Positions 1 through 64,000 of a stretch of DNA of 64,000 bases are shown in pieces; positions within the stretch are counted from its first letter, which is position 1; every line of letters starts with the position of its first letter. The stretch spans positions 34,072 to 98,071 of the forward strand of contig CAZLEV010000011.1 in NCBI GenBank assembly GCA_964558645.1, read 5' to 3'. The position numbers were made by a program, and so were the translations under genes. The notes under the pieces were generated by a model. That model was given only the letters and a program-made list of their open reading frames with translations, did no database searches and was not told where the DNA came from. The DNA is from an uncultured archaeon (GTDB taxonomy: Archaea; Asgardarchaeota; Thorarchaeia; Thorarchaeales; Thorarchaeaceae).

Positions 1-190
1 AAGTCCACCAGTACGGCACGGATCCGCTGAATCCTGATTCCGATGAAGATGGGCTTAGTGACGGTGATGAAATAGCATGGGGCACGGACCCTCTCAATGA
101 GGACACGGACGGGGACGGACTGCTCGATGGAGAAGAAGTCCACCAGTACGGCACGGATCCGCTGAATCCTGATTCCGATGAAGATGGGCT
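1..190 (+). repeat. Exact 55-bp direct repeat (1-55 and 136-190; 135-bp period) inside the DxDxDG gene
   Basis: aagtccaccagtacggcacggatccgctgaatcctgattccgatgaagatgggct occurs twice. Confidence 0.95.
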
Positions 191-3100
191 AGATGACTAC
201 GTAGAGGTAGTAATCACCGGGACAGACCCCAATAATCCCACGACGCATGGCTCAATCAATGACTATGATTATGACTCCGACGGCGATGGGCTCTCAAACG
301 GCGATGAAATCTATGTACATGGAACATCTCCCGGAGATGCTGATTCCGACGATGATGGACTTTTCGACGGAGAAGAGATCAGTCTGGGAACAGATCCGCT
401 GAATCCCGACACGGACGGAGATGGTTTGACAGATGGGCAAGAAGTTGAGTACGGGACTGACCCCTTGAAACAGGACACAGATGGGGACGGCCTTGACGAC
501 TACGTCGAGATTATGGTGCTCGGGCTTAATGCCACACGAGTGGATACCTTCTACAATGGTACGTCTGACTATGACCTTGACATGGATGGTGATGGCCTCA
601 GCAACGGTCTTGAGATCTACGGATACGGGACCGACCCGACAAATTGGGACACGGACGGCGATGGACTTAGTGACGGCTTCGAGGTATACGTGGTTGGAAG
701 CTCGCCGACCGACAAGGATACTGACGACGACGGCATAAGCGACTATGACGAATACTATGTCTATGGCACCAACCCCAGAAGGGTCGACACGGACGGAGAT
801 GGGATCAGCGACTATGATGAGGTCTACTTCTATCTCACGGACCCGACACATTGGGACTCCGATGGAGATGGACTCTCTGACTATGATGAAGTTTTTGAGT
901 ATGAAACAGATCCCAACTCCGCGGATACAGATGGTGATGGAATCTCAGACAAGAAGGAGCTGGAACTGGGGACTGACCCAAATCTCGCAGACACCGACGG
1001 GGACGGACTCACAGACTATGAAGAATGGAAGATATACGGGACTGACCCGCTGGAAGCTGATTCCGATGGAGATGGACTAAACGACAAGGAAGAGATAGAA
1101 CTAGGAACCGACCCAAACAATCCCGACTCTGATTTTGACTCGTTAAGCGATGGAGATGAAGTCAACCTTTACGGAACAAACCCTCTCGATGCTGATACCG
1201 ATGGAGATAACCTAGCAGATGCAGACGAGATATGGAACAGTCACACCGACCCAACTAATCCAGACACAAATGGAAACGGGATTACTGACGACCTTGATGA
1301 CATAGACGGTGATGGCATAAACAACTTTGACGAGATATACCTCTACGGAACCAACTGCACCCTCATCGATACCGACGGGGATGGGTTGTCGGACTATTAT
1401 GAGATCTTCGTGAGTGGAACGTCTCCAGTAAATGCTGATACAGACGGAGACGGCATTCCGGACTGGGAGGAGCTTTTCTACTACTTCAGCGATCCCCTCA
1501 AAGTGGATTCAGACGGGGACGGACTCACAGACTACGAAGAGGCCTTTGTCTACTACACTGCACTCATCAACAGCGATACTGACGGAGATGGGCTCAGTGA
1601 CTACGATGAAATCAAGGTCTTCGAGACCGACCCGTTGAACCCAGACACGGACGGAGACGGTCTCACAGATTCCGAGGAGCTGAACATCTACAACACGGAT
1701 CCGCTGAGGGCAGACACAGACGGAGATGGGCTGACCGACGCACAGGAAGTCGCCATCGGGACGAACCCCCGACTGCAAGACACCGATATGGATGGGCTCA
1801 CCGATTTTGAAGAGAATAACGTGACTCTGACTGACCCCCTCAAATTCAGCACTCAGGACAACGGAGTTTCAGATGCAGACTGGGATATGGACAATGATAT
1901 GCTTACTAACATACAAGAGCTGAGACTGACCAAGACTGACCCCCGAAACAATGACACGAATGGCAACGGCATCATAGATGGCCTAGACGACGAAGACAGA
2001 GACCTGTTGACCAACTATGAGGAATGTGTCTTAACGAAGACCGATCCCCGAAATAAGGATACAAATGGAAACGGAATCAGCGACTACAACGATGATGAAG
2101 ACGGAGATGGCCTTAGCAACGGAGACGAAATCAACATCTATGGTACGGATCCGTTATTGAAAGACACAGACGAGGATGGGGTAAATGACTATGATGAAGT
2201 CATGGAGTACCATACCGACCCCTTAAACGCCGACTCAGACGACGACGGGCTGGATGACGGAGCTGAGATCTTCGAATATGGCACGAACCCTCTCTCCAAT
2301 GACACGGATTCCGACCTGCTGTCGGACTACGAGGAGATCTTCCTGACCGACACCGACCCAACCACAAACATGACTTACCCGGGAATACTCGACTCGGAAT
2401 ACGACTCTGACGGCGACGGGCTCTCCAACTTAGATGAGCTGCGAGTCTATGGCACCAACCCCCTCGACCCAGACTCTGATAACGACGATCTGCTTGATGG
2501 CCACGAGATTGAGATTGGGACCTCACCGACAGACCCAGACTCCGACTCTGATGGTCTCCTGGATGGTCACGAAGTCCTCGTTCTGGGAACCAACCCGCTC
2601 TCAAACGATACTGACTCAGATGGCTTGACTGACTACGATGAAGTCATGGTCTACATGACCGACCCAACCTCAGCCGATACAGACGGAGATTGGCTGACAG
2701 ACTACGAGGAGATCTTCATATACGAAACCGATCCGCTCGACCCCGATAGCGATGGAGACGGAGTGACGGATTACGATGAAGTCATCACCCATGGAACCGA
2801 CCCGTTCTCGGCTGACACTGACGACGATGGATTAGATGATTACTTCGAGATAATGGTCTCTCTCACGGACCCGACTAACCCAGACAGTGATGCCGATGGA
2901 ATCGATGACGGTACCGAGTACAATGTGTACAAGACCGACCCAAATAATCCAGACTCTGATGATGACGGCTGGACCGACTATGAGGAGATCTTCGTGTACG
3001 GGACGGATCCTCTGGACCCTGATACGGATGGAGACGGCATCCCGGATCCCCAGGACTGGAACCCTCATCTCCACTGGGCATTCGAGGTTGCAGGTATATC

Positions 3101-3509
3101 GGGGTTGGTCATTCTTCTAGGAGTGGTATTCCTCAAGGTACGGGAGAGATACGAGGAAACCGAGTACGTGACCGAGGCCGAGCCAGCAAGCATGGGTCTT
3201 GAACCGGGAATGGATGTTGCGGTGGAATACAAGATTCGCGAGGGGAAGGTGGTCTTTGGCGTCGTCATACGGAATAACTCAAAGAAGCCCATGCAGAACG
3301 TGCATGTTGTCTTGGGAATCCCCGACCTCACCGATGTGATAAAGGGCGAGAACATAGGAGCTGTGGACGTGGGCAGTCTCTCGGTCACTGAGGTAGAGTT
3401 TGAACTCGAGCCCGGAGCCGAGGGCGAGCTGGTTGGCATGATAGAATACGACACCGTAGAAGGCGAGCATCGCATCGTAAACCTCCGCCCGGTCAAAATA
3501 GTAGCATGA
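3..3509 (+). CDS. Giant cell-surface protein with about 40 DxDxDG (thrombospondin type-3-like, Ca-binding) repeats, one C-terminal TM helix and a cytoplasmic beta-sandwich tail; 5'-truncated at the window edge
   Basis: The frame of ORF 426..3509 is open back to position 3 (VHQYGTDPLNPDSDEDG...). The ~23-aa repeat has consensus GTDPxxxDTDGDGLxDxxE. Hydrophobic stretch VAGISGLVILLGVVFL is followed by KVRER. Several N-x-S/T sequons. Confidence 0.9.
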   Translation, partial: VHQYGTDPLNPDSDEDGLSDGDEIAWGTDPLNEDTDGDGLLDGEEVHQYGTDPLNPDSDEDGLDDYVEVVITGTDPNNPTTHGSINDYDYDSDGDGLSNGDEIYVHGTSPGDADSDDDGLFDGEEISLGTDPLNPDTDGDGLTDGQEVEYGTDPLKQDTDGDGLDDYVEIMVLGLNATRVDTFYNGTSDYDLDMDGDGLSNGLEIYGYGTDPTNWDTDGDGLSDGFEVYVVGSSPTDKDTDDDGISDYDEYYVYGTNPRRVDTDGDGISDYDEVYFYLTDPTHWDSDGDGLSDYDEVFEYETDPNSADTDGDGISDKKELELGTDPNLADTDGDGLTDYEEWKIYGTDPLEADSDGDGLNDKEEIELGTDPNNPDSDFDSLSDGDEVNLYGTNPLDADTDGDNLADADEIWNSHTDPTNPDTNGNGITDDLDDIDGDGINNFDEIYLYGTNCTLIDTDGDGLSDYYEIFVSGTSPVNADTDGDGIPDWEELFYYFSDPLKVDSDGDGLTDYEEAFVYYTALINSDTDGDGLSDYDEIKVFETDPLNPDTDGDGLTDSEELNIYNTDPLRADTDGDGLTDAQEVAIGTNPRLQDTDMDGLTDFEENNVTLTDPLKFSTQDNGVSDADWDMDNDMLTNIQELRLTKTDPRNNDTNGNGIIDGLDDEDRDLLTNYEECVLTKTDPRNKDTNGNGISDYNDDEDGDGLSNGDEINIYGTDPLLKDTDEDGVNDYDEVMEYHTDPLNADSDDDGLDDGAEIFEYGTNPLSNDTDSDLLSDYEEIFLTDTDPTTNMTYPGILDSEYDSDGDGLSNLDELRVYGTNPLDPDSDNDDLLDGHEIEIGTSPTDPDSDSDGLLDGHEVLVLGTNPLSNDTDSDGLTDYDEVMVYMTDPTSADTDGDWLTDYEEIFIYETDPLDPDSDGDGVTDYDEVITHGTDPFSADTDDDGLDDYFEIMVSLTDPTNPDSDADGIDDGTEYNVYKTDPNNPDSDDDGWTDYEEIFVYGTDPLDPDTDGDGIPDPQDWNPHLHWAFEVAGISGLVILLGVVFLKVRERYEETEYVTEAEPASMGLEPGMDVAVEYKIREGKVVFGVVIRNNSKKPMQNVHVVLGIPDLTDVIKGENIGAVDVGSLSVTEVEFELEPGAEGELVGMIEYDTVEGEHRIVNLRPVKIVA

Positions 3510-3610
3510 GATAGGCACTGGGATTCGCCAAAACTGGTCGACCCTATTGCTTAAATCATTTAGTTCAGAATAATATGTTGCCGCGAGATGGGCAAACAGG
3601 CGGGGCTCCG

Positions 3611-4894
3611 ATGACAGATGAAGAGCTACTCCTTGACCTACGGGAGAGACTGGACCAGCTGGGGATACAGGAGAGAGTTATCCCCGAGAAGATACGGCGA
3701 CCCATGGTCATGACAAGGACGAGAAGACAACTGGCCAATAGAGAGGAGGAGCTGGAAAGGTCGCTGAGCGCGCTTGAAGATGACGAACTGCTTCCCGAAC
3801 TCCTTTTCAGATTGGGTAATCTGCATCTGACAGAAGAAAACCTCTCCCGCGCAATCACATTATATGAGAAGAGCTTGGAAGAGGATGACCGGCAAACTCA
3901 GACTTGGATTAATCTGGGCCTGGCCAACCTCCTCAATGACCAGCCCAGAGAGGCAATCTCGTGCTTCGGCAGTGCCCTCGCTATCGAACCGGAGAACTCA
4001 GAGGCGCTCACCTACCTAGGTCTTGCTCATCTCGAGATTGGCGAATACGAGCTGTGTAAGAGGAACCTCCGCAGTGCGGTAGAAATCTCCCCGAACAGCG
4101 ACCGGGCCAACCTTGCGATGGGGCTATTGTTCAAAGAAGAGGGAAACCTCCATGCGGCCATCGGATGGCTAGAAAGGGCCGTCAAAGCAAACCCATCTTG
4201 TGTCGGAGCGTACTTGCAGCTTGGTAGAGTCCATCTACAGCAGGGCAGCTTCGAGAGGGCGCTTCAGGCACTTGAGAAGGCGAGAAGAGAAGATCCTGAA
4301 CAGCATGACGTACTTGAGGTCATGGGAGACCTATACTATGAGATGAAAGACTACATGAAGGCTCTGGAATACTACGATCTTGCCATCAATCTGAATATGG
4401 ACGACCCCGAGCTCTGGGTCAAGAAGGGGGATACTCATGCTGAGAGCAGTTCCTATAGACAGGCATCTGAGGCCTATCTGAGGGCGATGAACGCAGACCC
4501 AGGAAATGTTGTGGCCTGGGTGAAAGCAGGACACATGCAACTCTTGCTGGGGCATATGGGTGCTGCTCTTGAATACTTCAACACAGCCCTCACTCTGGAT
4601 CCCAATAACTCAGATGTAGCCCACAGGAGAGGACGAATCTATATGGCCATGGAACGGTTGGAAGACGCCTTGTCAGATTTTGACCTCGCGTTCTCCACCG
4701 ACCCAGGCAATCCAGAACATCTCTACTATCGAGCGCACGTTCTTGAGAAGCTTGACCGCCTGCCTGAGGCAGAGAGAACATGGGAAGTAGCTATGAATCT
4801 CTATGAGGAACTGGAGAAGGCAACACGGATTGCCGAGTGCAGGGCTCGAATCAGACGCATCAAACGAAGAAGAGAAGGGAAAGAGTCAAAGTAA
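3611..4894 (+). CDS. Tetratricopeptide repeat protein
   Basis: About 9-10 consecutive 34-aa TPR units (e.g. TWINLGLANLLNDQPREAISCFGSALAIEP). TTTA-type TATA-like sequence upstream. Confidence 0.9.
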   Translation: MTDEELLLDLRERLDQLGIQERVIPEKIRRPMVMTRTRRQLANREEELERSLSALEDDELLPELLFRLGNLHLTEENLSRAITLYEKSLEEDDRQTQTWINLGLANLLNDQPREAISCFGSALAIEPENSEALTYLGLAHLEIGEYELCKRNLRSAVEISPNSDRANLAMGLLFKEEGNLHAAIGWLERAVKANPSCVGAYLQLGRVHLQQGSFERALQALEKARREDPEQHDVLEVMGDLYYEMKDYMKALEYYDLAINLNMDDPELWVKKGDTHAESSSYRQASEAYLRAMNADPGNVVAWVKAGHMQLLLGHMGAALEYFNTALTLDPNNSDVAHRRGRIYMAMERLEDALSDFDLAFSTDPGNPEHLYYRAHVLEKLDRLPEAERTWEVAMNLYEELEKATRIAECRARIRRIKRRREGKESK

Positions 4895-4907
4895 GGAGCA
4901 CATAGTA

Positions 4908-7900
4908 CTACTCAACGCGTCCGGGAAGGGACTTCAACACCTCAACAGCCTCAGCGTCGGAAACCATTACAAGATAGCAGGACAGGGATGTCTGCTGGTC
5001 CGGAGCGAGGACCCTCTCATCGGTAATGCTGACTGTCTGAGTCTTGCCGTCCATATTGAACAGCTCAAGAGTCCTTCGCGACTTGCACGTAGTAACGACA
5101 CCCAGAACCCGGCCGTCGGCATTGTGTATTGCTGCCCAGCCCTCCTCAGGTTCGGGGGCCAGATGCAGCTCGTTTTCCGTCATGTCTACCTTCGTTCGAC
5201 CGATATGAAGAGGGAGAGATATTGTTCTCAAGGGTGCCTCCTGCGGTTCAGTTGCGCCACGGATGCCAAATCTGAATCGGCGTGTCAACCCGCTAGTGTT
5301 ATGAGCCGTGACTTGTACGTGAACTAGGGGAGTACCAGGAAGGAGGAGGTATCTGAGTATGTGTGTCATTCCGTGTAGTCGCGGACAATACTTAAGCACG
5401 CCAGTTAATTCGTAACCCACCCAAGGTCCCACGGTGACATCTGTGATGACCCATGACTCCTTGGGCACAGCTGACATCCAATCCCACACACGATAACCAG
5501 CAAGCACAGGAGTAAGCCCCGAATAGAACTTGTCCCACCATATGAATGGTTTGGCCTCGGGAAATATATCATACAACACTCCGCTCTCAGTAGTGTGTTG
5601 ATAGCGCACAAGATTTCCACAATAGTCAGGAGAAGCAGTGATCTCATACTCTCCCACCCTGGTTGTGCGTAGTACCATGTCTTCGATGAACTGTTCTTCT
5701 CGAGTGACCCCCAAATCCGAGTCGAAGACCACTGCAGTCAATGGTATCGACGCAACGCGATTGGGGAAACGAAGCTCGATTCTGCCTCCTTCGAGAAACC
5801 ACGCATCACTCTCCACGGTGACATCGAGTGGAATGTGTAATGGCTTGTCGATGCTCAAGATCTTTCCCGATATATCGATTTCTTTTCGCTGGTCTATGAA
5901 GACACCATCGGGAGCAATCACCTTCAGGTTAACATCAATTTGGTTCTCGTGAATCACACGCACCCTGAGTTCCATCTTGTTCTCGCGTGCACGGTCTAGG
6001 AATACAGGAGCACCGGGAGCTACATACTCCTGCTCTGGGCGTAGGATCTGAACCTCCAAGTCAGAACGCAGAGAGACTGGAGAGTCTTGGCTTGTTGTTG
6101 CACCTGTCAGTCGCCCCCACAGGTCTCGGACATTCTTCCAGGTCCCCTGACTGAACATCAACCGCAACAGAGGAATCCTGATACTTTCATCTGGCTCAAG
6201 GTCAGGGACCCGATACTCGAATCGAGGGATTCCCCAGGTGCGCCGCAGACGTACATCTGCAATAGCGTCTGCATCCCAGATGTAACCTAGAACTGCATCT
6301 GCACCTGTCCAGTTCAGGGCACACCAAGACTCAGCATACTCATTGGGATTCTTCGGCAGCTGCTTGATGCCGTTCCACTCGGGCGAACTCAGACGATATA
6401 TGTCGCCACGGAGGGGGACGTACATATCGTTACATTCTATTTCAGCCCAACCTCTCATCAAGAAACCAAGATTCTCAATTGAGGCCGATCCCCCGTTTAT
6501 CATCTCCACCTCGATTCCGACATGTTCGCTGTTTGAGGTCAAGCGATAGATGATTCTAAGATGTAGACCGGGGCGATCATTGGATTCGGCCTCCAAGGTG
6601 ATCTCAGCAACGTCACCCTGGTTTGCTAGGTGTACGTCAAATTCCTTCTTTTCCCACTCGCTGCCGCCTGCAGAGAAGGGATAGCCCACATCCGGCAGCA
6701 GAGCAGCCCACATCGGCACCTCAATGGAGAGAGGTTTGTTTGTCAAAATCATACCACCCATCGGCGCCTTCGCGCTGATGCCATACCTGATCTGTCTGTT
6801 TTCCAGAATGTACATGTTGTCATGGCTCTCATAGGCATAGGCACCTCCCTCACCAATCACTGGAATGCGGAGCTTCTTGCGGTTAGCGATTGTCTGTCGG
6901 TCACCCTCATCAATGGAGATGGTCACTGGCAATGTTAGAAGAGTCTCTTCGGCTGGAGCACCCACATGAATCGTCCTTTCTGCTCTCGAATCGGGGTCGA
7001 GTGAGAAACCAAATGTGCAGGGTGAATCTTCATTTGTGTTGATGATAACGCGTCCTGCCAACTGCATGTTGGTATTATTCTTGAGACCCAGACCAATCTC
7101 TCGTGACTCGTTGGGTGCCAAGGCGGGATAGCGAGGACTCACGATGAGAGAGACCGCCTCCTGAGGCACTAGGCCATTGAAGAGGTCGATATCCTTCTCG
7201 TCGATGCTCACGTGCCACCGGACTTGAGTCTTCACCTTCTCGTCCGGTGTCAGTTCTCTGTCCAAGTGCTTCGCTGCCTGTGATAGGGTATAGCTTCCCT
7301 GAAGTGTGACCTCGGACCCGTTCTCAACAACCTTTGGAGGCGATGAACCAATACTTGTTACGCACCCTCCGAAGTCTGTATGGTCGAGAGAGATGCTAAT
7401 AGAAGATCCGGTCTCGTTTCTGATACGCAGATGCCACAGAACATCCCATACGCCTATGTATCCCACATGCTTCTCAGGCCGTACATCGACTTCAAAAGTC
7501 TGTCCATCAATTGTCAAAGAGAATCCAGAGATGCCCTTTGCTTCTCGATCCACCGTTACATCCAATATGTCCCCTTCAGCCTCGAAATGATATCTGAAGA
7601 CCCCGAAGTCGGCTTCCTTAGTGTCATCTACCTCTTGACGAATGGTGCGCTTGTAGGAGTCATACCAGTAATGGCGGTCAAAGAACTCCCTGAACACCTC
7701 GCATGACAGAATGCCAGGGATATGGGATTCCATGAGAACTCTCGTACCAGGTACCCAGTTGTAGCCTGTTCGTTTGTACAGAGGTAATGCCTTGAGATTC
7801 CCGCCCCAGGTGTGAAGGTCTATTCTTCTCTTGCCTTGCCTTGCAGCTGTCTCGGCCGCTTCGATCAGAAGAGCCCGACCAAAGCCCTGTCCCTGGTATT

Positions 7901-8201
7901 GTGGGGACACCCCTAGCAGACCGACGTACGCTGCTTCCTCATCCAGTTCGCCTTCCGTCAAATTGCAGTGGCCCACTATCTTACTGTCTTTGTATGCCAC
8001 GATTGTACGAATGTCTCTGCTCTTGCTCTTGTCCTCTAGAATGCGCTCGGCGGTGTAGGGAACACCATGGGTGAATCCTCCGGGCCAACTGTCTGTGTCG
8101 TCAAAAGAATTGAAACACTCCGCAAGGAGCGCAGCATCTTCTTCTGTCAACTCAAAGTCCCGCACCTTATCTTGTGTATACTTGGTTATCATTTGAGTCA
8201 C
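4908..8201 (-). CDS. Large protein with an N-terminal GNAT acetyltransferase domain and beta-rich C-terminal domains
   Basis: GNAT motif A (VSPQYQGQGFGRALL) and motif B (NLKALPLYKRTGY); 1097-aa ORF. Confidence 0.85.
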   Translation of the reverse strand: MTQMITKYTQDKVRDFELTEEDAALLAECFNSFDDTDSWPGGFTHGVPYTAERILEDKSKSRDIRTIVAYKDSKIVGHCNLTEGELDEEAAYVGLLGVSPQYQGQGFGRALLIEAAETAARQGKRRIDLHTWGGNLKALPLYKRTGYNWVPGTRVLMESHIPGILSCEVFREFFDRHYWYDSYKRTIRQEVDDTKEADFGVFRYHFEAEGDILDVTVDREAKGISGFSLTIDGQTFEVDVRPEKHVGYIGVWDVLWHLRIRNETGSSISISLDHTDFGGCVTSIGSSPPKVVENGSEVTLQGSYTLSQAAKHLDRELTPDEKVKTQVRWHVSIDEKDIDLFNGLVPQEAVSLIVSPRYPALAPNESREIGLGLKNNTNMQLAGRVIINTNEDSPCTFGFSLDPDSRAERTIHVGAPAEETLLTLPVTISIDEGDRQTIANRKKLRIPVIGEGGAYAYESHDNMYILENRQIRYGISAKAPMGGMILTNKPLSIEVPMWAALLPDVGYPFSAGGSEWEKKEFDVHLANQGDVAEITLEAESNDRPGLHLRIIYRLTSNSEHVGIEVEMINGGSASIENLGFLMRGWAEIECNDMYVPLRGDIYRLSSPEWNGIKQLPKNPNEYAESWCALNWTGADAVLGYIWDADAIADVRLRRTWGIPRFEYRVPDLEPDESIRIPLLRLMFSQGTWKNVRDLWGRLTGATTSQDSPVSLRSDLEVQILRPEQEYVAPGAPVFLDRARENKMELRVRVIHENQIDVNLKVIAPDGVFIDQRKEIDISGKILSIDKPLHIPLDVTVESDAWFLEGGRIELRFPNRVASIPLTAVVFDSDLGVTREEQFIEDMVLRTTRVGEYEITASPDYCGNLVRYQHTTESGVLYDIFPEAKPFIWWDKFYSGLTPVLAGYRVWDWMSAVPKESWVITDVTVGPWVGYELTGVLKYCPRLHGMTHILRYLLLPGTPLVHVQVTAHNTSGLTRRFRFGIRGATEPQEAPLRTISLPLHIGRTKVDMTENELHLAPEPEEGWAAIHNADGRVLGVVTTCKSRRTLELFNMDGKTQTVSITDERVLAPDQQTSLSCYLVMVSDAEAVEVLKSLPGRVE

Positions 8202-8385
8202 TTCCTAGAAGAAGAGGCAGGCCGATAGCCTGTAATGCGAATTTAAGAATTCCGCCCCTAGCAAGCCAGAACACGCAAGGTAGAGAGAAGGAACAATGAG
8301 GAGTTAGGGAAGTGTTCATCGTAAGATGGAAGTGAAATATGATGAGGTCAAGGCCAGACAGGCCTGATGAGCGTAAGAGATGGGA

Positions 8386-8406
8386 GGGGAGATGTGATGT
8401 CTCCCC
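8386..8406 (-). terminator. Hairpin followed by a pyrimidine-rich tract, downstream of the 8417-11747 operon
   Basis: GGGGAGA/TCTCCCC stem about 10 bp after the stop of the 8417 gene; CT-rich sequence follows on the minus strand. Confidence 0.45.
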
Positions 8407-8416
8407 ACTTTCTTGA

Positions 8417-9190
8417 CTAGGACACACCCAATACAGCGTTCACAGCACCAGCAACAGTGGTTGAGGATATTGTGAGTGTCTGTGGCGCTGTTTCATAGTT
8501 GGGAGTCGCATAGATGTTGCCCTCAACCAAGTCCCAACCGGTAGGAGTGACGTCAACAGTTCCAAAAGCGGTCGATGCCGAGAACTGACCGCCAATTCCG
8601 CTGGGCAGCACGAGGGTAATCGAGATCGCCCCAACTCCTGTTTCTAAGGTGAAAGAGGGACTCCCATACAGCTCGATTGTCGAATCCATGCACAGCAAGA
8701 TTTCGCCTGTGTCAGTCTTGAGCGATATGTCACCAACAGAGGCGGTTTCATTCAAGTTCACAGTAATCGCACCCGTTCCTGTGTCAACGTCAAGTCTGTA
8801 AGCACAACCAGTGCCCAGCGTAATATTGACTCCAACAGCATGATAGTCCAGAGTGATAGTGCTGGATTCGTAAGACACCACAGGCGCGCCATGTTGTTGC
8901 ACAGTATGATTGGGTGCTTGTGCTAGGATTCGGTATAACAGCGAGGAATCATTTTCGAATGTAATGAAGACGGCTCCTGCACCAATATCGATGTCCAGGA
9001 GTACAAGATCTGGCATGGTCTCCTCAGACCTCTCGAAATTGTACTCGATGGTGTTTTCCCAGCCATGGGGTCTATTCCAGATGAAGTAGCTCGTGCCGTA
9101 ATAGGTCAGAAGGCCGACAGCAACTGCGCCCGCCACGATGACGGCTACGATACACATGACCACTCCCCTATTGCGCGTATAGTTACTCAT
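8417..9190 (-). CDS. Membrane-anchored beta-strand repeat protein (DUF4097/adhesin-like)
   Basis: N-terminal TM helix followed by repeated xxTxxGxIxL units (DTGTGAITV, KTDTGEILL, ETGVGAISI, STAFGTVDV). Confidence 0.75.
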   Translation of the reverse strand: MSNYTRNRGVVMCIVAVIVAGAVAVGLLTYYGTSYFIWNRPHGWENTIEYNFERSEETMPDLVLLDIDIGAGAVFITFENDSSLLYRILAQAPNHTVQQHGAPVVSYESSTITLDYHAVGVNITLGTGCAYRLDVDTGTGAITVNLNETASVGDISLKTDTGEILLCMDSTIELYGSPSFTLETGVGAISITLVLPSGIGGQFSASTAFGTVDVTPTGWDLVEGNIYATPNYETAPQTLTISSTTVAGAVNAVLGVS

Positions 9191-9828
9191 TGTCTTTTCT
9201 TCTCCTTTTCATGGTCTTTCAGAAACGAATGCCACTTCCGTTGGAGTTGTTGATACTCAGTGTCTTTCTCCAAGGCGTATCGCCGCATTATCCGCGATGC
9301 GTCTTTCTGTACAGATTCTGAGAGTTGCCGGTATGCTTGCTGATCCTCTATCGGCAGGTTCGAACTAACCTTGTTTTCTCGCTCTATCAGTGGTTGAAGT
9401 ATCGCAATTGCCTCGTCCACTTCCTCGGTTGGAATCTCGATGCCATATACAGAGAGGCTCGATATCATTGACTCGAGCCGCTTTCTGGCAAACTGAGCCA
9501 CACCATCATCAGCCTGCATCATGCCGCTCAACCCAAGACGATACTCTCTTGCCGTGGTGCGATAGTATCTCTGGACTATGCCTGTGACAGTCTGCTCAGT
9601 TCGCTCCTGGACAACCAGACCCGCCTTCTTCAACTTGTCAATATGATGAAGGATAGTACCCGGATTTTTGTCGAGAGCATCAGCAAGCTGCTTCACCGTC
9701 ATAGCACTATTGACCAGATACTTGAACACTATTTCCGCGCGGGTCGGCTCGAAAAGGATCTTGATAGTCTCCGGGTCATCAATGATACAGAGGTCCTTCA
9801 TCGGAGCGGGTGACTGATTCTCGCCCAA
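9187..9828 (-). CDS. ArsR/HTH_20 winged-helix transcriptional regulator
   Basis: PTRAEIV...MTVKQLADALDKNPGTILHHIDKLKKAGLV...RYY pattern; 4-bp overlap with the downstream gene. Confidence 0.85.
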   Translation of the reverse strand: MGENQSPAPMKDLCIIDDPETIKILFEPTRAEIVFKYLVNSAMTVKQLADALDKNPGTILHHIDKLKKAGLVVQERTEQTVTGIVQRYYRTTAREYRLGLSGMMQADDGVAQFARKRLESMISSLSVYGIEIPTEEVDEAIAILQPLIERENKVSSNLPIEDQQAYRQLSESVQKDASRIMRRYALEKDTEYQQLQRKWHSFLKDHEKEKKRQ

Positions 9829-9830
9829 GA

Positions 9831-10742
9831 CTATGCACCTCCAATCATGCCAATGTTCGGGTGTTCTTCAGCACGGGCAGCATAATAGTCACCACTTAAG
9901 ATCAAGTAGACGCGAGTCAGCGCAATCACCAGTGATGGCACGAATACAAACACTGCAAACAGTCCCACAATCACGCCGTATGTTCCGATGAAAGCCATAT
10001 TCAAGAAGGGGCCCGATGTGGAGAGCGCCGCAGGAGGGAGAGAGAGGCCGACACCAAGGAGGACATAGGCTATCCAGACCCCAAAGACGCGGTCGAAGTA
10101 CACGATGCTCATGGTCACAGACTGCTTGTATGCTGTGAGTACCGGTACACCATCTATCACGGCGGGAATCATCATTGAAAGCATTCCTGCGGAGATGATT
10201 AGCCAGACTGCGCTAAAGACCGACAGACCGACAAAGGGCAGGCCTGTGACCAGACCGCCGTATACAAGTGCGATGGCAAATGCAATCATGCCAGGCGGAC
10301 CCAGCAACGTCAAGAACAGAAGCAGACCGGCAGCTGCCAGAGGGGCAAACTTGGACCGATACCATGTGAAGACGCCCTCCGCAGTGGTACCCTCACTCTC
10401 AACAATCTCACGCCCCATCCCAAAGAGTGCACCTATCGCTACGAAGAACGGACTCAGGATGGGAAGCACCATCAGAGTACCGACACCCACAGCACCGAGT
10501 GTGCCTGTAATCGTCCATTCGCTCTCAAACATTCCGACGAGGGAGGTAATGATTTCTAATCCGTTCCCAAACACGAAGAGCGGGACGAAGACAATCACTG
10601 CAATCAGTACAAGAAGTAGGCCCGATACAATAATCACACCGAGCATTCCCAAGAAGAAAGTGACTATGTTCTTCGTCGCGAAGCGGAAGCTCACCTTCAG
10701 ATCTCGGAGGATTACACCAAAATCCGTTTGCTTTTCAGACAT
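9831..10742 (-). CDS. Multi-pass membrane protein (paralog of 10815-11747)
   Basis: About 6 hydrophobic segments; shares the GxxFGMxxExVE...AExxFxxxRxKF and FDRVFG motifs with its neighbour. Confidence 0.85.
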   Translation of the reverse strand: MSEKQTDFGVILRDLKVSFRFATKNIVTFFLGMLGVIIVSGLLLVLIAVIVFVPLFVFGNGLEIITSLVGMFESEWTITGTLGAVGVGTLMVLPILSPFFVAIGALFGMGREIVESEGTTAEGVFTWYRSKFAPLAAAGLLLFLTLLGPPGMIAFAIALVYGGLVTGLPFVGLSVFSAVWLIISAGMLSMMIPAVIDGVPVLTAYKQSVTMSIVYFDRVFGVWIAYVLLGVGLSLPPAALSTSGPFLNMAFIGTYGVIVGLFAVFVFVPSLVIALTRVYLILSGDYYAARAEEHPNIGMIGGA

Positions 10743-10814
10743 CTTTATTTCACCACATAACGGGAGCAGAGGGCTCGAAGACCGGAGTCCACGAGCCTCT
10801 ACACGAACCGCGTT

Positions 10815-11747
10815 TTAGACTATTGGTATGTTAGGCTCAGCCTGCTCAGCAATCTTCCCACCAGTAAACTCTGTGTAGAGCTTGGTGATAGCGATTACTG
10901 TCATCGGCATGAGTAGTAGGAGCCATAGCAGACCAGCCGTTACCGCCCATATCCCTATGACTGCCAGAACGGGATCGATGGTAACTGGAGGAGGCGTCGG
11001 CATTGGCATCAGCGGCCCGTACAGAACACCCGCGATAATCATCGGGGCGAACGTTGCAACCGCGAGAAGAATGATTGCAGTAATCAGACCAAAGACCCGG
11101 TCAAAGCGCTCAATGGAGAGCCTGTAAGACTCCTTGATTGCCTCCTGAACGCCTCTACCTCTTGCTACTGCAGGGAAGGACATCACGAAGAGCCCGACTG
11201 TGATGTAGGTCCAGACAGAGGTCACAATGGAAACAACTGTGGCTGGGATACCAGTGATTGTACCACCCAACGCTAGTGAGACCACACCCCATATGAGCAA
11301 AGATGGAAGGATGATAATCACAGTCAGGACTACTCCAAGACCAGCAAAGCTCAGGAACTTGTGCCTGAAGTATGAGAATGCAGACTCGGCATGGGTCTTC
11401 CCGGTCTCGACAGCCTCTGTGCTCATCCCGAATACTGAGCCAACTACCACCAGAAAGAGGGAGGCAATCGGAATGAGGATGAGTGTACCAAAACCACCGA
11501 CTAACCAAGGATTGTTCATTGCCCACGTATGCATGTTGGCTCCAAGGTTGACCCAGAACGTTGGATCGACAGTGAAGGCAAGTATCACAATGGGGATTGC
11601 AAGAATAGCAAAGAGTACGCCAATCAGAACAGCCATTCCGAGGTTCGCGAGAAAGAAACTCAGCATATTGCTCTTCGCGATGCGTAGACTCTGCTTCATA
11701 TCATCGACGATTGTTCCAAATGTTGTAGACATCGTTTCATTCACCAT
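10815..11747 (-). CDS. Multi-pass membrane protein (paralog of 9831-10742)
   Basis: About 6 TM segments with the same shared motifs; ATG at 11747 lies downstream of a TATA box. Confidence 0.85.
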   Translation of the reverse strand: MVNETMSTTFGTIVDDMKQSLRIAKSNMLSFFLANLGMAVLIGVLFAILAIPIVILAFTVDPTFWVNLGANMHTWAMNNPWLVGGFGTLILIPIASLFLVVVGSVFGMSTEAVETGKTHAESAFSYFRHKFLSFAGLGVVLTVIIILPSLLIWGVVSLALGGTITGIPATVVSIVTSVWTYITVGLFVMSFPAVARGRGVQEAIKESYRLSIERFDRVFGLITAIILLAVATFAPMIIAGVLYGPLMPMPTPPPVTIDPVLAVIGIWAVTAGLLWLLLLMPMTVIAITKLYTEFTGGKIAEQAEPNIPIV

Positions 11748-11831
11748 GTATGTCAAACGTCAAGCGTTTGATGTTTGTCAAACATACCACCGCGATGTTT
11801 GCTTATAAATATTTTGACGTTTGCCAAACGT
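11746..11831 (-). promoter_or_regulatory. Promoter with a TATA box (11803-11810) flanked by three copies of the 15-bp palindrome AYGTTTGNCAAACRT
   Basis: ATGTATGTCAAACGT at 11746-11760, ATGTTTGTCAAACAT at 11771-11785, ACGTTTGCCAAACGT at 11817-11831; half site ATGTTTG at 11795. Confidence 0.75.
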
Positions 11832-12232
11832 TGTTCGATATCCACGGAAACTCCCGCCATAGACTATTCGATTCGCTTCAATCCGCTAGGTATGTTGCAC
11901 AACAACCTCTGTTCGCAGAATTCTGAAGTTGCTGCACAAAGCACATCAGGACCCGGAGATTTTGATGGGCACTTGTCAGTTCACGCTGATATGGCCCAAG
12001 TCTGCTGACTTGAAGAGGCAGACAGTCACTGACGGTTTCTCATCGAAAGCCCCGCGAAGACACCTTCTCTGAGAGCATAGATGGAGAATCGGAAGAGAAA
12101 CTATATGTTCAACAAAGCTGGTTCGTCGCTCTGTTTCATAGCGTTGCCTCTATCCGCCTCCTATCACGGCAAAGATATTTCTAGACATGAACAGCAATTC
12201 TGTCATAGTCGCAGGCCACTCCTAAACTAGAC

Positions 12233-13360
12233 CTAAATCTTGATCAAATCCCTATCGAGTGCAATGTAAAGAAGCAAGCCGGCGAAAAAACCAATAGCTA
12301 TGTTGAATGCCACAGAAAGCAGAGCTGCAAAGAGCATCACAGATACCTCTGTTTCTTCGATCTCCTTGAATGCAGTCTTTCCCAGCTCAAGCGAGGTCAA
12401 GATGAGCATTATCCCTATGATGAATGCGGGATAGGATGTGAATATGGCCAGGAGACTCTCAGAAAAGAAGAGAGCAAGAGCAATCTCCATCAGACCCTCC
12501 ATCACCAGCGCTCCGCCTGTTCTCGCTCCGAAGAGGTACTGACTTGCAAGGCCTCCAGCTCCGTGACAGAGCGGCATACCACCTGCAAAGGGAGTGGTAA
12601 CATTGATAGCACCCAGATTGGCAATCACATTTCTTGGGCTGATGTCTGTCCTGTCGGGAAACAAATCGTGGAGGAGGGCCACGGTGGCAATGACAGAGTT
12701 TGTCAGGGTAAGGAACAATTGCGCGAACCCAGCATAGATGAAACCGTAGACCATATCGTCTATCGAGAAGATATGCAGCTGAGGAAGTGAGAGGCCTATA
12801 TTGATGTCAGCGATACTCAACGACCCTGTGATCAAGGAGTAGACAAAACCAAAGAAGACAAGGAAGAGTGCAGCGGGCAAATACCTGTTGCGAAGCAACA
12901 TGAATGCCATTGTCATGAGCACCATTGAAATGAGAAGGTCCTGAGCCACAAGCTCGGCCCCAGCCAGCACCAGTGTAAAGGCCAGACCAAGCTGAATACC
13001 TCGTACTACACTGCTGGGTACTCGACGCAGAAGTGAATTGAGGCGCTGCGAGAAGGATAGCACCACCCAGATCAACCCCACTGAGAAGCCAGCTCCGAGG
13101 ACTCTATGCACGGGCCATCTCTCGGCCAGAGACACGGTGCCGATGACTTTCTGGGGTTGAACTGTGAGAGGGAGTCTATAGATGAGAGCAAGAAACACGT
13201 TAGTGAGTCCGATTCCCAACAGAAGACCAGTGGGACTGAAACCGCACAGAGTTATGTATCCGATAGTGAATGGAATCAAGGTGCCAAAGTCACCGAAACT
13301 GCCGGCAAACTCTCGGATAGAGAACTCGAAACCCCTGATCACAACCATCGGGTCAGTCAC
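12233..13360 (-). CDS. Putative molybdate/sulfate transporter (MOT1-like)
   Basis: EFAGSFGDFGT, PLTVQPQK and GGMPLCHGAGGLASQYLFGARTG motifs; multi-TM. Confidence 0.85.
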   Translation of the reverse strand: MTDPMVVIRGFEFSIREFAGSFGDFGTLIPFTIGYITLCGFSPTGLLLGIGLTNVFLALIYRLPLTVQPQKVIGTVSLAERWPVHRVLGAGFSVGLIWVVLSFSQRLNSLLRRVPSSVVRGIQLGLAFTLVLAGAELVAQDLLISMVLMTMAFMLLRNRYLPAALFLVFFGFVYSLITGSLSIADINIGLSLPQLHIFSIDDMVYGFIYAGFAQLFLTLTNSVIATVALLHDLFPDRTDISPRNVIANLGAINVTTPFAGGMPLCHGAGGLASQYLFGARTGGALVMEGLMEIALALFFSESLLAIFTSYPAFIIGIMLILTSLELGKTAFKEIEETEVSVMLFAALLSVAFNIAIGFFAGLLLYIALDRDLIKI

Positions 13361-13757
13361 CTCCTAATACTAGAGCTTCGGTGCGGGTACCACTCTTAGT
13401 ATCCCTCTCCCAATCAGCTACTCTGCTCTTCAATGTGCTTCCAGTAGTGCTGTTTCGGTGAATTCTGGCAACAAACGGTCGCTGTATTCGTTTCTTGCCG
13501 CTCATCGTCCTATCCATCTCCGAGGATGTGTGACCCCCAGATTGAGCGTCACAGAGAGCCTCGGGAATTAGAGCAGACTCTGCGGTCCTTGCCTCCACGA
13601 GCAGTATCATCGTCGTTACCTTGCAGCACTCGTACCTCACCGAGTTGGTGGTTGAGTATTGTTCGTTCCGGATATAAGAATAGCACGCACGAGAGTCGGT
13701 GATAGGTCACCGCTTTAATAGGGGAAATGTTGAGAATTGGATTGGGTCAAACAGAGT

Positions 13758-14711
13758 ATGTCGGCCATAGAAACTGATAGTCTTACCAAGTACTACAACG
13801 GGCTCCTCGCTGTTGACAACATCTCCTTTGATGTCAAGAGGGGAGAAGTGTTCGGATTCCTCGGCCCGAATGGCGCAGGAAAGACATCAACGATACGGAT
13901 GCTTGTTGGACTATCCCGACCGACTACTGGCACCGCAAGAGTGGCAGGCTACAGCATCACAGAGGATATTGTGGAGGTCAAGCGTCGTGTGGGCCTAGTG
14001 CCTGAAGTTTCGAATCTCTATGACGAGCTCTCAGTATGGGATAACCTTCTCTTCATGTCTCAGCTATATCACGTTCCCAGACACAGGCGTAACTCACGAG
14101 TAGAGGAGTCCCTCCGCTCTCTTGATCTGATGCGGAGGAAGGAGTCAAAATTCGGCAAGCTCTCTAAAGGTCTGAAGAGGCGAGTCGTGATAGCCGCGTC
14201 ATTGGTACATGAACCGGAGATTCTCTTCTTGGACGAGCCAACTGTTGGTCTGGATGTCATGAGTGCCCATTCCCTGAGGGACTACATCGAACATCTTGGA
14301 TCCCAGCATACTACCGTCTTCCTAACAACCCACTATATTGAAGAGGCAGACCGCCTGTGCGATCGTATTGCTGTTCTCGTTGAGGGACGAATTCAGGTCT
14401 TAGACACGCCCGAGAACATCAAGAAACGGTTAAGAACTCAGTCCATTATCCGATCCGAACTCTCCGCAGAGCCAAACGAGGACTTGCTCCGTGGGCTTCG
14501 GACGTTGGGTCAGCTGCAGCAAGATGGCCGATCCCTAGATATTCGAGTCGAAAAGCTCGATGCCTCACTGAGCACCTTCGTAAATCTCGTGAAGACACAC
14601 GGGTTATCTATAGAGACCTTAGAAGCAGACCGACCGTCCCTCGAAGAGGCCTTCCTGGAGATAACTGGTCTGTCGCCAGAAAGACTGAGAGAGGAAAAAG
14701 AGGGGACGTAA
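13758..14711 (+). CDS. ABC exporter ATP-binding subunit (DrrA-like)
   Basis: Walker A GPNGAGKT, signature LSKG, Walker B FLDEPT, H-loop TTHY. Confidence 0.95.
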   Translation: MSAIETDSLTKYYNGLLAVDNISFDVKRGEVFGFLGPNGAGKTSTIRMLVGLSRPTTGTARVAGYSITEDIVEVKRRVGLVPEVSNLYDELSVWDNLLFMSQLYHVPRHRRNSRVEESLRSLDLMRRKESKFGKLSKGLKRRVVIAASLVHEPEILFLDEPTVGLDVMSAHSLRDYIEHLGSQHTTVFLTTHYIEEADRLCDRIAVLVEGRIQVLDTPENIKKRLRTQSIIRSELSAEPNEDLLRGLRTLGQLQQDGRSLDIRVEKLDASLSTFVNLVKTHGLSIETLEADRPSLEEAFLEITGLSPERLREEKEGT

Positions 14712-14713
14712 GA

Positions 14714-15451
14714 ATGAAACTAAGAGATGAGCTCAGCGGGATACTCTACATCCTTTGGAAAGATCTGCGAGCGTATTATTTCAAACCTCCCAATATCAGC
14801 TGGGGAATCTTCTTCCCGCTCGTACTCACCCTCGCATTCACTCTTCGGGACCCTACAGGTCTCAACGAACTTGCTCCTGGTCTGATAGCAATGGCTGCAG
14901 TCTTCGGCACCACAAGCATGGAAGCAATTGTCATAACGTTCGAAAGGCGGCAGGGGGCCCTCGAGCGGCTGCTGCTCGCCCCTATATCTGTGAGAGCACT
15001 GCTCCTTGGGAAAATCCTCGGAGGAGCAGTCTTTGGGGGAATGATATCTGGAGTCATGATTCTTATTGCCTCAGTTGTGTTCGGCATGGAGATTACAGGC
15101 TCTCTGCTTTTCTTCGGTTCACTTGTTCTGACGCTGTTGACGCTCTCGGCTTTGGGAGCGCTGGTTGCGGTATCTGTCAAGGAGGTGTTTGAGGCACAGA
15201 CACTCTCCAACTTCTTCCGATTCCCGATGGTGTTTGTGTGCGGCGTGTTTATCCCAGTTGAAACAATGCCGCTGGCACTCCAAGTGGTTGCCTATTTGCT
15301 CCCGCTCACATACTCAGTGAATGCACTCAGACTGGCGACATCACAGGAGTTGAACACGGTGGAGCCTCTGGCGAATGTTGCAGCAATCGTTTTCTTCCTC
15401 ATCCTCTTTCTTGCCGCGTGCGAGTGGGTCCTGAAACGCAGCATGAGATAG
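14714..15451 (+). CDS. ABC-2 type permease
   Basis: 6 TM segments with ER..G.LERLLLAP and PLTY motifs; follows the ATPase gene directly. Confidence 0.92.
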   Translation: MKLRDELSGILYILWKDLRAYYFKPPNISWGIFFPLVLTLAFTLRDPTGLNELAPGLIAMAAVFGTTSMEAIVITFERRQGALERLLLAPISVRALLLGKILGGAVFGGMISGVMILIASVVFGMEITGSLLFFGSLVLTLLTLSALGALVAVSVKEVFEAQTLSNFFRFPMVFVCGVFIPVETMPLALQVVAYLLPLTYSVNALRLATSQELNTVEPLANVAAIVFFLILFLAACEWVLKRSMR

Positions 15452-15501
15452 TCACAGGAAAAATCAGCAGATTCATCACTCTATGTAGGTTTACGGCCGT
15501 G

Positions 15502-16536
15502 ATGAACATCGAAGAAGCAATCCGTGCTCTGCCAAAGGCTGAATTGCATATACATATTATAGGCTCAGTGCGGCCCACAACTCTCATTGAGCTGATGGAT
15601 AAATCTGATGAGGGGACCTCTCTTTCTGAAGACGAAGTGAGGGGGATGTTCCGGTTCACAGACTTCAGTCATTTCATAGAGGTCTACAAGACAATCATCA
15701 GATCTGTAACTGATGAGAAATACTTCGAGAGAATCGTATATGAGATGCTTGAGGACTGTGCAGCCTCTAATTGTAAGTATGTGGAAGTGAGCTTCTCTCC
15801 CATAGACCATGTCCAACAAGGTCTTGATTATTTCCAGATGATCAATGCCATCAGAACGGGGCTTCACCGTGCCGAAGCCAGATTGGATATCGACACGGAT
15901 ATCAGGATTGACCTTGTGAGGTACTCAGACTCGCAGGCTGCGATGCAAGTGCTCGACTGGGTCGAGGAAGATATGCAGGATATCGTGTCAGTTGATATTG
16001 GAGGGAGTGAGGATATGTATCCTCCGGCGCCCTATGCAGAAACCTACCGGAGAGCCAAAGAGATGGGACTGCATCTTGTGGCGCATGCAGGCGAGGCGGC
16101 TGGACCCCAGTCCATCTGGGATGCGATAAGGCTACTGAACGTCGAACGTATTGGCCATGGTGTTACTGCCCGGGAGGATCCGCGATTGATGAACGAGCTC
16201 AAGGAGAGAGGAATTGTCATTGAGGCGTGCCCAATCAGCAACCTACGTACGAAGGCAGTCGCATCGATTGCAGAGCATCCCATCAGGGACTTCTACGAGC
16301 AGGGCCTTGTGGTGACGGTCAACAGTGACGATCCCATCCTGTTTAACACAGACCTGAATAACGAGTACATTCAGCTGTTTAGGCACCTAGGATTCACAAT
16401 CGAAGAACTAACTCAGATTTCGTTCAATGCTATAGAGTCTGCATTCGTGGAAGAGGACTCGAAGGAGAGGTTACGTTCTTGGTTCGTGAGAGAATGTGTG
16501 CGGGTGTTTGACTCAGTTGACCCAGAATCAATATGA
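15502..16536 (+). CDS. add: Adenosine deaminase
   Basis: LPKAELHIHIIGS, HAGE, ERIGHG, EACPISN and NSDDP motifs. Confidence 0.93.
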   Translation: MNIEEAIRALPKAELHIHIIGSVRPTTLIELMDKSDEGTSLSEDEVRGMFRFTDFSHFIEVYKTIIRSVTDEKYFERIVYEMLEDCAASNCKYVEVSFSPIDHVQQGLDYFQMINAIRTGLHRAEARLDIDTDIRIDLVRYSDSQAAMQVLDWVEEDMQDIVSVDIGGSEDMYPPAPYAETYRRAKEMGLHLVAHAGEAAGPQSIWDAIRLLNVERIGHGVTAREDPRLMNELKERGIVIEACPISNLRTKAVASIAEHPIRDFYEQGLVVTVNSDDPILFNTDLNNEYIQLFRHLGFTIEELTQISFNAIESAFVEEDSKERLRSWFVRECVRVFDSVDPESI

Positions 16537-16543
16537 TATGCGG

Positions 16544-17158
16544 TCATCGATGTTCTTCTTGCCCGCCAGGGGGTTCCAGTTGCCCCTTCTTCCGCATAAT
16601 CGCGTACACTGTGAAACCTATGATGCCCAAACCCAGAGAGAGGAAGCCCAGTGTAAGAACTTCGCGGTATCCCCGTAGTTCGTGGCAAACAGTACCATCG
16701 GCATGCATCAGAGTCTGTGTATAGTAATTGAAGTGCACTGTGGTGTTAACACCCTGCCAATAGACGAACACGGTGATGTTCTGTGCCCTAACCCAACCCC
16801 TTGGCTCCCCTGGTGGATAGGTAATGCCCGGCAAAGCCTCGCCTAACACACCAGAATAATTCAGAATGATGTCATGTGTTGAGTTCACAACTGTGATTGA
16901 CACGATATTGTTGCACGTGTTGAAGGACGAAACTACGACACGGTCTCCCCAGATAGTCTTGTTCGCAACAGGATGATCTGAATCAACAGGGAGATGCGCA
17001 TCACCTGTCGTTCCTCAGTATCCCCACCACCAGTCTGTTGCGCCAATCCCACAGGAGATGAATCCCCTGCTCAGGAGTAGAATCAAGCATCCCGGTAAAA
17101 CTGCCAAGAAGAAAACAGTGGCCAGTGGTAACCTTCCTCCTCGTTTCAAGTTGGACAC
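16544..17158 (-). pseudogene. Membrane protein (N-terminal signal/TM and C-terminal TM) interrupted by an in-frame TGA at 17015-17017
   Basis: One frame reads GTG 17158 MSNLKRGGRLPLATVFFLAVLPGCLILLL...DWWWGY-TGA-GTTGDAHLP...NIVSITVVNST and continues into ORF 16544..16903. Confidence 0.65.
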
Positions 17159-17417
17159 ACGTAGAACAGTATGGCTATGAGAATTTATGAATGAAGCTCT
17201 CTGCCAGACACCACGATGTAACGTTCCATTATCTCAGGCATCACGATTAGTATGGTTGTTAAGGAACTCGTCACCGAGTCCAACTTATATGGGCCCGTTA
17301 TCAGTTTGAGTTAGAGATGTAGGAGAGGCAGATACCAGACACCAAACTAAGATTTAAGGGCAGAAACCTCTGAAAGGGGCCAATAGCAAACTCTTGATTC
17401 AAAGGAGGTCTCCGTCC

Positions 17418-18554
17418 ATGAATGATGTTATCTTCGAATGTGAGTTTCTTGGTCGAAACCATGGTACCATAGACGTGGACAGTGACGTCACCGAGATCAA
17501 CCTTGTCGAGATGGACATTGTCAGCATCGATCTCAGCCCAATTGTCCGCTGCCATAACCTCGAACGCCTGACGCTCTCAGAAAACCCACTTCGTGAGATT
17601 GACCTTTCACCACTTGCTCAATGCAAGAAACTCCAGGAACTCTGCCTTCGTTGGAATCAGCTTGACCAAGTAGAGTTGAAACCCCTTAGTCACCTAGACA
17701 ATATGACTGAGATTGACATCTCATCCAATGGACTCAGAAATGTTAACCTAGAACCGCTGAGAGGAAAGCATACGATTCGTGACCTGTACATCTCTGCTAA
17801 TGAGATACAGGAGATTGACTTGTCACCTCTTGTCGATTGCAGGAGCCTCCGCTATCTTGGTCTAACTCATAATCTTCTCAAGGACGTGGACCTGACAGCA
17901 TTGAGTCAGTGTCCAAACCTTCGCTATCTGGGCCTTACAAGCAACAGGATAGAGAGCATGGACTTAGGACCCCTTGAAAACTGCAGCAGACTTGAGAGAG
18001 TCGAACTAGAGCACAACGAGATTGAAGAACTTGACTTGCGCGCCTTGGATACATGTCGGAGCCTAGAGTACCTCAATCTAAAGTCAAATCGGTTGCAGAG
18101 TATTGATCTAGAACCTCTCACGCGTTCCACGCGCCTTCGGTATCTGCTGCTCTCATACAATTCACTGAAGACCATCAATCTGTCGCCCTTACAGAACTGC
18201 GAGAACTTAGAACAGTTGCTCCTCGACCATAACGAGTTGCAGCACATAGAGCTGGCCCCTCTGTGCCAGATATCCAGCCTTCGCGAGCTCCGCTTGGGAG
18301 GGAATGCGCTGACAGAGATTGATCTCTCGCCTCTCAAAGGCTTGCGAAATTTAAGAATCCTCGACCTTTCAGACAATCCACTCGAGTCAGTGAATGTAAC
18401 TCCCCTCTTCTTCTGTAGAGCACTAAGGAAGTTCAATGTCGAGAAATCAACACCGGGTCGGGCAATCCGTTTGATGGCTGATGAGAAAGAGAGGGAAAGG
18501 GAGATTCTACCGAGGGCTATCCAAGAAACAAAGGAACGAATCGAGTGGGTCTAG
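17418..18554 (+). CDS. Leucine-rich repeat protein (22-aa repeats)
   Basis: About 14 repeats of LxxLxLxxNxLxxIDLxPLxxC; GGAGG RBS upstream. Confidence 0.93.
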   Translation: MNDVIFECEFLGRNHGTIDVDSDVTEINLVEMDIVSIDLSPIVRCHNLERLTLSENPLREIDLSPLAQCKKLQELCLRWNQLDQVELKPLSHLDNMTEIDISSNGLRNVNLEPLRGKHTIRDLYISANEIQEIDLSPLVDCRSLRYLGLTHNLLKDVDLTALSQCPNLRYLGLTSNRIESMDLGPLENCSRLERVELEHNEIEELDLRALDTCRSLEYLNLKSNRLQSIDLEPLTRSTRLRYLLLSYNSLKTINLSPLQNCENLEQLLLDHNELQHIELAPLCQISSLRELRLGGNALTEIDLSPLKGLRNLRILDLSDNPLESVNVTPLFFCRALRKFNVEKSTPGRAIRLMADEKEREREILPRAIQETKERIEWV

Positions 18555-18599
18555 TACTTCTGGGCAAGCTTCAAGTGCCCTTGTGTGTAGGGGAATAAC

Positions 18600-19970
18600 A
18601 TGTCCGTGGATGTCAGTAGACTTCTACTTGAGGCCAGACAGTGCTTAGACTCGGGGCAGTATGATTCTGCCACTTCCAAGCTGGAAGAGATTCTAGCAGC
18701 GGTACCGAATTCAGCAGAAACCTATGTGGAAGCTCTGGTTCACCTTGGAGAGATTCTCTGGCAACGTGGGAAATACGACGAGGCGCGTGCCATCCTCAAG
18801 CGGGCCCAAGAAATCGGCGAAAAAGAAGGATATGTCAGTCTCAGTGCCCGGGCACAACGACTGACTGGCAATACCCTCATCGACCAGGGATTTGGGCAGC
18901 TAGCGGAGAGATCTTATAGATCAGCTCTGGAGATGTTCGAAAGCGTAGATGATGCTAGGGGAATTGCACGATGCTACAATAACCTTGGCATCATCAGTGT
19001 TGACAAGGGCAACTTCATTGATGCCTTGAGATACTACGAACAGTCTCTTGACATGCATCGAGAGCTTGGAGACGAAGTTGGAACTGGTATGTGCCTTAAC
19101 AACATCGGGGAGATCCATCGATTCAAGGGGGAATACGAGCTGGCTGAGGCGCTGTACCAAGAATCACTGATAGGTGATACGGAAAGAGGCGATCGGTACG
19201 GACAGGCCATATGCTGGGGCAATCTAGGCGCAGTGTCTTATGGCAGGAAGGAATATGCAAAGGCAGAAGAACGCGTGCAGCGGGCGGTCGAGATATTCAA
19301 CAAGCTGGATATCCGTGACCTAGTGTATGTTGAGATTCGAGGACTACTGGTAGGAATAATGGCTGCCACAAAGCGATTTGACGAGGGACAAGTCCATCTA
19401 GATGCCATCTGGGATGCTGGGGAGGTTCTGAACTCCGATGCTGCAGACATCATCTGCCACTTCTATGGTGGTTTGCTAGCACAGCGACAATGGAACTTGT
19501 CCTTTGCTCGGAAGCACTATAACAACTGTCTTGAGCTCTCAAAGAGAGCACGGTCGTTCGAATTCGTTCTCCTGTCGCTGATGCAGCTCGTTGAGATTGA
19601 GATGCTACATTACAGAGTGACAGGGGAAGGGCAGTACCTAGAGGCAATGCAGAGAACGCTACATCAGGCATTGAACCTCGCAGAAACACACAATCTTCAC
19701 GCACCTCTGGTAGAACTCATGGTCTTGAATGCCCTCTTTCATGTGGAGAGCCAGAATCCCGAGAGAGGTCTGGAATTGCTGAAAGAGGCAAAGGAGGTCT
19801 GCCATAAGATGGGATTCGAATCTAGGGAGAAGACCATTGTGAGTCTTATGGAGGACATCCACATACGTCTCGAGTCCGATGCCACAAATACGGAAACTGT
19901 AGAGGCGAAGCTCAAACGTCTTCAGGAGTATATAGAGGACTGCCAGCGAGTTGTCCTTGCCAGCAAGTAG
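18600..19970 (+). CDS. Tetratricopeptide repeat protein (long TPR_12/MalT-type repeats)
   Basis: Repeats such as ARCYNNLGII...DALRYYEQSLDMHRELGD. Confidence 0.9.
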   Translation: MSVDVSRLLLEARQCLDSGQYDSATSKLEEILAAVPNSAETYVEALVHLGEILWQRGKYDEARAILKRAQEIGEKEGYVSLSARAQRLTGNTLIDQGFGQLAERSYRSALEMFESVDDARGIARCYNNLGIISVDKGNFIDALRYYEQSLDMHRELGDEVGTGMCLNNIGEIHRFKGEYELAEALYQESLIGDTERGDRYGQAICWGNLGAVSYGRKEYAKAEERVQRAVEIFNKLDIRDLVYVEIRGLLVGIMAATKRFDEGQVHLDAIWDAGEVLNSDAADIICHFYGGLLAQRQWNLSFARKHYNNCLELSKRARSFEFVLLSLMQLVEIEMLHYRVTGEGQYLEAMQRTLHQALNLAETHNLHAPLVELMVLNALFHVESQNPERGLELLKEAKEVCHKMGFESREKTIVSLMEDIHIRLESDATNTETVEAKLKRLQEYIEDCQRVVLASK

Positions 19971-19982
19971 ATTTCTTCTTCA

Positions 19983-21761
19983 TCACACGAGTTTCTTTAA
20001 TTGATCCAAGAGCCGTTCTGCCTGTCTTGAACCCAGACTCCAGAAACTCGGATCGGATATATCGAAACCAAATTCACCAATCTGTTCGCGTGGACTCTTA
20101 CTCCCGCCGGTACCCAGAAGTCTCTTGAAGCGACCAGCAAAGTCTTCATCACCCTTCTGATAGTCCTCGTACAGAGCGAAGACCAGCATTTGTGCGAAGC
20201 TGTACGGGAAGTTATAGAAACGATAGTTCGGGAAGAAGAAATGCGGTATTCTGGCCCACTCGTACTCCATGAACTCGGTCCAGTCAACAGCATTGCCAAA
20301 TATCCGCTTCTTTGCTGCATTCCATAGTTTGCAGGCAGTTTCTGCATCAAGGAGCTCACCAGTCTCAATCAACGCATACAGCTCCTGTTCAAAGAGTGCA
20401 CGACAAGCGACATAATAGACGGTATAGTAGAAGTTTCCAAGCACTGTGGAGAGAATCTCCAGCCGCTGGTCATCGGTTTCTGCCTGACTGAGCAGCCGGT
20501 CCGTCAGAAGCAGCTCACCGAATATCGACCCTGTTTCGGCTACGCACATAGATAGTTCGTAGTTGATTGGGTTCTGGTGCTTGTAGATGAGATGTCCCTG
20601 AGCGGCATGACCGTTCTCGTGGGCCAGGGTGTACAGATCATTGATTGTGTCATTGAAGTTGATGAGCACGAAGCTCTTCTGTCCTTCGTCCCATCCAGCA
20701 CAGAAAGCTGAGTTCACTTTTCCAACTCTCAATGCAGAGTCAATCCTCCGATCATCAAACATCGCTTCTATGACATGGCCGAGCTCGTTGTCAAAGGAGG
20801 AGAAAGAACCCACCACATGATTGTGCGCTCTGGGCCAATCGAATTCCCAAGTGAGCTCCTCTTCCCATGGTGCAATCACGTCGTAGCCGAGCAGCCTTTC
20901 CATGCCCATTTACCGAGCCTTCAATTCCAGGAAGTCCCGATACTTACTCGATGTTTCTTCGATTGTAGAAAGAAGCGCATCGACGGTTTCTCTGTCAACA
21001 TCCTGGTCGATGAGGCTCTGCTCCATAGGTGACGGCATGTTTCTCTTTTTAGAAAGGGCAACATGATCGGCACAGATTGATCGGAGCGCAGAGCCATGCA
21101 GCAGCTCATCACGTGCATAGCTCTCGTACAGTGTCCTAGATGCCATCTCTCTGACTTCACGGTCTGGGTCCATTCGTAGGGCGCTGAGGGCGGGGAGGGT
21201 GAGGGTCTTCTTCTCCCCTCTTATCTCCACGTCGAAGGTCTTAGCCGAGATCCAAGACTCCTGTAGCTGGGACATCATTTTGATTCCATAAGTGTCCTTC
21301 AAGGAGATGGCACTCTCAACTGCCTCAAGAAGGCGGTATGGCGCTCTTCTCTTGAGTTTCTCGAGGAAATGACGATATCTCTCAAGCTCGGGAGCATCGA
21401 TTAAGTGAGGCTCGTCCAAGATCAGTTGCCCAATCTTGATATCAAGAGATACAAAGGCAGCCTCGACTTCGCCCTCAGCCTTCTGCCCCCAGTTATTGAG
21501 TTTGGCATTCTCCTTGTCCGTGGTACATGCCAGATATCTCAGAGAACAATATGTCGTCAAATCATCTATCTTCACTTTGCGCCGTTCATATTCCTCGAGA
21601 ATCTCCTGCAGCGCCGCTGAGTCATCTACTGGAACCTTGTTCTTGGAGATGTTCACAAAGCTCTGTGCATCCGCGACAGCCTCATCGATTGTGTCCTTCA
21701 CATCTTCAATCGATGCACCATTCACAATGGGAGAAACATCCCACGCACGTTCATCACTCAT
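19983..21761 (-). pseudogene. pepF: Oligoendopeptidase F (M3B family) split by an in-frame TAA at 20910-20912
   Basis: Two abutting same-frame ORFs read ...LELKAR-TAA-MGMERLLGYD. HENGH zinc motif, AETGSIFGE and WARIPHF lie in the C-terminal half; the N-terminal half has the typical WDVS start. Confidence 0.85.
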
Positions 21762-21862
21762 ATTCCAACCTGAAGACTGAGAAGTTGTATCTCCATAAAA
21801 GTACTTTCGCCGAGATGGAGATGGCGAGGCAGTTATATGGCGTGCTCGATTGTTTACGGTTC

Positions 21863-22546
21863 ATGAACCCGACACGATGCGATTTGCACATTCACACGGA
21901 CTATTCTGACGCAGTCTGCACCGTTTCGGATGTAATCAAGAAAGCCGCACAAATGAGGCTTCAAGCCATTGCAATCACGGACCATTTTTGGCCATCATTA
22001 GGTTCCAGACAGAAAGGAAGAGGAATCATCAACCGCAGAAGGCACGAGATAGAAACCTTCAGATTGGACCATCCCGAGATGGTCATCCTGGACGGAGCCG
22101 AGGTGGACATCAGCTTCGATGGTAGTGTTGCACCAGTCGCAGGAGGGCTCGGTCAGTTTGATTTAGTCATCGGCTCGTTCCATCGCACTTCCGATTCAGT
22201 GACGTGGTCAAGAGCTATAGAGAGCGCTCTAGAGAAGACCACTTTTGATATCTTAGGACATTGGGATGGCTATCTAAGAGCGTACAAACAATCTGATGGC
22301 GAGTTGGTTGCACAAAAACTCGCAGAACATAACGTGGCAGTTGAACTTAGTACGCGGTATCCAGTGAAATACGCGGAGTTTCTTGAGGTTGCCCGTGACA
22401 GTGGTTGTCTATTCACCTTAGGTAGCGACTCGCATAGAACGGCGTCCATTGGAAATCTGACCCGACCGAAGAAGCTAGCAGAGGCATACAAGTTGCCCCT
22501 CTTGGACATAGAGAAGGCCGGGCTGGTGCCCCGGTTATCGAGCTAG
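21863..22546 (+). CDS. PHP domain protein (metal-dependent phosphoesterase, YcdX/PolX-PHP-like)
   Basis: DLHIHTDYSD, AITDH, GAEVD, GSFH and GSDSH motifs. Confidence 0.88.
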   Translation: MNPTRCDLHIHTDYSDAVCTVSDVIKKAAQMRLQAIAITDHFWPSLGSRQKGRGIINRRRHEIETFRLDHPEMVILDGAEVDISFDGSVAPVAGGLGQFDLVIGSFHRTSDSVTWSRAIESALEKTTFDILGHWDGYLRAYKQSDGELVAQKLAEHNVAVELSTRYPVKYAEFLEVARDSGCLFTLGSDSHRTASIGNLTRPKKLAEAYKLPLLDIEKAGLVPRLSS

Positions 22547-22559
22547 ATATGGATTGCTC

Positions 22560-24062
22560 TCACTCCAAATCCGACATCGACCCTACAATGGACTTCAGAA
22601 GGTTGTAGATAACGCCGACATCCCGTATTCGCACCTTCTCATCCGGTGTGTGCGGGTTCTTGATGGTAGGGCCGATAGAAACCATCTGCATTCCTTCAAC
22701 TTGAGCACCAATGATCCCACACTCGAGACCTGCATGGACTGCCTCCACCTCTACGTCATCATCTAGAACCTTCTCATAATGCCTCTTGACATATGCCAGA
22801 AACTCGCTCTTTGGCTCGGGTTTCCATCCGGGATATGCAGGAGTGAGAGTGACACTCCAGCCACCCAATTCGCCAAGGTCCCTCAGAGACCTGCGAAATG
22901 ACTCAAGCTCCGCGTCATCGTTGCCCCGAGCAGAGATGTGAATCTTCACTGCAGTTTCATCAGTTGATACGATGGCCATATTGCACGAGGTTTCGACCAG
23001 ATCAGGCACTTGTGGGGAGAATCTTCGAGGGCCGTGCGGAATCGCATTTGCCGTCTTGATGATTCTATTGCTCTCGGTCATGGCAAAGTGACGGACAGGT
23101 TCTGTTGGATTGAGTTGAATACTGATTTCTGGTTCCAAGACCTCAGCATTCGGCGATGTGTTACGGTAGTAGGTCATAATAGCAGCTCTCTCCTCATTCA
23201 ACGCATTCTGCATAACCGAAACCCTATCCTTTCTCACGGCAAACACTGCTCTAGAGTCTCGCGTGATTGCGTTGTGCTTGGTTCCCCCGTTCCAAGATGC
23301 CAGAACAGGATGTGCAGATTCGAGAATGGCAGACAGCAGTCTGGCCACTATCTTGTTTGCATTAGCACGAGGTAGATGGATGTCAACACCGGAGTGACCT
23401 CCAAGAAGCCCTGAGACCTCCAGATTGAAGAACGTGAAGTCACCTTTGGGTTCTTCCAGCTCCAGCTCTTTACGGTACTCGACTCCTCCTCCTCCTGCAG
23501 AACCAATCGTGATAACTCCCAAATCCTCAGAGTCTAAATTGAGCAGGTACTTGCTTCTCACTCCAATACCTTCAACGTCCAGGCCGAAAGCCCCGGTCAG
23601 GCCGGTTTCTTCATCAACCGTGAAAAGCAGCTCCAAAGGACCGTGGCGGAGTTCCTTATCCTGCGTCGTTAGAAGCGCCAGGGCGAGAGCTATCGCAATG
23701 CCATTGTCCGCACCCAGTGTTGTCCCATCAGCATCTACCCACTCTTCATTATCCTGAATCCTGATAGGAATAGGCTCCTTCTCGAAATCGAACGCCTCCG
23801 ACCGGTCTGATTCACACACCATATCCAGATGGCCCTGTATCATGAGTGGAGGAGCAGATTCGAGACCTTCGGTCGCCGGAACCTTGATGAGAATGTTACC
23901 GGTAGTATCTTCGAGAACCTCCACATCTATCTCCTGACGTTCGAGCCAAACACGTATTGCCTTACGAATCCCGACCTCATTCTTCGAGCATCGCGGAGTT
24001 TTCGTAACTAGATTCTCAAATATTTCCCAAACATCTCCAGGCTGAAGATCCTCTAGAACCAT
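22560..24062 (-). CDS. pepD: Aminoacyl-histidine dipeptidase (M20C)
   Basis: QGHLDMV, TTLGADNG, TVDEETG, NLDSED, GGHSG, HAGLECG and HTPDE motifs. Confidence 0.93.
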   Translation of the reverse strand: MVLEDLQPGDVWEIFENLVTKTPRCSKNEVGIRKAIRVWLERQEIDVEVLEDTTGNILIKVPATEGLESAPPLMIQGHLDMVCESDRSEAFDFEKEPIPIRIQDNEEWVDADGTTLGADNGIAIALALALLTTQDKELRHGPLELLFTVDEETGLTGAFGLDVEGIGVRSKYLLNLDSEDLGVITIGSAGGGGVEYRKELELEEPKGDFTFFNLEVSGLLGGHSGVDIHLPRANANKIVARLLSAILESAHPVLASWNGGTKHNAITRDSRAVFAVRKDRVSVMQNALNEERAAIMTYYRNTSPNAEVLEPEISIQLNPTEPVRHFAMTESNRIIKTANAIPHGPRRFSPQVPDLVETSCNMAIVSTDETAVKIHISARGNDDAELESFRRSLRDLGELGGWSVTLTPAYPGWKPEPKSEFLAYVKRHYEKVLDDDVEVEAVHAGLECGIIGAQVEGMQMVSIGPTIKNPHTPDEKVRIRDVGVIYNLLKSIVGSMSDLE

Positions 24063-24168
24063 GTCGAGTCACACCCCATCAGAAATGTTTCCCGCTTAAA
24101 TCGTTTCTCAGTCAACGGGAGGATTTTTCAGTCGCCAGAACCATCTCTATGCCCTAGGTGGTATACAG

Positions 24169-25041
24169 GTGTTCTTCGATGCTGACCTCACACTCATATT
24201 CCGTGACGCGCTGCCATGGGCCGGCGGATTATTCCAACTGATAACCGAGCTCGGATCAGAGATCTTCTATGTCGTTGTTATTCTAGGGGGATACTGGGCC
24301 TATAAGAAACGGGCCTCAGTGATTCTCTTGGGAGTTCTTCTCATCTCGCTTATCTCGAACTACTGGTTGAAATATGCCATTCAGAATCCGAGACCTGACT
24401 CGAGCTATTGGTATGAAGGAGTTGAGTATACCAATTACAGCACACCTAGTGGACATGCACAGAACTCTGCGACCTTCTTCGGATGGCTTGGCATGAAATC
24501 AAGAAACACGATTGCAGTGGTTGTGTCGATAATCATCACTATTCTGATTGGTGCATCCCGGATATATCTTGGTGTCCACTATCTTGGAGACATTCTCATC
24601 GGATGGGCAATTGGTTTTGCCACCGTAGCTGCGCTATACTATGCTCAAGAGCCGCTGGAAAAGATGCTCGCACAATATAGTCCCGAGCACAAATATGGAG
24701 CAATCTTTCTAGTTGGTTTCGCATTGCTCCTGATTAGCTCACTGCTTCCTCAACCGCCTGGTGATAACTTCGGATCACTGGCAGGCCTCGTGATGGGAGT
24801 GGCGATTGCATTTCCACTTGAGCAGCGATATGTTGGTTTCTCAGTGGAAGCCCCCGACAACCAGAAGTGGCGCCTGGTTCTGCGGGTCGTAATAGGACTC
24901 ATTCTAGCGATAGGAGTGATGTTTGGGCTCTCATCGTTGCTTCCGACAACGAGTCTCTGGCTGAGAGCATTAAGATATGGGCTTGTTGCAGTCGTTGGAG
25001 GTTTGGTCTGGCCCGCCGTATTCACAAGAGTGGGGCTATAG
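24169..25041 (+). CDS. PAP2 family membrane phosphatase
   Basis: KxxxxxxRP, PSGH and SRxxxGxHxxxD motifs; multi-TM. Confidence 0.92.
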   Translation: MFFDADLTLIFRDALPWAGGLFQLITELGSEIFYVVVILGGYWAYKKRASVILLGVLLISLISNYWLKYAIQNPRPDSSYWYEGVEYTNYSTPSGHAQNSATFFGWLGMKSRNTIAVVVSIIITILIGASRIYLGVHYLGDILIGWAIGFATVAALYYAQEPLEKMLAQYSPEHKYGAIFLVGFALLLISSLLPQPPGDNFGSLAGLVMGVAIAFPLEQRYVGFSVEAPDNQKWRLVLRVVIGLILAIGVMFGLSSLLPTTSLWLRALRYGLVAVVGGLVWPAVFTRVGL

Positions 25042-25932
25042 CAAAAGGTCTGTTTCATGCTGGAAAGAGAATTCGAAGCCAATCTCGTCGGCATGTCTTA
25101 GAACTAGTTCATCCACCATTTTCGACACGAGGAATCTGGCAGCAGTTCTGTCGATACCGGATAGGTCTATGATTTCGGCCACAGTACTTGAGCCATCGAA
25201 CCGTGAAAGCAGTCTGACGATTTCGGGATATTGATCTGTGATTGCATCGGAGGGCTCGCCCACCTTGATAAGAACGCAGTCATCACTGACCTGTCGCTTG
25301 AGTTGTACGAGTCCATGATGAATGAGAACTGACAGAAGAGCAATGGACTCATTCTGGGGTAGTGGAACGCTCTCTATGATCTTGCCGACCTGACGTTTGC
25401 CATTGATGTATTTCTCAAGAATTCCAAGGTGTGTGTCAATCTTTCCCACTCGATAGTTGATTCTTCGCCCATCCGTAAGGCACGGGATGAGCTCTGGGTC
25501 AACCTTGGCAAGTGGAAATACAGTGACAATACTCAATGCGAACTCACGGAAGACTCTGATATCCCCCTCATAGTGTTCCAGAATGTTAGAATACCTCTCC
25601 TCGAATTCCACAATCAAATCGACAAGTTTCTTTCGATATGGCTCTGGATCGGCAGTTTCATTCAGGCCGATAACTGCAAGAACCTCATCCCCAATCTCGA
25701 AGATCACGCTGGAACGGCCCCACTGGACAGTTCTCAGTCCGTTCTTGGCGACGGTCATTATTGCCTGGATGAGAGCCGCCAACAGGTCGGGGTCAACCTC
25801 CCTGCGGGAATCACTCGCAAGCTTGGAACTCGCCGGTCCATCTGCATAGGAAACCCGAACTAGCAGTTCACCGCTTATCAAACGGATCATCATGATATAC
25901 CTGATACTGGAGTTATGTGATTGCCCATACAT
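25036..25932 (-). CDS. Longin-like domain plus two winged-helix domains (NPRL2-like eukaryotic signature protein)
   Basis: N-terminal longin pattern (VDPDLLAALIQAI...SVIFEIG..LAVI...LIVEFEERY...GDIRVFREF). C-terminal YINGKRQVGKI..LIHHGLV and FDGSSTVAEII..LVLR. Confidence 0.7.
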   Translation of the reverse strand: MYGQSHNSSIRYIMMIRLISGELLVRVSYADGPASSKLASDSRREVDPDLLAALIQAIMTVAKNGLRTVQWGRSSVIFEIGDEVLAVIGLNETADPEPYRKKLVDLIVEFEERYSNILEHYEGDIRVFREFALSIVTVFPLAKVDPELIPCLTDGRRINYRVGKIDTHLGILEKYINGKRQVGKIIESVPLPQNESIALLSVLIHHGLVQLKRQVSDDCVLIKVGEPSDAITDQYPEIVRLLSRFDGSSTVAEIIDLSGIDRTAARFLVSKMVDELVLRHADEIGFEFSFQHETDLLL

Positions 25933-26019
25933 ACAAGCTCCCAACTAGGTTTCATTCACCCGGAAGAAGAAAAGTGCTTCGGTGGTCATGAGACTTCGAA
26001 CAGACTCACGATCCCTGTG

Positions 26020-27729
26020 TCAGAGATACTCAGATGCCTCTATCTGTGCCAGTTTCAGACCAGCACTTCGCGAATAGTGTTTCATTATCCGCCAACAAGC
26101 GATGCCGTAGACTGGCAATGCAAGATACGCGAATGGTGCACCAATGAGTATGCCAAGCATAATCATTGAGAAGGTTCCCAGATACCCCACAATGTTGGGT
26201 AAGAGTTGAGCACGAAGTATTGACCACCCTCGGATTGGCATCTGAACTGAAGAGCCCCTCTGCCTAGTCACCATCCGTTCGGCTTTGAAATCGCCGCCAA
26301 GAGCAGCTGCATTGGCTGCAACTCCGCCGGAAGCCAGATTCGTGAACACTGCCGCACCAACGACCATCGGGATATAGAACCAGAAGGATGGGTATACTAC
26401 TAGGATAAGTACTCCTACGAGGATACTTGCAGCCAGCGTGAAAGGTACTGCGGAATAGACCTTCCCGCGCACGTAGTCCTCCATATTGGCAGCGGCAAGT
26501 TGCAGGTTCTGGAGGTTCTTACCCTCATAGACGGTTTCATAGCCAGCAAAGTAGAGACCATAGGATGTTGAAAATGGGATGAGAGCTGCAATCATGAGAA
26601 ATGGTGCAAAGAAGCCCATCGCTTCAGGATTGGTCAAGATAGGAATGAAGAAGAATATGACAAATTGAAGCGGACCCATCAGATATCGCGCAAATACTCG
26701 AGATTCGCGGCGGATGTTTGTGATGTTGTACCAGATAGAGGTGCTTATGGTCTTGTTGAACCTGATGCCCGGTATGGGTTGCGGATCCCATGGGTTGTGT
26801 TCAATGACCTTTTCTTCTTTGGAGCTGCGCTTCGAACCGCTCATGAGCCAGCCGCTGTAGTGGGCTTTCTCGCTGACTATGGCGTTGACGTAGACGAGGC
26901 TGCCGCCAAGCAGGATATAGAAGATTGTCGATGCAATCTCGTAGAAACCGAACTCCGCACCCACTAGAAGACCGAGTGTGATCACGCTCACTGTATATCC
27001 TGGTGTCAGGTCCGACGCCAGACCGATCTGTTGAGCTAGCTCGAACAACCAGTCAAACACAAACGAGTTGTCGGAGGAATAGAGGAAGTAGTACCACACA
27101 ACGGTGAAGAGAATAGCCATGGTGCTCATAAGGAAGTACCCGACCTGGCGGAGTCTCCGCCGACCTGCAACGACCCGTGAGAACAACAGACCTAGGAGTC
27201 CCCCAAACGAAACACCAATCGTAACCAGCACTAGCACAAGAACCAGATATGAAAGGACCGCAACAAAGGCTAAGGGAAGAGGGGACACGATACTCAGACC
27301 AATGATGATAGGGGTGCCAATCACCAGCCAGAGAAGTGAGCTGTAGACGATGATTATAATCGTCTTCTCTAAGAACAGCGTCCGAAGAGAGATCGGCATC
27401 GTCATGAGATACTCCATCCTCTTGCTATTGGCAACAGTAGTAGCTGACACCATGATTGAGCCGACGAACGAGAATAGAACTATGACGTTAAACAATGTGG
27501 ATCCGACAGCCAGATTCTCGAGAATCAGACTGGCAATCATGTTCCAGCCAAACAGAGGCACAATCCAGACTACCGCCAGAACAATGGCAACGGCAACAGC
27601 CACGGCGATAATGGGACCGAGAAACCTCCGAAGGGCACTCTTCTGCTCAGAACGCCGACCAGTCCCTCCCAGTCGGAAGGTCTGATTAAGGTCCTGCCTA
27701 AGCAGAATCATCAGGTCTCTAAGGCTCAA
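26020..27729 (-). CDS. ABC exporter permease (about 12 TM)
   Basis: Highly hydrophobic; MEYLMTMPIS motif; 4-bp overlap with the ABC ATPase gene. Confidence 0.8.
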   Translation of the reverse strand: MSLRDLMILLRQDLNQTFRLGGTGRRSEQKSALRRFLGPIIAVAVAVAIVLAVVWIVPLFGWNMIASLILENLAVGSTLFNVIVLFSFVGSIMVSATTVANSKRMEYLMTMPISLRTLFLEKTIIIIVYSSLLWLVIGTPIIIGLSIVSPLPLAFVAVLSYLVLVLVLVTIGVSFGGLLGLLFSRVVAGRRRLRQVGYFLMSTMAILFTVVWYYFLYSSDNSFVFDWLFELAQQIGLASDLTPGYTVSVITLGLLVGAEFGFYEIASTIFYILLGGSLVYVNAIVSEKAHYSGWLMSGSKRSSKEEKVIEHNPWDPQPIPGIRFNKTISTSIWYNITNIRRESRVFARYLMGPLQFVIFFFIPILTNPEAMGFFAPFLMIAALIPFSTSYGLYFAGYETVYEGKNLQNLQLAAANMEDYVRGKVYSAVPFTLAASILVGVLILVVYPSFWFYIPMVVGAAVFTNLASGGVAANAAALGGDFKAERMVTRQRGSSVQMPIRGWSILRAQLLPNIVGYLGTFSMIMLGILIGAPFAYLALPVYGIACWRIMKHYSRSAGLKLAQIEASEYL

Positions 27730-28499
27730 CCTTCTTCACCTGTGTCACCCAGATACTGGGCAATAAGCTGCATGTCTGGCCCACCGGTAAGGTCCAGAAA
27801 TATCTCCTCAAGACTGGCCTGACCCCTAGCCTTCTGCTTCAGCTCATCCATCGTACCCTCTGCTACCATGTGACCTTCTTGAATAATGCCGATACGGTCA
27901 GCCATCTGCTCGGCTATCTCCAGAATATGGGTTGACATCAGCACAGTTGCTCCGCGAGAACTGAGACCGTTCAGGATCTCCTTTATCGTGGCAGCACCCC
28001 GGGGATCAATGCCTGCCTGGAACTCGTCGAGTATGAGCACCTTCGGTCTGTGTACCAGAGCCGCGATGAGGCTGGTTTTGCGCGACATCCCCTTTGAATA
28101 GGTCTCTATCAGGTCATCACTGGCATCTCTGATATCGAGAAGTGTAAGAAGCTCGTCTATCTCTTCTTCACGTTCTTCACCACGCTCTACTCCCCAGATA
28201 TCAGCGACGTAGTTCACGTACTCCCACCCGGTGAGACGTTCGGGTAAGACAGGCTCCTCCGGAACATAACCCATTACTCTCTTCGCTGCGACAATCTCCT
28301 TGCGGATGTCATAACCAGAGATTCTAGCGGTTCCCTCGGTGGGACGCAACAACCCAAGAAGCATACGCATAGTTGTTGATTTTCCCGATCCGTTGGGCCC
28401 CAACAATGCATAGGTCTCACCAGATGCAACTGTGAAGCTCAAGCTGTCGACGGCAGTGAATTCGCTGAACTTCTTGGTTAGTTCCAGAGCCTCAATCAT
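27726..28499 (-). CDS. ABC transporter ATP-binding protein
   Basis: GPNGSGKS, YSKGM, ILDE and STH motifs. Confidence 0.95.
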   Translation of the reverse strand: MIEALELTKKFSEFTAVDSLSFTVASGETYALLGPNGSGKSTTMRMLLGLLRPTEGTARISGYDIRKEIVAAKRVMGYVPEEPVLPERLTGWEYVNYVADIWGVERGEEREEEIDELLTLLDIRDASDDLIETYSKGMSRKTSLIAALVHRPKVLILDEFQAGIDPRGAATIKEILNGLSSRGATVLMSTHILEIAEQMADRIGIIQEGHMVAEGTMDELKQKARGQASLEEIFLDLTGGPDMQLIAQYLGDTGEEG

Positions 28500-28600
28500 G
28501 AAAATCAGCTCTATGCCACGTTAGACTTCTTTTATGCGTTCGCATGAAAGACAAAATGTGGAGAACAATCTTAATATGTCCAGCATAGAGGGGCCAAGTC

Positions 28601-29698
28601 ATGCCTGTCGAAACTTGGCGACTACTAGACTTGGGACCCATAGATCCCCTCGAAACCCAGATAATATATGACATGGTTGCTCAGGCCATCACCGAGGATG
28701 AAGCAGAGAACACCCTCATCATATGTTGGCCAAGTGATCCTCTCGTATCTCTAGGATACTTCCAAGAAGCGGAGAAGGACATTGACTTGGAGTACTGTCG
28801 AGAGAAGGATGTTCTGGTTGTCCGAAGAGTTATCGGAGGGGGTGGTGTCTACCTAGACGAGGGTCAGCTCTTCTACCAGATAATCGGCCGCGTCGACAGT
28901 CCAACCACACCCAAGAGCATAGATGCTTACTATCGCAAGTTCCTAGAGGCACCTGTGCAGGCCTATCGCAACTTGGGAATTGATGCAGAGTTCAGACCAG
29001 TTAATGACATTCAAGTGAATGGGAAGAAGATCTCGGGAAATGGAGCCGGAGACGTAGGGGATGCCAGAATCCTCACCGGAAATCTGATTTTTGATTTCGA
29101 TTATGATTCAATGGTTCACGTACTCAAAGTTCCGAGTGAGAAGTTTCGAGACAAGATATTCAAGAGTCTCAAAGAGCGAATGACCACCATAGAGAGAGAG
29201 CTGGGTGCGCTACCAGACCGCAACACTGTGAAAGAAGACCTTCTTGGACTCTATGAGAAGACCCTCGATATCGAGCTTGAGCGGGGAGATCTCTCATCCT
29301 GGGAGAGAAACAAGATGAAGGAGCTCCATGAGAAGTACCTCTCGAGGGACTGGCTATTCTGGAGGAAGGGACGGAAATTCGATGTTGCCCATCAGGTGAA
29401 AATATCAGCCACCGCATCTGTGGGCACTGCGAACTTCAAGGCAGACGGAGGGCTCATCAGGGTGACCGCAGAGGTGGTGGAAGGAACGATAGAGGAGATT
29501 GTCGTGAGTGGCGACTTCTTCATGATTCCCTCTCTCGGAATCGAACTTGTTGAAGGGGCACTTACTGGTGTTAGGGCAGAGAAAGCGGAGATTCTGCGTC
29601 GAATCGAGCAGCTTTATTCGGACAAGGGTCTCCAGTCACCGGGCGTAAGACCCGAGGATATTGCGGAAGCCGTATCTCTAGCCGTACAGGAGACTTAG
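28601..29698 (+). CDS. lplA: Lipoate-protein ligase A family with C-terminal domain
   Basis: RRVIGGGGVYLD, VNDI..NGKKISGNG; C-terminal KADGGLI..SGDFF. Confidence 0.88.
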   Translation: MPVETWRLLDLGPIDPLETQIIYDMVAQAITEDEAENTLIICWPSDPLVSLGYFQEAEKDIDLEYCREKDVLVVRRVIGGGGVYLDEGQLFYQIIGRVDSPTTPKSIDAYYRKFLEAPVQAYRNLGIDAEFRPVNDIQVNGKKISGNGAGDVGDARILTGNLIFDFDYDSMVHVLKVPSEKFRDKIFKSLKERMTTIERELGALPDRNTVKEDLLGLYEKTLDIELERGDLSSWERNKMKELHEKYLSRDWLFWRKGRKFDVAHQVKISATASVGTANFKADGGLIRVTAEVVEGTIEEIVVSGDFFMIPSLGIELVEGALTGVRAEKAEILRRIEQLYSDKGLQSPGVRPEDIAEAVSLAVQET

Positions 29699-29810
29699 GA
29701 ACACCCAGATTGAACTCACAAGTAGAACGATAAGTGATATGCCGACTTTTCACCGAGCGAAAGAGGCATGCTTTTCTTCTCACGCTCCTCAGTGAGAACA
29801 CAAAGCACAG

Positions 29811-30908
29811 GTGGTTGCTCTGACGATTACTGATCAGTTCAAGGTCGCGGCCCCGGGAAGGCTGTGTCTTTTTGGAGAGCATAGCGACTATCTGGGCCTG
29901 GATGTCATCTCCACGGCCCTAGACAGACATATCGAACTGAGGGTCAACCCATGTCAAGCTGATGAAATTACTGTTCTCTATAGAGACTTAGACGAAAAGG
30001 AGCACTTCTCAGTAGAAGCTGAGGCCCCTTATCTCAAAAAACGAGATTATGTTAGAAGTGCGTTCAACGTTGTGAGGCGGCGGAGCCCTCAACGCATATC
30101 AGGTGCTGATATCACCGTTTCAGGGAACGTCCCGATTGCGGCAGGCCTCTCAAGCTCGAGTGCTTTGACAGTTGGAGCTGTTGTTGCATTCTCAAGACTG
30201 GCAGGACTTCATCTCTCCACCGACGATATCGCCAGAGCAGCCTTTCAGGCAGAGGTGGCAGAGTTTGGTGAGAGTGGGGGAAAACAGGATCACTTCACTA
30301 TTGCGTATGGAGGCATAGTCCATCTCGATTTGGGAGAGGACTATCTTGTAACCAAGCTCCCGGCGAATCTCTCGGGACTAGTCATCGGAGACTCAAGAGA
30401 GCAGAAGGAAGATACCGTGGGAGACCTCGCGTATCTGCGGAAAACAATCCTCGGCGAATATGACAAGATCAGAGCATCCATTGGGGGGTTCGACCCCCGA
30501 AGGACAGAGCTGAGAAAAGTGCGGGCCCTCTCAAGAAGAAGACCAACGAAAGCAAGGCTCATGGCACAGGCTACTCTTAGAAATCGTGATCTCACTGCTC
30601 GTGCACGAAGATTGCTGAGTGAAAAGAATCCAGACCCAAAGCTCTTGGGGAGGTTGATCAATGAGCATCATGAAATACTACGCGACGAACTACATAGGTC
30701 CACCGAGAAGATCGAGCGGCTGATAGCGGCAGCCAAGTCATCAGGAGCTCTGGGATGCAAGGTGAACGGAAGCGGAGGGGGAGGCACGATGCTTGCTTAT
30801 GCGCCGGAAAGAGAAACCGAAGTCATGGATGCTATAGATGCCGCTGGGGGATCTGCGTTTGAAGTGAGAGTGGGGCCAGGAGTATCCCTGACCGCAAAGG
30901 AGGTTTGA
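29811..30908 (+). CDS. GHMP kinase (galactokinase-like)
   Basis: APGRLCLFGEHSDY, PIAAGLSSS, GKQD and GSGGGG motifs. Confidence 0.88.
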   Translation: MVALTITDQFKVAAPGRLCLFGEHSDYLGLDVISTALDRHIELRVNPCQADEITVLYRDLDEKEHFSVEAEAPYLKKRDYVRSAFNVVRRRSPQRISGADITVSGNVPIAAGLSSSSALTVGAVVAFSRLAGLHLSTDDIARAAFQAEVAEFGESGGKQDHFTIAYGGIVHLDLGEDYLVTKLPANLSGLVIGDSREQKEDTVGDLAYLRKTILGEYDKIRASIGGFDPRRTELRKVRALSRRRPTKARLMAQATLRNRDLTARARRLLSEKNPDPKLLGRLINEHHEILRDELHRSTEKIERLIAAAKSSGALGCKVNGSGGGGTMLAYAPERETEVMDAIDAAGGSAFEVRVGPGVSLTAKEV

Positions 30909-30909
30909 A

Positions 30910-32469
30910 TCAGCCTTCCTCGAGCTCCTTCATGCGTCTTTCAACAATATGAAGAATGTCTTCCTTCATCTTCTTGCCCTCTGAGATGATGCGTTCCACT
31001 TCTTCTCCAGCCTTTTTCACGAAGTCTTTGTCGCGGATGTTTCCCAGATTGATGCGGACATTGAGAGCCGCCCCCTCGATTGCTGCCATGAGGGCATGTG
31101 CTGCAACTCCAGCATCAGTGATTGCGTTGATGTTTCCATTGTCCGCGGCAACCTGGGCATGCTCCAAGGCGTTGAAAGAGTGACGCATTGTTTCGAGCGG
31201 AACCTCGGCGGCATGTATCGTCGCTGATTCGATTGCTTTCTCTTTGGCCTCCTTCTCCTTCGCTGTGGATTCTGACATCTTGTATGCCGTCATGACTTGG
31301 TCAAAGGCTTCCGAGTCTTTCTCAACGAGGCCCATGAGAACCCCTCGGTCGTTCTCGCAGGCATGACGGTGTTCTAGCATTTCCTCCCGAATCGCCGCGA
31401 ATTTTCGTCCAGAGAGAGACAGTCCAGTGACCATGCAGACAAGTGCCCCACCAAGTGAACCCATTGCCGCAGCCACGCTGCCGCCTCCGGGTGTTGCGCT
31501 GGCTCGACGAACTTGATTTCCGAACTCGATGAGTGACATCTCACTGAAGCTCTTCTCAGTTGGATCCTGCGCACCTCCCAAGTAGTAGAGGTCGAGGATC
31601 ATCTCCTGTTCGAGTTTCTCAGGCTGTACATAGTACTTGAATGCATCAAGTATAGCGAACAAGGGAATCATCCCCACTATCTCGGTCTCTACAACTGTTG
31701 CTCCGAAACGTCGTGCCTCGTTGCGGACCACTTCAAGGACTTGATGAATCTTCGTCCGTTTAGGATGAATCAGGTTAAGGGAGACTTGCGTCATGCCTTT
31801 CTCAGGGAGATCAAGACCAATGCCCTGAACGTACACAAACCCGCCTGTTGTGGCGCGAACAGCATTGGCGCATGTCTTCGCAACCTCAACATCGGTAGTG
31901 TTCAGATTGCAGTTGAAAGCTATCAGGAAATGGCGTGCGCCCGTGGCCGTAGCCCCAGCAGTCGGATGTATCTTCTTTGGGCCATAGTCAGGATCCTTCT
32001 CAGATTCCACTCCAATCATCTCGCTGAGCCCCTCAAATTCGCCCTGTCGAATGTTAGGAAGCTCTCTACGGTCAATCCGAGTAGCAGACTCCGCGTAAAG
32101 ATAGACAGGCACATCATGCTTTGAGGAGTATTCCTCCGCAAACTGTTTAGATAGCTCGATGCATTCGCCTATTGTCGTACCATGAAGGGGTATGAACGGA
32201 ACAACATCCACCGCACCCATCCGAGGATGGGCACCCTCGTGCCTTGTTAGATCGATTTTCTCAACAGCAACATCGGCAGCCTTCAGTGCTGCATCTTTGA
32301 CTCTCTGTGGTTCACCGATGAATGTGAAGACAGACCGGTTGTGATCCGGGTCAAACTCGACGTCCAGAAGCCTGACACCCTCAACGCTCTTTATGGCATC
32401 TGCAAGTGCGTCAATGACCTCTTTGCGTCGCCCTTCTGAGAAATTGGGTACGCATTCAACGATTTTCAT
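30910..32469 (-). CDS. ftcD: Glutamate formiminotransferase / formiminoTHF cyclodeaminase (fused)
   Basis: VECVPNFSEGR, HNRSV and HPRMGAVDVVPF; C-terminal TPGGGSVAA and GAALNVRINL. Confidence 0.95.
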   Translation of the reverse strand: MKIVECVPNFSEGRRKEVIDALADAIKSVEGVRLLDVEFDPDHNRSVFTFIGEPQRVKDAALKAADVAVEKIDLTRHEGAHPRMGAVDVVPFIPLHGTTIGECIELSKQFAEEYSSKHDVPVYLYAESATRIDRRELPNIRQGEFEGLSEMIGVESEKDPDYGPKKIHPTAGATATGARHFLIAFNCNLNTTDVEVAKTCANAVRATTGGFVYVQGIGLDLPEKGMTQVSLNLIHPKRTKIHQVLEVVRNEARRFGATVVETEIVGMIPLFAILDAFKYYVQPEKLEQEMILDLYYLGGAQDPTEKSFSEMSLIEFGNQVRRASATPGGGSVAAAMGSLGGALVCMVTGLSLSGRKFAAIREEMLEHRHACENDRGVLMGLVEKDSEAFDQVMTAYKMSESTAKEKEAKEKAIESATIHAAEVPLETMRHSFNALEHAQVAADNGNINAITDAGVAAHALMAAIEGAALNVRINLGNIRDKDFVKKAGEEVERIISEGKKMKEDILHIVERRMKELEEG

Positions 32470-32648
32470 TCTTTGTCACTGCGGCCGCACTTCACAACCA
32501 TCTAGAAAAGCGTTTGGGCCTGACATTTGGGCGAACTATCGACCCCTCAATTAGAGGATATACTGGAGTGTGTCACGAAACTGTGCGAGCTGTCTTACAG
32601 AAACGAGCAAGCTGCCAACTGCGAGCCCTCAGCATCTCGTGTACGTTA

Positions 32649-33578
32649 CTAGCTAACATACGATCCGTAATCGATAGCAACGGTCGTTAGAACGTTTGTC
32701 TGAGCCTGCTGGAAGGAGTAAGCAGCTAGAACGTTCTTGAGAAGCATCGCAATGGTCATGGGACCAACTCCCCCTGGCACTGGAGTTATGTACGATGCGA
32801 TGTCTTTGACTTCGTCAAAGTCCACATCACCATTAGGGGTAGCGACATCGATGACGATGGCACCTTTCTTCACCATGTCCGCGGTAATGAAGTACGGATC
32901 ATCATCTCCTTGGCGTCGACCCACTGCAGTAACGAGTATGTCAGCCTGTTTCGTCATGGAAGGCAAGTCGCGGGTATGTGAATGGCAAACGGTGACCGTG
33001 ATGTTCCTATTCAGGAGCAGGAAGATCAGGGGTTTCCCCACAATTGTTGATCTGTTGACGATGACAGCGTGCATCCCGTCCAGATCAACCCCCAGCAAAT
33101 CCAGCATCGTCACAATGCCTTGTGGTGTAGCCGAACAGAGCATCTCACCACCATAGAAGAGACGATAGATGTTCCGGGGAGAGAAACCGTCAACATCCTT
33201 GCTCGGGTCGATAGCGCTAATGATGGTTTCTTCCTCAATGTGCCTTGGCAACGGGAGCTGAACCAGAATACCATGAACACTCGCATCTCGGTTGAGCTGC
33301 TCAATCAGTTTCATCAGGTCTTCTTCGCTCGTGTCACTCGGTAACGAATAGCCATCAGAAATGATGCCCGCTCCCTTGCACGCACGGTGTTTCATTCTGA
33401 CATACATCTTTGAGCCTGGGTCTTCTCCAACTATAACCGTAGTCAGTTTGGGAGCAATTCCATGTAGCTCTGTCAGGCGCTCTACTTCAGATGCAATCTG
33501 GGAGCGAATCCTCTTGCTCAGTTTCTTTCCATCGATGACATTACCTTCGATGAAATCTTCAGGCTTGATTCGTTTCAC
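32649..33578 (-). CDS. folD: Methylene-THF dehydrogenase/cyclohydrolase
   Basis: YVRMK, GILVQLPLP, KDVDG, RSTIVGKP and TPVPGGVGPMT motifs. Confidence 0.96.
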   Translation of the reverse strand: MKRIKPEDFIEGNVIDGKKLSKRIRSQIASEVERLTELHGIAPKLTTVIVGEDPGSKMYVRMKHRACKGAGIISDGYSLPSDTSEEDLMKLIEQLNRDASVHGILVQLPLPRHIEEETIISAIDPSKDVDGFSPRNIYRLFYGGEMLCSATPQGIVTMLDLLGVDLDGMHAVIVNRSTIVGKPLIFLLLNRNITVTVCHSHTRDLPSMTKQADILVTAVGRRQGDDDPYFITADMVKKGAIVIDVATPNGDVDFDEVKDIASYITPVPGGVGPMTIAMLLKNVLAAYSFQQAQTNVLTTVAIDYGSYVS

Positions 33579-33590
33579 TGCACAAACCTC

Positions 33591-35189
33591 CTAGAAGACC
33601 CCGTAGATATCACCATCTTCATCTAGGCCCATTCCAATTGCCGCAGGTTCTTCGGGCAAGCCGGGCATCAGCATGACATCGCCCATGTACACAATCACAA
33701 ATCCGGCACCAGCACTGACGTCAACATCTCGTACAAAGACCTCAAAGCCGGTCGGGCGTCCTTTAAGTCGCGGATTGTCAGAGATGCTGAACTGCGTCTT
33801 GGCAACACAGATGGGCAACTCACCGTATCCACGCCTCTCCAATGAACGTATCGGGCCGCGCGCATTGTCCGAAAAGATCACCCCATCTGCCCCATACACT
33901 TTCGTGGATAGCTTCTCGATCTTGGTCTTCAGGTCATCTTTGAGATCATATGTCGGTATCACCTTGGCATCTGCGTCGACTGCATCCAATACGGCTGAGG
34001 CCAAATCCTCTCCACCCTTGCTTCCTTCTGCAAATACATCAGAAACCTCCATGGACAAACCTCGCTCATCACAGAATGAACGGAGAGTATCTATCTCCGA
34101 ATCCGTATCGTCCGGAAACCTGTTCAGTGCAATCACTGCAGGCAATCCAAAGTCACGGATATTCTCAACATGCTTCTGTAGATTCGGAAAACCTTTGTCG
34201 AGTTCGCCGTCACCGTGCTCTTTCAGTGCACGGATTGAGGTGACAATGACAACAGCGTTGACATCGAAGTCTCCGGCGCGAGTGACTATATTGAGAAACT
34301 TCTCTGCACCAAGGTCAGCGCCAAAACCTGCTTCGATGACCACATAATCAAAGAGCCTCAATGCGATATCAGTAGCTATGACCGAGTTAGTCCCATGTGC
34401 AATGTTTGCAAATGGTCCTGTGTGAATGATGGCCGGTGTTCCCTCACTGGTCTGTACAAGATTTGGTTTCAGGGCGTCTTTGAGAAGCACACTCATCGCT
34501 CCCTCAGCCTTGAGATCGCCCGCATATACCTCCTTCAAGTTCATGTCACGTGAGAGTAGGATCCGTGAGAGGCGCTTCTGCAAGTCATCATAGTCTTTAG
34601 CCAGAGCAAGAATTGCCATGATCTCGGAGGCGGCCGTAATGACAAACCTGTCTTCTCGAGGAAATCCGTTGGACTTGCCACCTAAGCCCACCATGACGTT
34701 TCTGAGGGCTCGGTCATTCATGTCTATGGCGCGGGGCCAGTAGACTCTCCTGACATCAATACCGAGTTCGTTGTCTTGGTGAACATGATTATCCATCATC
34801 GCTGAGAGAAGATTATGCGCTGCAGTGATTGCCGGGAAATCCGCGGTGAACATCAGATTGATGCGGTCAGAGGGCAGTACCTTGGACTTGCCACCACCAG
34901 TTGCTCCACCCTTGATACCGAATACAGGACCGAGAGAGGGTTCTCGAAGAGTCACAACAGCGTCATGGCCCATTGCATTGAGAGCCATCGAGAGTCCAAT
35001 CGAGGTTGTCGTTTTCCCCTCTCCAGCCGGCGTGGGCGTTGTCGCCGTGACCAGTATCAATTTGCCCTTTCTCTTACCGAGCTTCCTTCGTATATCTAAG
35101 TCAATCTTCGCCATGTACTTCCCATAGGGCTCAAGGAATTCTTCTGAAATGCCAGCTTTTTCAGCCACCTTAGTTATGTGAATCATCAT
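33591..35189 (-). CDS. fhs: Formate-tetrahydrofolate ligase
   Basis: TPAGEGKTT, LREPSLGP, KGGATGGG, GPFANIAHG, EAGFGADLGAEKF and MPGLP motifs. Confidence 0.97.
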   Translation of the reverse strand: MMIHITKVAEKAGISEEFLEPYGKYMAKIDLDIRRKLGKRKGKLILVTATTPTPAGEGKTTTSIGLSMALNAMGHDAVVTLREPSLGPVFGIKGGATGGGKSKVLPSDRINLMFTADFPAITAAHNLLSAMMDNHVHQDNELGIDVRRVYWPRAIDMNDRALRNVMVGLGGKSNGFPREDRFVITAASEIMAILALAKDYDDLQKRLSRILLSRDMNLKEVYAGDLKAEGAMSVLLKDALKPNLVQTSEGTPAIIHTGPFANIAHGTNSVIATDIALRLFDYVVIEAGFGADLGAEKFLNIVTRAGDFDVNAVVIVTSIRALKEHGDGELDKGFPNLQKHVENIRDFGLPAVIALNRFPDDTDSEIDTLRSFCDERGLSMEVSDVFAEGSKGGEDLASAVLDAVDADAKVIPTYDLKDDLKTKIEKLSTKVYGADGVIFSDNARGPIRSLERRGYGELPICVAKTQFSISDNPRLKGRPTGFEVFVRDVDVSAGAGFVIVYMGDVMLMPGLPEEPAAIGMGLDEDGDIYGVF

Positions 35190-35331
35190 TCTGCACCAAT
35201 CTGAGTAAACAGGGTGACTTTTGACTCATAGTGTCAAGAAGCTTTCCCTTTATGTTGTTGAATACTACTTCCGAGTGCCGCTCCAAAAGAACATAAGCCC
35301 TATTGTATAGACAAGAGACGGGCTGATTGAA

Positions 35332-36633
35332 ATGGAGAGGATTCCCCTCGAGGCACTACCTGATGCATTACCGGACGGTATAGACATAGAGAATTATGTG
35401 ATATGCACCTACTATGTGGGTCTTCCCCCCTTTATGGATGCAAGACAAGTTGCACATGCTGCGGCAGTTGAGCAGAGCACAGGAACTTGGACAATGGTTC
35501 CAGGGGAGACCTTGGAAGTGCGGAAGCGGCATGTAGCCAAAGTGGTGGGCATCTATGAGGTGCCACAGTACGAATACAGCACCCCAAAGGATATCGAGCG
35601 GAGACAGTACATCATTCAAGTGGCATATCCGTGGGAGAACTTCGGCAGACAGATTCCGATGCTACTGAGCACAGTCATCGGGAATATATCACTGGGAGGG
35701 CGTATCAAGTGTCTCGATATGCGCTTTCCAAAGTCATGGTTGAAGGGCTTCAAAGGCCCGAAGTTTGGCATCAAGGGACTTCGAAAACTCCTTGGCGTGA
35801 AGAAACGACCACTACTAAACAACATGATCAAACCATGTGTGTACACATCAGCCAGTATGGGAGCGGATCTGGCCTACCAAGCTGCTGTCGGGGGGGCGGA
35901 TATTATCAAGGACGACGAGCTCCTTGCAGACCCAGAGTTCAACACGCTTGAAGAGAGGATACCGCTGTTCATGGAAGCTTTGGACAAAGCAGATTCAGAG
36001 AAAGGAGAGAAGACATTATTCACAGTAAACATCACAGACAGTGTCCCCAAGCTGTTCGATAATGCCGACAGGGCAGTTGAACTGGGAGCCAATGCGCTCA
36101 TGATAAACTTCCTCGCTGTGGGGTATTCTGCATTCAGACATGTGTGTGAAATGAGTGAGGTTCCAGTCCTTGCACACATGGACATCGCCGGGGCTCTATC
36201 GTACTCACCAATAACCGGTATTGGAACGAACATCGTGATCGGTAAGCTCCCTAGAATCTGTGGGTCGGACATAACCGTCTTCCCTGCCCCCTACGGGAAA
36301 GCACCGCTGCTGAAGGAACGCTTTCTAGCCATGGCACATCACATGATCATGCCTCTCAGAAACATCAACCCCAGTATGCCCATGCCCAGTGGCGGAATAT
36401 CTCAGGGTATGGTGGAGGAGGCGGTGGACGATCTGGGACCAGACATCGTGATTGGGTCAGGTGGAGCGATACACGCCCATCCAGATGGTCCAAGAGCTGG
36501 AGCAATGGCATTTAGGCAGGCCATTGAGGCCAAGATGAAAGGGATTCACGTCAGTGTCTATGCCAAGGAACACGAAGAGCTGAAGAAAGCTATGGACTCA
36601 TGGGGCTCCGGTCGGACTGGATTCGACCTGTAA
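35332..36633 (+). CDS. RuBisCO-like protein (form IV RLP)
   Basis: EQSTGTW, FKGPKFG, IIKDDE, SGG and GGAIHAHPDG motifs. KPC replaces the KPK of true RuBisCO. Confidence 0.9.
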   Translation: MERIPLEALPDALPDGIDIENYVICTYYVGLPPFMDARQVAHAAAVEQSTGTWTMVPGETLEVRKRHVAKVVGIYEVPQYEYSTPKDIERRQYIIQVAYPWENFGRQIPMLLSTVIGNISLGGRIKCLDMRFPKSWLKGFKGPKFGIKGLRKLLGVKKRPLLNNMIKPCVYTSASMGADLAYQAAVGGADIIKDDELLADPEFNTLEERIPLFMEALDKADSEKGEKTLFTVNITDSVPKLFDNADRAVELGANALMINFLAVGYSAFRHVCEMSEVPVLAHMDIAGALSYSPITGIGTNIVIGKLPRICGSDITVFPAPYGKAPLLKERFLAMAHHMIMPLRNINPSMPMPSGGISQGMVEEAVDDLGPDIVIGSGGAIHAHPDGPRAGAMAFRQAIEAKMKGIHVSVYAKEHEELKKAMDSWGSGRTGFDL

Positions 36634-36666
36634 TGCTGAGAAACTGGTGACAGAGAAACAGGAGGT

Positions 36667-38250
36667 TCAATGAGCCTGTTCGTTCATCTTTTTCCAGAGG
36701 TCCTTGTTCTTCTTGTAGTACTTCTTCATGATCTCATAGAGATGATCGTACGTCGCAAGAGTGTCAGCGTTAGGTTCGAAGATGTGATCAATTTTTATCT
36801 TATCTGCAACCTGATTGAAATCCCTCAGTTCCCCTAGACCCACAAATGCAACCATTGATACACCTATGCTTCCTGCTGCCTGCGGATTTTGCATCCTGTG
36901 TATTGGCTTCTGGAGGACATCAGCAAATATCTGTGGCCAAAGATCAGACTTGGCGCATCCACCAATCATGTTGATTTTCGGTACCTTCCCCAGCATCTTT
37001 CGTTTCTCGACCCCTTCCATCATCCAGCGGGTATGAAGAGCAACGCCCTCTAGTACGGATCGCACCATATGCTTCTTCGAGTGGGCCAGTGATAGATTGA
37101 AGTAACCGCCGCGTACATTATGGTCATCAAGTGGGCTGCGCTCTCCAAACATCCAAGGTGCAAAGAGTAGATTATCAGAACCCGGTTCGGACTCAGCGGC
37201 AATCTTGTCTATGACAGAAAACGGGTTTCTCTCTCCAGTCTCGCAGGCCAAACACTCCTCGGCTGCAAGGGTACGAATGTTTTCACAGAGGTCACAGTGC
37301 CATTCTTCACGTAGATGCTTCAGGCACGCGCCGGCGGACTCTTGTTCAGCCACCATGAAATACTTGCCCGGAATGGCACTACGTATTGAACCCGTGAAGG
37401 AGCTGATGTCTAGCTTCCGGTCTTCAACATGAGCCCCCAGCCAAGCACTTGACCCTGCGTAGAGATGGCATTCTTTTTCACCCACAGCCCCCGAACCAAC
37501 TCCCGCAGCAGTCATATCTCCGCTCCCGTTCACGACCATGGTCTCGGTGGTGAGCCCTAGATCTCTTGCAGCGTCGGACGTCAATGACCCCACCACTTCT
37601 GTAGAAGGTGCCAGCCGGGGGAGCTTTTCAACATCAAGATTCATCCATCCCAGAATAGTCTCGGACCATTCATTGTTACCCTTGCGTGTGTTCATGAACC
37701 ACGTGAGGTTCGCACAGTCCCAGGAGGTCACATACTCGCCAGTGGTGCGAAATATCAAATAGTCCTTACAATCCAAGAATTTACAGGTCTTCTCATACAC
37801 CTCTGGGCGCTCCTCCATGATCCAGAGAATCTTCCCGATGATGTCCTTGCCTGAGGGCAGTCCACCCGTGATTCGTAGCATCCTGAGCATTCTGATTGGA
37901 TTCGAGATGATCTCCTTGTTCTGCCGAGCCGCCCTTGAGTCCATCCAGGTCATGCAATTCATCAGGGGCTCTCCGTCTTCATTAACAGGGATTGTACCCA
38001 TCATTTGAGTCGAGAAGGTGAGGGCAATCACATCTCTGGGAGACACTTTGGACTTCGATATCACTCTACGTGATGTCTCCCGGATGGCATTCCACCAGTG
38101 CCGCTCTGGGTCTTGTTCTGCCCAGTTGACTTGGGGATAGAGGACAGGGTAGCTCTCTTCTGCAGAGGCCAGAATCTTACCGTCGATACTGACAAGAGAT
38201 GCCTTATTGCCGCCGGTTCCTACATCGTGTGCTAGAACATACCCTGTCAT
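36667..38250 (-). CDS. FGGY-family carbohydrate kinase (xylulokinase-like)
   Basis: HDVGTGGNK, WAEQDP, WMDSRA, GERSP, RSVLEGV and GGCAKSDLWPQIFADV motifs. Confidence 0.92.
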   Translation of the reverse strand: MTGYVLAHDVGTGGNKASLVSIDGKILASAEESYPVLYPQVNWAEQDPERHWWNAIRETSRRVISKSKVSPRDVIALTFSTQMMGTIPVNEDGEPLMNCMTWMDSRAARQNKEIISNPIRMLRMLRITGGLPSGKDIIGKILWIMEERPEVYEKTCKFLDCKDYLIFRTTGEYVTSWDCANLTWFMNTRKGNNEWSETILGWMNLDVEKLPRLAPSTEVVGSLTSDAARDLGLTTETMVVNGSGDMTAAGVGSGAVGEKECHLYAGSSAWLGAHVEDRKLDISSFTGSIRSAIPGKYFMVAEQESAGACLKHLREEWHCDLCENIRTLAAEECLACETGERNPFSVIDKIAAESEPGSDNLLFAPWMFGERSPLDDHNVRGGYFNLSLAHSKKHMVRSVLEGVALHTRWMMEGVEKRKMLGKVPKINMIGGCAKSDLWPQIFADVLQKPIHRMQNPQAAGSIGVSMVAFVGLGELRDFNQVADKIKIDHIFEPNADTLATYDHLYEIMKKYYKKNKDLWKKMNEQAH

Positions 38251-38345
38251 GAGTCAGCCACACTTCAACTGACAAGAGTGTACTTGGCGTGCAAAATAGA
38301 TTTCGATTGCCTTTCTGACACAGCAATGGCATATATCGAGGCCAG

Positions 38346-39560
38346 TTACAGGGCGATTCGCTCGAGATTCCCCTCATGATCAATGGATTCGATAATCAAT
38401 GGAGAACCCTCTCCTGTTACATCATCTAGTTTCAGATACTCTTGCATGAGCCCAAGGAACTCAAGAGGTTTGATACATGCCTCCGGAGGCAGAACGCCTT
38501 TACCCTCCACTTTGCCTCTCTGCATGAGGAGAGCTCCAATAGCAGCTGGAATGCCAGTTCCCTCCCCCATGGACTGCCCCTCGGAAGCAAGAGAGAAGTC
38601 GAACTGGTGGTGCTTGCCCTCAACAGCACCCTTCATCGTAATCTTAAGACAACCTCGCTGTGTTCCGAAATTGGTGGCTTCCAGAATCTCGTCTCTCCGC
38701 GAAATGATATAGGCGATAGTGAATTCTCTCGGAACCACCTCCTGTCCCTTGACAATGATGGGCTCCTCGTCCACAATACCGAGCCTAACGATGCCCCTGA
38801 TCAGCTCGTAATACTCTGTCGGGATCACACATCCGAGATTCGTCACTCGCCGGCAATCAATATAGTTGGGCAATGTTATGGTCTCAGGGTGGGGGTAAGG
38901 ATAACAGCGATATGTTCCAACGCAGTGGAATTCAACATCCTCTTCAAGGGCTTGCCCGCTCTCTTCGAAGTATTTCACCGTGGTAAGCTCGCCATCGAGG
39001 TACATAGGAATATCAGCCAGCATGCTGTGAATCCTGTGAGCAACAACAGCCGGGCCCTCATTAGGCTCACCCCCGTGTGCATGAAGAATGTCAATTGAGT
39101 CCACCTCATCGAGCATGTGATCTGCACAGAACTTGGCTAGAAGATTAGCCACACCAGGCGAGCTGCCCATTCCTGTTAGGGCTGTGACATTAGCTTTCTT
39201 CGCAGCTGTATCCATCTCAAGTAGTTTCTTTGTGGCGTCAAAGTCGTCACAGACATCAACATAGTTGATTCCAGCCTCGATAACAGCTTTGAGGACTATT
39301 GGTCCATACTTGTAGAATGGCCCACAGCAATTCAGGACTACGTCTGCATTCTTGACGGCATTCGTTATGCTTCCAGCATTCCCTGCATCAACTGCAAGGG
39401 CCGAACAACTGTCAGATCCAATCTCAGCAGCCCTTTCATGCGCCCCCTCTTCATTGATGTCAGCAATGACAATCTCATCGAAATCATCGAATGAGGCAAG
39501 GGCTCGTACAGCGACACTTCCAACAATGCCGCAACCTCCAATGACCACAACTCTTGACAT
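38346..39560 (-). CDS. Saccharopine dehydrogenase-like NAD(P)-dependent oxidoreductase
   Basis: VVIGGCGIVG Rossmann motif, NCCGPF, YVDVCDD, GMGSSPG and HPETITL. Confidence 0.88.
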   Translation of the reverse strand: MSRVVVIGGCGIVGSVAVRALASFDDFDEIVIADINEEGAHERAAEIGSDSCSALAVDAGNAGSITNAVKNADVVLNCCGPFYKYGPIVLKAVIEAGINYVDVCDDFDATKKLLEMDTAAKKANVTALTGMGSSPGVANLLAKFCADHMLDEVDSIDILHAHGGEPNEGPAVVAHRIHSMLADIPMYLDGELTTVKYFEESGQALEEDVEFHCVGTYRCYPYPHPETITLPNYIDCRRVTNLGCVIPTEYYELIRGIVRLGIVDEEPIIVKGQEVVPREFTIAYIISRRDEILEATNFGTQRGCLKITMKGAVEGKHHQFDFSLASEGQSMGEGTGIPAAIGALLMQRGKVEGKGVLPPEACIKPLEFLGLMQEYLKLDDVTGEGSPLIIESIDHEGNLERIAL

Positions 39561-39581
39561 GACTATCATGAAGAGAACTGC

Positions 39582-39599
39582 CGACATATAGATATGTCG
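39582..39599. promoter_or_regulatory. Perfect inverted repeat CGACATAT-AG-ATATGTCG over the putative TATA region of the saccharopine dehydrogenase-like gene
   Basis: 8-bp arms, 22-39 bp upstream of ATG 39560. Confidence 0.5.
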
Positions 39600-39796
39600 A
39601 GCTTAACTCCACTATACGCGAGTAGGGGGATCTGATCCCTGCATCTGCGGAAGGGGTCGTGAGATTCTTACGAGTCAACCTAGAATTCATGCCGAACAGA
39701 TAGCATTACCACATGATTCCTTGGGCCACTATGGCTTTCTCATCTTTGCGACTTGCAAATGACGATGGCAGAACAAGAATTGCCTCTCTTATGAAA

Positions 39797-40528
39797 TCAG
39801 AAAATAGAAACACGGTCGCCGGGTTGAAGGTCAATTCTGTCGATAGCCCGTGCATTCCGTCGGCAGATCTCCAGAGTGCCTGCGCTACCCGTTACGATGA
39901 AGAGCTCGTCATCGGGACCTTCGCCGTACGTAGAATGGCATCTCAGGGGCATCTTCAATTCATCTTTCATAAGACAGACTTCGTCTTTGGCCAGTGGGGG
40001 CAGATTGGTGATTATGTTACCAAAGCGATCTATCCGGACGACTTGACCTTCTCGCCCGTCAAGATGAAACGTCAGAGGCACTTGAAGCGATTCCCTGTAC
40101 TCGCCCAGTCGCTTCCCCGCAACACCCTTCTCAAGATAGGCTGCCATGCGTGCAAATACGTCACGGCCGTGGAATGTTCTTGCATCCTCTTCCTCAACAG
40201 CAATTGTGAATATCTCCTCCACTCCGTCATCCTGAACAGCGGGATAGAGAACACCATTATCGGGCCCAATGAAGTTGAAATTAGCGGTCTTTACCAAGAC
40301 AGCATCGCGTTCGGTGCCAACGCCGGGATCCACCACTACCACAAAGGTTGTTCGCCGCGGGAAGTAGGAGTAGCTCCTATGAAGTATCCACGCACCTTCA
40401 ACTATCGATTGAGGACTCACAGAATGCGTGAGGTCAATGATACGAGCCTTGTCGCAGATAGAGTATATCATTCCCTTCATCATTCCGACATACTCCGACT
40501 CGCCGAAATCCGTTAGCAGTACAATCAT
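39797..40528 (-). CDS. SAM hydrolase / SAM-dependent halogenase family (DUF62)
   Basis: LLTDFG, VVDPGVG, GPDNG, TFHGRDVFA and IDRFGN motifs. Confidence 0.93.
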   Translation of the reverse strand: MIVLLTDFGESEYVGMMKGMIYSICDKARIIDLTHSVSPQSIVEGAWILHRSYSYFPRRTTFVVVVDPGVGTERDAVLVKTANFNFIGPDNGVLYPAVQDDGVEEIFTIAVEEEDARTFHGRDVFARMAAYLEKGVAGKRLGEYRESLQVPLTFHLDGREGQVVRIDRFGNIITNLPPLAKDEVCLMKDELKMPLRCHSTYGEGPDDELFIVTGSAGTLEICRRNARAIDRIDLQPGDRVSIF

Positions 40529-40561
40529 GAGAAAACCTCTATTCACCTATGTATCATTGCG

Positions 40562-41695
40562 TTATTCTACCTTGATCAATCGTATCTCGTTGTAGTCGCT
40601 GATGACCCGTATGTAGCCGCGAAGCATCTCATCAACATCAGAATCGCCGGTATCGACCTTTAGAGTCTCTCCTTCAATGCCTTTGAGCTTCGAAGGGGTT
40701 GACAATACCTTGATGTGATCTCTACCTACACGTTTGATTATCTCAGGACTGATCTGTTGGTTTCCTCGCCCAAACAGCATACCCTGGTGCCCGATGGGTG
40801 ACACGATGATCCACGCCTTCTCGAAATCATCCACTAACTCCAGAATCTGTGATTCATTTACATCGTTATGGACCTTGCCACTGTGATAGAGGTCCACGCC
40901 AAGTGTGGTCTTCTTGACGTCGAGGAGGCCCGTAACGCTTTCTACCGTCGTTCCGGGTCCCAGGATATAGTAACCGTCCTCCTCCATGCGTTCGATAATA
41001 TGACGAGCTATCGCCTCCTGCGCCTCCTGCTCATTGGAGGTCTCAGGACTTGCCTGTTTGGCCCCCTGGAATCTTGCAGGAACCGACGGCCCTTGTAGGT
41101 AGCCATAGAGACGAATGTTGAAGTTGTCTTCACGAAAGGCCTGTTCGTCCGCATCCATTATTTCAAACTTGGAAGGCTGGGCGGAGCCCTCAAGTACAAG
41201 TCGAACTACGTCCGCAGCATCTTTCGGGTTTATCACAAAGATGCCGCTGTACATCTTCACTCCGGATGGGATGCCCAAGACGACCAGTTCATCCAATGAG
41301 TTCTCTTCCACCGAGTCAAGGATATCGCGGGCAGTGCCATCCCCACCAACAAATGCTAGAAGTTTCACTCCTGCGTCATAGAGTGCCTTCACACAGGCTT
41401 TTGTGTCCTGAGCAGTTGTGTCTTCATCAATGTCAACATTCACCACTGTGTGATCTATTCCCAGATCCATCAGAACGGAACTTCCCATGGGTTCTGGACA
41501 CGAGCATATCTGGACATCGAACCGCTCATCACCTAGTACAGCGGATTGTAGAGCCTCAAGGAATTCTTTTGCTCTCCCCGGTGCCACCGCTTTGGCCCCC
41601 CTCCTACGGGCCTCGTCCACAACTCCATCAGTTCCCTTAAGACCCACTCTTCCGCCCATTCCTGCGATCGGATTGACCAAGAACCCGAGTTTCAT
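40562..41695 (-). CDS. ATP-NAD kinase family protein
   Basis: NPIAGMGG..GLKGTD, GGDGTARD, PSGVKMYS and GRGNQQ motifs. Confidence 0.88.
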   Translation of the reverse strand: MKLGFLVNPIAGMGGRVGLKGTDGVVDEARRRGAKAVAPGRAKEFLEALQSAVLGDERFDVQICSCPEPMGSSVLMDLGIDHTVVNVDIDEDTTAQDTKACVKALYDAGVKLLAFVGGDGTARDILDSVEENSLDELVVLGIPSGVKMYSGIFVINPKDAADVVRLVLEGSAQPSKFEIMDADEQAFREDNFNIRLYGYLQGPSVPARFQGAKQASPETSNEQEAQEAIARHIIERMEEDGYYILGPGTTVESVTGLLDVKKTTLGVDLYHSGKVHNDVNESQILELVDDFEKAWIIVSPIGHQGMLFGRGNQQISPEIIKRVGRDHIKVLSTPSKLKGIEGETLKVDTGDSDVDEMLRGYIRVISDYNEIRLIKVE

Positions 41696-41778
41696 TGTTA
41701 CTCTCGCCTATTGACAGTCGGATGCACCCACTCTTTAGAGATTTGGTCTGACAAGGTAAGGGATTTAACGCCTGGCCA

Positions 41779-42831
41779 ATGGCTTTCTACTCAGTGAACA
41801 GAGTGACCTGTGAAATCATCCTCGACTTCAGAGGTGTTGACTTCTTCTGGCGAATCTTGGACATGTTTCAGTCTGGGACAAGACTGCAGCACGAAGTCTG
41901 GGAACGCCTCTTTGGCACACCCGGATACGCAGCATTGACCAAGAGTGAATTCTCCCGGGATGATCTTCGCCAAGCGATGTCCATCGCGTTTGATCCCAAC
42001 AGAGCATTTGAGGCACGGAGTTCAAATGGCACCGAACTGGGGAGGTTTGTAGAACACTTCAGAAAGGTCGCTGATAGGCGCAGCGAGATAGAGGCAGTAT
42101 TGGAAGGCCTCAAAGATAGAGCCGCACGGCTAGGAGATACTGTATCTGATCTCGTAAGGGGGTACCTGCCCACTGAGACACGGCTGGAAGATATCCGGGT
42201 AGCATTTGTCTTCTTCGAGCTGGATGCCAGAGGGCACGATTGTATAGTTGTGGACGCACTCTTGGCCGCTGAGATGGGAGAGCTCATTGATGTTCTGATT
42301 GGACATGAATTCCATCACCAGTGCAGAGATGCCATTCTCTGCTATGACAAGGAATCTGTAGAAAGGCAGGATAAGGATATCATGTGGGTGCTGAACCAAG
42401 TCCAGGCAGAGGGCATAGCAGACCATATAGACAAACCTCGCTGGTTCTACGGCGAGAACCCTGTAGATGCATACTCCCAACTTGTAGAACGGTATCGATA
42501 CGAGGTGCAAATAGCAGATGAAACACTCGGCCTGATGGATAGAGTGATAGAAACAGGATGCATCAAAGGGCAATCACACGAGGAGATTGGGAAGAGCATC
42601 CGAGAGATTCTGCCCCTTAGCGGGCACCCCATTGGATACTTCATGGCTAACCGAATAAGTGAAGCAAACCTGACGACAGAGATGATACAATCAGTCGGGA
42701 ATCCCTTTGAGTTCTTCAAGCTGTACAACAGAGCGATGACAACAGAGAACAGGGTTGGCCTATCAGAGGCAACAAATGACCTGTTGGATGAACTTGAGAA
42801 GAGATACTGTGAGCAGGTCGATGTCTCCTAA
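41779..42831 (+). CDS. Putative Zn-dependent protease (HEXXH, DUF5700-like); start uncertain
   Basis: GHEFHH, QAEGIAD, GHPIGYFMA and NPFEFFKLYN. Confidence 0.7.
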   Translation: MAFYSVNRVTCEIILDFRGVDFFWRILDMFQSGTRLQHEVWERLFGTPGYAALTKSEFSRDDLRQAMSIAFDPNRAFEARSSNGTELGRFVEHFRKVADRRSEIEAVLEGLKDRAARLGDTVSDLVRGYLPTETRLEDIRVAFVFFELDARGHDCIVVDALLAAEMGELIDVLIGHEFHHQCRDAILCYDKESVERQDKDIMWVLNQVQAEGIADHIDKPRWFYGENPVDAYSQLVERYRYEVQIADETLGLMDRVIETGCIKGQSHEEIGKSIREILPLSGHPIGYFMANRISEANLTTEMIQSVGNPFEFFKLYNRAMTTENRVGLSEATNDLLDELEKRYCEQVDVS

Positions 42832-42858
42832 TGGAAGAAGACCTTGAAGAGGCGTAAA

Positions 42859-43971
42859 TCAGCTGATCCGCCCGAGAACATCAGTCACCATGAATTCTCT
42901 GTCCTTTCGCCATTGTGCGGCTTCTTCGTCAAAAGCCTCAGCCCAGGGCCCGTATACTTGGCTTCTGTGATAGTCCAGCATCGTCACAACGAAGTTACGA
43001 CTGATGCTATGCATTCGCCCGAGTAGAGCAGAAAGGTGGCTTGGCGGCAGCTGAAGATACCAGAAGAGGTAGTTGTCATTTCTCTTCAATGTAGAACGAA
43101 ATGGTATGGGATGCGCAGTCATTCTCGACTGTAGGCGGTAGATCTGTTCTGAGTCGCATGTTGCTGTCAGGATGACATTGCTGTACAAGTCGAAAGCTGT
43201 TGGTTCGACAAATACGTGATAGCCTGTGATGAATCGTTCTTCTATGCGCTTGAGTCGACGAGAAAAGTCCTGAGATGTGAAATCGATACCGTCTTTGCTG
43301 AGGGCCTGAATCATGTCTTTCTGTTTTCTTCGGGCACCATGGTTCAACTGACATATGATATAGAGGTCCTTCTTTGTCAGTACGTCGAGGAATGCCTCGC
43401 CGCCTTTCTTCTGTGGGATAACGGTATCAACCTCTTTTTCGAACCAACGATTCCAATCAAACCTCCATGTGAAAGTCCGGGGATTCCAGTTGGCCACCTT
43501 GGAAGTCGAGAATATAGGCGGATGTTCACTTGTTGGCAGAACTGAGAATGCATCCAAATGACCAGCAGACTTCACTCGCCTTAGAAGGTCCTTGATCATG
43601 GGCTGCGTTCCAGAGGGTATTCTGAACTGCACAAAGAGCCCCGAATGAGCTCCGTAGCATCTGGCACGATATTTCGTGTAGGGATGCTCATCACAGAGTC
43701 GCTCCATCCGTTTCAGACTTTCGAGATTTGAGGTCATGAGGAAGCAGTCGGTTGTATTCAAACCGAGAGAAACTTCATCAAGCTGAGGTATGACACGAAA
43801 GAGACGGTCCGTTGAATCCTTGCCTTTGCTGCTCATCTTACGCAAATATTCAGAAACTGTTGTTCTCGAGAAGCTGACACGCATGGCAAGCTCTTGGACA
43901 GTGTTCATCGGTCCTTCCTGTAGAGCAACAAGCAGGCTTAGCTGCTTGCCTGTGAGTCCGTCTTTGGTCAA
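42859..43971 (-). CDS. Archaeal transcriptional regulator with a duplicated wHTH + Lrp/AsnC-like module
   Basis: Two HTH-like segments (TVQELAMRVSFSRTTVSEYL; KQKDMIQ...SQDFSRRLKRI), each followed by an alpha/beta domain. Confidence 0.7.
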   Translation of the reverse strand: MTKDGLTGKQLSLLVALQEGPMNTVQELAMRVSFSRTTVSEYLRKMSSKGKDSTDRLFRVIPQLDEVSLGLNTTDCFLMTSNLESLKRMERLCDEHPYTKYRARCYGAHSGLFVQFRIPSGTQPMIKDLLRRVKSAGHLDAFSVLPTSEHPPIFSTSKVANWNPRTFTWRFDWNRWFEKEVDTVIPQKKGGEAFLDVLTKKDLYIICQLNHGARRKQKDMIQALSKDGIDFTSQDFSRRLKRIEERFITGYHVFVEPTAFDLYSNVILTATCDSEQIYRLQSRMTAHPIPFRSTLKRNDNYLFWYLQLPPSHLSALLGRMHSISRNFVVTMLDYHRSQVYGPWAEAFDEEAAQWRKDREFMVTDVLGRIS

Positions 43972-44021
43972 GCCTTCGCCTTCTGATGAAGTTCTGTTCC
44001 TTTTGTGTTTCTACTGGATTT

Positions 44022-44489
44022 CTACCAGCACATGACTTCTATGTGTGGATCGCCGACACCTGAACCTGTAGGAGGATCGAAGATATGGGAGGTCTCAGTG
44101 TAACCGAGTACTGACCCACCGTAGGCGATTGCAGTAATGTCAAGATTGTACCATCCCGGCTCCCATGCGGAGTCATACCAGAAGATTCTCATGCGAATCT
44201 CAGAGAATCGTCCTATCAGCTGTACTAGGCCGTAGTGCTTGAACCCTGATGGTAAGGTCAGGACAAGATAGTACTCCGAGTATCGAGGGCAGGGAGCATG
44301 AGGAGGTACTGTCAAAGTCAAATCTATCAGAATATCATCTTCGATTCCATCAGAATCGAGGTCTGCATAGGTCGCATAGTCCACGGTTACTTCCAATCTA
44401 CTGGGCGACGCATACACTTGAGGTACTGACATTAACACGAGAACCAGAATCACGAGGCCAATCAGGCCATGTCGCTTTGCCAGTTTCAT
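44022..44489 (-). CDS. Small secreted protein with a DxDxDG Ca-binding-like loop
   Basis: Signal peptide (KLAKRHGLIGLVILVLVLM..VYA) and DLDSDGIEDD. Confidence 0.75.
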   Translation of the reverse strand: MKLAKRHGLIGLVILVLVLMSVPQVYASPSRLEVTVDYATYADLDSDGIEDDILIDLTLTVPPHAPCPRYSEYYLVLTLPSGFKHYGLVQLIGRFSEIRMRIFWYDSAWEPGWYNLDITAIAYGGSVLGYTETSHIFDPPTGSGVGDPHIEVMCW

Positions 44490-44543
44490 GAAGTGTGGAT
44501 TATGCAAGTCGACTTATATACATTCTTGAATAATTCCCGAGAG

Positions 44544-44570
44544 AAGAAAAAAGGAGGGGGCAGGGCCCCC
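44544..44570 (-). terminator. Hairpin plus U-rich tract downstream of the S8 protease gene
   Basis: Minus strand reads GGGGGC-cct-GCCCCC followed by TCCTTTTTTCTT. Confidence 0.65.
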
Positions 44571-44574
44571 GTTA

Positions 44575-46530
44575 CTATATGCTGAATGTCTTGGTGGTCT
44601 CTACGTTTGCCGAGGAGTCGTATGTATAACTCGAATGTGTGACTCCTGTTACCGTTACCGTGTACGAGCCCTTAGCAGTCTTGCCCAGGTCGAACACAGC
44701 CACGCCATCACTTCCTGTGGTGGTGGTAAAGGTGCTCACCGATCCACTCGGATACTGGACGTCAATAGTGACAGTAGCTCCGCTCACAGGGTTGCCATTT
44801 TGATCAACTATGGACACATAGATGGTCAACCATGCGTTAGGACCTCGGTAGGTGGCTTGATAGGTTATACTGGACACATGCATGTAATCATCAGTAGAAC
44901 CTCCGCCGTTATTGACGCTCACACCATTGCTGTCCGAAGCTGTCTGGGAATTGGTGTCTGTAGCACGAGCTGTGACAGTATGACTGCCGTCAGAGTAGGC
45001 AGTTGTGTCCCAATCGTAGTAGTAGTAATCACCATCGATGTTGTTGGTGATGTCAACCCAGCTTCCGGAGTCAATCTGAACCTCTACTTTCGAAACGCCA
45101 TTGTCATCGGTAGCAGCCACATAGACCCGATAGACGCCGCTGATTGTCTCACCTTCAGCTGGTGCTACAATAGAGCATGACGGAGGATTATCAGTAGTGC
45201 TACCGCCACCTGTGACATAGTCGAGTGCAGCTTTGGCCTGAGCAATGCCGTAGCCGTACGTGTTGTCAGGACCAGTTTCACCCATATCAAGAGCTGTGGT
45301 TGTCAGGACATTCTTGACGTCGAAAGAGCTGAGAGTATTGTCAGCCTGACGTATCAATGCACCAATGCCTGCGGCCATGGGTGTCGCCATCGATGTACCA
45401 CTGTAGGTCACGTATCCATTTCCGCTGTTGGCCTCGGCAGCGGTGATTGACGATCCTGCAGCACATATTTCTGGCTTCAGGCGACCATCGCCAGTTGGTC
45501 CCTCATTACTGAAGCTCGAATGAGAACCGTCGTCGTTCACCGAACCAACGGTGATTGCATATCGGGAAGCAGAGGGACAACCAATGGTGTTGTAACCGTA
45601 TAGCCTCTCTGGATGCCCATGATTTCCAGCGGCCACGAACAGAGCAACATTGGACTCCATCATGGAGTCGGCCATGAGACAGATCTCATCAGTCCCATCA
45701 CATGAAGAAGACGGGTTGGTTGAAAGGCTCATTGAGGCGATGTCAATGCTGTAAGTGCTTCTGTAGTCAATGACCCATTGCATTCCGGCGAGTACCCCCT
45801 CAAGAGTACCGCCACCGCCCGAGTCAAGTACTTTGACTCCAACTAGCTGTGCAGCATAGGCTACACCTCGGTATCGTGAATCCGCCTCACCAGTCCCTGC
45901 TGCGATACTGGCACAATGCGTTCCATGCCCGTTGTCATCGTACGCAGAAACAGGAGTTGATAGGTCATCTTGTCCATTTACAAAGTCCTTGAATGCAATA
46001 ACCTTGTAGTTGTTGTATGGATCATTGTCATCGAGGTCAACGTGCGTGTTGTCAATCCCAGTGTCTAGGATTGCAATCACCGTGCCCTCTCCGCGATACG
46101 AATAGGACTGATACGCCTCAGGTATCTGAACGATGGGCGTGCCACTATCAAGTGTGGCCTGCACCTCAAGTTCCGCGTCAGATACTCTGATGACATCACT
46201 CATCTTTGTCAAAAGAGGCAGATTCCGAACGGGAATGGACATCGACATGGCGCCGATTGCCTCATAGCGATATCGAACGGTTGCATCCAATCCAGCCAAC
46301 ATATCCTCCAGACTTGGACTGGCGGTTACGATGACTGACACATATTCATTTCTTTCAAGACTGGCAAGCTTGCTCTCGAAGCTGTCGACAATCTTGTTAC
46401 CGTTCATATCCCAGGCAGTGACCTGGACTGAGTCAGTTCCGACTTCGATACTCAGTAGACCAGCAACAGTTGTCGCAGCAAAGAGAAAAGTGAAGACAAA
46501 AGCAGCAATCTTGAGACTCTTCTTATTCAA
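44575..46530 (-). CDS. Secreted subtilisin-family (S8) serine protease with C-terminal Ig-like domains
   Basis: Signal peptide; catalytic triad in ILDTG, NGHGTHCAS and GTSMATP; C-terminal Big-like and beta-sandwich domains. Confidence 0.95.
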   Translation of the reverse strand: MNKKSLKIAAFVFTFLFAATTVAGLLSIEVGTDSVQVTAWDMNGNKIVDSFESKLASLERNEYVSVIVTASPSLEDMLAGLDATVRYRYEAIGAMSMSIPVRNLPLLTKMSDVIRVSDAELEVQATLDSGTPIVQIPEAYQSYSYRGEGTVIAILDTGIDNTHVDLDDNDPYNNYKVIAFKDFVNGQDDLSTPVSAYDDNGHGTHCASIAAGTGEADSRYRGVAYAAQLVGVKVLDSGGGGTLEGVLAGMQWVIDYRSTYSIDIASMSLSTNPSSSCDGTDEICLMADSMMESNVALFVAAGNHGHPERLYGYNTIGCPSASRYAITVGSVNDDGSHSSFSNEGPTGDGRLKPEICAAGSSITAAEANSGNGYVTYSGTSMATPMAAGIGALIRQADNTLSSFDVKNVLTTTALDMGETGPDNTYGYGIAQAKAALDYVTGGGSTTDNPPSCSIVAPAEGETISGVYRVYVAATDDNGVSKVEVQIDSGSWVDITNNIDGDYYYYDWDTTAYSDGSHTVTARATDTNSQTASDSNGVSVNNGGGSTDDYMHVSSITYQATYRGPNAWLTIYVSIVDQNGNPVSGATVTIDVQYPSGSVSTFTTTTGSDGVAVFDLGKTAKGSYTVTVTGVTHSSYTYDSSANVETTKTFSI

Positions 46531-46813
46531 GTAATCTCTCTCCCAAGTGTAGCACAGAAGTGCCCACTCTTAACTTGCGGATAATGCAACTTCATTTATA
46601 TGTGTACCGAATTTTTCCGCTTTGGTCTTGGGTTGTGTTTTCCTTCTTATATGAAACAGAGAGCGTGCGAGTTATTGGCGTCCACTTGAAGACGGACCTC
46701 AGTTTCGCATCTTTGCCCCACCTCTTGCTCCAAGGAATGGTGATGAATTGACATCGGGTTGACCTGCCGACAAAAAGATAAGATAGCACGAGAACTCCCC
46801 AGAAGCGAGGTGC

Positions 46814-48643
46814 TTGCTGATGAGGACAAGTAGAATACTGCAGATTTCGGAAATATTTGATATCCCAGAACTTGAGCTGGTTTCTTTATCTCATGACAGT
46901 CAGTTTGTGCTGATAGCAAGCAATAGGGACAATGTACCACATATCTATCAAGTTCCAGTTTCAGATTCTAGCAAATGGATCGACCTAACACCGGGAGAGG
47001 ACAGAGTTTCCACAGGGAGCCTCTCGGGAGACGACTCGCTCTTCCTGTTCCCAAGAGAGACTGCCGGTAATGAAAAGCATGACCTGTTTGTAACAGATCT
47101 CACGTCCTACGAGACCTCTCTGTTGGTCGACCTAGACTCAATACGGGTCCTTAAGGCGGACTGGACACGCGATGACCAGAGCGTACTCTTTGACGGTTCA
47201 TCGGCCTCCGAGATGGGGCTTCGCCGCTTCATGAAGTCGGAGAAAGAGGTCACCACCATCTACGAGACGACACGGTTGTCAGGGATGGGATTTGTCAGTC
47301 CTGAAGAACCTCTGGTAACGTACAATGAACAGAAGCCAGACCATCCCACAGCCATGGACATCAAGGTAATCAACTATGAGACGTGTGAGGTCATCGATAC
47401 AATCTCACAAGGAGAGAACAGCAGGAACTATGACTTCGCATGGAACACTGACGGAACTAAGCTTCTCTTCTGGACCAATGCTCCAGGCGCTCCAACTTTG
47501 GCCATCTGGGATAGGAAGACATCCGAAGTGGTCTATTCCCGCGCGACAGAGCTTGGACTTGGTATTGACTATGAAGTCGCACAGTGGATGCCCGCTACAG
47601 ATGATATTGTCTATGCAGCAAAACTGAACGGTGAAACCAAGCTGTTCAGGGAAAACGCCTCCAAAGACGAAGGCCCAACCGAGCTCTCCATCCCGAGAGG
47701 ATGGATAAGCGGAATGAAGACGGATAAAAACAATCCAGACAAGATCTTCTTGGCATGGTCAAGTCTCGCAAATCCCACGAGGATATGCAGGTACGATGTG
47801 AAGACAGGTGAACTTGAGACGCTTCTGGACTCAAGACCCACTGACCTCAGTGTCGAGCTAGCAGATGCCAAATTCATCCGCTATCCCACCTTCGATGACT
47901 GGACGATTCCTGCTTTTGAGGTCCCGCCCAGCAATAGTGCTCCGAAGCTGAAGGGAGAGCCGATCATCATCCTCATTCATGGAGGGCCCTGGTGGGAGTT
48001 CTCGCATAGCTGGTTCGCTATGGGAACGGTCATACAGGCATACAGCACAGCAGGATTCCGTGTGTTCTGTCCCAACATCCGGGGTAGCACAGGCTATGGT
48101 GACGAGTTCATGTTCTGCAACATCGGCGATTTGGGAGGCAACGACCTGAAAGACGTTCTTGAGGCACGAAGATACCTCGCAGAGAAGTATCCGAATACCG
48201 AGAGGTTCTTCCTGACAGGGGCCAGCTATGGAGGTTTCATGACCTTTCTGACCTTGACCAAGCATCCTGGAGTATTCGATGCGGGTGCCGCCATAGTCGG
48301 AGTTACTGACTGGAAAGAAATGCATCGCCTAGGAGATGCGGTATTCAAACGGTTCACTGAGAACTTCTTCGAGGGCACCCCTGATAGTAACAGAAATCTC
48401 TATGAAGACAGGTCAGCCATCAACTTCGTGGAGAAGATGGAAGACCCTCTCTTGATAATCCACAGAGCCAATGATTCACGCTGCCCTGTTGAACCCATAT
48501 ACACCTTCACCGGGAAAGCGATATCATTCGGCAAGCCCGTTGAAATCTATGTGGAGCGAGAGGCGGGGCATGGTGTGCAGAAAATGGATCATATACGTCA
48601 ACAATACGGACGGGTAGTTGACTTCTTCATCGACCATTTGTAA
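46814..48643 (+). CDS. S9 family peptidase (acylaminoacyl peptidase-like)
   Basis: Propeller-like N-terminus; IHGGP, PNIRGSTGYG, GASYGG, NDSRC and AGHG motifs. Confidence 0.93.
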   Translation: MLMRTSRILQISEIFDIPELELVSLSHDSQFVLIASNRDNVPHIYQVPVSDSSKWIDLTPGEDRVSTGSLSGDDSLFLFPRETAGNEKHDLFVTDLTSYETSLLVDLDSIRVLKADWTRDDQSVLFDGSSASEMGLRRFMKSEKEVTTIYETTRLSGMGFVSPEEPLVTYNEQKPDHPTAMDIKVINYETCEVIDTISQGENSRNYDFAWNTDGTKLLFWTNAPGAPTLAIWDRKTSEVVYSRATELGLGIDYEVAQWMPATDDIVYAAKLNGETKLFRENASKDEGPTELSIPRGWISGMKTDKNNPDKIFLAWSSLANPTRICRYDVKTGELETLLDSRPTDLSVELADAKFIRYPTFDDWTIPAFEVPPSNSAPKLKGEPIIILIHGGPWWEFSHSWFAMGTVIQAYSTAGFRVFCPNIRGSTGYGDEFMFCNIGDLGGNDLKDVLEARRYLAEKYPNTERFFLTGASYGGFMTFLTLTKHPGVFDAGAAIVGVTDWKEMHRLGDAVFKRFTENFFEGTPDSNRNLYEDRSAINFVEKMEDPLLIIHRANDSRCPVEPIYTFTGKAISFGKPVEIYVEREAGHGVQKMDHIRQQYGRVVDFFIDHL

Positions 48644-48684
48644 AGACAGTCTGAAAACATATCAGGTGTTGATGGCTGGCAGAC

Positions 48685-49338
48685 TCAGATACGGAGTGCC
48701 CCCACCACAGCCGCTGCCTGGAACCAGAAAGACACTCGAACTAGCAGTTCTTCCAGAAATGCAGCCTTTCTATCAGGTTTGATATCTTCTGGCCATCCTT
48801 CGCTCCGATACTCATTGAACTTCTCGAAGGTCTTGTCATACTGTGTAGTCAATGGAATCTCAACCATCTTGTCACAGACAGTCACAAGAGCTCTCACAAA
48901 GAGAACAAAGTCGAGATCCAGTTTGAGAATCCATCTTGTGAAGAGCTTGAAGAACTTCCGGTTATTGATATGACTCCAGTCAATAGCCTTCAGACCTTCT
49001 CTGTTCGTTCCTTCGATTCTCTCGCTGTTGAAATCACAGTCGCGCTTAAAGGTACAGCGACTGCGGGCATAGACTTGCCGGTCAGATATCCAGATGAGAA
49101 TCTCGTGAGGACCCTTAGAACGCATCATCTCTTTGTGTTCACCGGAGGGAAACATGAGCTCGACAACACGCGATTGCTTGAATGGCCCGCCCTTCTTGAA
49201 ATAGAGATGCAGTGCTAAGGTTACGGGCGGCAGAGCGTTGACCGGGTAGTATTCATCAGGGTCGGGCATGGTCAGTAGACACTCAGTGTCAATCCCCTGA
49301 TATGCCTTCTCCTTCTCCGAATCAGAAGAAATCTGCAA
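48685..49338 (-). CDS. Hypothetical protein downstream of the Rab-like GTPase
   Basis: 217-aa ORF with protein-like composition that fills the gap between genes, 30 bp from the GTPase stop. Confidence 0.7.
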   Translation of the reverse strand: MQISSDSEKEKAYQGIDTECLLTMPDPDEYYPVNALPPVTLALHLYFKKGGPFKQSRVVELMFPSGEHKEMMRSKGPHEILIWISDRQVYARSRCTFKRDCDFNSERIEGTNREGLKAIDWSHINNRKFFKLFTRWILKLDLDFVLFVRALVTVCDKMVEIPLTTQYDKTFEKFNEYRSEGWPEDIKPDRKAAFLEELLVRVSFWFQAAAVVGALRI

Positions 49339-49368
49339 TTCACGAATCGTATCTAGACGAGTTCAATC

Positions 49369-49917
49369 TCAGCCCGAACCAGACTCTCTGTTATGAACAA
49401 GGGTCGTTCCCAGCTGTTCGAATACATCGAGAATCCCCTCACCAGTCTTAGCTGAAGACTCAAGATAGGGCATTCCGTGAGCATCTGCGAACTCCCTGCC
49501 TTCAGATGGAGCAACAACCCTATCAGGAAGGTCAGTCTTGTTTGCCACCAGCACTAAGGGAATGTCCTTGCCGATTGCTTTTCTGAGTTCGTCAAGCCAC
49601 TCCTCGAGCACGATGAACGTTCTGCGTCGGCTGACATCGTAGACCAGCAGTCCGCCGCTCGAACCTCGGTAGTACATCGGACGAAGAATCTGAAAACGGC
49701 TTTGCCCTGCCACATCCCAGATCTGCAATTTCACAGTGAGGGAATTACCGTGCATGGATGGAATCTCTATATTCTTGACTGCAAACTGGCTTCCGATTGT
49801 TGTCTTGTAGTCTGTTCGAAAGAAACCGTGTGAAAACCTGGTGACAATTGCAGTCTTACCAACTGCACCTTCACCAAGGACAACAATCTTGAACAGATAG
49901 TCATACGAGCTACTCAT
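49369..49917 (-). CDS. Rab-like small GTPase
   Basis: YDYLFKIVVLG, GEGAVGKT, TIG, KLQIWDVAGQ, RF..LRPMYYRG, NKTD and ESSAK motifs. Confidence 0.95.
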   Translation of the reverse strand: MSSSYDYLFKIVVLGEGAVGKTAIVTRFSHGFFRTDYKTTIGSQFAVKNIEIPSMHGNSLTVKLQIWDVAGQSRFQILRPMYYRGSSGGLLVYDVSRRRTFIVLEEWLDELRKAIGKDIPLVLVANKTDLPDRVVAPSEGREFADAHGMPYLESSAKTGEGILDVFEQLGTTLVHNRESGSG

Positions 49918-50142
49918 CTAAGAGACCCCATTTTCTGGTTCTAGTTTCATACCCAACGTATAGTGTCTTCACCAGATTCAGGAGATTCTGGTGTGAGTTT
50001 CTAAACCCGATAGAACTGTCCCCGGCTAATAAGGTTTCGTCGGGCCAGCATAACTAGGACCGAAGAGGACTTGATGGAGCAGGAGTGGCAGGAGTATATC
50101 ACAAGAAACACGGAATGATGTGGGGGCTGAGCCAGTGAATCA

Positions 50143-50937
50143 TCAGGTAGATTTCTCAACCCATATCAAGAATTTTCGGAGCAGCGGGTTGAAGACTTCA
50201 GGCATATCCACCATGGGAGAGTGATCCCCCTTCTTGATCATTGCGATATCCGAACGGGGTAGAAGTCTGTTCAACCTCTGTCCAACGCCAGGCCGAAAGA
50301 CATCATCATCCTCTCCACAGATGACAAACGTAGGGATCTGGATATCTCCCAGTCTTTGTGTAATGTCAAACTCATCGCAGGCCTTCAAATCCCTTCGCAC
50401 TACTTCAGACTCACTCTTTCCCAAGCTTCCTTCTTTCATACGAACTTTGTAGATGTTAGAGTGGGCGCCTGTCAGATGAGACGTTACTATGCTTAGATAG
50501 CTCTCAAACGACTCTATCGCAAGACCGGGCAGTATTTTTGACGTCTCAAGGTCGGGAGAGGTGCAGACGAGAGCAATTGCACGCGGTTGGCGCAGCTGCT
50601 CATTGAGAGCATAGGCCATGACAATGGCGCCCCCCATGGAGTGGCCAACAAACACGAAGTCCTTCAAGTCAAGATGTTCCACGACCGCTGCAAGCTCATA
50701 GACATATCCATTCTCTATGTCAGCCTCATCGGAAATGTCATCAGAAAGGCCATGACCCAAGAGGTCGGGAACAATGACTCTGTGAGTCTTGACAAACTCA
50801 TCCATCTGCATGCTCCAGATGAGGTGAGAAGTCCCGGCTCCGTGCATAAAGACAACTGGGAAGCCGCTGGAGGGGTCATGTCTCTCGTCAATGTCCAGGT
50901 AATGCATCCTGTGCCCGTGGTGGTTGAGAAAAGGCAC
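50143..50937 (-). CDS. Alpha/beta fold hydrolase
   Basis: MHGAG, DLLGHG, GHSMGG nucleophile motif, GEDD and GDH. Confidence 0.9.
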   Translation of the reverse strand: MPFLNHHGHRMHYLDIDERHDPSSGFPVVFMHGAGTSHLIWSMQMDEFVKTHRVIVPDLLGHGLSDDISDEADIENGYVYELAAVVEHLDLKDFVFVGHSMGGAIVMAYALNEQLRQPRAIALVCTSPDLETSKILPGLAIESFESYLSIVTSHLTGAHSNIYKVRMKEGSLGKSESEVVRRDLKACDEFDITQRLGDIQIPTFVICGEDDDVFRPGVGQRLNRLLPRSDIAMIKKGDHSPMVDMPEVFNPLLRKFLIWVEKST

Positions 50938-51050
50938 GATATCTTCCTCATTCCAAGTTACCGTCCAGCGGACATATAGGTCTATGTCGCTTGGTCGAAT
51001 CAACGGTACCTTTTTCTCTGGGTGAGTGCAGCATCAGGCCGGTGGCTCAT

Positions 51051-52430
51051 ATGTCTGACAGGCTCTTTGGAACTACGGGCGTGCGTAAGATCTACGGTGA
51101 GGAGTTCTCCCTTGATATGGCCCTTGACCTTGGTCGGGCACTTGGCACATATCTCAAGAGAGGAAACGTGCTTCTTGCCCGAGACGCAAGGACCACCGGC
51201 TCCATGGTTGAAGATGCATTCTCAGCGGGTGTGCTCTCAACAGGAGTCAACGTCCTGCGAGCTGGCGTGGTTCCAACCCCGACTTTGGCATTCCTCACAA
51301 GCTATCTGGATATGGACACAGGAGTTATGGTCACAGCATCTCATAACCCCCCTGAGTACACGGGCATCAAGTTCTGGGGTTCAGACAGCATGGGCTACAC
51401 TCCTGATATTGAAAGACGACTCGAGGAGATATACCATTCACATGACTTCATAGCAGCTGCATGGGACGGGCTGGGAGAGGAGGAATATCTCGATGCACCC
51501 GAGTGGACACACATCGATGAGCTTGTGAAACGGACCGATGTTGCGGCCATTCGTCAGAAGCAATTCAAAGTAGTTGTGGATCCAGGGAATGGAGCGGCGT
51601 GTGTGCTCACACCCTATCTCATGAGAGAGCTGGGTTGCAGCGTCATCACGCTCAACGGTCAGCTGGATGGACACTTCCCCGGTCGAGAGAGCGAACCGGA
51701 TGAATCAACACTTGTTGACCTAGCCAACATGGTCAAATCATCAGGAGCCGACCTTGGCATTGCTCATGACGGGGATGGGGACAGAGTCGTCTTCGTGACT
51801 GAACACGGAGAGGTTGTCAGAGGAGACCGTACTATCGCTCTTCTTGCTCGAGACTCTCTCCAGAGAGAGCAGGGCGGAGTCATCGTCACCACTGTTGACA
51901 GCTCAAAGGTCGTGGATGAGACCGTTGAGCAAGCAGGAGGACGCACAATCAGGACGCCTGTCGGCGACATTCAAGTTGCTGTTAAGATAAGAGAAGAGAA
52001 AGGTCTGTTCGGAGGAGAGGCCTGTGGGGTCTTCATCCATCCAGACTTCCATCTGGCGCCAGAGCCCTTTCTCACTTCCTGCCATGTTCTTGAGATGATG
52101 GCATCACAAGGAAAGGGTTTCGGAGAGCTGATCTCAGAGATACCCGTATATCCCCTCAAGAAATCGAAGCTGCAATGCCCCAACAGCAAGAAACCTGCAG
52201 TGATGGATAGGCTTGCGGAAGTTCTACCAGATGAAATGAATGATATTACTGACATACTTACTGTGGACGGGCTTGGCATATCCCTCAAAGGGGGGTGGCT
52301 CCTTGTCAGGCCGTCAGGTACCGAACCAGTCATCAGAATAACATGCGAAGCCCAGTCTGAAGAGGCCGTTCAAGAGATTCTTGACAGAGCAACAAGTGTC
52401 ATCAGCAACACGATTGCGACGACTAGTTGA
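51051..52430 (+). CDS. glmM: Phosphoglucosamine mutase / phosphohexomutase
   Basis: LFGTTGVR, TASHNP, DGDGDR, GGE and RPSGTEP motifs. Confidence 0.88.
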   Translation: MSDRLFGTTGVRKIYGEEFSLDMALDLGRALGTYLKRGNVLLARDARTTGSMVEDAFSAGVLSTGVNVLRAGVVPTPTLAFLTSYLDMDTGVMVTASHNPPEYTGIKFWGSDSMGYTPDIERRLEEIYHSHDFIAAAWDGLGEEEYLDAPEWTHIDELVKRTDVAAIRQKQFKVVVDPGNGAACVLTPYLMRELGCSVITLNGQLDGHFPGRESEPDESTLVDLANMVKSSGADLGIAHDGDGDRVVFVTEHGEVVRGDRTIALLARDSLQREQGGVIVTTVDSSKVVDETVEQAGGRTIRTPVGDIQVAVKIREEKGLFGGEACGVFIHPDFHLAPEPFLTSCHVLEMMASQGKGFGELISEIPVYPLKKSKLQCPNSKKPAVMDRLAEVLPDEMNDITDILTVDGLGISLKGGWLLVRPSGTEPVIRITCEAQSEEAVQEILDRATSVISNTIATTS

Positions 52431-52522
52431 ACACCAGGTGCGCAAGAGAGCAAATCAGCAAATGCAGACAAGCTTTATAGCACAACAGGGTCTCAGACAC
52501 CTTGAAAACGAGGTCTCATATC

Positions 52523-52933
52523 ATGAGTAATGGCGATGATGATTTCATCAAATCGGAGTTTGAATGGGCTCTGAAGGACCCTACCGAAGAGAAGCTACGA
52601 GGCCTCGGTGAGATTGTCGATACCATCACAAAACGGCTTGTTGAAGCAATAACTGAGCTTCAGAGCGACCTCTACGAGCTTCAGACTGCCGTACAGAGTA
52701 TGGAGTCGAAACTGAACTCGCTGGACTCCCGGGTGGCAACTGGAGGAGTGGCACCATCAGCTACATCTTCTGCATCCTCAGCATCTTCCGCAACAGAAAC
52801 TCCAGATGAACCCATGGCTAGAGCACCGACGCCCAAGCCGGCTCCGGCTGCAGGCCCGGGCGGCATGATGTCTGAACTGAAACAGCTGCTTGCTGCAAGG
52901 AGAAGAAAAGCTGAGGGTGGAGGCGGGGAATAA
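52523..52933 (+). CDS. Coiled-coil protein with a Pro/Ala-rich linker and a C-terminal Ena/VASP FAB-like (WH2-related) motif
   Basis: Clean heptads ITELQSDLYELQTAVQSMESKLNSLDSRV; linker APTPKPAPAAGP; tail GGMMSELKQLLAARRRKA; own TTTATA box at about 52474. Confidence 0.75.
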   Translation: MSNGDDDFIKSEFEWALKDPTEEKLRGLGEIVDTITKRLVEAITELQSDLYELQTAVQSMESKLNSLDSRVATGGVAPSATSSASSASSATETPDEPMARAPTPKPAPAAGPGGMMSELKQLLAARRRKAEGGGGE

Positions 52934-52938
52934 CCCGC

Positions 52939-53613
52939 TCAGATCAAGCGTCGGACATGGTTTCCCGGATAGAACGGGCCTGTATGTTTAAGTAGAGAAA
53001 CGGAGAATGCTTCGGCCCTCTCGCAGGCCGATTGGACTCCTCTCAACCGGGTTCGTGCATCGTAGAATCTCTCGTAGTAACCGCCAGCCTTGCTGGTCTG
53101 GCTCTTGTGACAGCGTAATCCCTCTAATGCGGTATTATAGCTCTCAGTGACACTGACCATCACATTAGGTCGTGAGAGAAGAGTGTTGACCTCCATATGA
53201 TAGATACGACTGATTCGATGCGCTCTCTCGAACCGAGTCACGTGTGATGCCCATTCAGCTGCGTCGGCAACGATCTGCGCGCATGCTACATGGTTTCTAT
53301 TGTAATCCTTCTCGGAGTGGGTGATAATAATGTCTGGACGCCACTCGAGGATTGCTTGAATGATTAGCTTCTCCACACTCCTGTCAACAGCAAAGTCATC
53401 TCGCTCCCCTGTCAGAAGATTACGGATACCTAGTATCTTACATGCCTCCTTCAGCTCTCGGTTTCGAGCTGGACTTCCTGTGAGGCACAACAGATCCACG
53501 TCTACTCCCTGACTGCTATGAGACGCTATCGTTCCACCGGCACCCAAGCATTCATCATCGGGATGCGCAGTAACAACGAGAATTGAGCCATCGTCAGAGG
53601 GATTCATGGTCAT
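52939..53613 (-). CDS. bshB: PIG-L family deacetylase (BshB-like)
   Basis: AHPDDE, RPDIIITH, HKSQ, RG and AEAF motifs; divergent from bshA. Confidence 0.8.
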   Translation of the reverse strand: MTMNPSDDGSILVVTAHPDDECLGAGGTIASHSSQGVDVDLLCLTGSPARNRELKEACKILGIRNLLTGERDDFAVDRSVEKLIIQAILEWRPDIIITHSEKDYNRNHVACAQIVADAAEWASHVTRFERAHRISRIYHMEVNTLLSRPNVMVSVTESYNTALEGLRCHKSQTSKAGGYYERFYDARTRLRGVQSACERAEAFSVSLLKHTGPFYPGNHVRRLI

Positions 53614-53696
53614 CTCAGACCCAGTTCTACTAATCAAGCTTTGGCCTGACCATTTGTCTTAAAACCCCCCGTTTGCTGTTCAGTACAGTGACCAGC

Positions 53697-54857
53697 ATGA
53701 GGATAGGAGTCAATCTATATGCCTCAGTGGGCGGCTCAGGCTACCTCGCGACGCGCTTGGGACAGCACCTTGCAGACCGTGGCCACGAGATTCATTTCAT
53801 CACCTACCAGAGGCCGTTTAGCCTGATGTGGGAGCAAGCACGAGGTGTCTACGTTGACCTCGTGGACAGTTTTGATTATCCGCTCTTCAAGTCAACTGGA
53901 ACCCCCTACACCATGACCCTTACATCAAAGATTGTAAAAGTGGCTCGCGATTCCAAACTCAATCTCATCCACTCGCACTATGCAATCCCTCATGCTATGG
54001 CCGCATACATGGCAAGAGAGATCATCGGTATCCCCTATGTGGTAACACTACACGGTTCAGATGTCCACACCCTTGGACTCGATCCTGCATATCGCCCCGT
54101 TGTTAAGCACACGGTAGAAGAAGCAGATGGTGTCACAGCAGTTTCAGAGTTCCTCCAGAAGAAGGCCTATGAGGAACTCGGCATCGAAAGGGAGATTCAT
54201 GTCGTCCCTAACTTCATCGATGTTCAAAGATTCACTCCCATGGAGGGAGTGCGACTCACAGTGGAGAGCGGCTGTGTGTCTCTTCGCAGATCAGAGGAAC
54301 CCGAAGATCTTCATCCAGACGAGATGGTGCTGTTGCATGCATCGAACTTCCGTCAAGTGAAGAGAGTGGTCGAGCTCGTAGAGATCATGAGGATCGTAGT
54401 CGACCACTATCCTGATACGCGGCTAGTGATTGCAGGGGATGGACCCACCCGCATGCATGTTGAGCGACGAATAGAGGCCCTTGACCTCTGCCAGAATGTG
54501 CATCTCTTGGGAGTGAAGAGCAACATGAGAGAGATCATGTGTTCATCAGATATCTTTCTGCTCAATTCTACCTTAGAGGGCATGCCACTGGTCCTTTTGG
54601 AGGCTATGGCATCCGAACTACCAGTTATCACGACACCCGCAGGAGGCATACCAGAGCTTGTACGCCCAGGGAAGGACGGTATTGTCACGAAGGGCTTCGA
54701 GAAGGAAGAGTTTGCGGGTGCAATCCTAGAGTTGATAGAACATGATGCCCGAAGAAAAGAACTGGGCAAGGCGGGACGAAAGAGAGTTGTTGAGCAGTAC
54801 TCAGCTGAGAAGGTTGTGCCCATGTATGAGAGAGTCTTTGATAGAGCAGTGGAATGA
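53697..54857 (+). CDS. bshA: N-acetyl-alpha-D-glucosaminyl L-malate synthase (GT4)
   Basis: GGSG..AT.LG..LA.RGHEIHFITY, YPLF, HSHYAIPHA, VTLHGSD and SNFRQVKR. Confidence 0.9.
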   Translation: MRIGVNLYASVGGSGYLATRLGQHLADRGHEIHFITYQRPFSLMWEQARGVYVDLVDSFDYPLFKSTGTPYTMTLTSKIVKVARDSKLNLIHSHYAIPHAMAAYMAREIIGIPYVVTLHGSDVHTLGLDPAYRPVVKHTVEEADGVTAVSEFLQKKAYEELGIEREIHVVPNFIDVQRFTPMEGVRLTVESGCVSLRRSEEPEDLHPDEMVLLHASNFRQVKRVVELVEIMRIVVDHYPDTRLVIAGDGPTRMHVERRIEALDLCQNVHLLGVKSNMREIMCSSDIFLLNSTLEGMPLVLLEAMASELPVITTPAGGIPELVRPGKDGIVTKGFEKEEFAGAILELIEHDARRKELGKAGRKRVVEQYSAEKVVPMYERVFDRAVE

Positions 54858-56593
54858 TAGAACGGAGATGCCAACTTTTGAGAGAGAGCGTAGCTGAAGT
54901 CTATAAAGACTACATCTGGAAAGAGGAAATGCAGGATGCCGCCCAGTATCTCTATAGTTGCCCGCCAGTCTATTTCGGCGGTCTCAAGGAGAGAGTAGGA
55001 AGACTCCGAGAGGAATACTTAGAGACGCACTGGTTCACTGACGAACGAATGCAGATACTTGAGAACACCCTGGAAAGGACAAGTCGCAACCTGGGTGCTC
55101 TAACACCAGCAGTTAGGAGTAGAATCTCAGAGCTTCGACATGGAGCCATAGAAGGAGCACACCAGAGCATTGCCTTCGGCGGCCCATGCTATGTTCTGAA
55201 CAAGGCAGCAACAGCATCGATACTTGCAGATGTCACGTCTGATGATGATATTCGCGTAGCCGCGTATTTCTTCGTTGCAGACTATGATGAGGTCCAGGCT
55301 GAACTGATCAACACAAGGACCCCACTGCTGGGATCTTCAGGCAATCTGCTCAGTATTCCGGTTCCCAAGGAGTTCAAGCATTCGCCCGTCAGTGTTCTAC
55401 CCCTTCCTGAGCATACTTGGTACGAAGAGGCAGAAGAGAGTATCCGGATGGGGTACAGACCGATGATCAAAGACCTCGACAACAGGGCGCGCATCATATA
55501 CGAAGAGAGACTCGAGCAGATTCTCTCCATAACAAGATGGAGTTTCGTAAACTCAGACACACTGGGGGAATGGGCGCGACGAATCCTAGCCCGTCTGTTC
55601 AATGTCGAGGGAAACTTGGGAATACCAATTGTCGCGTATTCAGACCCTCAGATACGGAAGCTGGCAACTCTTGGAATGGAATTCCTTCTGAAGAAACAGA
55701 ACCGAGAGAGATTCTTAGAGGCCCAGGATCAAGCAACCGACAGAATCATCGAACTAGGTCTGGAGCCCGGCTCGGGGAGAAGAGATCGCTCCTACGTTCC
55801 GTTTCTATACGAGTGTCCGGAGAAAGGCTGCAACAGGAGTAGATTCGAACTGCAGTATTATGCCCGGGAAGACACTGCGACGCTGTCAGGTAGGTGCCCG
55901 TCATGCCATCAGTACTTCACAATCGAAGTTTCAGCAGATAATCCTGACTTGAGTGACCATGCCGACTACCTATCTCCTCGTGTAGACTCGCGGCAGTTCA
56001 TTGTGGACATGATGATTCCCACTATGTGCCATATTGGAGGGCCAGGTGAGACCGCCTATTACGCCCAGGTGATTCCCGCTGCCGACGCTCTAGACATCCC
56101 ATTCCCGGAGTTTGTGAAGTATCCACGGCTCTTCTTCAACACACCATGGAGTGAAGCTCTGGCAAACCAGTTGGAGAACAGGGGTGAGCCGGTCTTGCAT
56201 GGTCGCACGCTCTTCAAACTGCTGGGGAAGTCAAGTGCAGCCAGAAGAAAAGAGAACTATGATGAGATGAACTCCGCCATCAAGAAACTGGGCAACCATA
56301 TCAGAGACCGGTACGATGTCATAGTGAAGAGGGTGGCGGAGATAGAGAAGCAGAGAGAAAACTCAAGCGGTGAAGAAGACGAGGAACTTCAAGGTATCAA
56401 GTTTGACCTCGAAATGTACCTCAGCTGGGCATATGGGCGATATTCTGCAGAGAAGTCCGTGCAGGAGTCCTCTTGGTCCTGGATAGAGTGGGCAATAAAC
56501 TCTGGACTGGCGGATCTGTTCGGTCCTTACGAGAGAAGCTATGTTGAGCAACTTAAGAATGGAGCCACGATGTGGATAAACTTCATGACATAG
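54854..56593 (+). CDS. bshC: Bacillithiol biosynthesis BshC-like protein
   Basis: GAHQ..FGGP.Y.LNKA, D.DE, SPRV..R, GGPGETAYYAQV and QE motifs; ATGA overlap with bshA. Confidence 0.85.
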   Translation: MIERRCQLLRESVAEVYKDYIWKEEMQDAAQYLYSCPPVYFGGLKERVGRLREEYLETHWFTDERMQILENTLERTSRNLGALTPAVRSRISELRHGAIEGAHQSIAFGGPCYVLNKAATASILADVTSDDDIRVAAYFFVADYDEVQAELINTRTPLLGSSGNLLSIPVPKEFKHSPVSVLPLPEHTWYEEAEESIRMGYRPMIKDLDNRARIIYEERLEQILSITRWSFVNSDTLGEWARRILARLFNVEGNLGIPIVAYSDPQIRKLATLGMEFLLKKQNRERFLEAQDQATDRIIELGLEPGSGRRDRSYVPFLYECPEKGCNRSRFELQYYAREDTATLSGRCPSCHQYFTIEVSADNPDLSDHADYLSPRVDSRQFIVDMMIPTMCHIGGPGETAYYAQVIPAADALDIPFPEFVKYPRLFFNTPWSEALANQLENRGEPVLHGRTLFKLLGKSSAARRKENYDEMNSAIKKLGNHIRDRYDVIVKRVAEIEKQRENSSGEEDEELQGIKFDLEMYLSWAYGRYSAEKSVQESSWSWIEWAINSGLADLFGPYERSYVEQLKNGATMWINFMT

Positions 56594-56602
56594 AAGAACA
56601 AG

Positions 56603-56624
56603 CGCCCCGGTTGGCACCGGGGCG
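56603..56624. terminator. GC-rich hairpin between the convergent bshC and aminotransferase genes
   Basis: CGCCCCGGT-tggc-ACCGGGGCG, a perfect 9-bp stem. Confidence 0.6.
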
Positions 56625-56640
56625 GACAGAGATGAAATGT

Positions 56641-57909
56641 TTAGAGTTCTTCCGAGAGAAGCCGTCCGAGGCGTTCCATCCCCTCAGAGATGACCTCTGG
56701 TCTTGCATAGCAGAATCCTAATCGCATAGTATTGGCCTGAGGGACCGATGGCTTCAACTCGTTCCCGTTCTCAGTTAGAGAGTAGCCCGTGATTGGATAG
56801 AATGGTCCGCCGGGCACATAGAGAACTTCGTTTGGCAATGCAACTTCTTGCATGAACCTACTACTGTTGAAGTCCTTCTTCTCGCTCTCCCACCAGATGA
56901 AGAAGCCTCCGGTTGGGTCCGTCCTCTTGCCACCAGGGAAAGACTCGTCCATTGCCTTGGCCATCGCCAAATAGCGTTCCTTGTACTTGGGGACAATCTC
57001 CTTCATCGCCACATCGATGTAGTTCCTGTAGTATTCGTCCAGTATGCGTTGTATGAGTGTTGAGGTACATAGGTCCAAGTAGCCCTTGTCTTTGAGAACC
57101 TGCTCACGCAGATTTGGAGGCATAATCGAGTATCCAACTCGTAGAACAGCAGCCTCTTTGCTAGTGGTCCCAAGATACGCAACACGACGATTCTCTTTGT
57201 CAAGAGTCTTGATTGGCGGCGGGTTCTTCTTGAACTGAATCTCTGCATATGCAGAGTCCTCAACTAGGAGAGTATTGTGATTCTCGCATATGTCAAAGAG
57301 GGCCTGACGGCGTTTCATAGGAAGAGTCGTTCCCTTTGGATTATCGGAGTCCGGCACCACATAGACAATGTCAGGCAGCTTTCCGAACTTCATCTTAGAC
57401 ACATGGATTGCCTTGTCCACATACTCAGGTATGATTCCATCGAGATCCGTTGGGACGGTTATGATTCTAGCCCCGAGCTTGACCGCAGGAACAAGAAAAC
57501 CGAGATATGCAGGCGCGGTGGTCACGATCACATCACCGGGGTCAATCATCGTATCAAGAATCGCATAGATGGCCTGCTGGGAACCATTCGTCACGGATAC
57601 GCACTCATACTCCTCCTCGCAGTCTATCGGTATATTCCTGACATCGTGCAGGCGCTTGGCCAGAGTCTTGAGGAACCAAGTCTGGCCGCCTGTAGGCCCA
57701 TAGTTGAAATCTTCCAGTGCAAGCTTGGAGTCTTCTTTGTAGCGCTCAGAGAGATCGGCCATTATCTTCGCGAAGATATCTGTCGGGATGATACCAGGTT
57801 TCCCGCCTGCGAAGTAGTAATCAACCTTGTACTTCAAGAGGGCACGGATCTGAGACTCTTCAATAAAAGAGGTCCAGGCTGCAAAATTATACCCGTCTGG
57901 ATTGGTCAT
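56641..57909 (-). CDS. PLP-dependent class I aminotransferase (LysN/MocR-type)
   Basis: FAGGKP, YGPTGG, NGSQQA, NPKG, EDSAY, TSK, LRVG, PTGGFF and MRL motifs; GGAGG RBS before ATG 57909. Confidence 0.9.
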   Translation of the reverse strand: MTNPDGYNFAAWTSFIEESQIRALLKYKVDYYFAGGKPGIIPTDIFAKIMADLSERYKEDSKLALEDFNYGPTGGQTWFLKTLAKRLHDVRNIPIDCEEEYECVSVTNGSQQAIYAILDTMIDPGDVIVTTAPAYLGFLVPAVKLGARIITVPTDLDGIIPEYVDKAIHVSKMKFGKLPDIVYVVPDSDNPKGTTLPMKRRQALFDICENHNTLLVEDSAYAEIQFKKNPPPIKTLDKENRRVAYLGTTSKEAAVLRVGYSIMPPNLREQVLKDKGYLDLCTSTLIQRILDEYYRNYIDVAMKEIVPKYKERYLAMAKAMDESFPGGKRTDPTGGFFIWWESEKKDFNSSRFMQEVALPNEVLYVPGGPFYPITGYSLTENGNELKPSVPQANTMRLGFCYARPEVISEGMERLGRLLSEEL

Positions 57910-58106
57910 TCGCATTCCTCCAAGAGACAGAATGTCGGCGTGAAGCAAATCGCCGTCAGCGTTATGTACAACTCTGTACATTTGCAGGAACATCATAACA
58001 CGGTTCGCACTTATCTGTTTCTTTCATTTCACTCATCTGAATGCTCGAAATAGCTCGACAGTGTACATTCTTGTGCACAGCAGCAAAAGGATTCCTGTCT
58101 TCCCAA

Positions 58107-58892
58107 TCAGTACGTTTCATCAGCGAGCTCTCTGGCGGCCAAGCGAGGATTCTCGGCACCGCAAATGGAACGGGCAGCAATCACATAAGAGGCACCTGCG
58201 TCTATTGCAGCCCGAGCGCTCCCGCCCTGAGCACCAACACCAGGACTCATTATGGGGATGTCCGGTCCCAACAGGTCGCGGACTTCTCGAATCTTGTCGG
58301 GGTACGTTGCGCCGACGATGACTGCATCGGCGTCCCAGGATTGCGCTCTCCGAGCGAATGTCATGTACAGAGGTTCGTGCTTCTTCTTCTTCTCATCCGT
58401 TGCCACATGCAGACCATAGCCCTCATCCGCAGCAGGATGAGACATGTAGCAGAGCGTTATGACCGCCCTCTTTCGCTCGCGTGCCAACTTGAACACGGTA
58501 TCTAATCCACCCTCCCAACCAACTAGAGGGTTGGCAATGACTGCATCAAATCCTGCATCAAGATAGTACCGTGTGATCCAACCGTTGGTGTTTCCGATGT
58601 CGTTTATCTTGCAGTCCATGATTGCCAACAGGCCCTCTCTGTGAATACTCTCAACGAGCCGTCTTATACCATCGAAGAGACCTAGAGGGAGGACCAGTTG
58701 CCGATTGAACTTGTAAGCGACGACAGACTCCGAAGTCTGCTGGATTATCTCTCTGGCTCGAGTCTCCAACTCGGACCGCGTGGCCGAGAGCCGACCCTCG
58801 ATCAGCTGTGGAGTATCGGCTGTGAGGTCGAGTCCCACTACGAGGCGGCTCTTTCTGACGAAAGCAGCTGCAGATAATTTGCTCTTGAGCAA
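58107..58892 (-). CDS. pyrF: Orotidine 5'-phosphate decarboxylase
   Basis: VVGLD, AYK, DCKINDIGNT, VGAT and PGVGAQGG motifs. Confidence 0.93.
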   Translation of the reverse strand: MLKSKLSAAAFVRKSRLVVGLDLTADTPQLIEGRLSATRSELETRAREIIQQTSESVVAYKFNRQLVLPLGLFDGIRRLVESIHREGLLAIMDCKINDIGNTNGWITRYYLDAGFDAVIANPLVGWEGGLDTVFKLARERKRAVITLCYMSHPAADEGYGLHVATDEKKKKHEPLYMTFARRAQSWDADAVIVGATYPDKIREVRDLLGPDIPIMSPGVGAQGGSARAAIDAGASYVIAARSICGAENPRLAARELADETY

Positions 58893-58981
58893 TCTACTAC
58901 CTCTCCCAACTTCTTTTTCTAAGGATGGGTCACGTATGCTTATATTACATTTGGAGTCTGGAGAAGGTGGGAGCGGCGTCC

Positions 58982-60025
58982 GTGAAACCAGATTGGCTCA
59001 TGACACGATTTGTTGTTGTCCTGATTGCAGTCTTCTCTCCAGTGTACTTCTTCATTCTTGTGTTTCTGCTTCCCTTCCAGATGACCCCCTTTCAGAATAG
59101 TCTCCATAATCTTCTGTTCCAGTATCTGGTTGTCCCTTCAGTCTTCTCAGCCACCTGGATTATGCTGATATACTTCCACAGATACCGACTAGCAAACACG
59201 GTCCATCTTATGCAGGAGTCTACGACTGCTGTTCCGCTACGATGGAGAGTGTTCTACGGGATGAATGCCGCCTTTGTCTTGATGTTTTTCATCTTACCCA
59301 TGGTCACAGCCCCATTGGCCATCATCGGAGGATTCATTGTCGCAGGAAATGTCTTCTATAACGCTGCGCTGGGAAGACTGGGAAGAAGCAAGGTTGCTAC
59401 CCTCTTTGCAGTCCTCATCGCAATCGCCCTCTGCATTCTACCATTCCTCATAATGGTTGAGTTTGTCCCCAACTATCTAGATGTCTGGGATAGCATACTC
59501 TCGTCATGGACCGGCCTTGGCTTCATGGTTGTGTATGGAATAGCCCAATGCCTTGTAAATGCGCTCAGCTTCGGTGCACCTGTGCACTTTGTCTACTATG
59601 CCGCTGAGGAGTATGATAGAGGACTCTATGGTCAGGTGTATACAAAGACTCCATCCAACATGATTCGTGTTGGCCAAGCAGTGTTGTTCCTCATCTTTAC
59701 AATTCTATACCTGCCGCCAATACAGACACCCTTTGGTATCATCCCGTTTGCAGATATGTCGTGGCTGTTCATGGACTACATCAACTGGATATCACTCGGC
59801 ATTGTCGCAATCATGGTCCTTGTGAGAAAATACTTCCAGGTCGAGGGAGATACAACGCTGGGGAGTACCTCAAACATAGTTGTTGTTGCCCTGTTTCTCA
59901 TAGTTGAAATCTTCTTCAAGACAGATCTTCTCATCGTCACGATAGTCATCTGGCTGGCATTCTTTCTGTTTGCAGGAGTCATCATTGCTAACTACTTACG
60001 AGCATCATCTCGGGAGATGTATTAA
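58982..60025 (+). CDS. Hypothetical multi-pass membrane protein
   Basis: About 9-10 hydrophobic segments; abuts the NUDIX gene. Confidence 0.8.
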   Translation: MKPDWLMTRFVVVLIAVFSPVYFFILVFLLPFQMTPFQNSLHNLLFQYLVVPSVFSATWIMLIYFHRYRLANTVHLMQESTTAVPLRWRVFYGMNAAFVLMFFILPMVTAPLAIIGGFIVAGNVFYNAALGRLGRSKVATLFAVLIAIALCILPFLIMVEFVPNYLDVWDSILSSWTGLGFMVVYGIAQCLVNALSFGAPVHFVYYAAEEYDRGLYGQVYTKTPSNMIRVGQAVLFLIFTILYLPPIQTPFGIIPFADMSWLFMDYINWISLGIVAIMVLVRKYFQVEGDTTLGSTSNIVVVALFLIVEIFFKTDLLIVTIVIWLAFFLFAGVIIANYLRASSREMY

Positions 60026-60026
60026 C

Positions 60027-60467
60027 ATGTATCAGAATCCAGTTCCAACCGTGGATGCCATCATCTATCAAGACGGGAACATTGTACTCATCAGAAGAGG
60101 TCAAGAACCCTTCAAGGGAAAATGGGCCCTTCCGGGAGGATTCGTGGAGTATGGAGAAACAGTGGAGCAGGCGGCAATCAGAGAGATGAAAGAGGAAACC
60201 AGTCTAGGTGTAAGGCTCATTGGACTTCTGGGAGTATACAGCGCTCCAGACCGTGATCCACGAAAGCACACCATCTCAACAGTCTTTGTGGCCGAGCCCA
60301 TTCAAGGGGAACTCAAGGGAGGCGATGACGCCTCAGAAGCCGCTTGGTTCTCGCTAGAAACACTGGATCTGTCATCGCTGGCCTTTGACCACTCACAGAT
60401 AGTTCGCGATATGATTGCATGGACTGAAGACCACGGAACCTTCTGGTCCATCAAGCAGAGAGACTAG
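60027..60467 (+). CDS. NUDIX hydrolase (ADP-ribose pyrophosphatase-like)
   Basis: Nudix box GGFVEYGETVEQAAIREMKEETSL; RDPR, GDDA and LAFDH. Confidence 0.93.
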   Translation: MYQNPVPTVDAIIYQDGNIVLIRRGQEPFKGKWALPGGFVEYGETVEQAAIREMKEETSLGVRLIGLLGVYSAPDRDPRKHTISTVFVAEPIQGELKGGDDASEAAWFSLETLDLSSLAFDHSQIVRDMIAWTEDHGTFWSIKQRD

Positions 60468-60820
60468 AAGTCCAGTATCTCAAGCTTCTCAGTAAGACGA
60501 ATCACTGGGAGATGAACAATCATTGGTTCGGACTCGATGGTCTTTACGAAGCTCACAGACTCTTTCGGTCTGGACTTATAGGCCATGAAACTGCCTTCAG
60601 GTGGGCCATCTCCTTCTGTATACACCCAGAGAGGCAGGCCGTAATGCTCATAGTACCCGTGATTGGAGATCAATGTGCCATAGATGTGTTGGCCATTGTG
60701 CTCAAAATAAATCATACTTGCGGGGCGGTCACGTTGAGACCAGGAAACCAGCATTCTTGCAAGGTCAACCATACTTGAGATATGCATGTTCACAGGTGGG
60801 CGAAGGTCTTCTTTGCTCAT
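60464..60820 (-). CDS. Conserved archaeal hypothetical protein (resembles the so-called Cren protein)
   Basis: SMVDLAR...YGLPLWVY...LPVIRL pattern, recalled from TACK archaeal small proteins. Confidence 0.65.
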   Translation of the reverse strand: MSKEDLRPPVNMHISSMVDLARMLVSWSQRDRPASMIYFEHNGQHIYGTLISNHGYYEHYGLPLWVYTEGDGPPEGSFMAYKSRPKESVSFVKTIESEPMIVHLPVIRLTEKLEILDF

Positions 60821-60871
60821 CGGGTCACACCGTTGGCTCCTCTTTGCCTTTCCTGCTTATAAGCCATAGTA

Positions 60872-63073
60872 TCAGTATGATATGGTCTTTGCGAACCCTC
60901 GGACCGAATTGACCAGAGAGGACACTTGACCCTGCCTCTCAGCCGTCACCACGACAGAAACACATGTGCGTCCCTCGCTTGAACCGCCAGCCAGGCATGC
61001 CCGCATCGATTTGCCCGTGAAGCGAAGGAATGAAAGGTCATCTTGTTCTTTCATTGAATCGAATTTCAGTCCTGACGCCAGCAAGGCGACTATGACCCTC
61101 TTCATCACAGACATAGGTTCTGAGCCATCCTCACAGAAACTGATTTGGTCACGTTGAACCGCGTTGCTGTGGAAAAGGAATCGGTGGGACACACTTGAAT
61201 AGAGTACCTTTCGCATCATGGCTCTTTCGAGAAGACTCGGTGAAACATCACCAAAAGCGCGCGTCTTCACTTGGGACAAATCAATACCAGAGTCATCCAG
61301 TGAAACTTCGGGAGCTGCTACTTCGGTGACCTCGGTCTTGCTCGGCTCCTCAGCAAGAGGATGCCTTGGCGCAGGATCGTCGGTTATGGAATACTCTTGC
61401 TTCTGGCGACTGAATAGCACTTTCGCGTATTCACGAATCCACTCATCAAGCGCCTCCCAATCCTCACGGCTCATCTTCACCGGAGGCTTTGGTACCTCAG
61501 GAAGATAGTCCAGTTCACTCGCTTCATCACCGGGAGTTGAAGCGGACTCGGTTTCCTCCGCGGTATCTTCAGGCTCGTCCACCTCGAACGACTCCGAAGG
61601 CATCAGTTTTGCGGCTTCGAAGAGACTTGATAGTCTGTCCGTACCCCCATGTTTCGACAGTCGAGGGCGGACCTGCATCAGAAAGCCACGGCGATTCTCG
61701 GTAGTCTGGTCAAATGCTAGGGCAACACCACGAGGGAGACTACTGATGAAGGCCTTGTCGCGAAACACCTCAGGCATGACGGCGGGCGCTCGTTGTTGAA
61801 GTGCCTTGATGTCCCCATCATGTGACAGCGAATGAGAGAGGATTATGTCAGCCTGTGATATGGCATCATCGGACACTGCAGAGGGTTGTTGTGTACAGAG
61901 AACCAGACTGCAACCAAAACGACGACCCAGCTTGGCATAGCTGATGATTGCATCCTTTGCAGGCGTTGTTCCTGTTCTTGGTACGAGTGTGTGCGCCTCA
62001 TCAATAATCAGCCAGGTTGGAGGTAGCTCCTCCCGCGCACTTGTCCCCTCGTCAGTCCAAGCCATGCGATAGGTGAGAACCTGCCTGCAGAGAATGTTAG
62101 TAAGAATGGCCAAGACCGCCTCCGCATCTGATCCCAGTGGTGCTACGTCTACCACCGAGATCTGGCCGGGAATCGCCAAATCCTGAGCACTGGTTCCTCC
62201 GGGATTGAACACGCCGAGTCGATCGGCCTTTCGAAGACGTTGAATCAATGCAGTACGTGTTGAGGGTTTGTAGAGATCAATAAATGTCGGATTTGCTTCG
62301 ATGCACTGAATCATGTCGCGTATGCTGAAATCAGGCTCAGCTGAAACGTGGTCACCATCTTCTTGAGAGTATCCCTTCTTGAGACTATGGAGCACATCTC
62401 CAATCAGATTGTCCATCGTTGTTGACAACTGGCCGTCCTTCTCCAGAACGTAGCCCCAATCGGCCCCTGATAGCTCTGATGGACTGATTGAGAGTGGAAG
62501 CAACCTAGACTTCTTCTTTACCTCATCAGGAAGACCGGCGTAACTCCTCTTGGGGATGTATACTGAGATTGAAAAACCCCTTGCGTCTAAAGACCAGTTC
62601 TTGAGAAGATCCAACTGACCGGTATTGGGCTCCACCATCTGACGAAACACATCAACAGTGTCAATCAGAACAGCAGCCACCTGAATCTCACGTCGCTCCA
62701 TGGCCAGAGCGAGCTCTTCGGCAACGATGCCAAGTGTATAGCTTTTCCCCGAACCACGCTTTCCTGCTACAAACAGCACATGGGGACTTACAAGGTCGAG
62801 CCAGACAGGTGTGCCCAGCAGAGAAGTAAGAGGATCATCAGATGTTTCACTGACTGCGCCAATCATACCAAGTCCACTTGACTCATACCTGTTGTGAAAC
62901 GACTCCGAACGGCCCAGAATAACTCCGAGATCCGGATCGGTCAGGACCTCGAGGGGATCGGTCACAAGGGGATGGTAGTCCAGCACATCCTCTGATATGA
63001 GCTCAACAGGTTCCTTAGCCGTGGAGGGAACAGCCTCCTCCGTATTGTCGTGGTGATGCTGCGGGTCGGGCAT
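60872..63073 (-). CDS. HerA/VirB4-like P-loop ATPase (DUF87) with an acidic linker and C-terminal domain
   Basis: PH...V.GKRGSGKSYT, IIDEAH, GRRFG.SL..CTQQPS. Confidence 0.88.
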   Translation of the reverse strand: MPDPQHHHDNTEEAVPSTAKEPVELISEDVLDYHPLVTDPLEVLTDPDLGVILGRSESFHNRYESSGLGMIGAVSETSDDPLTSLLGTPVWLDLVSPHVLFVAGKRGSGKSYTLGIVAEELALAMERREIQVAAVLIDTVDVFRQMVEPNTGQLDLLKNWSLDARGFSISVYIPKRSYAGLPDEVKKKSRLLPLSISPSELSGADWGYVLEKDGQLSTTMDNLIGDVLHSLKKGYSQEDGDHVSAEPDFSIRDMIQCIEANPTFIDLYKPSTRTALIQRLRKADRLGVFNPGGTSAQDLAIPGQISVVDVAPLGSDAEAVLAILTNILCRQVLTYRMAWTDEGTSAREELPPTWLIIDEAHTLVPRTGTTPAKDAIISYAKLGRRFGCSLVLCTQQPSAVSDDAISQADIILSHSLSHDGDIKALQQRAPAVMPEVFRDKAFISSLPRGVALAFDQTTENRRGFLMQVRPRLSKHGGTDRLSSLFEAAKLMPSESFEVDEPEDTAEETESASTPGDEASELDYLPEVPKPPVKMSREDWEALDEWIREYAKVLFSRQKQEYSITDDPAPRHPLAEEPSKTEVTEVAAPEVSLDDSGIDLSQVKTRAFGDVSPSLLERAMMRKVLYSSVSHRFLFHSNAVQRDQISFCEDGSEPMSVMKRVIVALLASGLKFDSMKEQDDLSFLRFTGKSMRACLAGGSSEGRTCVSVVVTAERQGQVSSLVNSVRGFAKTISY

Positions 63074-63196
63074 GACGGTATCAGTTCAACTGATATTTCA
63101 ATCCCGATAAGTGTTTGTAGCTTCGCGCCTATTCGCTCAGTAACAGGATGAAGAGATTCGGTAAGACTCAAAACCATCATCTAGGAAGACCAAGAT

Positions 63197-63976
63197 ATGT
63201 CAGATGTGATTGAAGATGGATCGCTAGTATTCATCTTTCTAGATGCCAAGAGGAATTGGATAAGACGGGCTAAGCAAGGAGAAGAATTTCACTCGAACAA
63301 GGGTATCATTGAATACGATGACCTTATTGGACGGCCCTTCGGCATCAAGGTGCTGAGTCATCAAGGGAAGGAGTTCCAGATACACAGACCCAGTCAGACA
63401 GATGTCCAGATAGCGATGGGAAGAAACACGCAGATAATCTATCCAAAGGATGCAGGAACAATACTGATCGAGGCCCAGATCAATGCCGGTTCACGAGTTG
63501 TTGAATCGGGTACGGGATCAGGGGCACTGACAAGCATCCTCTCACGAGCAGTGGGAAAGAATGGGCACGTGTATACGTACGAGATTCGAGAGGATATGTA
63601 TAGGGGAGCAGAGAAGAACCTCACAAAGCACGGTCTGACTGAAAACATCAGGATGTACAATCAAGACATCGCAGAAGGTATAGAACAGTCAGACCTCGAT
63701 GCTGTCATTCTTGACCTAGCTACTCCGTGGGAGCTGGTCGACGAGGCACACAGAGCACTGAAGCCAAGCAGATATTTCGCAAGCTATAGCCCCACCATCG
63801 AACAGGTCATGAAGACCTGCAAGACCTTGGGGCAGAGCGGACAGTGGGGAATGATCAAGACGCTTGAGGTTCTGCAGCGCGAGATAATGGTGAGAGAAGG
63901 AAAGACACGGCCCCCTACCTGGATGGTCGGTCACACAGGGTATATGACGTTTGCACGAAACATGGCCGAGGAGTAG
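63197..63976 (+). CDS. trmI: tRNA (adenine57/58-N1)-methyltransferase
   Basis: TQIIYPKD, VVESGTGSGALT, LDLATPW, YSPTIEQ and HTGY motifs. Confidence 0.95.
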   Translation: MSDVIEDGSLVFIFLDAKRNWIRRAKQGEEFHSNKGIIEYDDLIGRPFGIKVLSHQGKEFQIHRPSQTDVQIAMGRNTQIIYPKDAGTILIEAQINAGSRVVESGTGSGALTSILSRAVGKNGHVYTYEIREDMYRGAEKNLTKHGLTENIRMYNQDIAEGIEQSDLDAVILDLATPWELVDEAHRALKPSRYFASYSPTIEQVMKTCKTLGQSGQWGMIKTLEVLQREIMVREGKTRPPTWMVGHTGYMTFARNMAEE

Positions 63977-64000
63977 TCCTGTGCGAAACCTTATATGCCA

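Follow-up and report, generated by a model that had tools for sequence, protein, structure and literature searches.

Bacillithiol, a low-molecular-weight thiol, is synthesized by BshA, BshB and BshC in Bacillus, Staphylococcus, Deinococcus and Thermus, and mycothiol is synthesized by MshA, MshB, MshC and MshD in Actinobacteria. MshC binds cysteine via an active-site zinc. No one has yet reconstituted the BshC reaction in vitro, even with bacterial BshC, and its chemistry is unknown (PMC5790435), so that the cysteine-adding role ascribed to BshC goes back to Bacillus genetics. The literature reports no bacillithiol from any archaeon to date (PMC7278568), in agreement with an earlier note on the DNA analyzed here, according to which the thiol had not been chemically demonstrated in Asgards. 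Homologues of BshA and BshC, mainly in Asgard archaea, were noted in the review of Rawat and Maupin-Furlow (2020), and the NCBI annotation already calls these proteins BshC; the idea of an Asgard bacillithiol pathway is thus not new.

Here, we describe a locus encoding homologues of all three enzymes in a window of 64,000 nucleotides from a contig at least 98 kb long, which belongs to a metagenome-assembled genome (MAG) of an uncultured member of the Thorarchaeota (92.8% complete, with 6.3% estimated contamination). The earlier note had read this locus as a BshB/BshA/BshC-type pathway leading to bacillithiol or a variant, and every sequence, fold and synteny test run supports that reading. Because the conserved three-gene set is homologous to the bacterial pathway, the organism probably makes bacillithiol, or else a near analogue of it, as a protective small thiol.

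Organization of the locus

ORF and profile checks recovered the PIG-L, bshA, bshC-like and glmM genes where the earlier note had placed them (Table 1). As that note had also described, the deacetylase gene and bshA diverge (starts at ATG 53613 and ATG 53697), and glmM lies one gene away, the sole intervening ORF encoding a coiled-coil protein of 136-143 aa. The 83-bp spacer between the divergent genes contains a TTAAAA element ~35 nt upstream of the bshA ATG and presumably holds candidate promoters for both directions. The identical gene order was found again in 43 Thorarchaeota loci, so the arrangement is far beyond chance.

Table 1. Features of the thorarchaeal bsh locus (window coordinates).
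Feature	Coordinates	Strand	Basis
glmM, archaeal phosphoglucosamine mutase	51051..52430	+	ATG 51051; TIGR03990 Arch_GlmM
Coiled-coil, low-complexity small ORF, 136-143 aa	52502/52523..52933	+	no family match
PIG-L/LmbE-family zinc deacetylase, putative BshB-like step 2	52939..53613 (alternative 53637)	-	PF02585
Divergent intergenic spacer, deacetylase/bshA, 83 bp	53614..53696	.	direct sequence reading
bshA, predicted GT4 N-acetylhexosaminyl-malate synthase, step 1	53697..54857	+	TIGR03999
Archaeal-type bshC, putative cysteine-adding enzyme, step 3	54854..56593 (likely start TTG 54878)	+	PF10079, fold
Cys-knuckle (zinc-ribbon-like) insert of archaeal-type BshC	55814..55906	+	C321, C326, C348, C351
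Class I/II aminotransferase, convergent on bshC	56641..57996	-	PF00155

The bshA and bshC genes are tightly linked and co-directional. The translational coupling through an ATGA overlap proposed earlier stands only in part: the overlap is present at 54854-54857, but the ATG within it is probably not the real start. Among the Thorarchaeota bshC loci compared, the overlapping ATG is kept only in a relative from the same genus (L023), and the others start bshC 8-30 nt past the bshA stop, at a codon equivalent to TTG 54878 here, which is preceded by GGAG at 54864. The restriction of the ATG to L023, the 571-aa product of the gene callers (P0001) and the unaligned, low-pLDDT residues 1-8 all argue against the 4-nt overlap, and TTG 54878 is the more likely true start.

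Upstream, the glmM product exceeds the TIGR03990 cut-off (517 bits against 439). GlmM supplies GlcN-1-P toward UDP-GlcNAc. Its gene is conserved upstream in Thorarchaeota loci only; in Bathyarchaeia and the other Asgard families it does not neighbour bshC, so that the adjacency is weak evidence. The coiled-coil ORF matches no Pfam or NCBIfam family, is kept in place in Thorarchaeota loci (42-93% identity), is missing from the clusters of other lineages and probably lies outside the pathway. The aminotransferase (80.9 bits to PF00155) is likewise missing from those clusters and present in nearly all Thorarchaeota loci, at 68-91% identity. The contig also bears a gene for a Ras-family GTPase.

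BshA, the deacetylase and BshC

BshA passes the TIGR03999 equivalog cut-off (369.6 bits against 273.7), with residues 9-393 aligned to profile positions 1-374 of 375. It matches the solved BshA structures 2JJM, 3MBO and 5D00 with E values of 6e-71 to 2e-69; the next GT4 structure is PimB', a phosphatidylinositol mannosyltransferase (E 2e-21), the MshA-type inositol-3-phosphate glycosyltransferase 7QSG gives 9e-13, and the gap between the BshA structures and any other GT4 spans about 50 orders of magnitude. The motifs SVGGSG, HYAIPHA, TLHGSD, NFID and SNFRxVKR are kept. Among the functional residues of BshA (H118, T120, N171, K209, E280 with the ESFG motif, and E288 in S. aureus numbering; PMC10361700), the His, Asn, Lys and both Glu are retained and Thr is replaced by Ser (TLHGSD). 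The sugar-binding EX7E motif departs from the bacterial ESFG: it is EGMP in 39/39 Thorarchaeota sequences, ESAP in 27 of the 30 from Bathyarchaeia (Glu and Pro in 30/30) and EGAP in Asgard family f12, and ESFG is retained in families f5, f14, f26 and f27. BshA of Thorarchaeota, Bathyarchaeia and f12 thus shares Pro for the Gly of the sugar-contacting motif, and the Pro-variant sequences occupy one side of a single branch of the tree (99% SH-aLRT). Given this clade-wide change, the product may be a variant.

The deacetylase, the sole PIG-L gene product of the genome, scores 80.7 bits against PF02585 and falls below the cut-offs for both BshB1 (TIGR04001; 82.4 bits against 182.5) and BshB2 (TIGR04000; 70.2 bits against 195.3). 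Its best solved relative is 2IXD, which we take to be B. cereus BC1534, a BshB, and it is about equally near the archaeal diacetylchitobiose deacetylases. The zinc ligands are kept, AHPDD and the histidine of ...NH aligning with H12/D15/H113 of 2IXD (numbering from PMC5790435). The canonical D-x-H-x-D-H is absent and reads DYNxNH in nearly all Thorarchaeota deacetylases compared, with Asn at the first His of the PIG-L HPDH motif; Bathyarchaeia deacetylases retain DYHxEH or DYHxDH.

The BshC-like protein matches PF10079 (Rossmann-like_BshC) over residues 52-420 with 57.5 bits (gathering score 27) and reaches 60.7 bits against the TIGR03998 equivalog cut-off of 265.8, which makes it a divergent subfamily member and not an equivalog by that model. 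In its AF2 model (pLDDT 94.2, pTM 0.93), the predicted fold is that of BshC, a Rossmann core with a C-terminal helical domain: the best Foldseek match is B. subtilis BshC (4WBD; E 5.4e-20, TM 0.68/0.72), aligned over the full length (~600 columns) at 16% identity, followed by class I LysRS. Q104, K117, D145, R330 and G396 are common to all archaeal-type sequences, the bacterial-type Asgard sequences and the 36 bacterial representatives, and G110, E150, E399 and Y402 are shared to the same extent bar one or two sequences each. The universally invariant R330 is flanked by the Cys-knuckle insert, in which C321 and C348 occur in 36/36 aligned archaeal-type sequences and C351 in 34, C326 being variable; these cysteines are missing from 35 of the 36 bacterial representatives and from the bacterial-type copies of family f27. 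R376 and D378 are specific to the archaeal type, with N and V/A as bacterial counterparts. The protein belongs to a distinct clade of archaeal-type BshC proteins that carry the Cys-knuckle insert; members of this clade come from Bathyarchaeia, Thorarchaeota and further Asgard lineages, Heimdall-named ones among them, and in the tree they are set apart from the bacterial representatives.

Distribution across archaea and thiol-related genes

The earlier note had called such a pathway unusual for archaea, a view that the sampling does not uphold: bshA and bshC are present in about half of 301 sampled Asgard genomes and in many Bathyarchaeia. The two co-occur tightly, family by family (BshA and BshC, respectively, in 71 and 69 of 76 genomes of f1, 27 and 27 of 28 in f5, 17 and 17 of 19 in f12, and 2 and 1 of 68 in f9). 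All three genes are clustered in the 43 Thorarchaeota loci, in ~37 Bathyarchaeia loci and in four of the five other Asgard families examined; with the gene order varying across at least six Asgard families and Bathyarchaeia, they have clustered repeatedly and independently. At least 27 of the Bathyarchaeia clusters include a DinB_2/mycothiol-S-transferase-type gene, and about half of the loci a thioredoxin-fold gene with WCGDC (CxxC). Clustering in varied orders, together with these neighbours, points to a single low-molecular-weight-thiol pathway.

Elsewhere in the thorarchaeal genome there are three DinB_2 genes. Searches of this 92.8%-complete genome found no Bdr/YpdA (best TIGR04018 match 68.7 bits against a cut-off of 339.9, both top matches carrying a TrxR-type CxxC), no BrxA/B or BrxC (no match to PF06491 or TIGR04019) and no GCS2-type gamma-glutamylcysteine ligase.

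Predicted pathway, alternatives and known systems

We consider it likely that the locus encodes the archaeal form of the three-step route to bacillithiol, with bacillithiol or a very close analogue as the product. BshA, a retaining GT4 enzyme, would transfer an N-acetylhexosamine from a UDP-sugar, of which UDP-GlcNAc is the likeliest, onto L-malate; the acetyl group would then be removed by the PIG-L zinc deacetylase, whose gene is transcribed divergently, and the divergent BshC, with its class I aminoacyl-tRNA-synthetase-like Rossmann fold and Cys-knuckle insert and co-transcribed with bshA, would add cysteine to the free amine. The resulting low-molecular-weight thiol would serve in S-conjugation via DinB-type transferases, thiol protection and buffering. 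The data show homology, a matching predicted fold, conserved residues, co-occurrence and repeated independent clustering of the three genes; the substrates (malate, cysteine and the sugar donor), what the product is chemically and what it does in the cell are inferred. A redox-buffer function is likewise conjectural, Bdr/YpdA, BrxA/B and BrxC not having been found in the incomplete genome.

The same pathway logic might yield a different product in the enzyme clade of Thorarchaeota, Bathyarchaeia and f12, for example one with GalN (the 4-epimer), another altered hexosamine core or another hydroxy-acid aglycone. The Pro-variant EX7E motifs and the well-supported branch that unites them favour this unlikely outcome, as do the atypical partner enzymes (Cys-knuckle BshC, DYNxNH deacetylase) and the distantly related NmW/NmY capsule polymerases, whose preference for a Glc or a Gal donor is reported to change with Gly or Pro at the equivalent site (PMC10361700). 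The polymerase analogy, however, comes from an enzyme reported as only 17% identical to BshA (PMC10361700), which itself lies ~96 bits above the equivalog cut-off. The N-domain loops that normally set acceptor specificity (SVGGSG, HYAIPHA, TLHGSD) are almost the same as in B. anthracis BshA, and a GlcNAc donor agrees with the position of glmM beside the cluster in Thorarchaeota. A wider conjecture, to which we give a rather small chance, is that Thorarchaeota and Bathyarchaeia, together with some further Asgard lineages, have in common a distinct archaeal thiol pathway leading to something other than bacillithiol itself. The sugar donor would be altered through the Pro in EX7E, and the Cys-knuckle BshC would select or activate cysteine by means of a bound zinc, in the manner of CysRS and MshC. 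If true, archaea would have a low-molecular-weight thiol that is new, and the BshC reaction could at last be solved with a tractable enzyme.

Ligation of a substrate other than cysteine, giving a non-thiol aminosugar-malate conjugate (a compatible solute or cofactor precursor), appears very unlikely: the divergence from characterized BshC, the clade-specific R376 and D378, the unknown BshC chemistry and the failure to find known bacillithiol-recycling enzymes in the genome would allow it, but the family-wide invariant residues are kept, BshC co-occurs tightly with an equivalog-grade BshA, and the Bathyarchaeia clusters embed thiol S-transferase and CxxC thioredoxin-fold genes. Another reading is that the GT4 and PIG-L genes serve lipid or glycan synthesis, in the way that PIG-A/PIG-L-like enzymes make glucosaminyl-archaetidylinositol, with the BshC-like gene a mere neighbour: the GT4 family includes PIG-A-type enzymes, PIG-L is the namesake deacetylase, and GlcN-archaetidylinositol is made by some archaea. 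Such a role is highly improbable given the match of BshA to soluble BshA structures (~1e-71, against ~1e-21 for PimB'), its equivalog-level score and the joint passage of the BshC-like gene with the other two through several rearrangements across two phyla. Mis-binned bacterial DNA, a concern because bacillithiol is regarded as a bacterial trait and some contamination of the MAG is estimated, has a negligible chance: the genes lie inside a long contig with an archaeal-type glmM and the Ras-family GTPase gene, and the same context in 43 independent Thorarchaeota assemblies and the separation of archaeal-type BshC from bacterial representatives effectively refute it.

On the favoured reading, bacillithiol or a very close analogue, the three enzyme families and the logical order of their steps are those of bacterial bacillithiol biosynthesis, with BshA of equivalog grade, BshC sharing the predicted fold of 4WBD, the deacetylase zinc ligands kept and DinB-family S-transferases encoded in the genome (and adjacent to the cluster in Bathyarchaeia). 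The archaeal pathway differs from the bacterial systems in the deeply separated BshC clade, with its knuckle of 3-4 Cys and a score far under the equivalog cut-off, in a deacetylase under the BshB cut-offs with DYNxNH, in EGMP instead of ESFG, and in the recycling enzymes not found here; the three genes form one cluster, in contrast to B. subtilis, where bshC is separated from bshA-bshB1. With mycothiol biosynthesis it shares the logic of a GT4 enzyme, a PIG-L deacetylase and class I aminoacyl-tRNA-synthetase-like cysteine ligation, but the MshA, MshB and Mca models score far below the Bsh models (61, 34 and 31 bits), MshC (3C8Z) is a marginal fold match to the BshC model (Foldseek rank 37), and an MshD-like acetyltransferase and an inositol-phosphate step are not apparent. 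Within the same phylum, the bacterial-type bshC-bshB-bshA operon of family f27 clusters the same three functions; unlike the Thorarchaeota protein, its BshC scores ~275 bits on PF10079, lacks the Cys knuckle and nests among bacterial representatives, so that a separate transfer from bacteria, at a more recent date, appears to account for this operon.

The cluster in the window and the start of bshC

The metagenome-assembled genome (MAG) that carries the window as part of its contig C11 is an Asgard genome of 3.63 Mb and 92.8% completeness, and the nearest named relatives of its BshC-like protein come from Candidatus Thorarchaeota MAGs. The three genes on which the earlier note based a bacillithiol-type cluster, encoding a PIG-L deacetylase, BshA, and a BshC-like protein, are indeed present, as is the 83-bp spacer between the divergent deacetylase and bshA genes. 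In all 43 Thorarchaeota loci of sufficient length, the order hydrolase, glmM, coiled-coil ORF, PIG-L, bshA, bshC, aminotransferase is kept. The coiled-coil protein, which is also rich in Ser, Ala, and Pro, is encoded between glmM and the deacetylase gene in the Thorarchaeota loci examined, at 42–93% identity. The aminotransferase gene is the best conserved of the block (68–91% identity, with BshC at about 50%). In Thorarchaeota it is always found after bshC; the clusters of the other lineages lack it, and it has no evident role in the pathway. Some 3 kb upstream of the cluster lies the gene for a Ras-family small GTPase. Eukaryote-like signature proteins of this kind are typical of Asgards, and its presence speaks for an archaeal origin of the contig.

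Genes of the cluster and its surroundings in the window
Feature	Position	Strand	Evidence
alpha/beta hydrolase	before glmM	-	
glmM	51051-52430	+	TIGR03990, 517 bits vs cut-off 439
small coiled-coil ORF	52523-52933	+	no family
PIG-L deacetylase	52939-53613	-	
bshA	53697-54857	+	
bshC-like gene	54854 or 54878 to 56593	+	
class I/II aminotransferase, convergent	56641-57996	-	
Ras-family small GTPase	49369-49917	-	PF00071, 163 bits

The bshA and bshC genes had been described as coupled through an ATGA overlap. The co-directional pair is certain and the overlap exists (54854-54857), but it is probably not the functional start. In other Thorarchaeota, bshC normally begins 8–30 nt past the bshA stop, which corresponds here to TTG 54878, with a GGAG 11 nt upstream; among the Thorarchaeota compared, the overlapping ATG is kept only in a relative of the same genus, and residues 1–8 of the BshC-like protein neither align nor model well. 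Judged from these sequence features, bshC probably starts at the TTG rather than in the 4-nt overlap.

Enzyme assignments and the archaeal-type BshC clade

BshA exceeds the NCBI equivalog model cut-off (369.6 vs 273.7 bits) and matches the solved B. anthracis and B. subtilis BshA structures over its whole length at about 1e-70, with the next GT4 enzyme at 1e-21; the assignment rests on this cut-off and the PDB ranking. The deacetylase, the product of the sole PIG-L gene of the genome, keeps the His/Asp/His zinc ligands, scores under the BshB1 and BshB2 cut-offs, and resembles BshB-type and archaeal diacetylchitobiose deacetylases to about the same degree. Its motif reads DYNxNH in Thorarchaeota, DYHxEH in Bathyarchaeia, and DRHPDH in bacteria.

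The BshC-like protein passes the Pfam PF10079 threshold and scores 60.7 bits against a BshC equivalog cut-off of 265.8. Its AlphaFold2 model, built from 28 homologues, is confident (pLDDT 94.2, pTM 0.93). Among solved structures it most resembles B. subtilis BshC (4WBD; E 5e-20, TM 0.68/0.72), with class I lysyl-tRNA synthetase next. A search of 1.84 billion cluster representatives returned 46 clusters at E ≤ 1e-30 and, past a gap, proteins of ordinary BshC length with E-values around 1e-10 to 1e-6. For BshC, the phylogeny against bacterial sequences that the earlier note had proposed was run with 78 sequences, and places the archaeal-type proteins in a clade of their own (98–100% SH-aLRT) on a long branch off the bacterial representatives. 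Its members include the window's protein, Bathyarchaeia, one cluster named as Heimdallarchaeota, one named as Ranarchaeia, and further ones under the name Promethearchaeota.

Common to all BshC groups, apart from one or two sequences at certain positions, are Q104, G110, K117, D145, E150, R330, G396, E399, and Y402. Confined to the archaeal type are C321, C348, and C351, joined by C326 in Thorarchaeota and Bathyarchaeia; these cysteines lie in two knuckles on either side of the universal R330 and read as a putative zinc-ribbon-like insert, which may be structural or bind substrate. One Asgard family (f27) carries a second, bacterial-type bshC-bshB-bshA operon (L111:6287-9684, genome G123), the BshC of which scores about 275 bits on PF10079, is without the Cys knuckle, and is nested among bacterial sequences; by its sequence, this operon looks like an independent acquisition.

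Recurrent clustering, candidate partner genes, and the probable product

Among 301 sampled Asgard genomes, 156 contain a PF10079 match and 134 a BshA over the cut-off. Families positive for one are positive for the other as well, f1 (PF10079 in 69 and BshA in 71 of 76 genomes) and f5 (each in 27 of 28) being examples, and the large family f9 is nearly all negative for both (1 and 2 of 68, respectively). Outside Thorarchaeota the gene order differs. In about 37 Bathyarchaeia loci (L069:4245-9998 and about 36 others, L065-L101), an extended cluster combines PIG-L, Amidohydro_2, and bshC with, on the opposite strand, a thioredoxin-fold gene (WCGDC), bshA, and a gene of the DinB_2/mycothiol-S-transferase type, and these DinB and thioredoxin-fold neighbours point to thiol chemistry. 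Five other Asgard families were examined: in four, all three genes are clustered, again in different orders, and in the fifth only bshA and bshC are adjacent. The strongest argument for joint action of the three genes is this recurrence, since they stay clustered despite rearrangements in two phyla.

The adjacency of glmM, which the earlier note had placed one gene away, is true of the window; it holds only within Thorarchaeota and was rejected as general evidence for the pathway. Other Asgard families have transglutaminase-like, HAD, metallophosphoesterase, and ribosome-biogenesis genes as neighbours; because no such gene recurs from lineage to lineage, they were likewise set aside as uninformative. 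At the one f12 locus examined, a transglutaminase-like gene (cysteine-protease fold; L109:4997-6217, +) overlaps the bshC start by 4 nt.

Searches of the MAG for recycling enzymes yielded no Bdr/YpdA over the cut-off, the two best matches having a TrxR-type CxxC, and no match to BrxA/B or BrxC, absences that are unproven at 92.8% completeness. Candidate substitutes in the same genome are three DinB_2 genes, a CoADR/Nox-like oxidoreductase, and a Thioredoxin_9 homologue (L105, G000:C2:154946-155317, -; 89.9 bits) that contains one Cys (RCNDT) in place of the WCGDC of the Bathyarchaeia cluster protein and could be a monothiol redoxin; nothing ties any of these genes to the cluster. Salt-lake metatranscriptomes from two studies (two runs) contained two 151-nt contigs per run, on bshA (match set X7) and bshC (match set X8), at 99–100% identity. 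These are a weak hint of transcription and were not counted as expression evidence because RNA libraries can carry DNA and only contigs were available.

Taken together, the three genes probably constitute a bacillithiol-type thiol pathway, and the earlier proposal to this effect holds at the level of the genome. That the product is a structural variant and not bacillithiol itself seems unlikely. ESFG, the sugar-contacting beginning of the EX7E motif, is kept in bacterial BshA and in four other Asgard families, and reads EGMP, ESAP, or EGAP in Thorarchaeota, Bathyarchaeia, and family f12, the Pro-variants forming one group in the tree (99% support). In the distant capsule polymerases NmW and NmY, the same Gly/Pro position sets the preference for Glc or Gal donors (PMC10361700, also the source of our list of BshA functional residues). 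Given this precedent, it is possible that BshA of the Pro-variant clade uses an altered sugar; when the EX7E segment was searched by itself against the PDB, the matches gave no information on the donor sugar.

Relation to known bacillithiol pathways

To our knowledge, it is not known which low-molecular-weight thiols predominate in most uncultured archaea. The homology of archaeal genes to the Bsh pathway is already known: Rawat and Maupin-Furlow (2020, PMC7278568) listed 39 archaeal InterPro matches each for BshA and BshC, mostly Asgard, and many archaeal-type proteins bear the NCBI name "bacillithiol biosynthesis BshC". Hammerstad et al. (2025, PMC12719100), applying BLAST thresholds to RefSeq, reported no archaea with a complete pathway. 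Our literature search beyond these two papers found no link of bacillithiol to Thorarchaeota, Bathyarchaeia (as a trait of that lineage), or Heimdall lineages. As both the annotation of this homology and its mention in a review precede the present analysis, the general picture is unchanged. What is added here is the definition of the archaeal-type, Cys-knuckle BshC clade together with its breadth in Bathyarchaeia and across the Asgards, the thiol-transferase and thioredoxin-fold genes beside the Bathyarchaeia cluster, the clade-wide change in the BshA motif, and a likelier start for bshC.

Should the clusters be active, two abundant sediment lineages, Thorarchaeota with other Asgard groups and Bathyarchaeia, would have a bacillithiol-type compound as their main dedicated thiol for redox and detoxification, and the lack of archaea in the 2025 RefSeq survey (PMC12719100) would need correction. 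The BshC reaction has not yet been reconstituted in vitro (PMC5790435), and the archaeal-type BshC, in which a conserved Cys knuckle surrounds a universally invariant Arg, provides a second, very different family in which to study it.

Follow-up and report, generated by a model that had tools for sequence, protein, structure and literature searches.

An undescribed Asgard protein family combining a coiled coil, a flexible arm and a conserved end helix that resembles the F-actin-binding motif of VASP

Background

Human VASP contains a GAB motif (residues 223-239), a FAB motif (residues 259-278) and a tetramerisation coiled coil (residues 343-380), and the FAB together with oligomerisation suffices for the bundling of actin by VASP (PMC10340426). 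In the archaeal crenactin regulator arcadin-2 of Pyrobaculum, a linker that is not conserved and is presumably unstructured separates the core from a small conserved helix at the C-terminus; this helix is the sole actin-contacting element and docks in a hydrophobic groove of crenactin (PMC5173319). The known actin regulators of Asgard archaea are profilins and gelsolins (ProGel, 1DGelX and 2DGel; PMC7444086, PMC9433394). In the literature searched, only these two classes were found to be named, and no Asgard VASP-like or WH2-like factor of the kind considered here was found to be described. A 2026 study of Asgard crawling motility assigned formin and Ena/VASP-type polymerases to the more complex machinery of metazoans and amoebozoans, and motility without them is poorly understood.

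The window analyzed here (the whole stretch of DNA, 64,000 nucleotides in length) belongs to the assembly of a Thorarchaeote that is 3.63 Mb in size and 92.8% complete. It harbors the gene of a 136-aa protein, P0001, which is a member of an undescribed family of Asgard proteins with the layout "coiled coil - flexible arm - end helix". As the nearly invariant end helix matches the FAB of VASP better than expected by chance, the family would be a good candidate for an actin-binding factor.

Results and discussion

The gene and its surroundings

The ORF at 52523-52933 on the plus strand (stop included) translates into P0001, in agreement with the original prediction. A homology search returned 130 close homologs of P0001, the best matches being Thorarchaeota "hypothetical proteins", and a profile search showed that the family gene is present in a single copy in its own genome, where it matches profile A1 at 9.9e-56 with positions 1-130 covered. 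These 130 homologs, together with matches in 79 of the 85 genomes of the same family at E values around 1e-50, establish the ORF as a genuine gene. The TATA box of its own that had been proposed for this ORF was also found, as a putative element, and the features at the gene are as follows:

52474..52479, plus strand: putative TATA-like box TTTATA, 44-49 nt 5' of the ATG (read off the sequence)
52510..52514, plus strand: Shine-Dalgarno-like GAGGT, 8 nt ahead of the ATG (read off the sequence)
52523..52933, plus strand: CDS of the 136-aa protein (translation; 130 homologs; single copy)

A promoter and terminator scan of bacterial type returned nothing, as expected with an archaeon. A 201-nt contig from a salt-lake metatranscriptome covers positions 52826-53026 with 8 mismatches (approximately 96% identity) and reaches from the 3' end of the family gene into its convergent neighbor, the PIG-L gene, although neither strand nor transcription can be read from it.

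In the window, the region 50991-56593 encodes a phosphohexomutase, a PIG-L deacetylase (minus strand), a GT4 glycosyltransferase and a BshC-like gene, which constitute a bacillithiol-type cluster. The same order was observed at all four Thor loci compared (L003-L006), with the family gene following a GlmM-like phosphohexomutase and preceding the PIG-L / GT4 / BshC-like cluster. A functional tie to these flanking genes was considered and rejected: members of the Loki type lie in quite different neighborhoods, and we therefore read the synteny in Thor as a lineage-wide feature rather than a functional one.

Architecture of the protein

The AF2 monomer model of P0001, which was built from a 22-sequence alignment (pTM 0.38), contains three helices at aa 3-18, 22-72 (51 residues) and 114-132, with pLDDT above 90 over aa 30-70, while aa 73-113 are disordered (pLDDT below 55). 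Along the protein, the following features can be distinguished:

52529..52576, plus strand: short acidic helix with W15, aa 3-18 (AF2); W15-A16-L17 is invariant in Thor and replaced in Loki-type members
52580..52738, plus strand: N-block (P20..EEK..G29..V..I) running into the heptad coiled-coil helix, aa 20-72 (AF2, heptad register; P20, E23 and G29 conserved family-wide)
52739..52861, plus strand: disordered S/A/P-rich linker of variable length and sequence with a conserved P112, aa 73-113 (pLDDT, alignment gaps)
52862..52918, plus strand: conserved basic end helix MMSELKQLLAARRRKA, a FAB-like putative docking motif, aa 114-132 (AF2; conservation; hhalign to VASP FAB 91.7%)

Most of the architecture read from the sequence in the original prediction was recovered, with some corrections. 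The acidic N-terminus containing a Trp is present (W15), and the terminal GGMMSELKQLLAARRRKA lies where it had been placed, at aa 113-130 (52859-52912). The proposed coiled coil is supported as well; in the best heptad register, L, I, V, M or F occupies 75% of the a and d positions across aa 21-75, which gives the coiled coil a length of about seven heptads instead of the four that had been counted. The S/A/P-rich low-complexity linker was likewise confirmed, but its description as a Pro linker does not extend to a polyproline tract, since Pro accounts for 15% of its residues and always stands singly, with no Pro-Pro pair. The idea that the acidic, Trp-containing N-terminus represents a conserved VCA-like "A" motif had to be given up, as this segment is Thor-specific and helical in the AF2 model.

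The end helix is terminal, basic and amphipathic, with a hydrophobic moment of 0.19-0.61 and a small hydrophobic face (M, L, L, A/F). A Pfam hmmscan of P0001 and 22 family members at E <= 10 gave only coiled-coil noise below threshold, with neither WH1/EVH1 nor VASP_tetra among the matches, and when the tails of Thor and Loki members were searched against PDB sequences, nothing relevant was returned.

Distribution and conservation of the family

A family profile built from 28 Thor members was run against 400 Asgard genomes and matched 265 of them. In the Thor family to which the window belongs (f1), the gene is near-universal and single-copy, the 79 matches among 85 genomes being at about 1e-50. 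Other Asgard families were matched at 1e-8 to 1e-14, for example 121 of the 135 genomes of f22, 12 of 14 in f21, all five in f15 and five of six in f16. At the same sensitivity, no match was obtained in f4 (0/3) and f29 (0/4), though those families have actin. An exhaustive profile search returned 557 representatives at E <= 1e-3, and the named members were labeled as Thor-, Hel- or Odinarchaeia or as Promethearchaeota, the exceptions being one cluster labeled "archaeon" and one close match labeled Bathyarchaeota. Thus, apart from these two, every taxon-labeled member carries an Asgard label.

Thor members are 43-63% identical overall (85% for one close relative), and their conservation is concentrated in two blocks. 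The first is the N-block, EFEWALKDPTEEKLRxLGEVV..I..KL. The second, the tail GGMMGELKxLLAARR[RK]K, hardly varies (approximately 100% identical), with M116, E118, L119, K120 and L122-R127 unchanged throughout Thor. Members labeled Loki, Hel or Odin retain P..EEK..G..V..I of the N-block and carry the tail in the form P.[SN].R.A[IL]..E[LI]K.LF.K.[RK], in which E-L-K-x-L-[LF] is kept. Across the family, L119 and K120 are invariant, and at least 90% of the sequences share M116, E118, L122 and a Pro ahead of the helix. Only Thor members have the Trp, the Met pair and the RRRK cluster. A full-length match with both blocks (the N-block and the E-L-K-x-L-[LF] tail) was taken to define the family, and both blocks are present in the gene of the window.

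The tail is the best-conserved segment of the family and the linker is variable and gapped in the alignments; this combination had been set beforehand as a test of the original prediction and was borne out. In Loki-type members, a polyproline stretch directly precedes the tail, with runs of up to five Pro (PPPPP), GPPGGPP repeats and a Pro content of 24-40%. A homology search with the tail region against longer proteins yielded nothing at E <= 10, which is weak evidence because E values scaled to the database size are too strict for a 40-residue query.

Similarity of the tail to the VASP FAB

The FAB 20-mer of human VASP (taken from PMC10340426) was compared by Smith-Waterman alignment with all ORFs of 60 aa or longer, 22,277 in total, from a six-frame translation of the genome to which the window belongs. 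The P0001 ORF ranked first, with a score of 52 against 39 for the next ORF, and the genome-wide maxima of 60 shuffled FABs were 40.4 +/- 2.1 and at most 46. When the 15-mer core of the FAB without the Gly run was used, the P0001 ORF was third in the genome (36 vs 38 and 37). In hhalign, a 37-member tail alignment matched the VASP FAB with a probability of 91.7% and a score of 27.4 over 18 columns at 50% identity, while 200 composition-preserving shuffles of this comparison scored 8.3 +/- 2.5, with a maximum of 19.5. A tail profile of Thor members only scored 30.5, and one of Loki members only, which are without the RRRK, scored 19.3 (shuffle maximum 13.2).

Other actin-binding motifs were not matched in the same way. 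The N-WASP WH2 helices (PMC6770570) fell within the shuffle range when aligned to the tail profile by hhalign, as did the VASP GAB peptide, which scored 5.9-6.9, and no second motif was found in P0001. In addition, Pfam WH2 (PF02205) was not matched in 22 members at E <= 10, and L-[KR]-[KR]-[VT] does not follow the helix. WH2 and GAB were therefore rejected as explanations of the tail. As the FAB exceeds the shuffles and WH2 and GAB do not, the likeness goes beyond chance and is specific to the FAB; judged from sequence comparison, it is statistically real, short, and strongest in Thor. The resemblance originally proposed for the tail, which included both the EVH2 FAB and WH2, is thus upheld for the former and dropped for the latter.

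How this likeness arose is a separate matter, and a single 18-column motif does not separate homology from convergence. Ena/VASP proteins are not known to be pan-eukaryotic, and shared ancestry of the tail with the FAB is therefore doubtful; convergence appears at least as likely.

Actin and gelsolin in the host genomes

The organism was expected to be an Asgard archaeon with actin, and its genome indeed encodes one actin (438 bits to PF00022). The actin gene (182196-183332, plus strand) and a two-domain gelsolin gene (184807-185328, minus strand) lie convergently on contig C4, about 1.5 kb apart. The family gene was never found beside actin in the loci examined; the P0001 gene is on another contig (C11) than its own actin, and in genome G147 the two are 95 kb apart. 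Pfam searches for profilin and ARPC4 in the genome of the window gave no match, and the controls likewise gave no match anywhere.

A copy of the tail motif was also found outside the family. In one closed genome of the Loki type, the motif lies inside a 697-aa protein (L134:1611-3701:+) with a C-terminal transmembrane helix, in the arrangement polyPro - QTLRGGMTEELKTLFSK - polyPro, without the N-block. Its gene starts 114 bp 3' of the gene of an extended two-domain gelsolin (L134:412-1473:+), which has a linker of PEPV repeats and a Zn ribbon. This adjacency was considered as a conserved link to gelsolin and rejected, being absent in the related genome G138.

Two Thor proteins (L130:489-1508:- and L131:449-1360:-) consist of one gelsolin domain, a Pro/Thr-rich linker, a conserved C-terminal domain and a Lys-rich tail, and match the 1DGelX architecture (PMC7444086). 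By profile, the domain X of this architecture showed no homology to the P0001 family. No fusion of the module to gelsolin was detected among these 1DGelX-like proteins and two single-gelsolin proteins of genome G179, none of which match the profile.

GTPase fusions and a BAR-fold neighbor

In at least five representatives of 399-464 aa (P0169, P0183, P0225, P0244 and P0246), the whole module is located C-terminal to an Arf/RagA-like GTPase. The GTPase domains match PF00025 and PF04670 at about 1e-11 to 1e-24, and one of the proteins is annotated as ADP-ribosylation factor-like. The fusions also have a helix-hairpin-helix-like N-terminal region, for which one weak, sub-threshold HHH_5 match was obtained (P0225).

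As the fusions match the family profile over positions 10-131, the N-block and the tail travel together even in this context. These are exactly two conserved surfaces joined by a long flexible arm, an arrangement that would also suit a tail binding the N-block of the coiled coil, in auto-inhibition or in a head-to-tail scaffold independent of actin. We regard such a self-interaction as very unlikely, and the motif copy in the 697-aa protein, which stands without an N-block, speaks against it.

A second association was found in Loki-type genomes. In f22, a 206-aa gene lies directly upstream of the family gene on the same strand in 32 of 33 matches, in ten genera with comparable coordinates; in f21, it is adjacent in reversed order in one genus and not adjacent in three other genomes. 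The 206-aa protein (L068:5264-5881:+) has no Pfam match and is modeled as three long helices (pLDDT 92), for which the best structural matches are arfaptin (TM 0.60-0.66), the I-BAR domain of IRSp53 (0.55-0.58) and FAM92A (0.55), with Foldseek E values of about 4e-3. The look-alikes returned by a language model agree with a BAR fold. This family is present in 122 of the 135 genomes of f22 and 13 of the 14 of f21, and it was detected in none of the 85 genomes of f1 at E <= 1e-5. Together, the GTPase fusions and the BAR-fold neighbor suggest that the module acts at membranes under the control of small GTPases.

These associations bear on the identity of the partner. The same adaptor might dock its end helix on another conserved protein, such as a small GTPase, the BAR-fold protein, an MIT domain of the ESCRT/Vps4 type or another Asgard "eukaryotic signature" protein, in which case the FAB likeness would be convergent or coincidental. 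The recurrent genomic links are only those to the Arf/Rag-like GTPase (by fusion) and to the BAR-fold gene (by adjacency), and actin has none; the fold is matched best by BAR domains of the arfaptin type, which bind small GTPases (titles of PDB 1i4d and 4dcn); and all tests for WH2 and GAB were negative. The invariant polar residues E118 and K120 also point to a specific interface with a protein, without naming the partner. However, the tail is best conserved in f1, where no BAR-fold family member was detected, only a minority of the members are GTPase fusions (five among the 150 representatives listed), and no other motif class was matched in any test, while the match to the FAB is statistically specific. 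On balance, we consider a partner of this kind possible but on the unlikely side.

A membrane could take the place of a protein partner. The end helix would then be a membrane-targeting amphipathic basic helix, the protein a coiled-coil tether on a flexible arm, and the helix a GTPase anchor in the fusions, like the C-terminal polybasic tails of eukaryotic small GTPases. The terminal, basic and amphipathic helix behind a flexible linker has the appropriate character; it stands at the C-terminus of Arf/Rag-like GTPases, and the Loki-type neighbor has a BAR-like, presumably membrane-binding fold. Nevertheless, membrane-targeting helices usually keep their physical character rather than their sequence, whereas here all classes share an invariant E-L-K-x-L-[LF] and the helix has only a small hydrophobic face. 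The conservation of E118 and K120 across classes, together with the internal motif copy in a 697-aa protein that already bears a transmembrane anchor, argues against a purely membrane-binding helix, which we judge to be improbable.

Several other neighbors were recorded. In the window, a Ras/Arf-family small GTPase (49369-49917, minus strand; PF00071, 4e-48) adjoins a 217-aa protein without a Pfam family (48685-49338, minus strand), and this pair recurs upstream in two of the Thor loci, L003 and L005. A relationship between the 217-aa protein and the Loki-type BAR-fold neighbor was considered, but the two proved to be unrelated. Elf1-like zinc-ribbon proteins (PF05129, 2e-18) with a C-terminal extension of approximately 120 aa recur less than 2 kb away from the family gene in genomes of the Loki type (L065:6667-7284:- and L068:8379-8954:-).

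Proposed role

The reading that we tentatively put forward, with a chance somewhat below even, is that P0001 acts as an oligomeric adaptor, binding actin filaments through its end helix in the manner of a FAB and tethering or bundling them. The coiled-coil helix (aa 22-72) would oligomerise the protein, and the floppy 40-residue arm would present the nearly invariant helix of 15-19 residues, which its conservation marks as a putative docking peptide. The most likely partner would be the cell's own very conserved actin, bound as by the FAB of Ena/VASP, so that two or more tails per oligomer could tether or bundle filaments. In Loki-type relatives with polyproline, the protein might also feed profilin-actin to filaments.

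The conservation of the tail fits a slowly evolving protein partner, and actin is 92-95% identical within Thor and 72-81% identical across Asgards. For actin we further count the FAB match, the arcadin-2-like layout, the polyproline of the Loki-type members, the modular motif copy by a gelsolin, the GTPase fusions, the BAR-fold neighbor, and the presence of actin and gelsolins in the host genome. Against it we count the limitation of RRRK and the Met pair to Thor, the third rank of the 15-mer core, the negative results for WH2 and GAB, the missing linkage to actin in the loci examined, the conserved sugar/thiol-metabolism neighborhood in Thor, the lack of matches in f4 and f29 at the sensitivity used, and the chance of convergence. 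Actin is a candidate partner: gene order provides no link to it, and part of the FAB likeness is restricted to Thor.

A broader proposal is that the family supplies the missing factor by which Asgard archaea bind or assemble actin filaments, one that predates eukaryotes; it would be an oligomeric adaptor with an end helix that binds actin as the FAB does, tied in some lineages to polyproline, Arf/Rag-like GTPases and BAR-fold proteins; we consider it possible but rather doubtful. If it were true, a GTPase-BAR-actin effector circuit would already have existed in archaea before eukaryotes. A small, near-universal protein of Asgard archaea with the ability to tether, bundle or elongate actin filaments would close the gap in the understanding of motility. 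Because it is linked to an Arf/Rag-like GTPase and to a BAR-fold protein, one could then address directly how the coupling of membrane and cytoskeleton under GTPase control originated, using no more than a protein of 136 aa and a peptide of 20 residues. With a partner other than actin, the family would still be a widespread, unannotated docking-peptide adaptor in the closest archaeal relatives of eukaryotes.

Comparison with known systems

P0001 and VASP have in common the helix pattern G-G-[ML]-M-x-E-[LM]-x-x-[LM]-L-A-(A)-R-R-[RK]-K-A, and both combine such a helix with an oligomerising coiled coil (predicted for P0001) and a flexible region rich in Pro, Ala and Ser. In contrast to VASP, P0001, with its 136 aa, lacks EVH1, GAB and a polyproline of the profilin-binding type, it carries a coiled coil with canonical heptads towards its N-terminus whereas the tetramerisation domain of VASP is C-terminal, and the basic cluster is not conserved outside Thor. 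Of the VASP modules in permuted order that the original prediction had seen, the FAB-like helix and the coiled coil thus remain, and a profilin-binding polyproline does not; the VASP tetramerisation domain is lacking as well. The WH2 proteins of the WASP/WAVE/thymosin-beta4 type (PMC6770570) resemble the family in having a short amphipathic helix next to Pro-rich regions that is modular across contexts, but the family lacks an LKKV-type motif after the helix and a Pfam WH2 match. On these grounds of sequence, P0001 is neither an Ena/VASP protein nor a WH2 protein.

The profilins and gelsolins of Asgard archaea occur in the same organisms and in the same presumed pathway as the P0001 family, although their folds are unrelated to it. 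Arcadin-2 was likened to P0001 by its described layout, not by sequence. Its gene lies in the arcade cluster beside crenactin and its product depolymerises filaments, whereas the P0001 gene is unlinked to actin and belongs to another lineage. Both proteins nevertheless place a conserved helix at the C-terminus, behind a core and a linker that is not conserved, and because the arcadin-2 helix of this layout docks in the groove of crenactin, it provides an archaeal precedent for the docking proposed here.
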